Assembly (NCBI GenBank): GCA_001179505.1
Contig: CDMY01000405.1
Location: 124,001 to 188,000 of the forward strand
DNA from: Vitrella brassicaformis CCMP3155
Taxonomy: Eukaryota > Protista > Chromerida
Reading direction: 5' to 3'
Length of the DNA: 64,000 nucleotides
Position 1 is the first letter of the stretch; every line of letters begins with the position of its first letter. Made by a program: the position numbers and the translations under genes. Positions 1 through 64,000 of the stretch are shown in pieces. The notes under the pieces were generated by a model, which worked only from the letters and a program-made list of their open reading frames with translations, was not told where the DNA came from and did not search any database.

Positions 1-73
1 ACAGCAACCACACAAACAACGGGCATTGGGCGTCCCCAGCGTCTTGGATGTCAGGTGCTGAGGCGGGGCCCAC

Positions 74-712
74 CAGCAGAAGACGACAATCTCGGTGTCC
101 TTGTCAATAAGGGGCCCCCCCGAGGCGGCCGCCACGGGCTGGTGGGCGTTCAGGGTGCTCACCAATACCGGCATGGGCATGTTCAGGGCACCCGGAGCGC
201 TGCACGCAACACACACAGAGTGGACAGTCAGAGCTCTTGTGGCCGTGTCTCCGCTTCCTGTGGGCGCCTCACCTGCCGCGCTGGTACTCGCTGGGAGTCC
301 TGACATCCAGGAGCACGGCGCCCTTCTCGTAGTCCTTGAGGATGTCGTCAGCAGTGGCCACGGGCGGCGTCCAGAGGTAGAGTGCCATGGCGGTAGCGAC
401 GGCCATGAGCGGCAGGTAGTCCATGTAGGAGGCCTTGCCCGTCGTCAGCTGGTAGGCGTCCCACTCGGGCGTGTAGGGCTCGAAGGTCGGGATGGCGCTC
501 TCGAGGCCTGGCTTGGGGAACATGATGGTCTCGGTGCTGGACCAGGGGTGGTACATGGTCATGCCCTGCCGGCTGCTGGGGGGGGCGTGGCGCTTGTGGA
601 GGCGCTGGAGCGGCTTGCTGACGGGACTCACAAACGCTGCATCGTCAAGGACAGCCGCACGGCACGCCAGCGGAGAGATCAGCAAGATGGCAGCGAGCAC
701 GGAAGTCATCAT
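74..712 (-). CDS. Rhodanese-domain protein with bipartite (signal + transit-like) leader and one TM helix; gene continues beyond the left end of the window
   Basis: Exon 712-273, GT-AG intron 272-200, exon 199-74, then a GT donor. Spliced product reads AVLLDVRTPSEYQRGSAPGALNMP...IDKDTEIVVFCW, the rhodanese pattern with the active-site Cys. N-terminus MMTSVLAAILLISPLACRA is followed by AAFVSP and a Ser/Arg-rich segment; hydrophobic YLPLMAVATAMALYLW precedes the domain. Confidence 0.8.
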
Positions 713-820
713 GATGTACGAGAATGAGGCGGAGTGGCGGAGGAGGCTGACAAACTATTCCCAAGTGGCGATTCCGGTTCTGTCTGCTGACCAGTGATTG
801 TGGGTGTTTCCGCGGATATG

Positions 821-841
821 AAACCCTAGACCCTAAGCCCT
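821..841 (+). repeat. Three tandem degenerate telomere-like heptamers (AAACCCT, AGACCCT, AAGCCCT)
   Basis: Directly visible at 821-841, ending 11 nt upstream of the ATG at 853, inside the 140-nt gap between two divergent genes. Confidence 0.6.
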
Positions 842-852
842 ACGGATCTGCG

Positions 853-1519
853 ATGTCGTTGATTTTCTGGATCCTTCCAGTGCTGCTACTGCTCTCTCGA
901 TGCGCTGCCTTGCAGCACGCGAAGGTTCTGCACTCGAAATCGCTGTTTGCAAAGGTACTAGTACTCAGCGTGATGCCATATGATGCCGCTCTTTTGTGGT
1001 GTGTTCGCAGGCCCAGGGGAAGATCAATGACACTACAGGCACCGATGGCCGATGGAAGCAGGCCCCCGGTGACTTCCACAGTGCGGTCCAAGGAATGGTA
1101 TGTACGATTGCAACAGACACGGAAGACACGGACAGTGTGGGACATCCCTGCCTTGTCGGGCGTGTGTGTGCTTGATAGACAGGTGCGTTTGAGGGAGACC
1201 GCCCTTCACAGGTCTGGCAGGGCGATGGCTGGCTCGTCGATGGCGAGAGAGTCGGCAACACATGCACGGTAATCAAGAAGGACGGGCAGGCGTAGATCTA
1301 CTTAACCAATTCCTGGCGTAGATGTGGTGACTGTGTTCGGTTCATATTGTTTCCCCAGCTGCCTCGCTGCATGGTGGAGTGCATTCAGTCCGTGTCGTGC
1401 CTCGAGAGCATGTGCAGCAGTCCCACATACAAGTGCAAGGACTCCGACTACAACACACCCTACGACCGGTGCTGCAAGGTACCCAATGCATCCATCCATC
1501 CATCCATCCATCCATCCAT

Positions 1520-1552
<33 letters not shown>

Positions 1553-1678
1553 CTGCCCATCTGCCCAGCGTTCGAGCGCACCAGCTGTCCCTGCATCCAC
1601 GGCCCCTCCGACGCCCACAAGACCACCTCCAAGTCCGTCTGCAGGCCCGATTGTGACGGCACCGCCTGTGGTCGATAA
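853..1678 (+). CDS. Small secreted cysteine-rich protein (~155 aa, 5 exons)
   Basis: Signal peptide MSLIFWILPVLLLLSRCAA. Canonical introns join AQGKINDTTG...QGM / VWQGDGWLVDGERVGNTCT / LPRCMVECIQSVSCLESMCSSPTYKCKDSDYNTPYDRCCK / RTSCPCIHG...VCRPDCDGTACGR-stop. The last exon frame was chosen because third codon positions are strongly G/C. Confidence 0.6.
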
Positions 1679-2267
1679 GGCCCCTCCTGCGGTCACCACG
1701 GCTGCCCCCTTGGTCATTGGGATTGGAGGGACAAGAACGGTATCAGGCCAGAGCAGCCAGAGCATGATGACAGATGACGTCATGTGTTGCTCTGTTATTC
1801 GGTCTCGTCAGGGCGGAGGGAGGCCCATCCATCGGGCATTGTCAAAGCGTATGGGGCACTTAGAGCCATTGCAGGTGGAGGGGAGGAGGGGCAGGATGGT
1901 AAACAATGGATAGATAGTTCAGCATTGCCTGACTGTCTGCATCCATACATGCATGGCAGACAGGCAGGCACATGGCCAATCCTTCGAGGAGACAGGGAGA
2001 GAGAGAGAGATCGCACGAATGATAAGTCACTGGTTTTAGGCTTTGCACGGCGCATATACAGTGATACATACGATGACGAATTGAGGTCAACACCCATGTG
2101 TGGATCCAATTCTCCAGCCCCCCAGCGGTCTCGACTGCCCCCAATTCGAAAACCCCCTTCCATTTGGTTCTCTCCAAAAGCCCCGCCGCAGGATGCATCT
2201 GCCCATCGCTGTGACCAGAAGAGAAGAAGGGGATCCGACAAAGGCGCAGGCAAGCCAATCAAACCAA

Positions 2268-5200
2268 ATGATGGGAAGTGATCACGCAGGAACTGATGCA
2301 CTGTCTGTTGTTGGTCTCGCCAAGGGCACCACACCACGCCGTCGCTCACTGCGAACTCCGGAAGCCACACCTGATGCACTCCGAGCGTGGCAAAGACAAG
2401 CTGAAGCTGAACCAGATGACTACAAATACCACGGAAGGCCTCACATCAGCCCGTGGTCCCTCTGGTGCTTCCGGCGATCGCGAGCGGATAAGAAGCGGGC
2501 AATGGATGCGGATGACTGCGTGTTTGCACTGGCTGTTGCGCTCTGGATTGCGCTGCTCACTATCACGGCATTTCTTGTCGCAAGGGGGCTCTTCGCGCCT
2601 GTGGAGCAGGGTAGGAAGAAACATGCGCTGGATTCTGTCGGTTTGTTCCTCAAACTGGGCTGTGCTTGCACTCAGGTGGTCTGGGGGCCTTTCATCCTCG
2701 CCTTCTCATGAGAGCCAAGCAAAGGAAAGTCATCGCTGGGCGGGACGATGCACTCACAAATGAGATGAAGACCATATGCAGCATCAGGCCAAGGAAAGTA
2801 AGTGTCTTCCTTTGGGGGATGACGCCTTCGCTGGTGTTTCTGTGTGCAGCTTTTATTTGTCGAACATGGCGCTGGCAGGAAGTTTGGAAGGGCAGTGGCG
2901 CCCCGGCTGTCTAAGAACAGAGGTGAGGACTTGTGAAAACCCAGAACCTCTATCGAGGACCATTGACGTGCGTGAGACATCAGACAATGCGCTGAAGCCT
3001 CTCATGGGTACCATTCTGGAAGAAATCCTGGCCTCTGGCAAAGGGCAAACGATCACGGGGTCTTCCATCGCCACGGGCGCTTATACGGTGCGCCTGCTGG
3101 ACCAATGCAGCAGATCACGTGACTAACTTGCATACGTTGATGCCCTTGATGTCTCAGGTGAGCCTGGTGCCTTATCTTTTCCCCGTCCTCGCAGCAATTG
3201 CTCTCGCATTGGTGTGCTGGCCCATCTCCGGTTTCGCTCTCTGCTGCAGGGGCTTCAGGAGGTAAACGGCGCCTGAGGATGATTTGAATTCGAAAGAAGG
3301 CTTGTTTTGCCGTCTCGTGCCTTCAGAAACTTGTTCAACTGCTGTCAGGGCCGTGCACGGCCACGCAAGGGCATATGTGCCCGATATGGAGCCCTCGCGA
3401 TTTCGATCGCAGTAACGGTCGGCTTCATCGCCTTCATTGTCGGTGCCATCTCTTGGGGCATCTCAATTGGCAACGGGTGAGAGAGAAGGCAAAAACGCGA
3501 TGCATGATGGAAAGGACCCAGCATCCACCGATTGTCTTTTCCTTAGTCTGACGACTTCCCTGTGCTCTATTTATCGCTTTGCCGACGAGAGCCTGAACGG
3601 CAGCCCTCCCAACACGTCTCAGCCCTTCATTGGCATATTCCCAGCAGTGCAGACGTATGCAGGTGGTACAGAGCTAGTCAAGTATCTGCATTACGTGTTC
3701 ATCTCGATGTGTGCTGTGGTTGCGTGTTCATGTCAGTGTCGACTTCGTCTTCAAGGATCTGAAGTCCACAACCAAGGGAGGGCTGATAGATCGCATTGCC
3801 ACGCTTATCTTCGGCACGCTGGTCTTCGACACAGGTGATAAGACATGGATGCCTGCATACAACATGGAACTCTGCTGTGTCTCCGTCTTCCACGCTATTT
3901 GTTCCAGAGAAGGAGAATCTGATCGATTCTATGAAGTTTATGTCCGATGTATTGGATAACAAGCGCAACGACCTCTCTGCCGTCAGCGATTCCGACCGCA
4001 AGAGTTATCACGTCTGCATCTTCTGCCAGGTTTGCGCAGTATTCCTCGACCCCATCAGGAAGGCACTGGACAGGGGCCTCACTAAGGCGCTGAGCGACGT
4101 ACTTGACACGGTGCGGAGGTACCTGACAACTGGATCGCAAGAGCTGGACGTGAGTCATGATCCCCTGGCAAAGCCTAAATGGATGCTGACACGGTTCTGC
4201 TCTTCCCATGCAGGAGATCTTGGCGGAGCTCGGCAGTTTTGACATGGCTGAGGTCTCCCACCGCACAAGCGCGCTGCTTGACGGATACCTCAATGCATAT
4301 GTCCCGATGGTAAAACACGAGCAATTTGCGGTCCTTCATGGAAGCCCGTCCGTGTGTCTCCCACAGATCCTTCAATGGGAAGGGGTCCTTTTCTGGGTGT
4401 TCAACTCAATCGCATTGGTTGGAGCCGTCCTTGCACTGGCCGGTGCGTCGAGGCAAAGAGACACCTTGCAGCCATCCATCGTTGTCTACAGGCCTCGCAT
4501 ACATTATCATTCTGACCTTTCGCAAGCACAAACCCTTGCCCACGTGGCCGGCTGCAATTCTCTGGTGCTTGTTCCTCGTCTACGCAATACTGGGTACATA
4601 GTGTGTGTGTGTGTGTGAATGTATGCATTGACTTCCATGAATTGTCTGTCGGTTTGTCTGTCGGTCTGTCTGTCTGTCGGTCTGTCTGTCTGTCTGTCTG
4701 TGTCCCTGTAGCTCTCCTGTTTGGTGGCATCATGCTCTTCCTGATGATATTCCTGTCCGACACGTGTGGATGGATCAGGGAGGAACTGATGACCAAAGAG
4801 GGCTGGGACCGATATGAGGAGACTCTTGAGTCCATCGATCCTCGAGCACTCAACGTTGCCAAACAGGTGAGCCAGTATGTGTGAGAAGCGGCGCGATAGG
4901 CATCTTCGATGACGCTTGTTGCCTCATTCTAGTGTCTCACGCCGTCTGGCGAGGGTGACTTGCTGAAAGCTCTCGGGCTAAGTGGTGGGATGTCATATGT
5001 AATTAAAACACTGCCTACCTCACCAATGTTGGTCGTGCAGAGCAGCTAAATTTCACTCAACTTGTGGACGAGCAGCTCAATGCCTTAGCCGAGGCGTAAG
5101 GAAGGCGTGATGGCACAAAGGATAGGCGAAGGCTTGTGATAGCGTATCCCTGTCCGCTTCTCAGGCCAGTGCCTGCTGTCAGTGAATCCGACCTACAGCT

Positions 5201-7651
5201 GGTATATGCTATGCCAACACATTCATGCCTCGCAATCTTCTTGCGCCCATTGCAGCTTACCAACGCAGCCCGCGACCTCAGCCACATGTTCCTTCCTGAC
5301 AGCGTCTCAGCAAACGCAGTAGGCAGCCACCAGCGGACCAGACGCAGTGTTGTTATCATGGTTTTTTCTCAGGAGAATCCCTCTGTGGGTCTTGCGGCAG
5401 CAGCCCCCCTTTTCATGGCTTCCGGCGTGCAAAACGAGACGCTGAAAGCGGATTTCACACTGCTCAAAATGGCACTGGAGGGCAGTCAAAGTGAGCGAAG
5501 ACAAAATATGTCGGACCAGATATCATGGTGTCGTCTCTTTGTTTCCGTGATGGAAGTCGCCAGCGAGGCGGCCAAGTTTCTGCTGGGAGAGGGCGACACT
5601 GTGAGCATCCCTGGTCTGCGGGACTTGGAACCGGAGATATCTCCCTTTTACTTCGACTCATTGCACCGTGAGCAGCAGGGAGGCACATACACAACAACAA
5701 TACACGTGTCTGTCTCCTCTTCGACGCAGCTTCGCCAAAGCCGAGTGACCCAGCGGATGAGTACCGCGTCACTGCTCGATTTGATCACGATGTATGCCTC
5801 GGAGACACAACACAGTCGCAACATGAACCTCATCTCTCTCACTCTGATGCAGAGCTCCATAGTGGCGACAGTGGCGTCACAGGCAAGATCGTCGCCAATC
5901 GACGCGGTCGTTGATATAAACGTAAGGCACCCGTTGCTCCGTCCAGACGCCATCGCCTGCCTTCCTCTCTGCCTGGCTGCGCCATCCATCCACCGACACT
6001 GTCTTGGCATCTCAGGATGAAACGAAGTTGAGTGCCACCCTTTGGTGGGCCGTCCGCAAGCAGGTTGGTAAACTTGCAGCTATGTGTGTGAATGATGTCT
6101 CTTGCACATCATGTCAGCCGTCCCTTCTGTTCTCGTTCCATCTCTCAGCGTGTGGTCGACCCTACCATCACTCTCTTCTGGTGCCCGGAGCCACCTTCCG
6201 GCTTCGACAGAAGACGGCGGGATTTGCAAGTGGACGTCAGCCCTGCCGTCATCCCCCCTCCACCAGACGTACCTTATGTGCTGTCGCCCATCTCCCCGCC
6301 TGACATTCAGCCGCCCGATCTGCCGGATGAAGCTGACGGGATCATCGGAGGAGGCGGTGGTCCTGGGGGAGGTGATGTTCGAACGACGGTCGAGTCTTGT
6401 GACTGGGAAGAATTCGTGGTCTTCATGATGAACCTTACCTCGCACGTGCTAGACAATGTATGCGGGAAGGTGCTGACAGCGATAAATGACGAGATGCGTT
6501 CCTTGTGTGTTAAGGCTCTCGATTTCCTGGCGGCTGCGGCTAGTGCCAAGGATGACATTGTTGGAGGGCTGAGGGAGATCGTACAGGGTGAGCAAGAAAA
6601 AGAGGCAAGGGAATTCGTGCCAGTCGCTGCGTCCCTGCAGAGTTGCTCGATCGCGTTCTCGCCCTGGTTGAAGGAGTGAACTGCAGTGACCACGCACACA
6701 AGCGGCAGACACAGCATTCACCAGTCTCTGGATGTGTGTCGCGCAGAGGTCTTGTATCGTGGCGTCACTGCCGTCGTGGAGCCCCTCTGCGAGGAGCTCG
6801 TTCCAAACACGGTGAACAGAACAGGACAAGATCATACAGCCACGACAAGACCATCCAGCTGCCCTGTCCTCACATGTCTCGGCGAGTCTGTTTCTGGTGC
6901 TCAGCTGCTAGTCGCCCTCAGTTGGGTGATTCTGGGCCTACATTCGATGGTTGCATTTGCAGTGCTCTTCCCGGTCAGTCAAACAGTCACGTCAGTCAGT
7001 CAGTCAGTCAGTCACCCTTCCTTTCTTGGTGTTGGTCAGCTGTGGAGGTACTATATTGACCTGCACCAGTGGCAGCAATGGCGAGAAGAGAGTAAGTATC
7101 GATCGACTCCTCGTTTGTTTGGTATGTCCACTGCCTGCCTCTCTGCACCTGTCTCTCTGTCCACCACAGGACACAGACCCGATGCATCCCTTTCACCATT
7201 TATGCCGGCAATAGCGGGTCAAGAGCAGAACGGCAGGCAGCAAGAGGACGAGGGGCTGCCTGCAGCCCAGGCGGACAACGACAATCCAGAAGATCGCCGC
7301 ACTTTCCTTAGCACCCTCTCACGCCACCTGCGTTCTGCCATCAAAAGGAGACACGAGGGAGAAAACGAGGCCGAGCCAAGGGAGAGCGGCTTCTTACGCT
7401 TAGCACCTCGCTCGCGATCAAGTCCACCGACAAGACAAGAGACGGCTAATCAACAACCACTTCCTTCTCCGCCTCCCCTCCCCGGGCCAATCGGTGTGTC
7501 TCGTGCGGCTCCTCTGGTGCACTCGGTCTCGTCGAGTGCCCTGGATGTGATGCAGATGCAGCCAAGAGAGGACATTCCACTGGCGTCTCCAATCTCACTT
7601 GCTCGGAGACAATCACTAATTTGGCCCAATCGGCATCATGGGGAAGGTTGA
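2268..7651 (+). CDS. Large multi-exon, multi-pass membrane protein with prominin-like topology (5' end uncertain, may extend to ~1780)
   Basis: Spliced reading gives a hydrophobic segment at ~2520-2590; TM (3158-3240) + Cys-rich loop LCCRGFRRNLFNCCQG + TM (~3380-3470); a large loop; two TMs (~4380-4760, ending IFLSDTC); a second large loop ending LDVCRAEVLYRGVTAVVEPLCEELVP; a final TM ending LWRYY; and a low-complexity tail to the stop at 7651. Confidence 0.6.
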
Positions 7652-8254
7652 GGGCTGATGACGTCGCTGAAGGGGGGCCGATGAGGAGAAATGCACAGGA
7701 CGCATCGATATCTGGCCGAGGCATGGCGAGGGGGCGACAGGTATGATGGGGGGAGACATCATGTGCTGTTTAAGATGTTCCTTGCGGATAGATCTAAGGC
7801 CTCTGTATTTGTTAAGGCCTGCTGTGTACGTATTGTATTCCAGCAGGCTGTATGCGTTTGTGATATGGAACATGATGTATACGTAATGCATGTAATGTAT
7901 ATGACCTCAGTGATGGATGGTTTGGGTGCTTTTGTTGTTGGGGCGGCCGTCCGTGGGTGTGGTGTGTGAGCTGGTATTATCCCATCAGTCAGTCATGCAT
8001 TCACTCACTCACTGACCAACATGCACTGTCCGCACGCACACGCCCACGCACGCACACACGCACAGGTCGTCCGCCGTGCCACACACAGAGGGAAGACGGG
8101 ACGCCACATGCAGTCAGGCAGACATATAGACAACTAAGGCCTTTCCTTCCGTCCATGCGGATGCACGGGACACACAATCTGATATCCACACGCCAGCCAG
8201 CTGTCTAGCTCTCAGCGACCCACTCCGCCGCCCCAACGCTCCTCCATGCCTGGC

Positions 8255-8285
<31 letters not shown>

Positions 8286-8364
8286 GGGCACACACAACAG
8301 CACAGTCCGTCGAGGAAGGCCTGCCACCCTGGCTGCGCGTCTGCCTAACTGCTTACTTGGTTGT

Positions 8365-11233
8365 CTATTTGTGTGTGTTGTCCTTCTCGCCTCCTCCCTC
8401 CTCCGCTACCGCCATTGCCGCATCCTCTGCCAATCCATCCACACAACCACACAGACACACAGACAGAGGGAGGGAGGGTGGGAGGAGTGTGCCGAATGTG
8501 TGAAGTGCAGACAGATATACACACACGGGTGGGTGGGATGAATGGTGGGTGGGCACACCGCTCACGAACGAATGAACCAGTGTTTGCGATGGCCGAGGCA
8601 TCGTCATCGTCTTCGGTGTCCGTGTCATGACTCGCGCTGCTGTGGTCATGTGTGGACACATTCCCCCCACCGCCCTCCGCCGCCCCGCCACCGGGCGAGC
8701 TGCTCGTGTCATCGTCATCATCTAGCCCTATTATGAGACCTAGCCAACGGGAGAGCACTGCACACACACACACACACAGACGGACAGACAGACTCATGGG
8801 TCCATGTGTGCAACACATTTCGCGCCCTTCTGTCTGTCTGTCTGTCTCTCTGTCTGTCTGTGCCCTCGCTCGTGGGGATCCGTGCGTACGGACATGCGTA
8901 TGACTGAGGTTGCGTCTGCGCGAGGAGAAGCTCGTCGTCCGCGACACACGCCGGTGGCTCTGTTGTGACAAACACCACCTCAACTGCACACTCTCACACA
9001 CACAAACAGACAGACAGACAGGCCAAGAGCCAGACAGAGCCAGAAATAAGAGCATAGACACACCCGCCCATCAACCCGCCCACCCACTGACGGACCTTCT
9101 TGATCGTCGAGAGGTCTCTCCCTGACGCCGAAGACCGCGGCGAAGGGGTGGTCCAGCGGCGTCAGCACCGCATACCGATGGTACACATTGGCGGGGTACT
9201 CCAGCGCCATGACGGCCGAGGCGCCTCTGACAAACGGACGGTGCACTGACCGGTCGAGCCGGGCCATCACGCCAGCATCTATCATATCGCTGCAGTCAGC
9301 CACCCAGACAATCAGGACAAAGCACCCATGACCAAGGCAGGCATCATTTGCAGCTCCATCCTTTACCCACACCCGCCCACTGACGGTTCTGATTCGCGTG
9401 ACCCAGAGGCGCCCTTGATTCGGGTCGTGATGGTGTGCATGAGGTAGGACGAGAATGACGCCTCGATCACGTCTTCGTCCAGAACGTGGTCTTGAGCCTG
9501 GAGGAAGACGTTGATGCGGTGGGCCACGATGGGGTTGTGCGGGTCGGTGTGCTGCTGGAACCGGTGGTCGGCGGGGAGGGGCGGGGCCAGGCGGATCTGG
9601 AAGGCCTCCTCGTCCTTGATGGCACGCAGGCCGCAGCTGGCGTCGTCGAAGAGCTCGAACCGGCCCAGCTCGCCAAAGTCGACACGCCTGCCCACCATCT
9701 TCCACAGCGCCACCACACGGGGCTCAGCCAGAAACGCCTGTGGACGCAATAACCAATCAAAGAAATACCTCCCTCCCTCCCTGCCTCCGTCTATGGTGCA
9801 TTGCAGCACCAGATGACTTACCTGCTTGGTGCGATGCCTCTGGAGGTCCTCGCGCGTGATGATGGCCGGCAGCTGGCAGAAATCGCNNNNNNNNNNNNNN
9901 NNNNNNNNNNNNNNNNNNNNNNNNNNNNNNNNNNNNNNNNNNNNNNNNNNNNNNNNNNNNNNNNNNNNNNNNNNNNNNNNNNNNNNNNNNNNNNNNNNNN
10001 NNNNNNNNNNNNNNNNNNNNNNNNNNNNNNNNNNNNNNNNNNNNNNNNNNNNNNNNNNNNNNNNNNNNNNNNNNNNNNNNNNNNNNNNNNNNNNNNNNNN
10101 NNNNNNNNNNNNNNNNNNNNNNNNNNNNNNNNNNNNNNNNNNNNNNNNNNNNNNNNNNNNNNNNNNNNNNNNNNNNNNNNNNNNNNCCATGACGGCCGAG
10201 GCGCCTCTGACAAACGGACGGTGCACTGACCGGTCGAGCCGGGCCATCACGCCAGCATCTATCATATCGCTGCAGTCAGCCACCCAGACAATCAGGACAA
10301 AGCACCCATGACCAAGGCAGGCATCATTTGCAGCTCCATCCTTTACCCACACCCGCCCACTGACGGTTCTGATTCGCGTGACCCAGAGGCGCCCTTGATT
10401 CGGGTCGTGATGGTGTGCATGAGGTAGGACGAGAATGACGCCTCGATCACGTCTTCGTCCAGAACGTGGTCTTGAGCCTGGAGGAAGACGTTGATGCGGT
10501 GGGCCACGATGGGGTTGTGCGGGTCGGTGTGCTGCTGGAACCGGTGGTCGACGGGGAGGGGCGGGGCCAGGCGGATCTGGAAGGCCTCCTCGTCCTTGAT
10601 GGCACGCAGGCCGCAGCTGGCGTCGTCGAAGAGCTCGAACCGGCCCAGCTCGCCAAAGTCGACACGCCTGCCCACCATCTTCCACAGCGCCACCACACGG
10701 GGCTCAGCTAGAAAAGCCTGTGGACGCAATAACAGATCAAACAAATGCCTCCCGCCCTCCCTGCCTCCCTCCCTGCCTCCCTCGATGGTGCATTGCACCA
10801 CCAGATGACATACTTGCTTGGTGCGATGCCTCTGGAGGTCCTCGCGAGTGATGATGGCCGGCAGCTGGCAGAACGCGCACTGGCTGGCGAGTCGCAGGGC
10901 GTCTGCCGCCTCGTCCCACCGCTGGTGCTCGACCAGCCACATGGCCTTGAGCGCCTCGGCGCCTTCCAGACCGTCGTGGGGGTCACCGAATGACACGACA
11001 GAGTCCAGCCGTGTGCCGTCGTCGAGGTGCTTGGCCCGCAGCGCTCGGGTGAGCCGCTCGTTGAGGAGGCCAGGCGGGCTGTCGACGAGGAAGAGACCCG
11101 CTAAGCGAATGCTGCCGAGGTCCGCCATGCTGTACAGGGCATCGCGCTGGTCTTCGCGATGAATGAAATCCAGGCACTGGCCACGGAACGAAGGCCAAGC
11201 CCTGTCGGCGCTCCTGCTCTGCGCGTTTCCCAT
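8365..11233 (-). CDS. Hypothetical protein with an N-myristoylation-like start (MGNAQS); internal exons present twice around an assembly gap
   Basis: ORF 11233 onward, GT-AG introns, then exons DMIDAGVMARLDRSVHRPF..., VEVVFVTTEPPAC..., an acidic low-complexity exon, and a final exon ending EKDNTHK-stop at 8365. G2/S6 fits the myristoylation consensus. No family recognised. Confidence 0.55.
9207..10876. repeat. Direct duplication of ~680 bp (9207-9886 vs 10187-10876) flanking a 300-N gap
   Basis: Both copies start CCATGACGGCCGAGGCGCC. They are nearly identical over ~520 bp and visibly divergent over the last ~160 bp. Confidence 0.95.
9887..10186. other. Assembly gap (300 N)
   Basis: Run of N; same length as the other two gaps, so a placeholder size. 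Confidence 1.
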
Positions 11234-11423
11234 CAGTCGGGTGATCAGGAGCTGTCTTTCTAACCTCTATCTATCTACTGCGAATGTCGTCCATTTTGCG
11301 ACAAGGGGACTCTCTAACCCACTTCTGAGGTTGCGGCGGGCAGACGTCTCGTATGTGAATAAAGCTGATGAACTGCGTGGAGTTGATGAGTGACTTCCGT
11401 CTATCCTCGGATGCGTCAGATCT

Positions 11424-12578
11424 ATGTTCATAGTATCGGCTGTGCTTGTACTTGCCTGCTTGCTGCACCACGTGTCCAGCGCTTCACCAGCGAGTCTGAG
11501 GTCCAGGAGGTGGCAGCGGCTCCACGGCGGCGAAGGAAGGGCTGTCGAAGCGCCAGTTGATGCACGACTGTGTGGCCCTGGCGACTTCCTGCCTGAGATC
11601 TATCGGGTGGTGACTGGACGCGTGCATTCGTTACATCCAAGGCGGCGGACATGTCAGTGGGCTCGTCTGCGGCAGGTAATTAAGAGGAGATCAATGAATG
11701 CTTGGTTGTGGCCACCGCCGAGGCATGCACGTGTTCTCTCTCTTGTCTTGCCACAGATGGCAGGTGATGGTGGATGTCTGTTTTACTCTCTTGCAAGCGC
11801 TCTGTGGTATGAGGAAGAGGGGCAGCATCCTGATGTCAACAGTGAGGATTTCCGCTCGCTCGCGGCAGCCCTCAGACAGGTACATCGGCACCGATATGTG
11901 CGGAAACACAGCACGCCGCTGGACTCGTCTTGTATGCACATCGGTCAGGCTGCAGTGGACGTGCTCTTGTTTGATGGGAACGCATCCCGTGCTGCTTTCG
12001 GTTCCCCTTCCCTCTCTCATCCTCTCCTGCTGCGCCACATCCATCACACGGGTCACTTGAGGCGGCACCACAAGTCTGCTGCTAACGAACTCCTCCTGTG
12101 CGTCGACGCAAGTCGCGACCTTTGGGTGACCAACAGCGAGTTGCTGGCTGCGGCTGCGTCCTACCACAATACGACATGCGATGTGTACTGTGACGATATG
12201 CGGCGGCACTTCACATGGGGTGGTGGACCCGAGATCGTAGCTATCGCGAATCTTCTCGGCCGCCCCATTCTGGTGTATGAGGCACGGACGGTCAGGGGGA
12301 AAGGGCAGCAGATACATGATGGAGGAGCGCGTTGTTCGCCCGACTGGGATCTGTTCTGTGTGGGCTGCTTCGGGCCTGGCGTCAACAACACGCGGCACCG
12401 CCCGCTGCGGGTCGCGTTTGTGGATGCGACGTTTCCCTATGTGCGTGTGTTGCGAAGGAAGAGGGGCGTGGGCTCTGTGCTTGCTGGTGTGTTAGGGGGC
12501 AGGAAGGGTGGGCAAAGGCCTAACCATTTTCTGGCAATCTTCGTGATGGACGATAACACGAGGACAGGTGTCAGATAG
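11424..12578 (+). CDS. OTU-family cysteine protease/deubiquitinase with N-terminal signal peptide
   Basis: Catalytic motif MAGDGGCLFYSLA (11763-11783), WGGGPEIVAIANLLGRPILVY and C-terminal NHF (His at 12525). Signal peptide MFIVSAVLVLACLLHHVSSA. Probable introns at 11676-11756 and 11880-11948. Confidence 0.85.
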   Translation: MFIVSAVLVLACLLHHVSSASPASLRSRRWQRLHGGEGRAVEAPVDARLCGPGDFLPEIYRVVTGRVHSLHPRRRTCQWARLRQVIKRRSMNAWLWPPPRHARVLSLVLPQMAGDGGCLFYSLASALWYEEEGQHPDVNSEDFRSLAAALRQVHRHRYVRKHSTPLDSSCMHIGQAAVDVLLFDGNASRAAFGSPSLSHPLLLRHIHHTGHLRRHHKSAANELLLCVDASRDLWVTNSELLAAAASYHNTTCDVYCDDMRRHFTWGGGPEIVAIANLLGRPILVYEARTVRGKGQQIHDGGARCSPDWDLFCVGCFGPGVNNTRHRPLRVAFVDATFPYVRVLRRKRGVGSVLAGVLGGRKGGQRPNHFLAIFVMDDNTRTGVR

Positions 12579-13052
12579 GCTGGCTGTTGGGAAGTATTGA
12601 CATACCATCGAATCATTGTGGTCCATTACACTCTCTCTTGATGGTCATGCAGACTTGCAATTAAGTTCACCCGTATGAATGCGGGAACGCCACTTCAGCA
12701 TGCACTTGTCTGTGCATTGATTCATGCATTCATTCATCCACACACACGCACCGCACCCAAGGCTGACCTTTGCTCTCAGGCAAGAAGGCCGCGCGCCTCC
12801 ATTGACACAGACACGACAGTACACACAGACACACGGCATTCATGGCTGGCTCTCGGGCCGCCATTCAATAAAGAGACAGACAGACAACAGCATGCACCTT
12901 TGTACACACACACACACACACACTCACACACACAGAGATGGACGGGCGCTCCGAAGCAGCCACATCCATGCAATAAACAACAAAATGGGACACACACAGA
13001 AAAATGTAGTGTTATGACGTGGAGTGCATTAGCGAGTGAGCGAGTCGGTCGG

Positions 13053-16000
13053 CTAGAAGAATCGGCCGAGTGCGATGGCGAGGAGGGTGACGAGGATTGT
13101 GGCATAGAGAGGCTGCCCGGCGGTGGCCACGGCGCCGCTCTTCTTCCCCCCCGTGGTGACGGTGTCCAGGTCCAGGTCAACCGTGAGCGGGCCGAAGTTG
13201 TTGACGCCTGTCCACTCAATCTGCAACAAAAAGGACGAGACACAAGTGTATTTTCTGTTTCGTTCCATGACATCACTCGTCTGTCTGTCTGTCGGGCCTG
13301 ACCTCGATGGGCTGGACGCCGGTGAGGTTGGTCGGGTTGAGGACGTCCATCGAGAATGTGAGGGTCTTCTTGGCCGTGTACGCGGTGCCGTCCTGGATGT
13401 GCCACATGCCCTCCGTCGCCGTGCACATGGTGCTGTTGAGGGCATTCGGATTCATTTTCCCGCCGCACATGAGCGTGTTGCTCGTCGAGAAGCTCAGGAT
13501 AGACGGCGATCCCATCAAGCTCACTGTCAGCACATCACCTGATCAGCACTCACAGAGCAGCTGGTGGTTGTCAGTGGTGTCACTGAAGGAGTGCTTGAGC
13601 GAACCGCTGGTGGCCGTGAGGGACGTGACGGTGACTGGGATGTTGAGCTGGACGACCGCGCTAGGCGTCAGGGCGCTGCATCCACGGACACATACGGACA
13701 AGCACATGTGCTATGCGTGTTTTCTCCGTCAGCCCGTCAGCCTGTCTGTCCGTCCACCTGAGTTTGATGTCTCCGAGGGAGTCGAAGACGGAACTCGACG
13801 ACACATCGGCCCCCGCGATCTCGTAGTTGGCGTCGACAACCATGCCAGAGGCATCCTTGATAACCAGCCAGAACATGGCGTTGCTCGCTGACGCCGCGGT
13901 GGTCATCGTCAGAGAGAAGCGCTTCTCGCTGCCGGCCATCAGCGTCACGTTGGAGATGCTGCCGATATTCGTTGTGGACTGAAGTGAGTGAGACACACCG
14001 GCACACGTGTGTGTATGTGTGTGTGTGTGTGGCATCAGGTGTGTGGCAGGTGTGTCTCATGTGTTGCGTACGGCGAATGTGGCGTCAGGTCCCAGGGCGG
14101 CCATGTCGAGGTGGGCGGCGGTGGATGTGGAGAAGCTGAAGCCGGTGGGCCCAGTGAACTCGATCCTGCCGCCCGTCACTGCCATCGAGTTTGTGAAGGT
14201 GAACGACACCTTCACTGCCGCACTCGCCTTGGGCGCATACGCAACCTGCACACACACCGACAGAGAGGGAGAGGGAGAGGGAGAAATGTGCGTATCATTC
14301 ATTTGGTGCTTCAAGTCTTCCTGAGCTTCCTTCTCGTCATACCGTGGCGGGCATTCTGACGGGCTGTGGTCCAGCCGGGACGCTGCCGGACATGACAGTC
14401 TGTGTGCCCTCCATGATCTCGATAGTCCACTCAGTGGCGTTGGCAGGCACGCTCGTCGGGTGGTTGGTCAAGACCCTGAATGTGACCGCAGTGCCGACCT
14501 GAAAACACACACCAGACCAGACCACACCAGACAGCAGTGGAGGAAGAGACGGGGCGTGGCATGCGTACCACAAGGCTGGTGGTCGTTTCGGTGAGCGTGG
14601 CCGAGTTGCCGCCTGTGCATGACATGAAGATGTCATTGCCGGCTCCGGCGCAGTTGGTCGGGGGGAAGCTCCAGCCGCCACTCTGGGGCATGAATTTCAT
14701 CTTGATGCCACCAGTGACCGTCGCATCTGCAACACGAGAGAAACCACACACACACACACACACACGCACCCAGCCGCTTCCACATCAGAACAAAGGCGCT
14801 GGCTTTCTCCGTCACTGACCAGCGGCGAGGCCGGGTGTGATGGTCCACTCCCATGGGACGCCCTGTGCCCCGACGGCCGCCGTGGGGAGAGGGGTTGTGA
14901 GGGCCGGCGTCAGGCCGCCCACTGGTGCGCCAACGTCGGCAACGAAGGAGGTGTAGGGGTAGGTGGCGTAGGCGTGCACACGGTGGGCGGTGCCGAAGCC
15001 CACTACCTGCTCCGTTGTCAGGGTCGCTGTCTCGGCAATCATCATGTACCTGAGACACACATACACATACACATACACACATGCATAGGTCCTTCCACAC
15101 ACAGAGTCTGTGTGCGTGTGAGCATACCATGTGGGGTCGGTGGGCGTGGTGGGTGTGGCAGGTGTCTGAACCTCGATGGTGACCTTGTGTGTGGTGCCCG
15201 TGGGGATGGCGCCGGTGAGGGCCACCGCCATGAAGTTGCCCACGGCAACGGTGGCCGAACCGCCGGCAGCCACGGGGAAGGACGAATCAGCGGGGGCCAT
15301 CACCATCGTCACGCTGTAGCCTGCACACACACAATAAGAAAAGGTGATGCATCACACGCACCATCTTCACACAGTCGAGCCGAGCAGTGCGCACGACATG
15401 TGTACCAGTGGGCGCCTTGATGACAAAGAAGCCGTTGGATGCGGGTGCCGCGGGGGTGTTGAAGTCAAACGTCACCTTGATCTTGGAATTCAACATGTGG
15501 CTCTGCAGACACACACGAAAGACGACTTCCCAAGCAGTCGGTCCAGTCTGTCTCTTTGTCTCACCGTGGATGCACCAGTGTCGTCCATTGCATAGAATTT
15601 GACACCCGAAATGGCACCAAAGACCGACGACAAGGCGCCGTAGTCGGCCGCGGCGGAGAAGTCACGTGGAGACGATCCCAGCATGGTGTTGATGGCCCAC
15701 GATGTGCCTGTAGGTGATGCGGTGGCGGGGCTGGTGATGCCCGAGAGGACCAGAGTGAATGGGGTGCCGCCCATGCCGGTCAGACTCGACACAGTCACGC
15801 CGTCAGACGCAGCCACGGCGGTGCCACTGCCAGCCGCCACACTGCTGAACACAAAGGCGTTCGTCGTCTTGACCTCAATAGTGTCGAAATTCTGATCGAT
15901 CAGCAAGGGGAGAGGAGAAGAGCGCACCCATTCAAAGGTAAGATGGCGTGGCATACACTTCCTAGCAGATCGTACCTGGACGGGCGTGAATGCCACGGTG

Positions 16001-19000
16001 ACCTGTGCGTTCGCCTGTCCTGCCACACGCGAGGTGCCCTCGGTGCCTTGAGGGGCCAGCGACACAGACGGAGACGTCAGCTGAGACACACACATATGCA
16101 GCAGGGGAGGGCGTGAGCTGGCTGACAATTCTTGAGTGTCCCTATTGATACCATGGGCTGGATGGTCCATCCCTCGATCTTCTGAGAGTACTGGTTGCCG
16201 CCAATGGCACGCAGATACACAACCTGATGACACAAACACACGGACACACAACACACACACGTGCTGCCTTGTGTTGCGTGGACGTCGGGACACACATGTA
16301 GATGGATACGCACCTCCCAGAAGTTGTTTTCGATGAGTGCATTGGGGTTCCTGCCGATGATGGTGATGTTGAACTGGTAGCTGCTCGTCCCGTTGACAAC
16401 CATCTCGATCTTGTTCTGGGTGGGGCTCGCGCAGATCGTCTGGGCACCATTCAGCTTCACATCCCTGAACGCGCAGACACAGATACACACAACTCATCTG
16501 CATGTCTCCTGTTGTCTCCCGGGTGAGTGCTTACGGCATGATGGCGAATGATCCGGCCGTTGACACCGAGGGGATCTTGGCGTTGGCGGTGGAGCAGACG
16601 GTGAAGCCCATGGGTGCGGTGAGGTGGATCTTGTCGCCAGCCTGAGGAGGCTGCACAGTGTTGGGCAGTGCGATGATCAGCGACGCCCAGAAGTCCGTGT
16701 TGCCTTTGCCCTCAATAGCACTGAACACACACAATCACACACACAGAGGACAGAGGCAGGAAGAGAGACATGACAACCCATGAGTGCCTGCCTGCACTAC
16801 TGAATGGTTCCTTACAGGCCGCCGGGTCCGTCGAATCGGACGGTTTGCAGCTTGGGGATGGTGATGAATCCCGGGATGGTGCCGTAGTCGAGAGAGTAGT
16901 TGCTGGCGACGTAGCCGTCGAGCGACCTGACGCCGCACGTGTTGTTGCCCTTGCCCATGCACGACCAGGCCTCGAAGGTCGGCGGCATCGTGATGTGCTG
17001 GGTCGGGTTGGTCACCTCAAACCAGAACCTGCACCACAACAACACAGGCAGGCAGGCAAGGTCGATCCCCCCATCTATCCGTCCGTTCGTCCGTGTGTGT
17101 CCTTACTTGGCGGTGCCGTTGGCAGGGATGGTGGTGGTCATGTCCGTGATGGCAAAGATCACCAGATTGGACCAGGCCCTGACGACATATACACAACACA
17201 CAGACACAATTGCAGTCAGCCGGTTGCCAACAGATGCTCCTGTCGCTTCTCTGCCTACACGCAGATCATCTTGGCGGCAGCGTCGGGCATGACCCCAGCT
17301 GCGTCCGTCTCAAGATTGGCCATCGTGACGGTGCCACTCGACGCGTTGTAGACTGAGAGACGCAAGAGAGACAGAGAAACATGTCCCGGTCTGATTTTCG
17401 GTCTGGTCATCATTGCTTACCTGAGAACTCTGTCTCTCCGACCATGACCTTAGCCTTGCGGCACGCCAAGTTGGCGGCACCAGACGAGGCCGTGAACTCT
17501 GAGGGACGATAGAGAGAGAGGCAGACAGAAGGCGACACAAACAGCATAGCATCCAAGCTGCAGGTGCTCGGCTGCAGGTGTCGGGACCCACCTACCTTCA
17601 GGGATGAGGAATGTGACGGACGCCATCTTGCCGGAGATGGCCTGCGTGGTCGTCAGGTGGAACTCCAGCAGGTTCATGCCACCCACAACCTACACATAAC
17701 ACACAGAGGCACACACAGAACAGGCAGGCAGGCCGGAGACGTCACACGCGCCCTCTTTCCTGTCTCTGCGTTCCTTCCTTCACTCCCAGCCTTACAGGGT
17801 TCTTTGCCGTGACCATAGCTGGCATGAATGTGTAGAGCATCCTGCCCATGGCCTGCCCGGCGGCGACGTCGTCGAGGACGATGGAGAAGTAGTTGGGGTC
17901 GGGCGCCACGACGGGGTTGGTGGCGTTGATGGAGAAGGCGTACGTGGGCAGGCTCTCCAGCCACGCAGAGAACGTCAGCGTCGCCTTGGACCGCATCGAC
18001 GAGTCGGCGGCGCACGAGGTGAGGGTGAAGGAGGTGTTGAGTGACCAGTACTTCTGGTACATGGGGTCCTTCATGTTGTGCGTGCTGTTGCCGAAAGGAT
18101 ACAGATCGAGCTCGTTGGAGCAATCCAGCGGGAAGACATACCTACACATATCACACACCACACACACAGCGATGAGTCGTGTCCGTGTGTTTCGTTGTGT
18201 GTGCGTGTAGCTGACCCAGCAGGCGCCATGACTTCGAGTGTGTACGGCGTGGCGAGGTTGGTGTCAGCGAGTGTCATGGCGGACGGCTCGAAGCCGAATG
18301 TGATCTTGGTGTCGGCTCCCGGCTTGAGGACGGTGTAGCCGAGTATCTTGGTGGAGACGAAGCCCGGCACGATGTCCTTGGACATGACGGAGGTCATCAT
18401 GTCCAGCTGGTGGTCGCGGAGGGCCTGCTTCATCGGCGCACCCAGACCGGCATTGATGGTCTCGTCGAGATTCACCATCTGACAGTGACCCAAGCAGGCA
18501 GGCAGGCAGGAAAGAGTCAATCGACGCACTTTTGGCAGTATCTGCCGTCACCTCTATCTAGTCTACTCACCACGGTCATGTTGCATTCCTTGATCGAGTA
18601 GAACTCGAACTTGTCCACGTTGGCGACGGCGTCACCAGCCATCTTGGGGTTCATGACCTTGAGGCCGAAGCGGTACTTGCCTGGCTGCAGGGGGTCCTTG
18701 ATGGGGTGGAAGGTCACGTTCATGATGGTCGTCTGGCCGCTGATGGTCTCGCCCTCCCAGCTGCAGTTCATCATCTCGTGGAACGGTGCGGGGGGCGTGT
18801 AGCTGAGACACACATAGACACACAGACACACAGACACACAGACAAAGCGACACTTTTGTGGATCCGTCCATCATCGTCGACCGGTGTGTCGTTTTCCCAT
18901 CGTGTCGTGAGGTTGGCTTACAATTCGGTGGGTCCGACCATCTCGAGCGAACACGCCTGATTGGCGGCGGTGGTGTTGAACCTCTGGCCTGAGGTGGAGA

Positions 19001-22000
19001 CCTCTGATGGGAACTTAACGTAGAGGCAGCCGCCGTAGGGGATGGGCGCGACGGTCTGGAGGCCGAATGTGATGGTATTCTCGGTGGCGTTGCTCGCGGT
19101 GACGAAGGACACCTCGGGATTCATGAGCTTGTTGATCAGCTGGGCGGGGGTGCTCACCATGGCCGTGTAGCGCTTGGCGGCGGTGGTCTCGGGCATGAGG
19201 GTGTGGTACGACTCAAGGAACCAGCTGTTGGCCACCGGGGGATTGGTCTCGTAACCCGACGCCACTTGGACGCCGAAGGTGATGTAGTAGAGCTTGTTGG
19301 TGACATTGAAGCCGTTCGTGTAGGTGTTGTCCACCTTGATGCCATACTTGGGCGCACTCGAGTCGGTGTTTACCGTGCCTGTCCACCTGACACACACAGA
19401 GATACACCCAGGAGAAAGGACCTCGACACGTGTGTGTGCGTCTGGATCTCTCTCTGTGCGTGTGTGTGTGTGTTGCGTACGTGGTGTATCCCGGCGAGAC
19501 TTCAACGAACTCAGCGCGCACGACCGTCTCGTTGACGTTGAGGATGGTCAGGTTCGACACCTCGTTGCCAGCACCAGTCGGCATGTAGTGCTGACCAGAG
19601 GCCACACATCACCAGACATCGAATGCCCGCGTGTAAGTCCCTCGCGTGTGTGTGGGGGTACGCGTGGCGGTATGATAAGGAGGTTGTGTGTGGTGGGCAG
19701 GGCGTGATTGAGCTTGATCTTGGCCACGGCGAATGTGTTCACTGCCGTCAGGGCGTAGGGGCGGGCGTCCAGCACCAACACGTCAAAGATGGCCGAACGG
19801 CTGTCCATGTCGCCCTTGGTCGGTGCCTATACACACATACACACACATGCCATCGATGACACATGTACATGCGAATTGGCAAGACAGACCACTGACTCAC
19901 CTTGACGTATGTGTGGAAGGTGACTGGTTCTGCGGTGTCTCCGAGTTTCTTGGGGAACATGGTGAGGCCGTATCGCGGGGTGGCAGTGCGATCGAAGTAG
20001 AGCTCATCCACGGCATCGCAGCCAATCGGAGTCTGGTCATGGTAGCACTTCTGATGTCGGGAGACACACACACAGCACCAACACAGATGAACAGACGATG
20101 CCTGAGTGCCTCTGTGTGTATGTGTCAGTCAGTCGTCGGCCGACCTGTTGGTATGTTGCGATCGACCAGAAGTCGGTGGTGGTGTAGTTGAGGGCGCCGT
20201 TGGTGACCGGGATGGTGAAGCCGTACCACTTATCGCGGAGCAGCTCCTCGCCGTCCTCAAGCACAATGTTGCAGCTGCATTGACGAACACATACGACAAT
20301 GAAGGCCATCAGTGTGAGCCTCGTGTGGTCTGAGCTGACAGTCTGCTGGAGTTGGCGACGTTGGCCTCCTTGATATCGGGCAGCCACGTGCCGCGGTTGT
20401 TGGGGTCCGCCATGCCGATTTTGTCCTTGTTGCAATCCCAGGCGAAGCCGTGCGGGGCGAACACCGTGATCGAGCCACCCTGACACCCATACACACGACA
20501 CGCAGGAGACAGGAGATGAGAATTGATGACAGTCAGAGCACCTGTGTGTGTGTGGTATGTTTGTTGACTCACCTTGGTAGCGTTTCCGCCAGTGGACTGG
20601 ATGGTCTTGAACATGATGGCGACATCACCCGTGGCCCCGGGGGCGAAGGTGTCGACGGGCGAGAGTGAGGACATCTCCTGGCTGAGGTTGCCCACCACAG
20701 GCACGTTCTTGGCCCAGCGGTTGTCTTCGGCGTCAGCGGTGAAGACGGTGCGGTAGCTGGCCCTGCGTAGGGTGTTGTAAGCTGTTTCGGTGCCCGCGAC
20801 CTGGTTCGAGAAGCCCTGATATATAGATGAGACACACAACATAGAGAAAGGGGAGAAGAAGATACATACAGATGCCATTGTTGTTGATGCGTGTGGCTGT
20901 AGGTACCGTGTTGGCATAGAATGCCCATTCGTTCTGCCAGTCTGATGCCTTGATGGGTGCAGCAGGGTTGTTGACCCACAGCTTGAAGAGCAGCGTCGTG
21001 CCTACACACCATAGCCAGCCAGCCAGCCACACATCACACAACACATATGCATGTAACTTATCTGGACTCACTCCTCACCGGCAGGGATGATGTGTCCCAT
21101 AGACAGCTGGATGGCGCACGCTTCCGCAGGCGTGCCTGTCTCCGCTGCGTACCACACGGCGTCAAGGCTGCCCAGACCTGGCGGCATCGTCAGATTCGTC
21201 CCGGCGTAGTCGGCATAGCGCAACACGTGAACAGGGGCGGCGTCGCTGTCAGTCGCCTGCACACCAACAAAGAGGGGGCACATAGGGAGAGGGTCAATTG
21301 TACATGTCTCTCTGTGTATAGTATGTGTCGGGCTGCTTACGTAGACGTTGCTGCCGTCCCCCTTGCATGTGTAGGTCTGCGCGGTGTTGGACGGGTCGGT
21401 GAAGTTGGGCAGGTTGATGTAGATGGACGACTTGGACGCACTGCTGTGACCGTGACCGTACAGCGCCATGCCTACACACGTGAGACACGATGTGCACACC
21501 TCCCTCCTCCCATCTACCCCACACAACCCCCCTACCGAATTTGATCTTGGCATAGAGGATGTTGTATGTGGATCCCTGGAACCGCTTGTCGTTGTTCATG
21601 TCCTCCATGTCGCCATGGGGGTCGTCCCAGATGTAGCTGGCCACGGACGCCTCGGAGCCCTCCTTGCTCCACTGGATGCGATCGGACGTACCGATGTTGG
21701 GCAGGTACCACTTAGTGCGATTCGACATCAGACCGCCCTCAACCAACTGACAGACAGACACATCGACAATGCATATCCGAAGACGGTGCGTGTGTTTGAG
21801 TGAGTGTCGGGGTACCAGTGCACCGTAGAGGGGCAGGATTGGCTGGAAGCCGCCATGGCTGCGGGCGTTGTTGATCTTGAAGCCCAGACGCACATACGTC
21901 AGAGCCTACACACAGAGAGAGACAGAGAGAGACAAATCGAGACACACACATGGGCAGTCTGTGTCGCTGATGTCAGCGACTTACAGCGATCTCGGTGGTG

Positions 22001-25000
22001 ACTTCCATCCTGAGAGTGTTCTTGAGTCCGCCCATTTGGAAGAAGTCGACGGCAGTGCAGGTGAGGCTGGCATGGCAGGAGCCGCTGATGCTGATGTCCC
22101 AGAAGGTGAGCGGGTACATGGGCACGTAAATCACCTGCGCGTGAGCGTCACACAGAGATAACAGCATGATTGCAAACATACAGGTGTGAGGTGTGGGCGT
22201 GAGTGAAGGTCTTCACCTCGCCGACTTTGAGCTTGCTGCCGGATGCGACTTGGAAGTCCATGTAGATCTGGCAACCAGTGTTTGTGCACTGAGTCACTCC
22301 CTGCATTACACATCAACCACATCACACACACATCGATGGAATCCATTGACCTGCCGACGTCCCTCCCTCTTGGTGTCTTACGATGGTGTTTGCCCCCCGT
22401 GCGACGGTGTCCAGCTCGGTGGCGGCTGTGTCGTAGATGGTGATCGCCGCGCCAGATGATGCCGTCAGCTCTGCGAAGCCAGTGGTGTCCGACGGATTAC
22501 TCGTCGTCAGGTTGTACGCATCTAGAGATCCCACACAACACACACACATGTCGACGTGTCTCGCGTGTACGTGTGTGTATGTCGCGTGGGCTGCATACAT
22601 GTGTTAAGGGTGACTCCGGCCTTGGTCATGTCGCTGTTGTCGTAGTAGAGCTCCTTGGTCTCGATGATGCCCAGCATCGGGTCGGTCGGGTCGCTCAGCG
22701 TCGATATCTCCACCTTGATGTCACTGCACCAACGAGGAAACGATGAGCAGCAAAGACAGACAGACAGGCAGGCATAGATACACACTACTTTGTCGGGTGA
22801 GGGTATGGGCAGACTGACCTGTTGGCGACTTGGCTAGCTGCCTTGACGAGGCCGGCCTTCATGACAATCCAGTATTTGGCGCCCGCCTTCAGGCCAGCGT
22901 ACTGATCAACGCAAACACAGATACACGCAGAGAAGACCACGGTGTCAGGTGTATGGGGTGTTGTTATCAATCATGACGGCTCCCTCACCTTGCTGAAGTG
23001 CATGTAGACATCAGTGACTCCGGACGTGGTGCCCACCTCAACCCTTCACAAGACACACGAGACACCACAGAGCACCCCCGTGTGTGTCGAGACACCTGTC
23101 TGTGACGTGAAGGGTGCTCGTACCAGCACTTCCACGGCATGGGGAAGCCGTGCGCGTCAGAGGACCACAGCTCGTAGAACATCTTGCCGCAGACGGCCTG
23201 TGATTCGGTCGTGTAGGAGGTGAGTGTGGCGCCCGTCGAGATGCCGTCGCTCGCCCACGCCACGCTCGTGTCCACCACGGCCAGCGGCTTGAACTTGAGA
23301 GTGTCCGGGAAGCGGATACGCACACTGGTACAATACAACGCGACAGAGACACAACAGACAGACACACAAAAAGAGGAGTGTCCCGGCCGACAAATCCGCC
23401 TTCTGTATCCGTGTCAGCGCACGTACCGGTACTGTTTGTTGACTTGGTGCTCGCCGTAGACGAAGTTGGTGGAGACGTAAGTGCCGGAGCCGTCGATGAG
23501 GCGCACGCCGCCCGTGGAGTCGGTGCGGGTGTCGACGGATGGCGTGAAGGACAGCACGAGGGGGCCGGCCTTCTGCACCTCAGGCACGGCGAACCACATG
23601 CTGGGGCCGGTGGCCGTGTTGAAGGCACGGGGACCCTGCACGTCGAGAGTGGCCCACTTGTACCAGCTCGTGCCATCTGCACTCACATCCACCACACACA
23701 CAGAGACAGACAGATATGGCTGATATGTGTCCACCTCTCGACCCTCCCACCCACCCACCTCCAGTCCAGCAGATGGTAAATGTGCCGGCTGTGTCGTTGT
23801 TGGTGTAGAGGCCCGTCCCGGAACCCGACTCGGGATACACCTCGCGATCCGCGAGCTATTCCACGAGACACAAACACACGCGCGCATGGATCGAGGATAG
23901 CACTTGTTGCTTGCCTCTCTGGTCGGCACTTACTGCGATAGTGTGGCCGTCGGTCTTCCACGTGACGCCCTAAACAACACCAACAACCACCACATCACAG
24001 GAAAGAGACACGTGCATGTGTCCTTGTGTGCGTTGGCCGCCCATCGTCCAATTTACTGTGAGGTCCGGGAAGGTGTCCATGAAGTTGATTGTGAACTCGA
24101 GGTCGTCGTTGGGTCCCTCCAGCACCTTGTAGAATCGGCGCTGGCCCGACGTGGCGTCAGCGGCCCAGGTCTGGAAGACCTGAGTGGTTGAGAAGGTGTG
24201 CTCGTTGGCGCCCGTGGGGTAGTTCGTAGCTGTTGTCTGGTCGGAGGCGGTGAAGGCCACGAGTGCACCGGTGGCGAGTCCCTTGTTGATGAGGGCCTCC
24301 TTGGTTGTGCCGGTGAGGGTGAGCTTGACCTTCCAGTGGTGTGTGCTGTCGCGTGTGGCGCTCTGGATGGCTGTGGCGGGGAGGGTGACGGCCTCGCCGC
24401 TGATCGAGCCGCTCACGGCCGCGCCAGAGGGGTAGTACTTGATCTGCGACGACGCTGACGCCGTCTCGTTGCACACATCCGTCTCGGTGATCATAATCCT
24501 GAATAAGCAAACGACACACAACGACAGACACTCACATGACTTGGTTGGCATGGCATGGCATGGGTCTGTACTTACTTGTGTGCGGTTGCGCCGGCGAGAC
24601 CGTAGCCCTTGAGAGTGATGGTGAAGGGCTCGCCCTTGGTGACGGGCAGTGTGGTGCCGCTCAGACCGCCATCAGCGCCCTTCTTGGGACCTGTAAACAC
24701 ACACGAGAGAGGCGATAGATGGCGATTGCCACTCTGCCGTTCCTTTGTGTGTTGCGTGCGTACGTACCCTCGACCACCATGATGCCTCCGGACGTCTTGA
24801 AGTCGCTGACAAAGTCGCAGCCGAGGTCGTTGGTCATCTTATCGGCCGCCGTGCAGGGCAGGTCCGTGCAGAACTTGGCTGAACAGTTGAGGACAACAGT
24901 ATGTGTGCATGTATATATGTTTGTGTGTGTTTGTGCTGACTGGGGCAGTAGCAGATCTCGTAGATGCCCGGCTCGGACGCATTGACGTTGATATTGGTCG

Positions 25001-28000
25001 TGGCCGCGAGCGTCGAGTTGAATACAGCGGTGCCCGCGCCGCAGCCAGTGGTCCACGGCCACTGCACACAAGACAGCACAACACAACACAACCCGATACA
25101 CCGAGCAATACAGAACACGCGTCTCCATATACCGTGTCGAGGATGGCGTCATTGGTGCTCTTGACACCGATGATGAACTCGTCATCGGTGGCGTAGTCGC
25201 CCGCCAGCAGGAACTCGTCGGCGTTGAGGGAGGTCGGCAACAGAGCCGTGCCGGCATCGTGAGTCGCCCACGTCTTAGGTGTCACCTGCAAACACGCGAC
25301 GGGCCAGCAACGACAGACAGACAGATAGACAGACAGACAGGGAGGCTATGCTTGTGTGTGCATTCCTCCCTCCCTCCCTCCCTCCCTCTGTGTGTGTGTG
25401 TCACCTGACAGAAGTCTTCTGTGGCGTGTGGCTTCTCGTCGGCCATCTTGCACGTGATCCAGTTCTCGCGCGAGGGCCCGAACACCTGGAAGGTGTAGTC
25501 GTGGTTCGTCCAGGGCGCCGAGTTGCTGGCCGTGTTGCCGGGCGTGGCCGGCGTCTCTCCGCCAAAGAAGTTGGACTTGACCGTCTCGAAGTCACTCGCA
25601 GGCTGGCCATACGGACTTGAGGAGCCCCTGCACACATACAGATACACGACACATCCATCCATCTCGGAGGGAGAGAAGAGAGTCTGTTCATCTAGTAACT
25701 CTCGACTCACCAGCAGAGCACGTATCGACCGATGTTGCCGAACTCCAGCGACGCGTCGTTGGGGAAGGCCGTCCAGTTGTACATCCACGCGTTTGCCTGG
25801 GTAGCCGTTGCTGAGGTCGTCCATTTCTTCACCCTAAATTTTAACACACGAGCCAAAACACATAAGTGGGTGGTCGGGTGGGTGGTGGGTGGCAGTGTCT
25901 CACTCACTCTCCGTTGGGCCCGCCGCAGTTGGTTTCGTAGAAGACATTCTTGGTATTGCCGTCGTCGTATGAGGCCAGCTCGCGGCGGACCACCTGCACG
26001 CCCTCTGACGTGGTGCACCCGACGCAGCTGGTGTTGGCCACTGTGACGGTGCAGGGGTAGCCCGGGTAGCACACCGCACCCTTCAGGGCAATTGTGGCAC
26101 CGGGGATCGTCACGTTACCTACACTCAGACAGACAGACAGACAGACGTACGCACACGCACACACAGAACATGGAATTAATTGCCGGTTGTTCGTTCACCC
26201 AGTCCCTCACTGACCGGCCTCGTAAAGGTAGTTTGACTCAGTCAAGTCGTTATCAAGGCAGCTGACGCCGCCGATGTTGGTGCCGGGGCACCAGCACAAG
26301 TGGTAGTCACCCTGAACACCGAAGTTGCCCCTGCACGGCGATGGACAACGAAAACGGAACATACATCAGAGGGTTTGTTTGCATCTGTCTGTGGCTCTCT
26401 CTTGCTCTCACTTAGGCACATAGAGGCTCCACGATGGCGATCCGCTGGCAGTGCTCGTCAACAGGGCGCTCTGATACAGACGCACACACACACACACACG
26501 CACACAGACAGCCGTGCGCACAGCTCGCTGGGGTGGGGCAGTTTCTGTTGTGATTGCGTGCGTACCGCATTGTATTGGGAGCTGAAGACCTTGGTAGCCT
26601 TGAATGTGATTTTGCCGTCGTTGTTTGTTCCCCCGCCGGTGCCGCAGCTGCTGCTGCTGGACTTCTGCTTGACGACCAGCAGCTTGTCGCCCACCTTGTA
26701 GTTGTAGGCCGCCAGAGGGGCGAAGCTCGTCACAGTGCCGGGGGTCACCTTCTGGCTGATCATCGTGTTGGTCTTCGTCGGACCTGAACCACACACACAC
26801 ACACAACCACAGACATATGTATGTGGCTGGCTGCAAAGACACAGACAGACTTGTCCGTGCGGCAGCAAGCGACTCACCGGCAATTCCGAATTTGGCAGCG
26901 ACGAACTTGGCCTGGCCCTTGGCGACGCCGCTGGGTGCCGTTTCGGAGCCTCCGTATACGGTCCAGGGGAACCAACACAGATAATGGGTGCCGGCAAGAC
27001 TGCACACACACATAAGCACACAGACAGACAGACAGACAGATGTGCGCATGGACGTTGCGTCCATCCATCCATGTGTGTATATTGTTTACGTGGGGTCGAG
27101 TGCGAGTTCGGCCTGGAAGTCTGAGGCGGTGACGGATGTGGCGGCGGTCTTGAGGGTGAAGACCCAGCTCACCTTGTTGGTCTCCACGTTCAGCTTGGCT
27201 TGGGCTGCAAATGGACGGACCACACATACACCAAGAGAGGGAGGGACCACAATCGTGGTGTGGTGCCACGTGGTGGGAGATCCGTACCGTGGTATGGTGT
27301 GCCAGAGCTGTTGGTGAAGTGCACGTCCGCCGAGCAGTGCAGTTTGGTCGAGCCGTCCGTGAAGTCCTCCGTGATGAACAGCTGATCGGCAATGGTTGCC
27401 GTGTTGACACCACCCGTCACAACCTCAGCGTCATTTACTGACAACCACACACACATACACACACACACACACACGGAACCACACAAGATGACCAGCCAGC
27501 CGATCTTCCTTCCCTGTGTGTGTCTGTGGGTGTGTGGCTTACGAGTGGTGACATCGACGGATGTGCCAAGGTCGACATTGTGCTGGACGGTGGTGTAGTT
27601 GACGTTGCTCAAGGAGTAGAAGGCGGCGGGAAGGAAGTCGAGCGTGCATTTGTTGTAGGCGGCGCAGTACTTCTCCTCGAGGTTCTTCTGCTTGAAGCCC
27701 GCCACCTGCAGCACCATGCCCACGTCCACCGAGAAGGCCGCCGCGCTCTGGGCGCTGGCGCATTTGCTGGAGCCAGTCGTGGCCATGTTCAGGCAGATGC
27801 ACATCGAGTAGAAACCGGGGAACGGGATGGCCTGACATACACATACGCATGGTAGAGCGGAGGCCAGACAGACCGCGGATGTGTTTCCTTGTGCGTCCTT
27901 GTGCGTACCATTTCCTCGATGACGGTTTTGGAGGATGCGGGCGTATTTGTGGCATCGGTGGGCAGTCCGCTGCCGCCGGAGGGGCTGCTAGTCGAGGTGG

Positions 28001-29509
28001 GGTTGAAGGTGGTGCCGCTGGCGCCGCTGGGCACATAGGCCGCCTTGCCAAACACGCAGTAGTTCTTGCCGCCAACCGTCTGGAGGGAGCAAGTTGCGTA
28101 ACCTAACACACACACACACACACACACAGCCACACATACATAGCACGGCGATGAATGAGGGTGCAGCAGAGCAGAGCAGTGCAGTGGCAGTGGCGCCCAC
28201 CCACCCACCCTTATTGCTGTTGGACCCCTTTTGGTATCCGACGTATTCGTATGTGTTGATGTCGTCGGGGGGCAGCATCTTCTCGGAGGCGGAGCCGCTG
28301 GCGTACCCGATGAGGGCGGGGTACTTGGTGTCGTCACCGGTGCCCTGCGGGTCCAGCTGCAGCGGGTTCGCACGGTTCGACAGGCACCTGCACACACACA
28401 CACACACAAAGAGAGAGAGAGCACGCAGCGATGAGCGGAAGATCAGAGATCTGCGCGTGGGGAGTGCAGGTAGATCTGTGTGTTTGTACCCGTCTCTTGC
28501 GTCCCCGACGGTCATGGCGTGGTGGACCAAAAAGTCATCGTCGGGATCTCGGTCCTCAAGAGAGATGGAGAAAGGGGCACCTGATACCNNNNNNNNNNNN
28601 NNNNNNNNNNNNNNNNNNNNNNNNNNNNNNNNNNNNNNNNNNNNNNNNNNNNNNNNNNNNNNNNNNNNNNNNNNNNNNNNNNNNNNNNNNNNNNNNNNNN
28701 NNNNNNNNNNNNNNNNNNNNNNNNNNNNNNNNNNNNNNNNNNNNNNNNNNNNNNNNNNNNNNNNNNNNNNNNNNNNNNNNNNNNNNNNNNNNNNNNNNNN
28801 NNNNNNNNNNNNNNNNNNNNNNNNNNNNNNNNNNNNNNNNNNNNNNNNNNNNNNNNNNNNNNNNNNNNNNNNNNNNNNNNNNNNNNNNCCCCCCCCCCCC
28901 CCCCCCCACACACACACACATGCGCACGCAGGAGAAGCTGATGACGTAGATCGACGAGTGTGTGGGTATCTGTGTTGCCTCCCGACGGACCAGCAATGAG
29001 TGTGGTGGCGTTGCCGTGGCCGGTGGAGCCGACGACGTACTCATTGTAGACGGTGACCTTGCCAATGGAGTCCTCCTCCATATATCCCTTGTGCGAGATG
29101 TATCCCGGGTTCAGACGACGCTGACAGATGGACAGACGCCATAGACAGAGACCATACAATGGATGGATGAGCAGCCACAGATGCAGGCAGGAGACACGGG
29201 ATCTCTTCGCACCTTCATGAGAAACTGGAAGCCTTCCATGTCATCGTACTCAACCGTGTGATACGTCCTGCACACAACCGACACACAGGGAGGCAGAGAT
29301 CTCGCCCATCCACACGCATATATGAGGCCAAGATCCCATCCACACGTCAGATCTCCCTCTCCCGACATGAGATGCGTCCATTTCCTCCTTCCCTGCACGC
29401 GTGTGTGTCCTTACTTGTATTGTTGTGCCTTGGCGCAGGTGAGTAGCGCGAGGAGGGTGGCGGCGATGACGCAGCACCCCCCTGCCATGAGGGCGCCGCG
29501 GACTCTCAT
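13053..29509 (-). CDS. Giant modular cell-surface glycoprotein (signal peptide, repeated beta-rich modules, C-terminal GPI-type signal); roughly 65 introns, approx. 3,300-3,600 aa
   Basis: Starts MRVRGALMAGGCCVIAATLLALLTCAKAQQ at 29509. About 65 GT-AG introns by hand count separate GC3-rich exons whose phases joined wherever I checked. Ends KKSGAVATAGQPLYATILVTLLAIALGRFF-stop at 13053. Many N-x-S/T sequons. One gap (28589-28888) interrupts the 5' part. Confidence 0.85.
28589..28888. other. Assembly gap (300 N) next to a poly-C tract
   Basis: Run of N inside the giant gene, followed by a long C run and (CA)n. Confidence 1.
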
Positions 29510-30309
29510 GTCGGCTGACCGACAGCAGCTGCTCAGAGGCAATTTAGAGAACGAACGGCGCCGGTGGAGACCCTCCCGGCCGCACGGATGGACGAGATCA
29601 GGCGGAGGATGGAGGAGAAAGCGCTCTAGAGGTGGAGAAAAGGGCGGAAAAGATCGGGAAAGAAAAGCGACAGAGTGAGCAGGATCAATTCGCCGCGAAA
29701 CGCGCGGGAAACCAACTTGGCACCTTGAATTTTTAGATCAGCTTTTTGGGGGCCGTCCGGGTGGCCAGGACGAACCCCCAAAAGCTCGCATATCATGCCG
29801 GAATGGCAGGCTGGCGAAGAGAGGGCAAGGCCTGAGCGGACGGTCCTTCCGCTGGGCGGTATGTGATCATGCGTTGGAGATGGGGCATGGTCTGGTCCGG
29901 CGGGGAGGACAACGGAACACGATGCAGTGAGATGGATGGATCCGCAAGGAGCCGGCAGATCTACGGACACTGTGTGGTTGACCGTGGTTGCAATGGGCGG
30001 ACAGATGCGTGGTGCCGTGCTCGTGCATGGCCATGGTGTACATCCGTGACAGCGATGAGTGACGTACGTGTCATCAAAAATCGCTCATCACTGTGGCAGC
30101 GCATGCGTGTACACCACATGCACCATGCGCAAGCCCGCCAACTCCACGTACGCACAAGCCAGAGAGAAATCGACGAGCAGCTAGTGCATATGAATAAAGG
30201 GCAAGCACACCACACACCGTGCAAACAGGGCGGAGAGAGAAAGGCATGATTACACGAACGTGACTATCTGTCTGCCCGCCAGCAACGGCAACGCGCATGG
30301 CTCTAGATA

Positions 30310-33300
30310 TCACTTTCCTGCCCCCTCCCCCTCCCGCTCCCCCTGCCTCTCCCCGCCCTCTGCATGCGGCACATCCTCACTGTCGTACGACACCTTCTTC
30401 TGCCACACCTGGTGACCGCCGTGACCGTGACCATGGCCATGGCCATGCCCGCCATGCCCACCACCACCACCACCACCTGCTGCTGCTGCTGCTGCTGCTT
30501 TGGACGAGGGCTTGTTGTCCTTGGGCTGAGTGCTGCTGGAGGGATGGAGCTCCCCGCCGCCGTATGACCGGCTCCTCTGTCGACCTGACTTGGCCTTGCC
30601 GCCTCTTCCGGCAGCCGGATGCTGCTCGTGGTGGACAGGGATGTCCTTGTCGTGCCACTGACCCTTGAGGATGCGCAGCAATGTGTTGACCGCATCACCA
30701 CACTGTATGAGAGAGAGAGAGAGAGAGAGAGAAGTGTTGGTTGGTTGGCCATCTGCACCCAGTCAGTGTATCTCTGTCTGTCTGGCCGCCACCGCACCCA
30801 CCTGTATGCCTTGTCTGTTGACGACCATCCTGCCGGTCTGTTTCCACCGCTGCAGGAAGGTGTCCTGTGTGTGCTGACTCACGCGTTCCGCCTTCTCCGT
30901 AGTCGGGCTGTACAGACGCTTCAAGTGACTCCTGCAACCACACGCACACAAAACCGGACAAACGACAGACAGGTGCTTTGACGTGCCACTGCACGTCAGT
31001 CCTCATGAAGCCTCCCCAGGCACCGCACCTGATGTCGAATAGCAGTGCGCTGGGCGGCATGCTTCTGAGGAGGTCGGTGGCGGGCAAGGGGGGAAGGGCC
31101 TGGTCAACCTGGGGCTCCGTGTAGCTCTGCACTCAGCCATCCATCCATCCATCGTGCACACGAAAAACGCATCAATCGAGGTCCATCCGTGTTGTGTTTC
31201 AGAGAGGGCCTGGCCTTTGGTTCTTGGCTTACGGCGACATGGGATTGGCCATCTGTGAAGGCAGTGAGGCTCAGCGGCAGCGCGTAGTGGCTAGCGATCA
31301 ATAAAGGCACGCAAGGAGGCCCGTGCAAGCTCAGGCCAAATGCTCGTGGCTGTTTGGGTGGCCGACATACCTTTCATCTTTGCCGTCACTCGCGACCTCG
31401 ACGGGGGAGAGCATCTTGACGATCTGCCGACAGAGACGGACACACGAGAGCTGGGCGTGGCGTCATGTATGTGCGTGTGGCCCACTGCAGTGCACTGCCC
31501 GTCACTGACTTGATGCAACACGCTGTCCTGCGCCAGCTGGGGTACGGGCAGCTCCGGAACCAACACCACCTGCACGACACACGAGCACACACAAAACACA
31601 GGGCAGCCACCGTCCCGTCACGAATGTCGTCAGATGCACGCTGTCAGTCTGCCTGTCCCCTCTCTCTCCCTGACTGACTGACCACAGGGACGGTCTCTGT
31701 GGTGTTGGGTTCGAGTATGAGTGGTGGCATGTCAATGCGCGTGGGGGCGCTGGCGAGTCGGGATGGGATGCGGGGCGTCTCCTTGCCGTACACAGCATCG
31801 TGGATCGCACGCAGACCTGAGACGGCCTCGCTGCTCGACACCACAAACGTGATGTTGTTCTCGCTGCAACCCTGCCATGACACAGACCACACCGGGAGGG
31901 AGCACGCGTGGATCATGTGTGTGCAATTAATTGGTGGATGGATGGATGGGATGGATGCCGTACGCCCCTTGTGCCCCTGTCTGTCTACTTGGGTGACGGC
32001 GATGATGTTGACGCCGGCGACTGCGAATGCGGTTGCGAGTCTGCCGAGGATGCCCCTGGAGCCACACATGTTCTCGCCAACCGCACAGATGATGGTGCAC
32101 TTGGAAGTCAAGGTCACACTCATCGACTCTGATGGATGAACGACATCAGACGGCAGTCAGGTGCCGCGTGCCAGAACTGGGTTTCTCCCTCCCTCCCTCC
32201 CTCACTTTCGTGCATCTCTTTGTAGAATGCATTGCGCACGGCGTCTGCCGCTCGCTGGGCGTCACGGGACACCACAGCGAAGCTTATCGAGTGCTCCGAT
32301 GACGCCTGCATGACATGGAAGGCACGGATCCATACACCGCAACGCACCAAGGCAGCCAATTGAATTGTCCATTCCACTCACCGACCTCCCCACCCACCAG
32401 CGCACCGACCTGTGAGATCATGACAACGGAGCAGCTGGCTTCGTTGACGGCCGCGAAGAGGCGGCTGGCGATGCCCGGTACACCGATCATCGACGAGCCC
32501 TCGAGAGTCACCAACGTGATGTCTGCTATCATCGTGAACGCCTGACACACACACGACACACACGACACAAGGACACAGTAGGTACAGACCCGTGAACACA
32601 TTGGTGTGTCGATTGATGACAGCTCACTTTGCATGGCGAGACGTCCATGAGGGTGAAGTCGTCAGTGTGTGGGCCGTCGCACTCGCCGTCGTGTTTGCTG
32701 CCGTTGACGTTGGCGGCATTAGGTGGGGAGGAAGGGGCGCACAGTGGCGACACAACCTGGCTGCGGTGGTTGCTGAGGGACGGACAGGACAGGGAGGGGG
32801 GGAGAAAGAAGGTTAGCTTGTGACTGTATCGTGTTGGGTCTGTGACTGTAGCTCAGCTGACCTGATGAGTGTGCCTGATGATTCTGGTCTGAGGGAGCTC
32901 CTCAGGTGGATGGGGATGGAGTGCTGAATGCACGGATGCATCGTGAATGGATGCAACACCTGACCACACACACACACACATACACAGGGGGAGAATAAAG
33001 ACACATATATAATGTCCCGCCCTGCCCTGCCCTCCCCACCGCTCACTCACCTTAGCTCCGAAATAGGCCAGCTCGATGGCCTCGGTATAGGACACGAAAG
33101 GCAGGCGGAATGCGGCGGGGACCTTCCTGGGGTCGGCCGTATAGACGCCGTCCACATCTGTCCATATGACCAGCTTGCTGGCCTTGAGCAGCGCCGACAG
33201 CAGCGAGGCCGAGTAGTCGCTGCCGTTCCTCTTGAGCGTCGTGGGTGTGCCGCTCTGGGTGGAGCAGATGTAGCCCGTCACCACCACTATGTCCACGTCG

Positions 33301-33986
33301 GGGTGCGTCTCCATCCACTTGTCCATGTGCTTCTGCGACTTGGGGAAGTCGAGCAGCACCCGCTCGTGCACCGACATGCTGCCCGACCGGCTGGAGGGGT
33401 CCTGCACCGTCAGGATGTCGCGGGCGTCGATCCACTCCACCTGCCGCCCCTCACCGGCCTTGTGCACCCGCTCCCGCAGCAGCGCCCTCAGCAGCTGGGC
33501 CGACCACAGCTCGCCGTAGCCCGTGATGAGCTCCTTCATCGTCTCTGGGCAGGTGCCCGTTATCGACACCGCCTTGAGGATGTCCTTGATGTCCTCGATG
33601 TCCCTCTCCAGCGTCGACTGGAAGGCAGCCGCATCCTCGGCGCTGAAGTCGCCCGCCGCCGCGAGTGTCTGCACCGTCTGGATGTGCTTGTCGTGGATCC
33701 GGCCTGTCAGCGACAGATAGCCGGCCTTTTCGTCCTTGTGCGGGGTCTTCTTCCGTACGTGGAAGGCCGCAGCCGCCTCGGTGCATGAGGCGAAGAGGGA
33801 GTCGGTGACGCCTGCCATGGCAGAGACCACCACCGCCAGCCGGGCAGGGGCAGTGGCCGCACTCTGCAGCACCAGGGTGGCCACATTCTGGTAGCGATCA
33901 GCGCTGCCGACGCTCGTGCCGCCGAACTTGTGCACCATCCATGACGGAGGCATCACGAAGGACGGATGCTCCCCGGCCGATGACAT
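30310..33986 (-). CDS. Aspartate kinase (ThrA/AK-HSDH type kinase + two ACT domains) with a divergent C-terminal extension
   Basis: HKFGGTSVG, TTLKRNGSDYSA, WTDVDGVYTADPRKV, EAIELAYFGAKVLHP. ACT1: LEGSSMIGVPGIASRLF...ISQASSEHSISF. ACT2: AVGENMCGSRGILGRL...QGCSENNITFVV. The kinase is certain; the 3' exons (31570-30310) are inferred from splice sites. Confidence 0.9.
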
Positions 33987-34182
33987 CTCTGCCGATGGAT
34001 CACCACAGATCTCTGCTCTCTTGACGCCTTCTCTCTCCTGCCCGCTCAGCTGACGACGCGGTTTCAGCTGAAGTCTGCGAGCTTAGATTGCATCCACCTG
34101 GAACATCGGCTTAAAAGGCTTTGCAAGGTACTCACCCGTGAGCGCATACCGGTCGTCTTTTCCCGTTTGAGAGGCGACCGCG
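33987..34182. promoter_or_regulatory. Probable bidirectional promoter (196 nt between divergent ATGs)
   Basis: Aspartate kinase ATG at 33986 (-) and aminotransferase ATG at 34183 (+). Inferred from geometry only. Confidence 0.55.
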
Positions 34183-36417
34183 ATGAACGGCGACAAGAAG
34201 GCGGCCGTGGACGCTGCGGGGACCGTGGCAGGCTATCGGCCATTCCGCCTGGAGCGCTGGTTTGCAAAGTATGAGTTTGATCCCAAGATCAAGCACTTGC
34301 TCTGCTGCAGGTCCGGTCGGCAACCAAAACACGACACATGACATGCATACGACGCAGGGAGATCAGCCAGCCCTCCATTGTGTGTGTTGGCTGCAGCGAT
34401 GCCGAGGCCCTTACGCTCAAGGAGGTCAGCATCAAGAGAGACCCTTTGTCGTACATACAGACAGACGCTCCTGCAGTGCAAACCAAGGACGGTCGTTTCG
34501 TGTGTGTGTCGTGTGTAGCTGTTGTCGCTGGCTGACGATGCCACTCGCCAGCAGTGGGATGAGCTCAAGCTGACCTACACCGAAAGCCAAGGGGATCCTG
34601 CTCTGCGTTATGAGATATCGACCCTGTACCCACACACGACAACCGACGACATCGTGACTGCAGTCCCCGAAGTAATGAGCATCATCGCTGGACTGCACGC
34701 GCACGTGACATTTCGGTGTCTGACATTTGGTTGCTGATCAGGAGGCGATTCTGATGGCCTTCTGGGCGCTGCTTGAGGACGGCGGACGTGTGGTGGTGAT
34801 GGCGCCACACTACCAATCCCTGTCGGAGACCGCCATGGCGCGGGGCTGTCAGGTGGATTTCTGGACGGGCCGGGAGCGGGAGGGGGAGTGGATCTTCGAT
34901 GTGGATGAGCTGGAACAGATCGTCAAGTGAGCCGAGCCCCCTGGCACGGCACGGCAGGCACGTGTGGGCTATTATGTATATGCAAGTGTATGTATGTATG
35001 CCCTTCTCCTTCATTGTGGGCATGGCCTGGCTAAATTGACTGACTGACTGACTGCAGCTCAGGCCCCAAGCCGACTGTGTTGGTCGTCAATTTCCCCCAC
35101 AATCCCAGCGGCTTCGTGCCGTCACCTGCAGGTACAGGCAGGACACACACGGCATCCCATCCAGGCAGGCAGGCAACACACAGAAGGGCACATGCGTCAA
35201 GTGAAGGAGAGTCCCCTCGTGTGTGTGATGGATGGCATGCATCTGATTTATCAATCAGAGTGGGAGCGCATCATCTCCCTCTGCCAGAGCCATGAGATGT
35301 ACCTGTTCTCTGATGAGATGTACTGGGAGCTCTTCCACACCACGCCCCCGCTCACGTCAGCGGTGTCGCTATACGACAAGGCCATCACCCTCAGCGGCAT
35401 GAGCAAGAGCTACGCACTCCCCGGCCTCCGGCTGGGATGGCTGGCGTGCCGCGACAAGGAATTCATGGCGAAGGTGCTGACCTTGAAGGACTTCACCACG
35501 ATTTGCGGCCCGGGACCCTCGGAGGTAATGAGCAATAGAGGCAGACAGGGAGGACGACAGAGAGGCCCGTCCAGTAGTGATGGGTGTGGGGTGCATTGTC
35601 GATGTATGTTGTTTACCAACCAGGTGTTGGCTCTGATTGCGTTGCGCAATCGCGAGAGGATCCTGCAGCGCACCCGTGCTATCATCTCGGCCAACGTCAG
35701 GGCGCTCAGGGCGTTCTGTGCCGCCCACACCTCCGTCTTCGACTTCCGTCAGCCAAGGGGGGGACTCATCACATTCATTCCCCTCAAAGGTCCCCACGCC
35801 ATCACACATATCCACTCCACGTGCACCCACAGCGACAAGGAAACCTGTTCCCCACCTACTCATGGCTCATTGATGCAGGTGCTGCAGCGTCGAAGGGCGC
35901 CGGTGCGTTTTCAGAGGAGCTGGTTCGCGAGGCGGGCATCCTGCTGCTGCCGTCGGATGAGATGGAGATGGGCGAGACCACCGGCTGCCACTTCCGCTTC
36001 GGCCTGGGCCGTGTCAACTTCCTTGAGGGGCTGCGGGCACTCCACCGATATCTCAGCTCTGGGGAGGGGGCCACAGAGAGCTGGTGAGTGTGCCGTGTCT
36101 TGAGTTGACAATGTATTGTTAATGGCGTCTGTGTGGTGTGTTGTGTGTTTGTGTTGTTCAGGTTGACTGAGGACATGATCCTCCGGCCCTCGTCGCTGTC
36201 ACTGGGAGTGGATTTGGACGGACGAGTACATGAAGGACCTGCTGAAGAGCCACGGACTGGAAAAGGACGAACCCAAGGTACACACCAGAATGACACGGCC
36301 AGGAAGGCAACAGTGGCGGCAGCAGCCATCCACGCCATCCATCCATCTGTAATGTCCTTTGTCACATCTTTTGCAGGCTTCCCAGTGAGTGGTACGGAGC
36401 CCGGTGCGCACACCTGA
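34183..36417 (+). CDS. PLP-dependent aminotransferase, class I/II fold
   Basis: FRLERWFAKYEF, LTYTESQGDPALR, NFPHNPSG, FSDEMY, SGMSKSYALPGLRLGW (PLP lysine), GILLLP, HFRFGLGR. The catalytic core ends at ~36080. The stop is at 36087 if unspliced, or at 36417 if the GTGAGT donor at 36084 is used. Confidence 0.9.
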
Positions 36418-37289
36418 GCAAGGCTTAGGCATTTGATGGTGCGTGTGCTTTGGTCAAGAGTGGGTGACCCTCTGTGTTTGTCATGTCACGTGTGGCCACG
36501 CACTGTTTCATGGACTCTGCAATGATGTCGCCTCGTCATGGCACCCTGACAAATCGTTGATATAATAGTCATGTCTGTCATTCGTGAGTCATGATCACTC
36601 ACACCACACCACACCACATCACACCACATCGACCGTCTGTCTGTCTGTCTGTCTTGAAAAGCTCACCTCACCTCACCCCCACACACGTAGTTGCATTGGC
36701 CGGCATGAATGACAATTGTGTCCATCTGTATGTGATGGATCGATCCTTGGCACCACCCCGCCCGGCCACCTGTCGGCCGGTCACACATGGTCACACAGGC
36801 AGGTAGGCGGGCGGTGATGAAGCCACATACTCACTCGCAAAAAGGCAGAGACGCCTAGGTGGATGGATGAATGGACACACATCACACGTACACACATGAT
36901 GGATGCAGGTAGGCGAGTGAGTGTCCCACGCAAGGCAGGCAAGTCGAGCAAAACAGGCAAAAGAAGAGGAGGGCCGTCCGTCCGTCTCAAGACACGCACA
37001 TCATCATCATCATCACGGTATCAGCAGCACTAGAGAGGAGTGCTCTGGCAACACCTCATGTTCACCAGGCAGACAGACAGGGAGGCATGGAGGGGGGAAG
37101 CTTAAATCACACTCACTCTCAGGCCGTGCTGTATCAGTCAATCTTACTGTACACACAGTCGTCACGGAGGCATGCAGCAAAGAAGACTGTGTCGGCTCCA
37201 TTCGCAGACCAATCCGCTCACTCACCCACTCAGTCAGACAACACATACAAGACAGCAAGGACCGACCGACGGACGGACACATCAGAGCG

Positions 37290-38577
37290 TCACGCAGCCG
37301 TGGCCGCCTGTGTCTCAGTCTCAACAATGGGCAGCTCGTCCGCCTCTTCCTCGTCCCCCACCGTGGCCGTCTGCTGTTGTTTGCCGCCCTTGGCCTGTGC
37401 CTGCATCCTCGCCGTCGCCTGATCCGGCGCCACGTTGACCACCACCGTTGCCATGATGGTCTCGTACACCTTCACCTCGGCCGTCGCCGTGCCGTACTCG
37501 ACGATCTGCAACCATAGATGCGATTGACAGGCAGGAACCCATTGATCGATCATATAGTAGAGGAGGACAAGAGTCATCTTCGTGTGGGGTGCGTCGGTAC
37601 GCACCTCTTTAGAGAGCTTCACGTCTTCTGGAACAACTCCAAACCCCAGCTCTGAGAGGCCCTCTGCGACGTCCTTGGGACTTACAGAGCCGAAAAAGGC
37701 CAATCCTCGTGGGTCAGCCCTGTGTTGTGGTCAATGACATGGCAGAGGCGTGTCGGCGGTAGAGCTGAGAGCATGGCTGCCCTCCCTTGACTGACTCCTG
37801 TGACGTACCTGTTGGGATTTCTGATGACGACAACGCTCGTTCCCTGCATGGACGCCTTGGTCTCCTTGGCCTCCTTCAGACGCTCCTTACTGCAGCGCAG
37901 TGAACGACACACCATGTATAGCACACAGCACAGCACACATGCATGTCAGTACAGCCAGCCAGTCAGCCAGACCCCCTTCCTTGTCATGTCCTTGTGTCGG
38001 AGTGTGCCTACCGTACCGTATTGCCTCTTCCTTCTGCAGCTTCGACTCAAATGAGACGATGTCATTGGGGGTCGCCTGACGGGCACGCTTGAGCGGCAGG
38101 AGGCTGTTGAAGGCGTACGCCGCCTTGACCGTCACCACGTCACCCGGCTCGCCCAGCGGCACAATGCGCTGCACCCAACAGGGGAGGGAGGGGGGTGGAC
38201 ACAGACAGCAGATATCAGACATGAGACACACTGGCGCACTCTGTCGCATCAACAGAGTGCATGATTCGCTTCGTGCGCTCCTGTCTGCCTCTCTTGCACC
38301 GCATAGCCATATGTGCCGCGGTAGGGTGCCCCGTTCTCACCTCGAGCAGCGTCACTTGCCATCGATCACTCTTGCGGCCGGCGCGAGCCTTCATGGTCAG
38401 CAGATTCGCCCCTCTGGTGGCCCGCTGCGCCCCATGTGACCGCCTCGGGTGCCTGAAGGCCGTCCTGGTTGGCAGAGGGGAGAGATCACCGCTCCGGCGT
38501 GGGTGAAAAACAAAGGCATCGGCTGCGGCAGCAAATAGTGACGCAATGCTGACCGTCACCAATGGCATAGCCTTCAT
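37290..38577 (-). CDS. rpl9: Plastid-targeted 50S ribosomal protein L9 (bL9c)
   Basis: Leader MKAMPLVTVSIASLFAAAADA-FVF plus an Arg/Ser-rich transit peptide. N-domain WQVTLLE/RIVPLGEPGDVVTVKAAYAFNSLLP; C-domain FFGSVSPKDVAEGL...IVEYGTATAEVKV. Five exons. Confidence 0.85.
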
Positions 38578-39076
38578 CCTGCCGTTCCCTCTTTTCAGCG
38601 TCCTACCTGCGAGCTATTGTTTGAGCTTGCCTTGTGTTGGCCTTTTTGAGCTGTTGCGTGCATTTGAGAGCGTACCTGGTTCCACACGCAGCCTGTATAC
38701 CGCCTGGCACTGTACATGAAGCGCAGTTCTTTGAAGCCTCGCTGCTGTAAGTGATACATGAAGACGACGTGCACACAGATACCAACTGCCTGTGGCTCGC
38801 CCGCTCACACGTGGCTGACTGTGCTCTCTCTGTGCTTCACAGGTTGACGAATGTCCTTCCTTTTCTGCGAGAGTGAAACAAGCAAATGCCACACGGATTG
38901 AGCAGCTTGGGAGCATCGGCAGCATGACGGTGCTCACTTGACCATCGGCATCACCGCAGGACGCTCGTTCATCGTTCACAGCGTCATACTCGCTTCACGA
39001 CCACAGCTTCACCCACCTCCCGGCCTGACGGCATTCGGCCACTCATTTTTGTCAGTGGTGGGAGCGGCATCGAGAC

Positions 39077-42000
39077 ATGGCTGCCGAGTGCGACATCGAG
39101 GCGCCCGTCGACGAGACCGAGGAGATGGAGCGCATCGACGAAGACGAGGGCGACAGGCGTGAGCCTGTAGTCAGGAGGGCCCGACGCACCCCCAGCGACA
39201 ATGGGGAGCCTGACGAGGCGGAGATTGAGGCCCAGGTCGATCGCGAGAGGACCAACCGAGTGCGGAAGAAGGCGGCGGGCAAGAAGGCCGGCAAGAAAGG
39301 CAAGAGGGGGATGCACCTGCAGAAGAACGACAAACAAGCCAAGGCCTTGCTGCTCGTCGAGGAGCTCAGGGAGAGCGCCGAGCGACGACGGGCCGCGCGG
39401 GCGCCCCGGTCTCGGCCAGGCTACTTCCGGTTGTCGTCGGATCCGGTGCTGCTTCCTGATGTGAGTCCAGCCGTCCACAGACTGGACCGCAGTGTGTCGG
39501 CTCCCCAGGCCGCCACCCATCCCATCCCCCATCCCCTACCCCTCCCAGCCTTCTCACTATCGTCCCTGGCCTTCGCACATGTCATGAGCGAGCAGCTCCA
39601 AGTGCCCCAGCCGCCACAGCCCAGCATGAGGTCATCCATCGACAACGGTGCGTCGCCCTCGCCCATCAATGGCGAGGAGGAAATCGCCGAGGAGGAGAAG
39701 AGCCCCGAGCGGAGCCCAGAGGCGCCAGAGGCGTCCCCTTCTGACATTGGGACGGTCCGTCGGGCGGTATTTGACTTGGGCATGGGGTGGGGCGAGGGTG
39801 ACGAGGAGGCAGAGGACAAGGGCGTCGAGTGGATCCCTGTGGACGAGGAGCATCACGCGCAGCTGGTGCAGACGGCATTCAGCAACGCCAAGCGGCAGTA
39901 CTGCGGCTTCATCCAGCACGTCGCGCGGGTCCGGCGGGCGACGGTCGTGCCATATGCCAACCTCATGCGCCGGCCCAACTCGAGTGCCGTCCCGTCACGA
40001 GACGAGAGCGGCCGCTCGCAGCCCCAGAAAAGCCCCTCGTATGGCGAGCCGAGCCCGTTCGACATGGCCATGGGCATGGAGCAGCAGGATGACAGTCAGC
40101 AGGCGAGCAGGGACAGGGACGAGCCGGACCCCTTCTTCGGCAAGGTCCTGCCCCGCAAGCCCAAGAACAGGGAGGTGGAGGTGTACCTCAGGCGGTCAGA
40201 TCTCCCACCGGCCTGGCAAGAGGTGCTCTCGGCCAAGGCCTTCCAGGGCAGACCCGGCCAGTTGCGGGTTGTCTTCTATTCGACCGAGCCCTCACCGCCA
40301 CCTGCAGAGGGCAGCGGCACCGTCAATGGAGAGGGCAGCAAGGGGGAGGGCCAACCACAGCCGGCAGGGCAAGAGGAGCAGGGCGACAAGGCGAGCGAGA
40401 GTGTCACCGAGCGGTATCTGAAGCACGCCACCATCGAGAATGCCATGGATCTGCTCTTCCCCAAACAGCAGCCGCCACCACCGCCCCCCTCGTCAGCAGC
40501 TGAAGGCCTCGAGCGTGATGGTGATGCGTACGTGTTGCGGCTTCCCTATGAGTCCATCTTGCACATCGGCATGGGGCACGTCGACCCTGACGATGACGAC
40601 GAGGAGGAAGGGGACAAGAACGACGACGACACATGCCTGCGGCGCGTCTCTCACAAGGACATGGCCGCCTTCGGCCGCACCGCCATGCAAAACGACCCCG
40701 ACCCGCTGCGCAAGGGACGCCTCGCCGGCATGTCGGTCAATGACGTCTATGTCCTGATCCTGCGGCCCGACACCCGCGAGGAGCTGGAGAGGCGGCTGCA
40801 GCTGAAGCTGGTGCTGGAGATGGGGGACCTGTGGCGCTTCATGAAGCTGCGCAAGGAGACTGAGGAGAGGGAGGAAGAGGAGAGGAGAAGGAGAGAGGAG
40901 GAGATGGCGGTCGCCTCACATGCGGCACGCAAGGACCACGACGCTTCCATGCGCGACAGGTCTGACCGGTCGGAGGGTGGCTCGGAGCCACGCGCCCGCA
41001 AGAGGTCCAAGCGGCGAGACAGGAAGGCGTCCCTGCCACCGGATGACGAGATGATGGGTGTGCAGCCCGACCAGCACCCCTACACGGTGCCTGACGACAT
41101 GGCCCACCAGGCTGACGGCATTGAGTTCTCTTACGCCGACATGAACGGGACCGACGAGTACGAGCCGTCGGCGCGTCGCGAGAGGAAGGCTTCCCCCAAA
41201 GAGAACAAGCGCCGGCGAGCATCGCAGAAGCGCAAGCTGACTGAGTCGGCCACGTGGGACCTCCCCAAGATGCCCAACGACCTGCTGCCCGGCGAGCTGC
41301 CCATGAAGCGGCTGCCTGGCGAAGACCACCCCCACCCCAGCCAGGCGCCACTGCGGCCCTCACCCAGCGGTTCGTCACAGGGGTCTTTCCAGCAGCCACA
41401 GCAGAAGAGAAAGAAGAGGGGGGCAGGTCGGCCCCCGAAGAAGCGCAGCAACGACGAGGAGGCGCAATCGCACCCATCTGCAGCGGCGAGGGAGGCGGGG
41501 ATCAGCAAGGAGGTTTTCAACCGCCTGAATGCCATGACGGACGAGGAGCTGAGCGAGGCCATGGAGACCGTAGACACGCTCTGGCGCGTGTTCCAATTCT
41601 ACGCCAAGCGACAGCGCGACCTGCACCGGGTGTTCGACGGCATGGCCAAGCTCTCGCGATACAGACACAAGCAGTGGGAAAGGTCAGAACCGCCACACGT
41701 CACACACGCAGAGCAGAGCAGAGTGACCCGCTCAAGATTTGTTCATGTGTGTGCCGTTCGTTGCATGTCTGTCTGTATCTCTGTCAGGTATGTGGAGGAG
41801 CAGGAGTTGAAGCGGCAGGAGAGAGGCGACGAGTTCGAGTGGGGTGTGCTGCCCGCCCTGTCAGAGGCCCTCCCGTCCCAGCTCGTCCCCCTGCCCCGCG
41901 GCTTCCTCGTCGGCAGCCCCGACGAGGCATTCGACTTCAAGAAGGAGTTCGAGGAGAAGATGAAGGGAGGCGCTGTCGCACCACTCACCGCCAGACGGGG

Positions 42001-45000
42001 ACCATTCGCAGGCCCGGCAGGTGCAGCCTACTCGCCCATGCGGCCGGCAGTCCCTCTGCTGCCCGCCATACCAAACCCCCCACCTGTCCCCGACCAGGCC
42101 ATCGCCCAAGAGGGCCCCGACGCATCGCCGCCCAACCTGTCGCTGCCTGGGGCTGTTGTCCCTGTGGCCGAGCCGTCATCCAACGCCAAGCAGATCGCCG
42201 AGATCCCCCAGCCGACGGTCAACAGAGACGAGGCGATGGAAGATGCTCCTCGTGGCGGCGAGCAGGCGTCCCCCGGCAAGAGGCCCATTATCAAACGAGA
42301 GGATGGCGAGAGATCTGATGGCGATTTGGAGGAGGGTGAGCTGCGGGAGTGGGTGAGGAAGCGGGACACCATCGCATCCATCGAGCCGAGGATTCAGTCG
42401 AGCGATGAGGAGATGCCGGCCGCCGCTCCCGCGCCGCCGCCACCACCACCACCAGAGCTGCCGGCCATCGCCACTGTCCAACAGCCACAGACAGAGGAGC
42501 CCGCTGCACCATCACCTCCTGGTGGCGCGGAAGCGGCTGAGGTCGAGCCGCCCAAGACGAAAGAAGAGCCGCCACCCGACGAGCAGCACGGTGCGACGAG
42601 ATGCACAGTCAACAGCCATGCACGCACCCATTGAATGACTGTGAATGCGTCTGTCTGTCTGTCTGTCTATGTTGTCGTGGTCCCACAGGTGATGTTGCGG
42701 CGCCTCAACAGGATGACAGTGGTCCAGTCGAGACGGAGGCTAGGTCAGCTGCGGAAAAGGAGGATGAACGGGCTGCCATGGCAGCCAACATCCTCATGAC
42801 ACTCAGGGCCGGGCGATTGGACGAGCCTCTCCCGGCTTCCGACGAGCCATCCCCCCTACCACCCCAGCCACCACCCCAATCACCACCCCAGCCACCGCCC
42901 CAGCCACCACCAGCGACTTCAGCGGCGCCCCCACCAGCAGTGGCGCCAGTGGCACCAGCAGCCAAGCCGGAGGAGGAGGAGCCCGAGGCGGTGGCCAACT
43001 CGTCAGACGAAGAGGAGGAGGGCGTGACCAGGATCTCGCGTTTCAACCTGTCTATCACCCACAAGCCGCCGCCCATCGACGAGCACAAGTCATCCGAGGA
43101 CAAGGGCCGGGGCTATATGGTCTTCTCGGGCAACGTTCTGGGGCCTTCCGACAAGTGGGAGCACACCCGCATCAAGCACCTGCCCTACGACGCCTTCAGG
43201 ATGAACAACGTCTGCGAGATTAAAGTCACATGCGAGGCCCAGAAGGTCGGTGCGGTGGGGGCGGGGCGACACGACGTGTGAGGGAGGGACAAGTGGGGGC
43301 ACTCACTCTGTCTGCGCCTGTGTGTGTGGCGTGTGTGGTCAGGTTGAGGATCCATTGCGGGATGAGCGTCAGCGGCAGCAGAACTCGGTGTGGACGTTCA
43401 GGGAGATCGAGGCCTTCATGCAACGCTTCATGCAGCACCCCAAGAACTTCAGGCGGATCGCGCAGGCCATCGAATCCAAAACCACCAGAGACTGCGTGGT
43501 GAGCACCGACAGACAACACACACCACCACATGCACCCACCGCCGTCTGATCATCCATCCACTGTGTGCGGTGTGTCAACCAACACAGGAGTTCTACTACC
43601 TGCACAAGTACAAGTACGGGTTGAAGCAGTACTGTGCCGACCACACCCACATCGCCCTGCACCGCCCCGGGCAGGCAGCAGCCAAGGACCGCGACGCCCA
43701 GCTGCCGCAGCCCCTCCCCTCCGATGTGAGTGTGGCCAACGAGGCCAACGAGCCGGCGGAGAAGGAAGGGTCCGACCAGGCTGAGAGCCTCGCTGGGTCA
43801 GCCACGGGGGCAGGCGAGCAGCCAAACAGGAACGTTGTCAAGCACCAGAGGCATCGGGAGCTGAGAGAAACGGTCATCGATGAGGTAGGGCGGGCGGGCG
43901 GGCGGGCAGGAAGGAACAACACATCAATGAACGGGACACAAGAGTGCATGATGGTATGTATGTGTCTGTGTCAGATTCGCGGCAAGCTGACCAACTTGGC
44001 TCTCTCTCTCGGCATGGACGCACCAGAGTTTCGTGGTGGTGACGACAACGAAGGCTCCGAGACTGAGGAGCCGCCCCGTGCCCCCGCACCCCTCATCGAC
44101 ATCCCTTCCGACGGCGAGGACGAGCGGGCCATGCGGGGCTACATGAAGGGCGTCAGTATGGGGTACGTCTCCGACTACCTCCTGCTGCAGGCCTCAAGGA
44201 AGACCAACAAAGAGCATTACGACCAGCTGCACAAGAAGAGACAGGAGGAGAGAGAGGCGGCCGAGAAGGAGAAGGCGGCGAAAAAGGCCGAGCCCAACGC
44301 CCCGCAAGCGCCGAACGCAGACGACGATCAGCAGGCGACGGCGCGGCAGCTGGCGGTGGACACCGAGTACGACACGCTCAAGAATGGCTACATCCTGCCC
44401 TGCTTACCCAACATGAAGGACGCCGTGTCCTTCCACGTCGGCCCCTCCCTCCAGGTGCTGGGCTACGTCTTCGATTGCGACGGCAACGCCTACCCCCTCG
44501 AGCATCCCAAATCCAAGACAGCCATCGGAGAGTTCCCATTCATCCCACCACCACCACCGCCACCGCCACCTCCCCCCGCCAGAGCATCGCCAGTCGTCAA
44601 GGCCGAGAGCAACCCTGAGAGCGAGAGCAGCGGGCAGGCAGTGGAGGTGCGCTCACGCCCGATTCAGCCCGACAGGATGGGGGCCATGTCTCCCGACCGT
44701 GAGCGACGTAAGCGCGCCGCCCGCCCTGGTGTGGCCAGGAAGGGTGACGACGCGGACCATCCGGGTGACAGGATGGTGGTCAGGGACCGCCCCGAGCAGC
44801 CTCCCCGCAGCCCCACGCAGCGCAAGAAGAAGCCGGTGGTGCATCCGGACTACTTCACGGCCACTTACAGCGACAGCGAGGCCGACGAGAGGGACGAGGA
44901 GGAGCGGCAGCTGATCAAGGAGCTGAGGTCGCCCGGCATCCCACCACAGGCACCTGCGGCTGCTGCTGCTGCTGCAACTGGTGGTGGTGGTGCATCAGCT

Positions 45001-48000
45001 GACCATGGAGGGCTGCAATCCGCTTTCCCATCGCTGCGTCAGACGGACATCGGTGGTGACGGCGGTGAGGCCAAGAGGCGCAGGGTGGGCCCTATGCCAT
45101 GGGGCGGCAGCGACAATCGTGACCAGGTGCCTCCGCAGTTCCCGCCCCCCGACCGGCCCGACACAGAGCGGCACTCGCTACGGGATGGCGACTCGCACCC
45201 ATCGACTTCACCCTACCCCAAGGAAGGCCCGCCGACTCCCGTCAGCCCGCCGCCCAAGATGCACATCGACCCGAAGCTCATCAGGCGTATGAAGGAGAAG
45301 CCGAAGACGGTAGGAGACAAGGGGCCACTCACCACCAGCAGCAAGGAGGGCATCCGGGTGCCGCTGCAGGCCCCTCGGCCTCCTCAGATGGGTGGTGCCA
45401 GGGGGCCGGTGCCCACGGGCTTCCCCGTCACCCGTCCAGGCACACTGGGCACTGTGCCTGTGCGCCCACCGACATTCCCCATGCAGTCAAGGCCTCCTGC
45501 ACTGTCCATCGTCCACAGCCGGAAGCCGCAGTCGCCGTCGCCCCCACACCACTCAGAGAGAGGCAGCCGCCCCCTACGCCAACCGCCGCCAGCACGCAAG
45601 AGGGACCGCGTCGACCTCGATCAACGTCCTGAGGGAGGAGGGCAGCAGGAGATGGCAGAGGTGGGCCCCCCGACGGCCCCCGACACGTCGCCCATTCGGT
45701 CGCCCTCGCGGAAGAAGCTGCGGGACGAGATGCACGGCATGGGGTCGGGCTACCCGCCATCATCAGCCCCGTTTGTGCCGAGAGTGTACCATCACGGGCC
45801 TCCGGCGGCCCCTCCGTCTCGTCCGTCATTGCTGGCTTCGATAGAGGGTGTGCCAGGGAGGGGCGAGAGCTGCCCACCGATGGCACGGAGGGAGGGAGAG
45901 GGGGAGGATCATCACATGGGCAGAGACGAGGGCCAGCCGGCTGCGGCTGGCCCTGCTGCTGCTGCTGCTGAAGCGGACCGGGAGAAGGCCCGGGACGACA
46001 GCCACCTTGTTGCCAAGGCAGCGTCGAGCATGCAGCCACGCGCCAAGGCCCTGGCCCGCCCCAGTTCAGTGACCGCAAGCAGCCGTGCGCAGCAGCCTGG
46101 ATCGCAGCCATCGGCACCACCACAGGCTCCAATACACCCTCACTCATTCTACCCCATCTACCCTGGTCAAGGCGCCGCCACGCCCGGCAGCCCCGACGCA
46201 GCGAGGCATCCACCTGCCCCTATGTATGCCGTCGGACCACCCATCCCACCAGCCAGCGGCTCCCCTTCGGCGCATCAACAAGCCCTTCAGTCCATCGCTG
46301 CTGCCCGCGGGACACCAGCCGCAGCCGCCAGCCCTTCCCATCCGCCCATGCGTCCTCCTCCTCCCGACGCATCAGGGATGTCTCGTCAGCTGTCGATTGG
46401 CGGGTCGCCCACTCACACGAGTCTGTCCCATCACGTCTTACCGCATGGGCAGCTGGCGGCCGTGGCTGCACAGCAAGGCGGAGGCGGTGCTCGTCGGTTC
46501 TTTCCGCAGTTTGTGCAGCGTCAGTCGAGCGACCCGGGGCAGCAGGCAAGCGGGGATGCCTCAGGGGCCACCGGAGTGCGAGCGGCGTCTTATGGAATGC
46601 CTGCGATGGTCATTCAGGCCGGGAGAGCGGCAGCTCCTCCTCTCACTCTCAACAGGACCGATGACGGTGGAACAGCTGCCGCTGCAGCTGCTGCAGCAGG
46701 TAAGCAAAAGCCGCGAGAGAAGAGTGTTGTCTTCTCGCTGAACGCTGTTGCTGTCTTTCTTGTCAACTGTCTGTCAGGTCCAGCAGGTGATGTCGAAGAG
46801 TCGAAGGTCAGCCACCCGATCCCGCCTCCACATGGCCATCAGAGCCCTCCGAGCTACTCGCCAAGCATGGCGTCTATCCCTCGGGGTGTCCACCCGCCCG
46901 GCCCCGGCCCGTTCACGCTCTGGCACTCACACGGGAGGGGGCCTGCCCCAGGTGGTCACCCGTCACAGCGGCCCAACGCCTCCCCTCTGGTCTACAACGC
47001 GCAGCCGTTCCACGGAGGCCGCCTGGTGGCGTCAGGCATACCCAGCGTGTCATTTGCTCCGGCCTCGATACACGTACGTCGTGTCGTACCCACTTCCCAT
47101 CCCATCCACACACACGCGAGTCGAGTGCACCTTTCTTTCTCACATATGTGTCTGTCTGACTTGTCCTTCCACGTCATTCATTGTTTCAGACTGGTGGGCA
47201 TGGTGGCCACCTTGGGCCCCCGGCGTACTCGAACTCATTCGCTACCACTTCCCCGCCGCCGCACCCGGGCATGCCGACATCAGGCACAGTGCCCTACAGG
47301 CCACCACCCACGCCATCGATGGCGCCCTTGCCGCCTCAGACACAGGTGGCACCGAGCCAGCCGAAGCCAGCCAAAGGCGACAAGCCAGCGCCGGCCAGCC
47401 GGGCCAAGGGCAAGGCGCGGAGCAGCAATCGCCAAATGGTGAGGTCAGGAGGAGGGCGTGGACGCGGTCCAGCAGCAGCAGCAGCAGCAGCAGGAGCTGG
47501 AGATCAGGCGAGGCCGCCGACGGCACATCCGATTCAGCTCTCGCCGGACATGGACCGTCGCGTGCCTCCGCTGAGCAGCCCTTTGGGTCTCCCTGACCAT
47601 GGCGATGCCACAGGTGACAAGGCGCACGAAAGCAATGTGGTTCTACCGTCCCCTGCGGGCGGGATTGTGTCGTCATCTCCGCCTGGCGAGCGAGTCGATG
47701 AGGAACAGGGCAACGGGGCGGCAATGGTGAGCACTCACTGCACCGATAGCTATAATCACATTCATTCACCTTTATGTATGTGTATCTATCTGGCCTCTCT
47801 CTCGTTTTCTTTGCGTCTACCTACCTCTTCAGGGTGCCAAGGCTCTGCCAGCCGCCATGAGTCCGTCCGCCGGGGGTCTGCCAATGTTCCAACAGCAGCA
47901 GCAGCGAGCTCTTCCCTATTCTTCGCACCAACGGCCTCCATCGCAGCCAGCCGGTCTTGCCGAGCCGGTCGAGAGCCATCCCATCGAACAGCCGCCAGAT

Positions 48001-48444
48001 TATGCCGCCCTCAACGGAGGAGCATCGCAGCAGCAGCAGCAGCAGCAGCAGCCAATGGATGTGGTGCACCATCCTCCTCCTGCCACTCTGCAACCGATGG
48101 AGGGTTGCCCAGCAGCAGCAGCAGTAGCAGAGGCCCGTGGTGCGTCTCCAAGGCTTCTCACAGGACCGAGCGCCAATCTGCAGTCGGCCTTGACGTCCAT
48201 TGCAGCAATCGCATCCCCGCAGAGTGCACCGGTGACGGAGTCTCATCCGATCCAACCTGATGTCACTGGATCAACTGCTGCCAGTGGTGGTGCTGGTGTG
48301 GATGATGAGGGTCGGGGCGTCAGCGGTGACCACCCTGTCCAGCATGTGATTGACAAGGTTGCTGATGGCCATCAGCAGCAGCACGAGAGAGAGATGGGGG
48401 AGGGGGAGAGAAGTGGTCAGGACTGGTCGACAGGCACTGGTTAA
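39077..48444 (+). CDS. Very large, mostly low-complexity nuclear protein with an N-CoR/SMRT/Snt1-type SANT domain
   Basis: Spliced segment DPLRDERQRQQNSVWTFREIEAFMQRFMQHPKNFRRIAQAIESKTTRDCV/EFYYLHKYK (43343-43620). Basic NLS-like clusters, long Pro/Ala/Gln tracts, several GT-AG introns, stop at 48444. Confidence 0.75.
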
Positions 48445-49822
48445 GTGAGTGGTTGACTTGAGAGAGACACTGAAGGCGCCTGGCCTGCAGGGGCGCAGAG
48501 AGACCGACGGATCGATGTCCAGAGGATGGGAACGTTCGGTCGTTCGTTTGTTTGATTGTCCTGTTGGTGTACTGGTGGTTTGTTTGTGTTGGGTTGGTGC
48601 ACCTGTCTGTCTACCTTACCAGACGTCGCTCTCAGTGGCGTGTGTAGCAGTAAAGGGTTTTGGGTGTCTGTCTCTACTGTACGGATGCACTCACAGTGCT
48701 GTTATCGGCTATACTTTAATAAGCAAGATGGAGTGATGGATGGATGGATGGAAGGATGGATGGACACATACACACATGATGTTTGTTGTGGGCGGGCCGC
48801 TGCGTGCGTGTTGCTGGGGCCCGGCCTGCCTACTGCCTGGATCGTGTCCTGTGGGTGCTGCGGTGGGGTGCGCGATGATGGTACAGTCCAGCCGGAGAGA
48901 CAGAGGACAAGTGCAGTGCGTGCAGTCATGTATTGCATTGTAGATGCACTCGTGGATCGACACACGTGCGAGCGACATGCGCACGGTGAATGAGAACTTG
49001 TGTCGTGAAACCAAGACGGACAACATCAGTATTCAACTTCTTGAATGAAGAGTGAATGGATCCCATGAGTCCACACGTCACCGCGTCAGGTGTTCCCATG
49101 CACACAGAAAAATGCCCCCACTCACTCACAGATAGACAGACAGGCAGGCGAAGGTCTCCTCCCAGCCACCCACTCACTACACTGCACCTTGCCGGTCTAC
49201 ACCTCTCCTGTCTGTCGCGTTGTTTCATCACTTCATCAAGTACAGATCCGCAGGCACCGACCGACCGATGCCTTGGAATCTCATACTGGATGAGGCCATG
49301 GTTACGGCACGACAAACAACAGACCAGGGCAAGTATGTCATCAGCAACAATTGCTATGGCTCGATCGTTCAGAGGCTGACCTGTCACAGCCGTCCGCAAG
49401 CTGGGGGACATGCTATGCTCATGTAGCATGTCCTCTCGCCGGCGTGTGGATGCGAGAGGTCAGCGTCTGACCGCACGGCACATCTGGTGCGACATGACGA
49501 CAGTACACAAGACGCGACAGAACGTGTGAGCGCTAGTTGGGTCGAAAACAGCATCCCAAAACTGCGGCACACGCAATACACAGTCACACCCACGCACCCA
49601 CCGGTGTGGAGCCGCACTCACTCTCATCTCGACCGACTGACTGACGGCACTCTGTGCATCCTATCCTGCCTGCCTCAGTCAGTGTCACACAAAACTCGCT
49701 CGCTGCACACATAACATACACACACAAGGCCAGTCACACGCGGCTGTACACAAGGCAGTACTCCTCACACGCACACACACGCATCACATACACACACATG
49801 CGTCACGCCATCCCGCCATCCA

Positions 49823-49992
49823 TCACCGCCCAAAAAGCCCAGCGAAAAAACCGAAGGGGGCAGCAGCAGCGCCGGCATCAGAGGAGGACGATTCGCGTGC
49901 CGCAGACGATGATGAGGACCGCCTCCTCCGCCGCACCTTCATCTCAGGCTCCTTGACGAAAATCTGCTCCTTGAAGAAGTTCTTATTGGTTC

Positions 49993-50026
<34 letters not shown>

Positions 50027-50876
50027 CCACAGCGACGCATGGCATGAATGCGTCGGTCCCCACAATGCACCCACAGTGTTTTGCAGCTTACCTGCTGCCC
50101 TGTTGAAGAGCTGAGTGCGCACGTAGTCCTCGCACTGGGTGGCTGTCTTGCCGGGGACCCTCTCGGCGATTTGGTCCCAGTACAAGAATGCGCCGGACGG
50201 CACCTCTCGGCGTGCGGTCTCGAGGGCGATGATCTGGTTCTTCTCCCACGTAACCTCCTCAATGGCTACCTTGTCCCTGTGAGTAAGACACAGCAGCGCG
50301 GTGCGGTGCACCAAGAGCGTGCTCTCTGTGCATCAACCGGTTGTGAGTCAGTCGGGCTCCCTCCCTCACCTGTAGCCGCGGACCCGTGAGGCGCCTATCC
50401 TGCCACCGTTCAGCTTTGCAGCCTCGTAGGCATTCACTCTGTCCACTGCAGGGCCGTACCATGACGTCGCACCCACCTGGAGACAAGACAGACGCACCAT
50501 GTGAGCGAGCTGCATGTGTGTGATGTGACTGATGTCGGCTGATCAGATCTATCAGATCTCATCTCACCTTGACTGGCCTTCGCCGCCTTGTGCCCTCATC
50601 TGCGTCGTCGCTCGAGCGCGCCCTCGCCCTCGCACGCGGCATGACGATCGCCTCGTCCGGGCTGGCTGACTGCTGATCTTCCGTCCTGTCCTTCTTGCCG
50701 AAGTTGAACAGATGCAACTGCGTCATTGATGGTTGTGGTGCATCGGCAGGGCGGTACAGGGACGGGACGTGGGAGTGCAGGAGAGATGCACAGGGAGATG
50801 AGTGAGGCACAACGAAAGAGAGAGATGAGCGAAGGAGAAGGAAAGCTGGCAGAATAATGCTGAACAAGAGAGCCAT
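49823..50876 (-). CDS. SANT/Myb-like domain protein with bipartite plastid-targeting leader
   Basis: MALLFSIILPAFLLLRSSLS-FVVP plus a Ser/His/Pro-rich transit-like peptide. Exon ~50278-50091 encodes VTWEKNQIIALETARREVPSGAFLYWDQIAERVPGKTATQCEDYV. Four exons with matching phases. Confidence 0.7.
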
Positions 50877-51413
50877 TGTTGCGGTGTGAGATGGGTGTGT
50901 TCCTCTTCGACTGCCTTCTCCACTAGTCAGCATGCAAGCTCGCACTGGTCGTCGAGACTGGGGGCCTGGGGGCTGCTTTGCGCGCTTTTTGTCCACTTCC
51001 TCCTTCCCCCTGAAGCCCCTGCTGCTTCGAAGCCCCTGCTGCTGGTACTGCTGGTGCTGTTGGCTGTTGTGAGCTCCGGTCCGGGAGTCTTTCAGCCACA
51101 CACAAGCCTTATCAGCAGGTCTCTCCCTCCTTTGAGGGACCGCAGCTCCATAAGCGAGAGTGACCCTGCTGTGGCCCTGAACCTAGTCGTCAGACTGCCA
51201 CGGGCCTCTGCAGCAAGCGTCACAGGTAAACACCGTAGCCATGCATAGGGGTGAGAAACGCCCTGTGCTGTTGTCAGGCGAGCGTCGTCGTCAAAGGGTG
51301 GCAATACGCCGGTGAGCCATTCGCAGATGAGGCCTGATGTCGGCATTTCACCGCTTGAAGTGTCCTTTCTGTTTGTATGTCAGCTAGGGGTGGTTCCAGA
51401 AGAACAGCTGCAA

Positions 51414-54178
51414 ATGGCGCCCGCAGAAGTGGGGACATGGCAGGGCGTCGGCCAGGGATATGAGCCGCAAAAGCAGCCAGGGCACAACGCAGAGGGCACC
51501 ATCAAGTACAACCCCACACCCGACTACACCATCGTCATCGATGCCCTTCTCAAGGAGAAATATCGGAGCCAGAAGACCCACGAGTGGGCGGACTGGATTG
51601 AGCACGCTCCCAAAGACACCCCGCCTGAAGAAGTGAAGGAGGGCCTCCACCTACTTGCCGATATTCTGCTCGCCCAGCCCGTCCCCACCCCTCCTGCATC
51701 ACGGCCGCCCTCACGCAGAGCCAGCCGGCCGCACACGGCAACGGGTTTGCGCGAGGACATTACCAAGGCGATTGAGGAGAGGTATGGAGGGCCGGCGGAT
51801 TCGGAGGCGGAGCAGGCGGCCCGTAGGAGGTGGGGGGAGATGACGAAGCTCAAGACGACATACCGGCAGGCCTATGGGACGGACAAGAGCAACCCCGCGA
51901 TGGCCAAGATGAAGATGCACCCACTGCACCACATGCAGGCCGACGAGGTGGGTGGGAGGGAGGGGAGGGGGGAGAGGCAGTGGATGCTTGCTCTTCTGTA
52001 CGTGTGTGTGTTGCAGTTGAGCTGCTACGACATTCTTAATCCGGAGGCGCTGCACATGATTGAGAAATGGAGGCGCAAAGCGAACGACAACGACATGGTT
52101 GGGAGACAGACACTCTGTTCCTCTCCATGAATCCACCGCCGACAGCCCAGCCCCTCCCTTGTTTGCTCTGCTCCCTGGTTGTGTCAGGCAAAGGTGACGA
52201 CGGCTCTCCATGCCCTCTCAGGCGTCCTGCAGGAGCCGCCCAGACGGTGGCAGTCGCAATACAAACAGGTAGGTCAGTCAGACAGACACCACCCACCCCA
52301 AATCACACAGCACATGCCTGTGTCTCCATTCGTGTGGCTGCCTGCCTATGTTATGTTGTCAGAACTATGTGCACGACCACCGTCACAACCGCGTGTCGAC
52401 GATGGCAGCGGACCACATCAAGGACAACGCGCAGTTCTCCACCCTCCCTGTCGGCACCCTCCTCTCCACCCTCAACAGCATTCACAGAGACAAGACGCTG
52501 GCCAGACGCGCCAGGGAAGACGCAGTCCGGAAAAGGACCAACATGAACACAGGTACGTACGGGAAGCGTCGCATTCACGGGCATCCATCCATCCATCCAT
52601 CCGGCCGTCTGTGTCGATCTGTGTCGATCCCAGATGAGTTCGATCGCCGTATGAGGCCGCAAACAGCCGCCCCGAGGTCCGCGTCGGCCTCTCCTGCCGT
52701 CAATGAGGAAACTGCAGCAGAGCAGCCCGCAGACAAAAGGCGGCGCGCCATGACACGGCCGACCTCCCCAGAGCCGGGCGTGGGGCGGCGTGAAGAAGAC
52801 CATCACCATCAGGGAGAAGAAGAGATGGTGCCTGCGGACCAGCGCAGCGACTACGTGACGTCGCACCCCTCTCTCGAAACCACTGATGCCATCCGCACAC
52901 TGAAGCGGACGTACAAGCACCCTCTCTTTGGCTATACATTCCCTGTGCCCCTCGGCGGTCGTGAGGGGTGTCTCATGCCCGGCGCCGCAACCACCTACAG
53001 CCATTTCGACCAGTTCACGCCCACCTCGACGGTCCTGGCGCAGTGGCTCAAGCTGCACAACAAACAGCCGCTGCCGAGACCCGAGCCGCACTCCATCGTC
53101 GACACATACAAGACCTTTTCCGTCAAGGAATGCGCTGGCCCGCCCCCAGCCGAGCTGGCCTTCTTCCCCACCACCCCATTCGACTACTCCACCCACCCCT
53201 GGGTGAAGTCCACCCACAAACGGCCTCTCAGCGCCCCGCCCATCCGCGCCAACCCGCCCCTTCTCTCGTCAGAGCCCGTGGTCATGTTCAAACAACTCGT
53301 GGAGAGGGACAGGCGCGCAGAGGAGGCCAGGCGAAAGCAGACCTGGCAGACCGTCTTAGGCAAGATGGAGGGGCTCAAGAGGGAGGAGAGGCGACAGAGG
53401 CGCACACGGAGGGATAGAGGCGGGCCGGGGAGCGGGGGGCGGCCGTACACAGCCGGCTCGGGGCGGTCTGTTAGCAGCGGCACGTCGGCCCGGGGCCATG
53501 CCTATAAGGGGTATTACCACTATGTGCAGCCGGAATTGTCGGTGAGTGGCCAGATGCCGCGGTATCGCTACGGCAACCCGAGGGCACCCAATGGACAGTG
53601 GGGGGCCCCGGTGGAGGCCCTCGCGCCGACGGACGATCGACGAGACAGATGGGCGGCCGCCAACCTCACGTAAGTCAGGCAGACAAAGGGGGGCCCTTGC
53701 TGTCTGGTGAATGCGGCACATTGGCTCTTCTGTCTGTGTGTTGTCAGGTATGAGTCTGCCCTTTGGCAGCCTCCAAGCAAGTTCTACAAGTCGCAGGGAT
53801 TCTACAGTATGGCGACGTGCACCAATCTATCTCTTGACCCTCCCTTGCTCCCTCGCTCCCTTCCTCCATGGCTGTTTGTTTCTGTGTGTGTGTTTCGTTG
53901 AGGCGGCTGGCCTTTGCGTACCAAGAGCACATACGCTGAGACATACCACAGACAGGCTGTGGCTCCACAGGTGGGTGGGGTGGGAACTTAAGACAGACAC
54001 CAAGGGAGATGGTTGACGTGCGTCACCTCCTCGTGTGGTGTATGGCTGCATTCAGTACTCGTCGATGCCGATAACGCAGCTGGCCAAAAGGAAGGGCGCC
54101 ACCATCAGCCAGCCTGGCCTACCTATCTCTCCCGACCCCGCCACCCTTCGTCGGTCCCAACGAAAGCTCGAAACGTGA
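51414..54178 (+). CDS. Hypothetical protein, candidate ciliary/microtubule inner protein (ends approximate)
   Basis: Long ORFs 51312-52130 and 52348-53673 joined by GT-AG introns. Motifs KTTYRQAY, QSQYKQNY and KSTYAETY. Start and final exon uncertain. Confidence 0.6.
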
Positions 54179-54938
54179 CCACACACACGCACGCACACAC
54201 GGAGGCAGACAACACACATAGCCCCGACGTCCCGATCTGTGTGTGTGTCTCTGTGGCTGTGGGATCAACCAGCCTGTTCGCCTCCGGCCCGGCTCACCCC
54301 GGCTCCCGCGTGTCTCCCGAGTCCCACCTGCTCATGTACAACAGGGCAAGGCAGCCGTCAAGGGCCGCCTCGCGTGCCGATGGCGTCACTCAACGGTCGT
54401 GTGTGAGCGAGGGGGGAGGGGGGAGGAAGATGACGCTGAGGGATGCTGTTGGGAGGCGACAGTGAGGGGGTGGACGAGAGGGCTGGGGTAAGAGGGGGAT
54501 TTGTTGTCTGCTGTCGGTTGTCTGTCTGACTGCCTGTTTGCCCGCGTGCATGCCGCTGCTGGTTGGTTGGGTGTATGTATGTATGTGAATTGGTTGGTCG
54601 TCGGCTGGCTGCTGCCGGCCTGCACTGCACGTGACACGTGTGTGCTGTCGTGTGCGTGTTGCGGATAGACAATGATCTTTGATTGCGGTGGAGAACGCAG
54701 GACACGGATGCGCCCACCCCTCGATCTTTCCTCTCTCTCGACAGCTCAGATTGCACCATGATGTGGACCATGTACGCTAGCTGCCTTACTTGCATAACTC
54801 GTGTGCTCAGTGCAGAGAGGGTGTTGACATCAGACGTCATCTCTCTCTCTCTCTCACAAATCAGTCTAAAGTCAGCTGGGGAGCCTTGGCGGCTCCACGT
54901 GTGTACCACGCACCATAGCACACACACACATCCCAACC

Positions 54939-56747
54939 TCACACGCGTTTTCTGAAGACGTCCTTGGCGTCTGAGGCAGTGACCCCCGGCTCTTGCTCTC
55001 CTCTGCCAGCCTCCCCCCCGTCGTTGCCCTCCATCTCGAACCTGACCTGCTCGTCGTTGGCCTCCTGCCCCTCTCCCTCTCCCTCATCCTCTTCGCCCTC
55101 GTCCTCCTCGACAATCTCCATTGTCCCTGTGCGTGTGACACAGACGCAGAGCAGCACGGGACAGAGGCAGCAGCTGATGCTCGATGCTCATATAGGTGGG
55201 TGGTGTGGTGGCTGGGCTGGTTGTGAGGTTATGTATCCATTGGCCAACTCACTTCTGCTGAGTGTGAAGTCTGGCCGGCGGGCCAACTCGGCCTCCATCG
55301 CCTGAAACGAACGAAGGAGGGAGGGAGGAATGTGGAGTGGACGAGTGTGTGTGTGTGTGTTGTGTCGATGTACCCACCTTTTGTCGTTCGATGGCCCGCC
55401 TTCGCTCCTGGTCGGAGACGATCTCCACCGATATGGCGTATGCACCCGTGTGCGTGCGGAAGGGGATCCGAATCGACACCTGCCCACAACGCACACAGGC
55501 AGTGCAGTGCAGTGGGTGCTGGACCACGCACATCACAGCACATACACACGTCCGTCACGTACGTCATGTGTGCCGACTGTGTTGAGCCCCTTCCACTTGT
55601 CCCTGTCTGGGAAGTCGATGTTGGACGGCAGCAGGTCCAGCTCGTGCTGGGTCGACAGGGCATCCAGGATCTGCCACACTGAGTGAGTGACACATCCAAT
55701 CCAGGACGCACCGCACCCACCAATGAATGCAATCGACAGACACACACCATGACCGCTGCGATGCTGCTGCTGCTGGTGGTGGTGGTGCTGTGGTCACCAG
55801 TGAGTGGTTCGATGAGTTCGTTGAGCTTGGTGTCGTGCGTCTTGAGCACAAACTGCAGCCTGCGGAGAGCAGATCAGATAAGGGTCGCTATGGTCTCATT
55901 GTCTGTGTCAGTCATGCATCCATCCACGGGCTGTGCTCACTTGATGTCGTGGACCCAGTCGAATGAGTGTTTCTGCTGCTGGTCGAGAGAGTAGCCCAGC
56001 TGAACCGCCTCGTGCTGCACACAAACACGCACACAAACAGACACACACACACACATATACTCTAACAGGGGCACGTGAAGACGGGGAGCTGAGAGCGTGC
56101 TGTGTGGGCAGGGCACCAACCATACCATGTACTGTGGGTCGGCGTGTTCGTCGATGTTCTCCCACGTACCCCACACAGCCAACTCATTCGGCACCAGATA
56201 ATGCCGCGCATACCTGGACAGACAGACAAGGCAGCCAAGCCGCACCCACCGAAACGGCCACATACGCACCCACCGTGTGTGGTGTCTGACTGTCTGGTCT
56301 GCGGCTTCTCACCCTCGCTTCACGAACACGACCTGCCCCGTCCTCCCGACGTTCTTGACATTCTGCAACACACACACACACGAGACCGCAACAAAACAAA
56401 CATCTGCAGTTTGTGGGTATGATGCACACAACAAGGCAACGCGCCTCCTGCCGTCCCTCCCTGCCACTGACCTCCTTGAGCACCACGGGTGCAAACCTGG
56501 TCTTGATTCTCGGGATCCACCTGAAGCGGGAGAGGGTGCCGAACTCAGAGATGGCCGTGCGGACAGTGGTGCGCTGGCAGTCCCTGCTGCACGCCGCCTC
56601 GGCACGGAGGTCGGGATGAGTGCGGCCGCCGATGGCGCCTGAGAGATCTTTGTGAGTGGCTGCCGTGGAGAAGCCACGCGTGCGGCTCGGCACTCTGGGG
56701 AGCCTCCCGCGAACGGTGCGATGAATCAGGCACCCCGTCGTCTCCAT
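54939..56747 (-). CDS. rpl9: Ribosomal protein L9, probably mitochondrial (bL9m)
   Basis: Arg-rich, acid-poor presequence-like N-terminus without a signal peptide. L9 N-domain PVVLKE/NVKNVGRTGQVVFVKRG/YARHYLVPNELAV; downstream exons lead to an acidic tail and a stop at 54939. Confidence 0.75.
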
Positions 56748-57517
56748 TTTTCCCCTCTCAAGTCAGGCCATCGCTGCGTTTACGATTGATGATCTACTCG
56801 CCAAGCAGCTCCCTCGCGGTGGTGTGTCTGCGTACGATCTACTACCCTGCTGTCAAGATGCGGTGGATGATGGGGAGGATGGCCGCCACGGAGGCGCGAT
56901 GAACGCGAAGTGGAGGCGTAGAAGCTCAGCGCAGGTCATCGACTCATCGGAGGCACTGCACAACGCCGATGAGTCGGTGGAGTCGATGACACATCGGATG
57001 GATGGACAAACAATGTGGATAAGTTCTCGTCTTGAGTGGTTTCTTGACTGACGTCATGCAGGTCTTGGGGCTCACTTCGCATGCCTTCACTTACAGTCAC
57101 TCACGGTTTCGCACACGCACAGGTAGGACACATATCCTTCCTCACCTGCCCATGTGACTGTCTTCTGACGCGTTTGTCTGTCTGTCTGTCTGTCTGCGCA
57201 TGCACTCGTTCGTTGGATCCGTGTGTCTGCTCTGCCGTATTGTGCGCCCACCGTCTATCTACCGCAACGAGACGAGACGAGACGAGACACAGTGCATTAA
57301 CTGTCAGGCTGTGACGGCGTCAGCCGCCCACCAGACACGGAAAGTGAGTAATCTCTGTATCATCCATGGGTGTGTGGCCCATTGACAGGCACGCACAAAG
57401 ACACCAGACGGACTTCTGGGTGAGTAGATGGCAAGCTACATCCATCCATCAGAATACGCATGTCTCTACACATCAAGGCGTGTATGCGCCGTCCATGCAG
57501 CCCCACCTCTGCCTGCC

Positions 57518-59200
57518 TCATGTGCTATCGACAACCCTGTCAGTGTATCGGAGATTGGCAGATCTCAGCCCGCGCTGCAGCGCATTGGTGTAATTGTGGA
57601 TCGCCTGTACGCCATGCACAAACATCTCAGCTAGCAGTGCAAACCGCATACGTATGTCTGGTTGCTCACCCCGACAATCTCATCGTCGCTCTGTTCCCTC
57701 GCTTGAGCCTCCAACACCAAACCTGAACAAGTCAAATATCCCGACAGCGCAGCGCTTTCTCTGCGGTGGGCGGGCGGGTGGGTCCGTGTCGTACTCTGTT
57801 TGATCTTGGATATCTCTTCCAGCACAAAGCCCCGAAACTGCTCTGTCTCGGTGTCGTCAGACCTGCATAAGGCGAAGATGTTCCGCAGCCGCATTGACAT
57901 GCTGATGCATGTAGGCAGCGAACATCGACCCTCACCTCATGAGGCCCTCCAGCTCCTTTCTCAGCAGCTTCAGGTGCTCATTCACCACTGCCATCGCGCC
58001 GTCCAGCTGACATCAATGAAATGCAAAGAGACATGTTCCGTTGTTCCCCACGGACACTCTTTTGCCGCCTCATCTCGCCACTCACAGATACCTGTTTCTT
58101 GAATGAGGTTTCGACTTCCTCTACCTTTTTGTCAATGACCTGGCTGCGGTCGTGCCGGTGGGTGCTCTCCGCATCCATGTGCTGACGTAGACGCACCACG
58201 GCCGCCTGCAGCGCTGCAGCATCCTTCTGCAAACGCACAAGGGAGGAAGGAAGCAGCAAGGGCGATAGCTACACACACATGCCTGCAGGTATGTAGGCAA
58301 GCAGTCCCACCTTCACGCGCTGAGGTATGTCGACTTGCATGGCCTTGAGCTCACTCGCCAGCACGGTGCATCGGTTCTCCAGGTTCTCAACGGCTGACTG
58401 ATACACACACGCACAAACAGAACGAGACATGGATGAACTCTCTTCTTCTGGCCTCTCCTGCCTTGGTTTGTGTGTGAGGCACTTTTGTGAGCTGCATCTT
58501 CTCTCCTATGTAGTCTTGGAGGTCTCTGAGTAGCTTGTCGGTCATTTGTTCAGTGTCGCTTTTGAGGATCTTGTTGACTTCCACCCGCCGCCTCACCTCG
58601 CTGTGCAAGGTCCGCTCCAGCCGCTCCAAGTCCTCACGAAGACCCTGCATGGCACACCACGCCGCACACACGTGTATGTGTGTGTCCAATCTATCCCCCC
58701 ACCTGCAGTCGGGTCTCCTCCTTGACCTTCCTCCTTCTGGTCTCCTCCCCCATCTCTTTGTCGAAGTTGGTGAGTCTCTCGCCCGCATTACACAGCTTCA
58801 GCCGCAGCCTTGCCGTCGGCTCCACATCATCGCGGGCCTCATCCACCCCACCACTGGTAGCCCCCGCTTTATCGCCTCCAACGGACTCGTGTGCCGCCTT
58901 TGGCGTGCCGTTTGCCGGTTCTGGCTGTCTGTGTATCCTCCCGTTGTCCTCTGCTCTTTTCGCCGGGTGGAGCTCGGCCTCTCCGTATTCGGTCGGGGGG
59001 GCGGTGGCCTCGACGGGCTGGGACTGAGTCAGGAAGGCCCCTGCAGGGGGCTCTGCAACAGAGCAGACAGCACAAGAAACCACAGCAGACCGATGTTGGT
59101 GGTGTGCGGGTGCAATACACTGCATCCATTCATCACCTGAAGGAGGGGCTTGAGCGGGCTGCAGCTCGCCAGGCGCTTCAGAAGGCTCCTCAGACGCCAT
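57518..59200 (-). CDS. SFA: SF-assemblin (striated fiber assemblin / beta-giardin family) with low-complexity N-terminal extension
   Basis: RLTNFDKEMGEETRRRKVKEETRLQ/GLREDLERLERTLHSEVRRRVEVNKILK, coiled-coil exons, and the family C-terminus LEAQAREQSDDEIVG/AIHNYTNALQRGLRSAN. The start may be the ATG at 59200 or 59290. Confidence 0.85.
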
Positions 59201-59408
59201 CGCTCGGCGCAGTCTTGTGGCCCCCGCGAAAAGATCGTCCTTGGATGCATGCATTTGATCTTGCAAACGCAACACTTTTTGGCGGTGCATTCCGACATCA
59301 AGACCGTCAGTTCGCTCTGCCGCAGGTTTCAGAATGTTCTGCTGCTGTTTCCCTCGCAAGTCGTCGCCTGCACAGGCCTCCCATGATGGCGCTGCCCGGT
59401 GGTTCGGC

Positions 59409-60583
59409 ATGGCGTTCATGCCGATGCTGATGTCGATGTTCGGCGCGGCGGCGGGCAGCAAGAAGAAGGCCGCTGAGGACCGGGCCGTCAAGGAGCTGGC
59501 CTACTCCCACCTGTTCGGGTACGAGAACCGCCGTCAGCGTGCCCACGGCCTGAAGGCCTACCTGATGGGGAGGGTGGGGATGGGCAGGCCGGCTGACGTG
59601 CGGCAGGGGGCGATTCCGTGGATCCTCATGCTGCACAACACCTTTTCACTCGGTACACCCATCGGCGGATGCATCTGCAGTGAATGCATCTGTGCATTGC
59701 ATACACATGTTCTTCTCATTCTCTGCAGATGAGTCCGGTGGGGGCGTTCAAAGTGATGGAGGGAATGATGCCCACGGTGAACATCAACAAGTGGCTGCTG
59801 TTCTCAAGTATGAGCGGATGCACAACACAGACACAGGGCCCTCACTCCTTAACACTCATATTGTGTTTGCCCTCGCTCTTCTGTTCTCTCATGTCAGTTC
59901 ACGTGACGGCTCTCATCTTCGGCCCAGAGGCCATTGACGACAAGGCCATTGAGGAGCAGCTGACTCTCCTAATCGCGGTCTTTGGCCATGATCTGATGCG
60001 GGCGCTGACCTTAGTGGTGCAGGGGGCCCTGCTGTTCACGCCGCTCGACAACGTCCAGGAGTGGCCCAAGGGGGTAATGGAGATGGCCGACATGGTGGCC
60101 GTGTGGAGCCGCCTCTGTGTCGGCAACGTGATGACACGGGAGGAAATACTCAACGCCTTCGATGCCCTGGCAATGAAGGAGATCATCGACGACATCACCG
60201 GCACCACAACAGGTGAGCCCCTGCACTCACCGCAGCAGAAACCCATTCACTGTGTGTCTCTGTTGATGCATGTGTGTGTGCAGTGGTGCAGTTCATCCGA
60301 GAGTGTGGTGTCTGCGTGTCGAACAGCGAGGCCACCACAAGTGAGGGCACAAAGGCCCATGTGAGCCGTGCAGAGAGCGCCTCGGCGGCCACCGAACCTG
60401 ACAACGGATATGAGAGAGATGGCGCCACATGTAAGGCAGCAACACATGGCACATTTCAATGAACACACGAACCTGAGTCTATTGCCTTCTGTGCCATCCG
60501 TCTTTGGTCAGATTATGATGCCATCGAAGGATGAAGACCCACACCAGGCTGAGCTAACATCCACTGAAGGGGTGTATGAGTGA
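59409..60583 (+). CDS. Hypothetical protein (5 exons)
   Basis: MAFMPMLMSMFGAAAGSKKK...KAYLMGR / MSPVGAFKV...WLLFS / IHVTALIFGPEAIDDKAIEEQL...DDITGTTT / VVQFIRECGVC. Splice phases are compatible and codons are GC3-rich. Last exon frame uncertain; no family recognised. Confidence 0.6.
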
Positions 60584-60599
60584 TACGACTGGCTGTTGA

Positions 60600-63598
60600 C
60601 AGTGGGTGGGGGTCATTGTGGGATTTGCTCCTTTGTCCGCCGTGGCTGCCTGCGGTGCCCATCGATGAGCACCTGCATGGCTGGCTGATGCGCAACCGTC
60701 TTCTCTCTCCTTTCTGGCTGCTGGCTGACTCTACCGCCGTCCCTTGTGCGTGTGTGTGAGTGCGGATGAGACGAGGCTCCTCGATTGGCGAAGAGACAGG
60801 AAGTTGAGTTGAGGCATGAAAGCATGCATCCACCGTCCGTCACACTACCTACCTTGCTCCCTCCCCCCATCCATCCATCCATCCATCGAACGACTCGTCA
60901 ACCAAGTCCCTCCCTCTGTCCCTCCCTGTAGTAGGGCACACCAAACAACGACCAACAATGGATGTCACTCAAGTGCACACACATACGAGCCGGCAGTCTG
61001 TACACACAACACAACACCACACAGCACCAACCCACAGCCACCCATCCACCACGGACGGCATCATGGCATGACACAGCTGACTGAGCGAATACAGAGAGAG
61101 AGAAAGGAATGCGATACGAACATGCGGGCTGGTCCCTATGTAATGCAGTTATGTACGTGAGCACGAGGTACGGATGGATGCACCAGGTCGCTATATACCA
61201 CATATACGTCAGTCAGTCAGTCAGTCATGTCAGCCATAGTGATGTATGCACCGCACCCATTTGTGTGCAGACAGACATCCCGCCCCCCCGCCCCTCACTG
61301 CCTGCGTGATTGATGTGGTGTACACTCACGCCCTCACTCCCTCCCTTCAACCCTTGGCTCCCTCCCACCGACCCATCGAGAAAGGCACAAACTTCCCTTC
61401 ATAATGTGTGCACGTCACGTCACGTCACGCGAAGGCCTCGATCGCTCAGCTCAGACAGGTAGGTGCGCGCACACCACACTAGGTCAATCGACGGCAGACG
61501 ACAGTGTTCCCCAAAAACAGGCAACCGACCAAACTTCTGACGACCCACTCTGACCCTCCCTCCCACCCACCCATCCATCCATCCTTCTTGCAGTCGGCCA
61601 TCGCCATCCCATCGACGGGGCACTTTCTACCCGGTCTCTCTCTGTCTGTTCTGCCTCGGTAGGTAATCGACACGCACGTCGTCTTGTGACCAAAAATAAC
61701 GCCACTCACGCGTTTTCGGTGGGGGAATCTCACAATGGACGACGGGCACGTGGACGGACATGTCTGTCACCATGGCATGGTACGGTGTGGATGTGTGTGT
61801 GTGTGTGTGTGTGCCCGGCCCCCGGCCTGTGCTGCTTGAAATATCCACGCCGTGCACGTCGGCCCATCGATCCATCCATCCATCGATCAGTAGGCCAGCC
61901 AGTCAGCCAGGCAGTCATGCAGCATAGGTACGTGGAAAGGCACCTTTGTTCCTTTCAGACAAAAATCCAAACGACGAGGAACGAACGAGTCGACAAGTGT
62001 GGGTGGGTCGGTTGTGTGTGTGCGTGAGTGTGCAGGAGGAGGGGAGGGGNNNNNNNNNNNNNNNNNNNNNNNNNNNNNNNNNNNNNNNNNNNNNNNNNNN
62101 NNNNNNNNNNNNNNNNNNNNNNNNNNNNNNNNNNNNNNNNNNNNNNNNNNNNNNNNNNNNNNNNNNNNNNNNNNNNNNNNNNNNNNNNNNNNNNNNNNNN
62201 NNNNNNNNNNNNNNNNNNNNNNNNNNNNNNNNNNNNNNNNNNNNNNNNNNNNNNNNNNNNNNNNNNNNNNNNNNNNNNNNNNNNNNNNNNNNNNNNNNNN
62301 NNNNNNNNNNNNNNNNNNNNNNNNNNNNNNNNNNNNNNNNNNNNNNNNNGGGGGGAAGGAGGGAGAGAGGGTGGGTGTAACAATGGGTGGGTGCATTAGT
62401 TCAGTTAGTCAGCATGTGTGTGTGTGTGTGTGTGTTGCAAAACACCAGCATGACATCAAGTGGGTGAGTTGATGCAAAAAAGAGCGAGAAGGGAGGCTTG
62501 CTATGCTAAGCTATGCTGCGCTTGGTTGCCTTGCTTGCCTTGCCTTGCCTGCCAGTCGCCACACGTGCACGCCGCACTACCATTCATTCATTCATCCATC
62601 CATCCATGAGTCGGCGGTGTGTGTCTGTAGTACGTCACATCCATAATGCTGCGGCCATCCTCGCTACCCAATCGGCGGGAACCGAGGGGTGCCGTCGCAC
62701 GATGAAGTTGAGGCACGTCAGGACACACTGCCTGCAGGGGAAACGAAGCCAGTGGTATGCATTATCGGCCAAGTAGGCAGGTAGGTAGGTAGTAGGCAGT
62801 GATGGTGGACTGTGTTCTCGGCACAGGTAGACAGGCAGGCAGGTGGATAGGATGGGTAGCTAGTTGGGTAGCTAGTTGGTTGTACGAAGGAAGGAACTAT
62901 GGGTAGACGTCGGTAGACGTCGGGCGAGCGATGCATACCATACACACAGACAAACATACATACATACGATAGAAAGACAAACAGACAGACAGACAGACGG
63001 CCTTTCCCTCGTTGACATCCATCCAATCCATCCATCCATCCATCCATCCGCCTGCCCTTCTGCCTGTCTGCCTGCGTGGCTCGCTGCGATGGGTATACAC
63101 TTGAGGAGTCGACCAGTCGGTATATATAGAGTATAGCGTGCATACCATACCTGCGATGGATGATACACAACCAATACATGACATACATACGTACGATCGA
63201 TCGATCAATCAATACACATTCACACACACACACATAGACAGACAGACAGACAGATACCCACCGATATATGCAAGTATGTATGTATGTCGCTGTCGCGCGC
63301 TACCTAAATGGGAAAGACTTCACGCACGCACAGACGGACGGATGCCTCTCTCCCTGCCTTCCTGCCGGTGCCAGTTGGTGTGCTGCGTCTGCCTGGTTGG
63401 TTGTTGAATGCCTCTGTACAAAAATCGACCTAAAGCACGTCCGTCACGTTGAGAGAAGGATGAAGCCAGGCAGGTAGGCAAACAGACAGAGGGGCAGGCA
63501 AGTTGGTGATTGGATTGTCTTGAGGGTAGACGTCCCCGCGCGCGCAGTGAGAGAGTCACATTATGCATCTAGATCGCAAAAACATACATAGTCAGACA

Positions 63599-63631
<33 letters not shown>

Positions 63632-64000
63632 GGCGCCAGACAGGCAGGCAAGCAGGCTGGGCAGACAGGCTCCCTCCACTCGTTCCATTCCATCCATCCA
63701 GTCTCTTGTTTCTCTCCTTAATTGGGCCATACATACAAAACAGACGTGCACACACTCCCACACCGATACACACGTACGCACACGGCCTTGTGTGTGGGTG
63801 TGGTCGTGTGTGCGGCATCCAGCCAGCCAGCCAGCCAGCCATCCTTCCATCCCCACACATACAGCTATGGGCTAAAGACATCCAAGCAGCCAAGCAGTGA
63901 GCTAGTTAGTGGCAGCCAGGCAGCCAGGCAGGCAGACAGGCAGACAGGGAGGGCGGGCGGGCTAGGGGCGGGGTAGGGTGATGGAATGGATGGATGGATG
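60600..64000. repeat. Microsatellite-rich, gene-poor region ((CA)n, (GACA)n, (CATC)n, (CCAG)n, (GA)n, (CACGT)n)
   Basis: Dense short tandem repeats of several units and no convincing ORF. Confidence 0.8.
62050..62349. other. Assembly gap (300 N) between G-rich tracts
   Basis: Run of N flanked by GGGGAGGGG-type sequence. Confidence 1.

What the first reader, a model, noticed from the sequence alone, without database searches (positions are those of the whole stretch)
30690..31700. Aspartate kinase carries an apparently decayed homoserine dehydrogenase Rossmann domain
Seen: after ACT2 the spliced reading is VPVVVLVPELPVPQLAQDSVLHQIVKM...LPLSLTAFTDGQSH...MPPSALLFDIRS...FLQRWKQTGRMVVNRQ. Established: the kinase and QASSEHSI-type ACT are of the bifunctional AK-HSDH (ThrA) class, where the next domain reads roughly VFVIGVGGVGGALLEQL...NPVIVDCTS...FLREGFHVVTPNK. 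The order and spacing of elements match, but GxGxxG is gone and no HSDH catalytic/dimerisation domain follows. Inference: a bifunctional enzyme reduced to a monofunctional kinase that keeps a pseudo-enzyme domain, perhaps structural or regulatory.
Basis: partly seen in the sequence, partly recalled or inferred. Interest (0 to 1): 0.7.

Follow-up and report, generated by a model that had tools for sequence, protein, structure and literature searches.

The report
Aspartate kinase keeps dead dehydrogenase domain
In the alga Vitrella brassicaformis, the enzyme that starts threonine, methionine and lysine synthesis still carries a conserved but catalytically dead remnant of the second enzyme it was once fused to, and a few relatives of malaria-type parasites share this remnant.

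Summary
A 13-exon minus-strand gene (33986 to 30313, 12 GT-AG introns) encodes an 843-aa protein, and the exons match the public Vitrella brassicaformis record P0001 exon by exon. Spliced contigs in three runs from three studies join the kinase exon to the last exon, so the exons after ACT2 belong to the same mRNA.

Residues 1-548 are an aspartate kinase with two ACT domains, of the bifunctional AK-HSDH (ThrA) class. Residues about 576-735 form a conserved domain of about 160 aa with no Pfam hit. It has no GxGxxG motif, and no homoserine dehydrogenase (HSDH) catalytic domain follows it. A low-complexity tail of about 100 aa ends the protein.

Six other proteins share the domain, including those of Colpodella, Rhytidocystis and Cardiosporidium. 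They form one well-supported clade nested among full AK-HSDH enzymes.

Sequence and profile comparisons with HSDH are not significant. Predicted structures are HSDH-type Rossmann folds: HSDH is the top Foldseek hit, and all ten ESM Atlas shape rows are HSDH, AK-HSDH, DapB or GFO-type NAD-binding domains.

An intact, intron-containing, bacterial-type HSDH gene lies on another contig.

What the relic does is inference only. I rate it a new variant of a known kind, of moderate interest.

The parts
33051..33986 (-). Exon 1: start codon at 33986; aspartate kinase catalytic domain (residues 1-312). The 5' UTR reaches at least 34109.
   Evidence: Pfam AA_kinase, 117 bits on this exon alone. An RNA-derived contig covers 33048-34109. 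The exon equals P0001 1-312.
32862..32959 (-). Exon 2: end of the kinase domain (residues 313-345).
   Evidence: Equals P0001 313-344. AA_kinase reaches residue 332 in P0001. Joint 32772/32862.
32628..32772 (-). Exon 3: lineage-specific linker between the kinase and ACT1 (residues 346-393).
   Evidence: Joints. No Pfam match.
32206..32541 (-). Exons 4 and 5 (32410-32541, 32206-32305): ACT1, including the QASSEHSI motif.
   Evidence: ACT_9 halves, E 4.6e-9 and 9.9e-6. ACT_9 at residues 404-464 in P0001.
31683..32128 (-). Exons 6 and 7 (31989-32128, 31683-31871): ACT2, a linker of about 28 aa, and the first residues of strand beta-1 of the relic domain.
   Evidence: ACT_9 halves. PDB 6mx1 ACT region of AK-HSDH 1, E 6.5e-28 over residues 388-544..
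30637..31569 (-). Exons 8-12 and the start of exon 13 (31510-31569, 31371-31423, 31233-31290, 31029-31126, 30802-30931, 30637-30702). These encode the relic Rossmann-like domain, residues about 576-735. Its conserved motifs are VVLVxEL, FTDG, LxDxR and FxxxWxxxGRxVV. It has no GxGxxG.
   Evidence: All introns are removed in RNA-derived contigs of 3 runs. No Pfam hit. Conserved in 6 other proteins. Models have pLDDT 71 and 86.9. HSDH-type fold matches.
30313..30636 (-). Rest of exon 13: low-complexity C-terminal tail (residues about 736-843) with poly-Ala, poly-Gly and (Gly-His)n. The stop codon is at 30310-30312. The 3' UTR runs to about 29863-29930.
   Evidence: P0001 sequence.. RNA-derived contigs cover 29863-30414 and break at the repeat 30415-30507.

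Best explanation
This is the expressed aspartate kinase gene of Vitrella brassicaformis. It was the only AA_kinase match in the genome that I identified as an aspartate kinase. The best other match is an acetylglutamate kinase, and the weaker matches were not examined.

The protein descends from a bifunctional ThrA-type aspartate kinase-homoserine dehydrogenase. The kinase and both ACT regulatory domains are intact, so it should phosphorylate aspartate, probably under amino-acid feedback through the ACT domains.

Of the former dehydrogenase half, only the N-terminal NAD-binding Rossmann domain survives, as a remnant of about 160 aa. Its glycine-rich dinucleotide loop is replaced by VPELPVP. 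The catalytic and dimerisation domain is gone, replaced by a low-complexity tail. The remnant therefore cannot reduce aspartate semialdehyde. A separate bacterial-type HSDH gene on another contig most likely supplies that step.

The remnant is kept in a clade of relatives of apicomplexan parasites: Vitrella, Colpodella, Rhytidocystis, Cardiosporidium and three unnamed transcripts. Its most conserved residues sit in the loops after strands beta-1, beta-2, beta-4 and beta-5, the edge of the sheet where Rossmann domains bind ligands. I infer that it is retained as a non-catalytic module. The most likely role is a structural or allosteric partner of the ACT and kinase core. Binding a ligand or a partner protein is less likely.

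Shown: gene model, expression, domain content, conservation, HSDH-type predicted fold, and the separate HSDH gene. Inferred: descent from HSDH, and the present role.
For: Gene and transcript:
- 13 exons and 12 GT-AG introns; each exon is identical to P0001.
- One spliced contig from exon 1 to exon 13 in runs X7 and X8, and from exon 3 to exon 13 in X1, three studies in all.

Domains:
- AA_kinase 133 bits, ACT_9 x2 110 bits, and nothing after residue about 548.
- No PF03447 or PF00742 match in the window in a six-frame genome search.

ThrA class:
- Best NCBIfam model is NF006959.
- PDB 6mx1 ACT region of AK-HSDH 1, E 6.5e-28.
- Nearest relatives outside the clade are AK-HSDH I.

Clade:
- P0001, P0002, P0003, P0004, P0032 and P0084 group at SH-aLRT 98 inside a tree dominated by full AK-HSDH.
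- A seventh member, P0162, was found with the clade profile. The score then drops from 842 to 533 bits.

Fold:
- The P0004-tail model (pLDDT 86.9, pTM 0.81) gives HSDH 3jsa as the top Foldseek hit and 12 HSDH entries in the top 50, with prob 0.57-0.97 and TMq 0.43-0.53.
- VIA Z is 6.5, 6.2, 6.2 and 6.1 for four HSDH chains aligned from their first residues.
- All 10 ESM Atlas rows are HSDH, AK-HSDH-fragment, DapB_N or GFO_IDH_MocA clusters, with TM 0.54-0.60 and rmsd 3.0-3.7 over 92-103 of 120 residues.
- The Vitrella model itself (pLDDT 71) also puts five HSDH clusters in the VIA top 24.

Supporting context:
- Precedent for decay elsewhere: P0005 keeps a marginal NAD_binding_3 match (27.5 bits) without Homoserine_dh.
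- Separate HSDH at G000:C688:22746-23916: PF03447 62.5 bits and PF00742 123.9 bits, NF004976 283.9 bits against a 205 cut-off, with GFGTVGGG and VVTANK visible and the match split by an intron-like gap.
Against: - No significant sequence similarity to HSDH. An HMMER profile of 47 HSDH N-domains scores the tails at or below 0 bits.
- hhalign gives P 0.04 (18 columns), 0.14 (73 colinear columns) or 0.64, depending on the alignment.
- Foldseek E-values are only 0.02-0.1.
- VIA Z for HSDH (up to 6.5) does not stand above unrelated three-layer alpha/beta folds: cDPG synthetase 7.7, receiver domain 7.1, RimK 7.0.
- The models rest on alignments of 5 to 6 sequences.
- The tree is unrooted, and a quick search was used.
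- Nothing tested here bears on the kinase's feedback regulation or on the remnant's present function.
Confidence: 0.75

Rival explanations
1. The C-terminal domain is an unrelated alpha/beta domain, for example flavodoxin-like, receiver-like or pre-ATP-grasp-like. On this reading it was gained after the HSDH half was lost completely, and its resemblance to HSDH is only the common three-layer sandwich.
For: There is no significant profile similarity to HSDH. The top VIA rows are a cDPG synthetase N-domain, a receiver domain and RimK, at Z 7.0-7.7, slightly above HSDH at 6.5. The ESM Atlas's own model of P0001 gives only generic matches such as DUF58/VWA, guanylate kinase and DpaA_N, with TM below 0.5.
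Against: The domain sits where the HSDH N-domain sits in every close relative, and the clade is nested among AK-HSDH enzymes. Foldseek ranks HSDH first. All ten Atlas shape rows, out of 7.7 million clusters, are HSDH, DapB or GFO-type NAD-binding domains, four of them AK-HSDH fragments. Matches start at residue 1-3 of the HSDH chains and cover about 100 of 120 residues.
Confidence: 0.17
2. The tail is a still-active, extremely divergent dehydrogenase, or another NAD(P)-dependent enzyme, working without the canonical glycine loop. It might act together with another subunit.
For: Conserved residues (an acidic residue after beta-2 in FTDG; DxR after beta-4) lie at the canonical cofactor-binding edge of the sheet. 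A review states that HSDH is the one threonine-pathway enzyme not found in Toxoplasma and other cyst-forming coccidia (PMC7909243).
Against: There is no Homoserine_dh catalytic domain, and the region after the domain is low-complexity. GxGxxG is replaced by proline-containing sequence. Vitrella has a separate canonical HSDH. No coccidian member of the clade was found.
Confidence: 0.04
3. The exons after ACT2 belong to a different gene, or are an annotation artefact. The real kinase would end after ACT2.
For: Two proteins sister to the clade (P0053, P0141, 474 aa) end at ACT2.
Against: Single spliced contigs in three runs bridge exon 7 to exon 13 with GT-AG introns and an open frame. Six other organisms' transcripts encode the same fusion in one ORF.
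Confidence: 0.02

Closest known systems
Bifunctional aspartate kinase-homoserine dehydrogenase I (ThrA of E. coli; plant AK-HSDH; NCBIfam NF006959)
   Same: Same kinase and double-ACT architecture, with 39-43% identity to bacterial members. The same domain order continues into a Rossmann-type domain directly after ACT2.
   Different: The Rossmann domain has lost GxGxxG and all detectable sequence similarity. The Homoserine_dh catalytic and dimerisation domain (PF00742) is absent. The score is 417 bits against a 726-bit cut-off.
Monofunctional ThrA-related aspartate kinase (Methanocaldococcus jannaschii AK, PDB 3c1m/2hmf)
   Same: Best solved-structure match for the kinase part (E 4e-68). Functionally the Vitrella enzyme is probably also a kinase only.
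   Different: Those enzymes end after ACT2 (about 470 aa). The Vitrella protein carries about 295 further residues, including a folded domain.
Homoserine dehydrogenase NAD-binding domain (Pfam PF03447; PDB 3jsa, 3ing, 1ebf, 4ydr)
   Same: Predicted fold and order of elements. The match runs from the first residue of HSDH over about 100 residues. Aspartate-containing motifs follow beta-2 and beta-4, and a helix leads into an (I/V)V strand at beta-5.
   Different: No glycine-rich loop, no TxNK motif, and no significant sequence or profile match.
Decaying HSDH halves in other protist aspartate kinases (P0005, unnamed; Plasmodiophora brassicae P0082; Diphylleia rotans P0009)
   Same: A ThrA-class kinase with ACT domains, followed by a tail that no longer scores as a full HSDH.
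   Different: Those tails are longer (271-318 aa) and still show weak NAD_binding_3 or HSDH-profile signal. They lie outside the Vitrella clade in the tree, so they look like independent cases.

Membership tests
Aspartate kinase (amino acid kinase family + ACT; TIGR00657) | AA_kinase domain above the family threshold | tested here: met
   PF00696 at 133.4 bits against a 24.9 cut-off. TIGR00657 at 315.5 bits against a 208.7 cut-off.
Aspartate kinase (amino acid kinase family + ACT; TIGR00657) | Two tandem ACT domains after the kinase | tested here: met
   PF22468 ACT_9, two stretches, 110.5 bits. PDB 6mx1, E 6.5e-28.
Aspartate kinase (amino acid kinase family + ACT; TIGR00657) | Kinase activity and amino-acid feedback inhibition | not testable with these tools
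   Needs an enzyme assay. The KFGGTS, KRNGSDYS and WTDVDGVYTADPR motifs are visible in P0001.
Bifunctional AK-HSDH I (NF006959) | Whole-protein score above the equivalog cut-off | tested here: not met
   417 bits against a 726 cut-off. The listed best stretch covers only model positions 2-312 of 819.
Bifunctional AK-HSDH I (NF006959) | NAD_binding_3 domain (PF03447) with the GxGxxG loop | tested here: not met
   No PF03447 hit in P0001 or in the window in six frames. The sequence after beta-1 reads VPELPVP.
Bifunctional AK-HSDH I (NF006959) | Homoserine_dh catalytic domain (PF00742) | tested here: not met
   No hit in P0001 or in the window.
Bifunctional AK-HSDH I (NF006959) | Kinase and ACT part groups phylogenetically with AK-HSDH enzymes | tested here: met
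   Tree. Ranking of relatives.
HSDH-type NAD(P)-binding Rossmann domain (fold level) | Three-dimensional similarity to the HSDH N-terminal domain | tested here: met
   Predicted models only. Foldseek top hit is 3jsa, with 12 HSDH entries in the top 50. All 10 Atlas rows are of the HSDH, DapB or GFO type, TM 0.54-0.60. VIA Z is 5.6-6.5 and does not stand out.
HSDH-type NAD(P)-binding Rossmann domain (fold level) | Significant sequence or profile similarity to PF03447 members | tested here: not met
   hhalign P 0.04 to 0.64. HMMER scores at or below 0 bits.
HSDH-type NAD(P)-binding Rossmann domain (fold level) | Binding of NAD(P)(H) | not testable with these tools
   Needs a binding assay on the purified domain.

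The most novel reading that the evidence does not exclude
The relic Rossmann domain is not just ballast. It may be a lineage-specific regulatory module of aspartate kinases in the apicomplexan lineage. Its conserved crevice residues (xEL after beta-1, FTDG after beta-2, DxR after beta-4, WxxxGR before beta-5) could bind a metabolite, a nucleotide or a pathway partner such as aspartate semialdehyde dehydrogenase or the stand-alone HSDH. That would couple kinase output to downstream flux. If the domain also exists in parasitic apicomplexans that keep the pathway, it would be a parasite-specific handle on an enzyme that animals lack.
Probability: 0.2. Interest if true: 0.65.

Novelty: new variant of a known kind. 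Interest (0 to 1): 0.45.

Why it matters
Bifunctional AK-HSDH enzymes are textbook fusions. This gene shows a clear case of one half decaying into a conserved, folded pseudo-enzyme domain while a separately encoded enzyme does the lost reaction. The domain has persisted across the deep divergence between chromerid algae, colpodellids and early-branching apicomplexans. That persistence argues the NAD-binding lobe of HSDH does something for the kinase beyond catalysis, and the idea can be tested on ThrA-type enzymes generally.

It also marks a small, sharply delimited clade of aspartate kinases in the lineage leading to apicomplexan parasites. The aspartate pathway there is of interest because animals lack it, and because HSDH is reported missing in coccidia (PMC7909243). 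I found no coccidian member, so that link remains open.

Tried and rejected
Searches that found nothing or little:
- Pfam on single exons of the tail: no hits, because the exons are short.
- Word-index search with P0001 residues 570-745: found only itself.
- HMMER profile of 47 HSDH N-domains against the tails: nothing.
- hhalign of tail family against HSDH N-domains: P 0.04, 0.14 and 0.64 in three versions.
- Language-model feature search of the tail: no usable hit. Shape search with the Atlas's own low-confidence model of the whole protein: generic alpha/beta matches only.
- Papers: none in the library describes this domain.
- One look-up of the contig encoding P0002 failed because the machine did not answer.

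Ideas rejected:
- My first idea was a thioredoxin- or glutaredoxin-like fold, from the 'VVNRQGIQCGD...LLRILKG' ending. I rejected it because no such fold appears in any structure search.
- A second aspartate kinase in the genome: the best other AA_kinase locus (C401) is an acetylglutamate kinase by its sequence.
- A Toxoplasma or other coccidian member: none among the 150 representatives or the 120 best profile hits. This does not show absence.
Full report
**What is in the sequence**

The window belongs to a 72.7-Mb, 1064-contig assembly. The protein of this locus is on record as an unnamed product / aspartate kinase of Vitrella brassicaformis CCMP3155. The gene lies on the minus strand.

Six-frame reading and read joints give 13 exons: 33051-33986, 32862-32959, 32628-32772, 32410-32541, 32206-32305, 31989-32128, 31683-31871, 31510-31569, 31371-31423, 31233-31290, 31029-31126, 30802-30931 and 30313-30702. 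They are separated by 12 introns of 77-117 nt, all GT-AG.

Each exon, translated on its own, is found in order and without gaps in P0001, the 843-aa public protein returned by the representative search. Single exons were sent by reference, and P0001 was used for whole-protein work.

**Is the tail part of the kinase transcript?**

Yes. Three runs from three studies (X1, X7, X8) each hold one spliced contig of 1449-2495 nt. In X7 and X8 it runs from exon 1 (up to 34109). In X1 it starts at exon 3. In all three it reaches 30508 in exon 13, with every listed intron removed at CT..AC on the + strand. A fourth run (X6) holds the unspliced form.

The contigs break only at the low-complexity repeat 30415-30507. 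Further contigs cover 29863-30414, the end of the CDS and the 3' UTR.

**Domain content**

Pfam finds AA_kinase (residues 16-332, 133 bits) and two ACT_9 domains (110 bits), and nothing after about residue 548 (exon by exon).

Six-frame searches of the whole genome with NAD_binding_3 (PF03447) and Homoserine_dh (PF00742) find no match in the window.

The sequence after ACT2 has three parts:
- a linker of about 28 aa;
- a domain of about 160 aa (576-735) that begins VVVLVPELPVPQLAQ where HSDH has V.V.G.G.VG;
- about 100 aa of poly-Ala, poly-Gly and (Gly-His)n.

**Class of the kinase**

The best NCBIfam model is NF006959, bifunctional AK/HSDH I. It scores 417 bits, below its 726 cut-off because only the kinase and ACT part matches. 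The ACT pair matches the solved ACT region of an AK-HSDH 1 (6mx1, E 6.5e-28). The kinase matches M. jannaschii AK (3c1m, E 4e-68).

A profile of the clade finds, after the clade itself, almost only proteins carrying both HSDH Pfam domains.

**Relatives with the same tail**

Six other proteins share the tail:

| Protein | Length | Source |
|---|---|---|
| P0002 | 763 aa | unnamed transcript |
| P0004 | 689 aa | Rhytidocystis pertsovi |
| P0032 | 1100 aa | Cardiosporidium cionae |
| P0003 | 638 aa | Colpodella angusta (shortened tail) |
| P0084 | 741 aa | unnamed |
| P0162 | 871 aa | unnamed transcript contig |

Their tails have no Pfam hit either. They align with the Vitrella tail at 13-31% identity and share four motifs: VV.LV.EL, (F/Y/V)TDG, L.D(L/I)R and F...W...GR.V(V/I).

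The similarity among the tails is significant. phmmer of P0001 tail against P0004 gives E 1.7e-4. The tail profile against P0032 gives E 9.5e-8.

In a maximum-likelihood tree of the kinase and ACT part of 92 proteins, six of these proteins (P0162 was found afterwards) form one group with SH-aLRT 98. Their sisters are two proteins that end at ACT2. The whole group lies inside a tree dominated by full AK-HSDH enzymes. The tree is unrooted and came from the quick search. Full AK-HSDH enzymes lie on all sides of the clade, so a bifunctional ancestor is the simplest reading.

**Is the tail a former HSDH domain?**

Sequence methods say nothing either way. An HMM of 47 HSDH N-domains scores all tails at or below 0 bits. 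hhalign gives P 0.04 over 18 columns, P 0.14 over 73 colinear columns, and P 0.64 with a third alignment.

Structure prediction is more informative.

The Vitrella tail with a 5-sequence alignment gave pLDDT 71 and pTM 0.68. It has a beta-alpha-beta pattern and two disordered inserts. HSDH entries were the best Foldseek rows by TM and probability, though at E above 0.3. Five HSDH clusters were in the VIA top 24 of 48,161, at Z 4.5-5.5.

The compact Rhytidocystis tail with a 6-sequence alignment gave pLDDT 86.9 and pTM 0.81. Its results were:
- Foldseek: the top hit is HSDH 3jsa (E 0.024). Twelve HSDH entries are in the top 50, with prob 0.57-0.97 and TMq 0.43-0.53. Most of the remainder are GFO/IDH/MocA enzymes, dihydrodipicolinate reductases and receiver domains.
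- VIA: HSDH chains score Z 6.5, 6.2, 6.2, 6.1 and 5.6, aligned from their first residues over 96-103 of 120 residues. They are tied with unrelated alpha/beta folds, the top being Z 7.7.
- ESM Atlas shape search: this is the clearest result. All ten rows are clusters of HSDH, fragments of AK-HSDH (ACT + NAD-binding), DapB_N or GFO_IDH_MocA domains, with TM 0.54-0.60 and rmsd 3.0-3.7.

The fold is therefore specifically the HSDH/DapB/GFO kind of Rossmann domain, in the place where HSDH's own domain sits. I put descent from HSDH at about 0.75-0.8. The caveats are that these are predicted models built on very shallow alignments, and that no E-value is significant.

**Where the conserved residues lie**

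In the confident model, the four conserved motifs fall in the loops that follow beta-1 (the former glycine loop), beta-2, beta-4 and the helix before beta-5. That is the C-terminal edge of the sheet, where Rossmann domains bind dinucleotides. This argues for selection on a surface or pocket. It does not say for what.

**The missing activity**

G000:C688:22746-23916 carries a canonical HSDH. It scores PF03447 62.5 bits and PF00742 123.9 + 19.5 bits, and NF004976 283.9 bits against a 205 cut-off. GFGTVGGG and VVTANK are visible. The match is interrupted by an intron-like gap, so it is a nuclear gene rather than bacterial contamination.

The best other AA_kinase locus is an acetylglutamate kinase.

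**Mechanism, with what is shown and what is inferred**

- Shown: an expressed ThrA-class kinase with two ACT domains and a conserved HSDH-shaped domain that lacks the cofactor loop and has no catalytic domain; and a stand-alone HSDH elsewhere in the genome.
- Inferred: after HSDH activity moved to, or was duplicated by, the stand-alone enzyme, the fused dehydrogenase lost its catalytic lobe. The NAD-binding lobe was kept as a non-catalytic module. The most likely reason is that it packs against and stabilises the ACT and kinase assembly or takes part in its allostery. Less likely, it binds a ligand or partner.

**Context in the literature**

A review of apicomplexan amino-acid metabolism states that Toxoplasma and other cyst-forming coccidia have AK, ASDH, HK and TS but lack a recognisable HSDH (PMC7909243). 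I found no coccidian protein in this clade, so I draw no link. No paper in the library describes the relic domain.

**Verdict**

The finding is a new variant of a known kind, a fusion enzyme with a conserved pseudo-enzyme remnant. It is of moderate interest.

Noticed in passing
window 28590-28889: A run of about 300 N (assembly gap or withheld stretch), flanked by a poly-C run and CA repeats.
   Followed up: no
window 30313-30636: The kinase ends in about 100 aa of low-complexity sequence with poly-Ala, poly-Gly and a (Gly-His)5 run. RNA-derived contigs break at 30415-30507. The other clade members do not have this tail.
   Followed up: partly
G000:C688:22746-23916 (L001, L004, L005): A stand-alone, intron-containing, bacterial-type homoserine dehydrogenase gene with an intact GxGxxG motif. 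It presumably supplies the activity that the kinase's relic has lost.
   Followed up: partly
P0012 (813 aa): An aspartate kinase with two ACT domains fused to GHMP-kinase N and C domains (homoserine-kinase-like) instead of HSDH. This is an unusual fusion in the same pathway. The organism was not looked up.
   Followed up: no
P0005, P0082 (Plasmodiophora brassicae), P0009 (Diphylleia rotans): Other protist ThrA-class kinases outside the Vitrella clade carry tails of 271-318 aa that score weakly or not at all as HSDH. P0005 has NAD_binding_3 at 27.5 bits and no Homoserine_dh. Decay of the HSDH half seems to have happened more than once.
   Followed up: partly
window 31133-31154, 31665 and 33438: Many contigs have loose ends at GGATGG-type microsatellites inside introns. 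One odd joint, 31153 to 33438 (GT..TC, 20-nt side), occurs in two runs. It is most likely a repeat-driven assembly artefact rather than a splice.
   Followed up: no
window 34093-34310: A different, more deeply covered RNA-derived contig ends within about 100 nt of the kinase's 5' UTR. The upstream neighbour is therefore very close.
   Followed up: no
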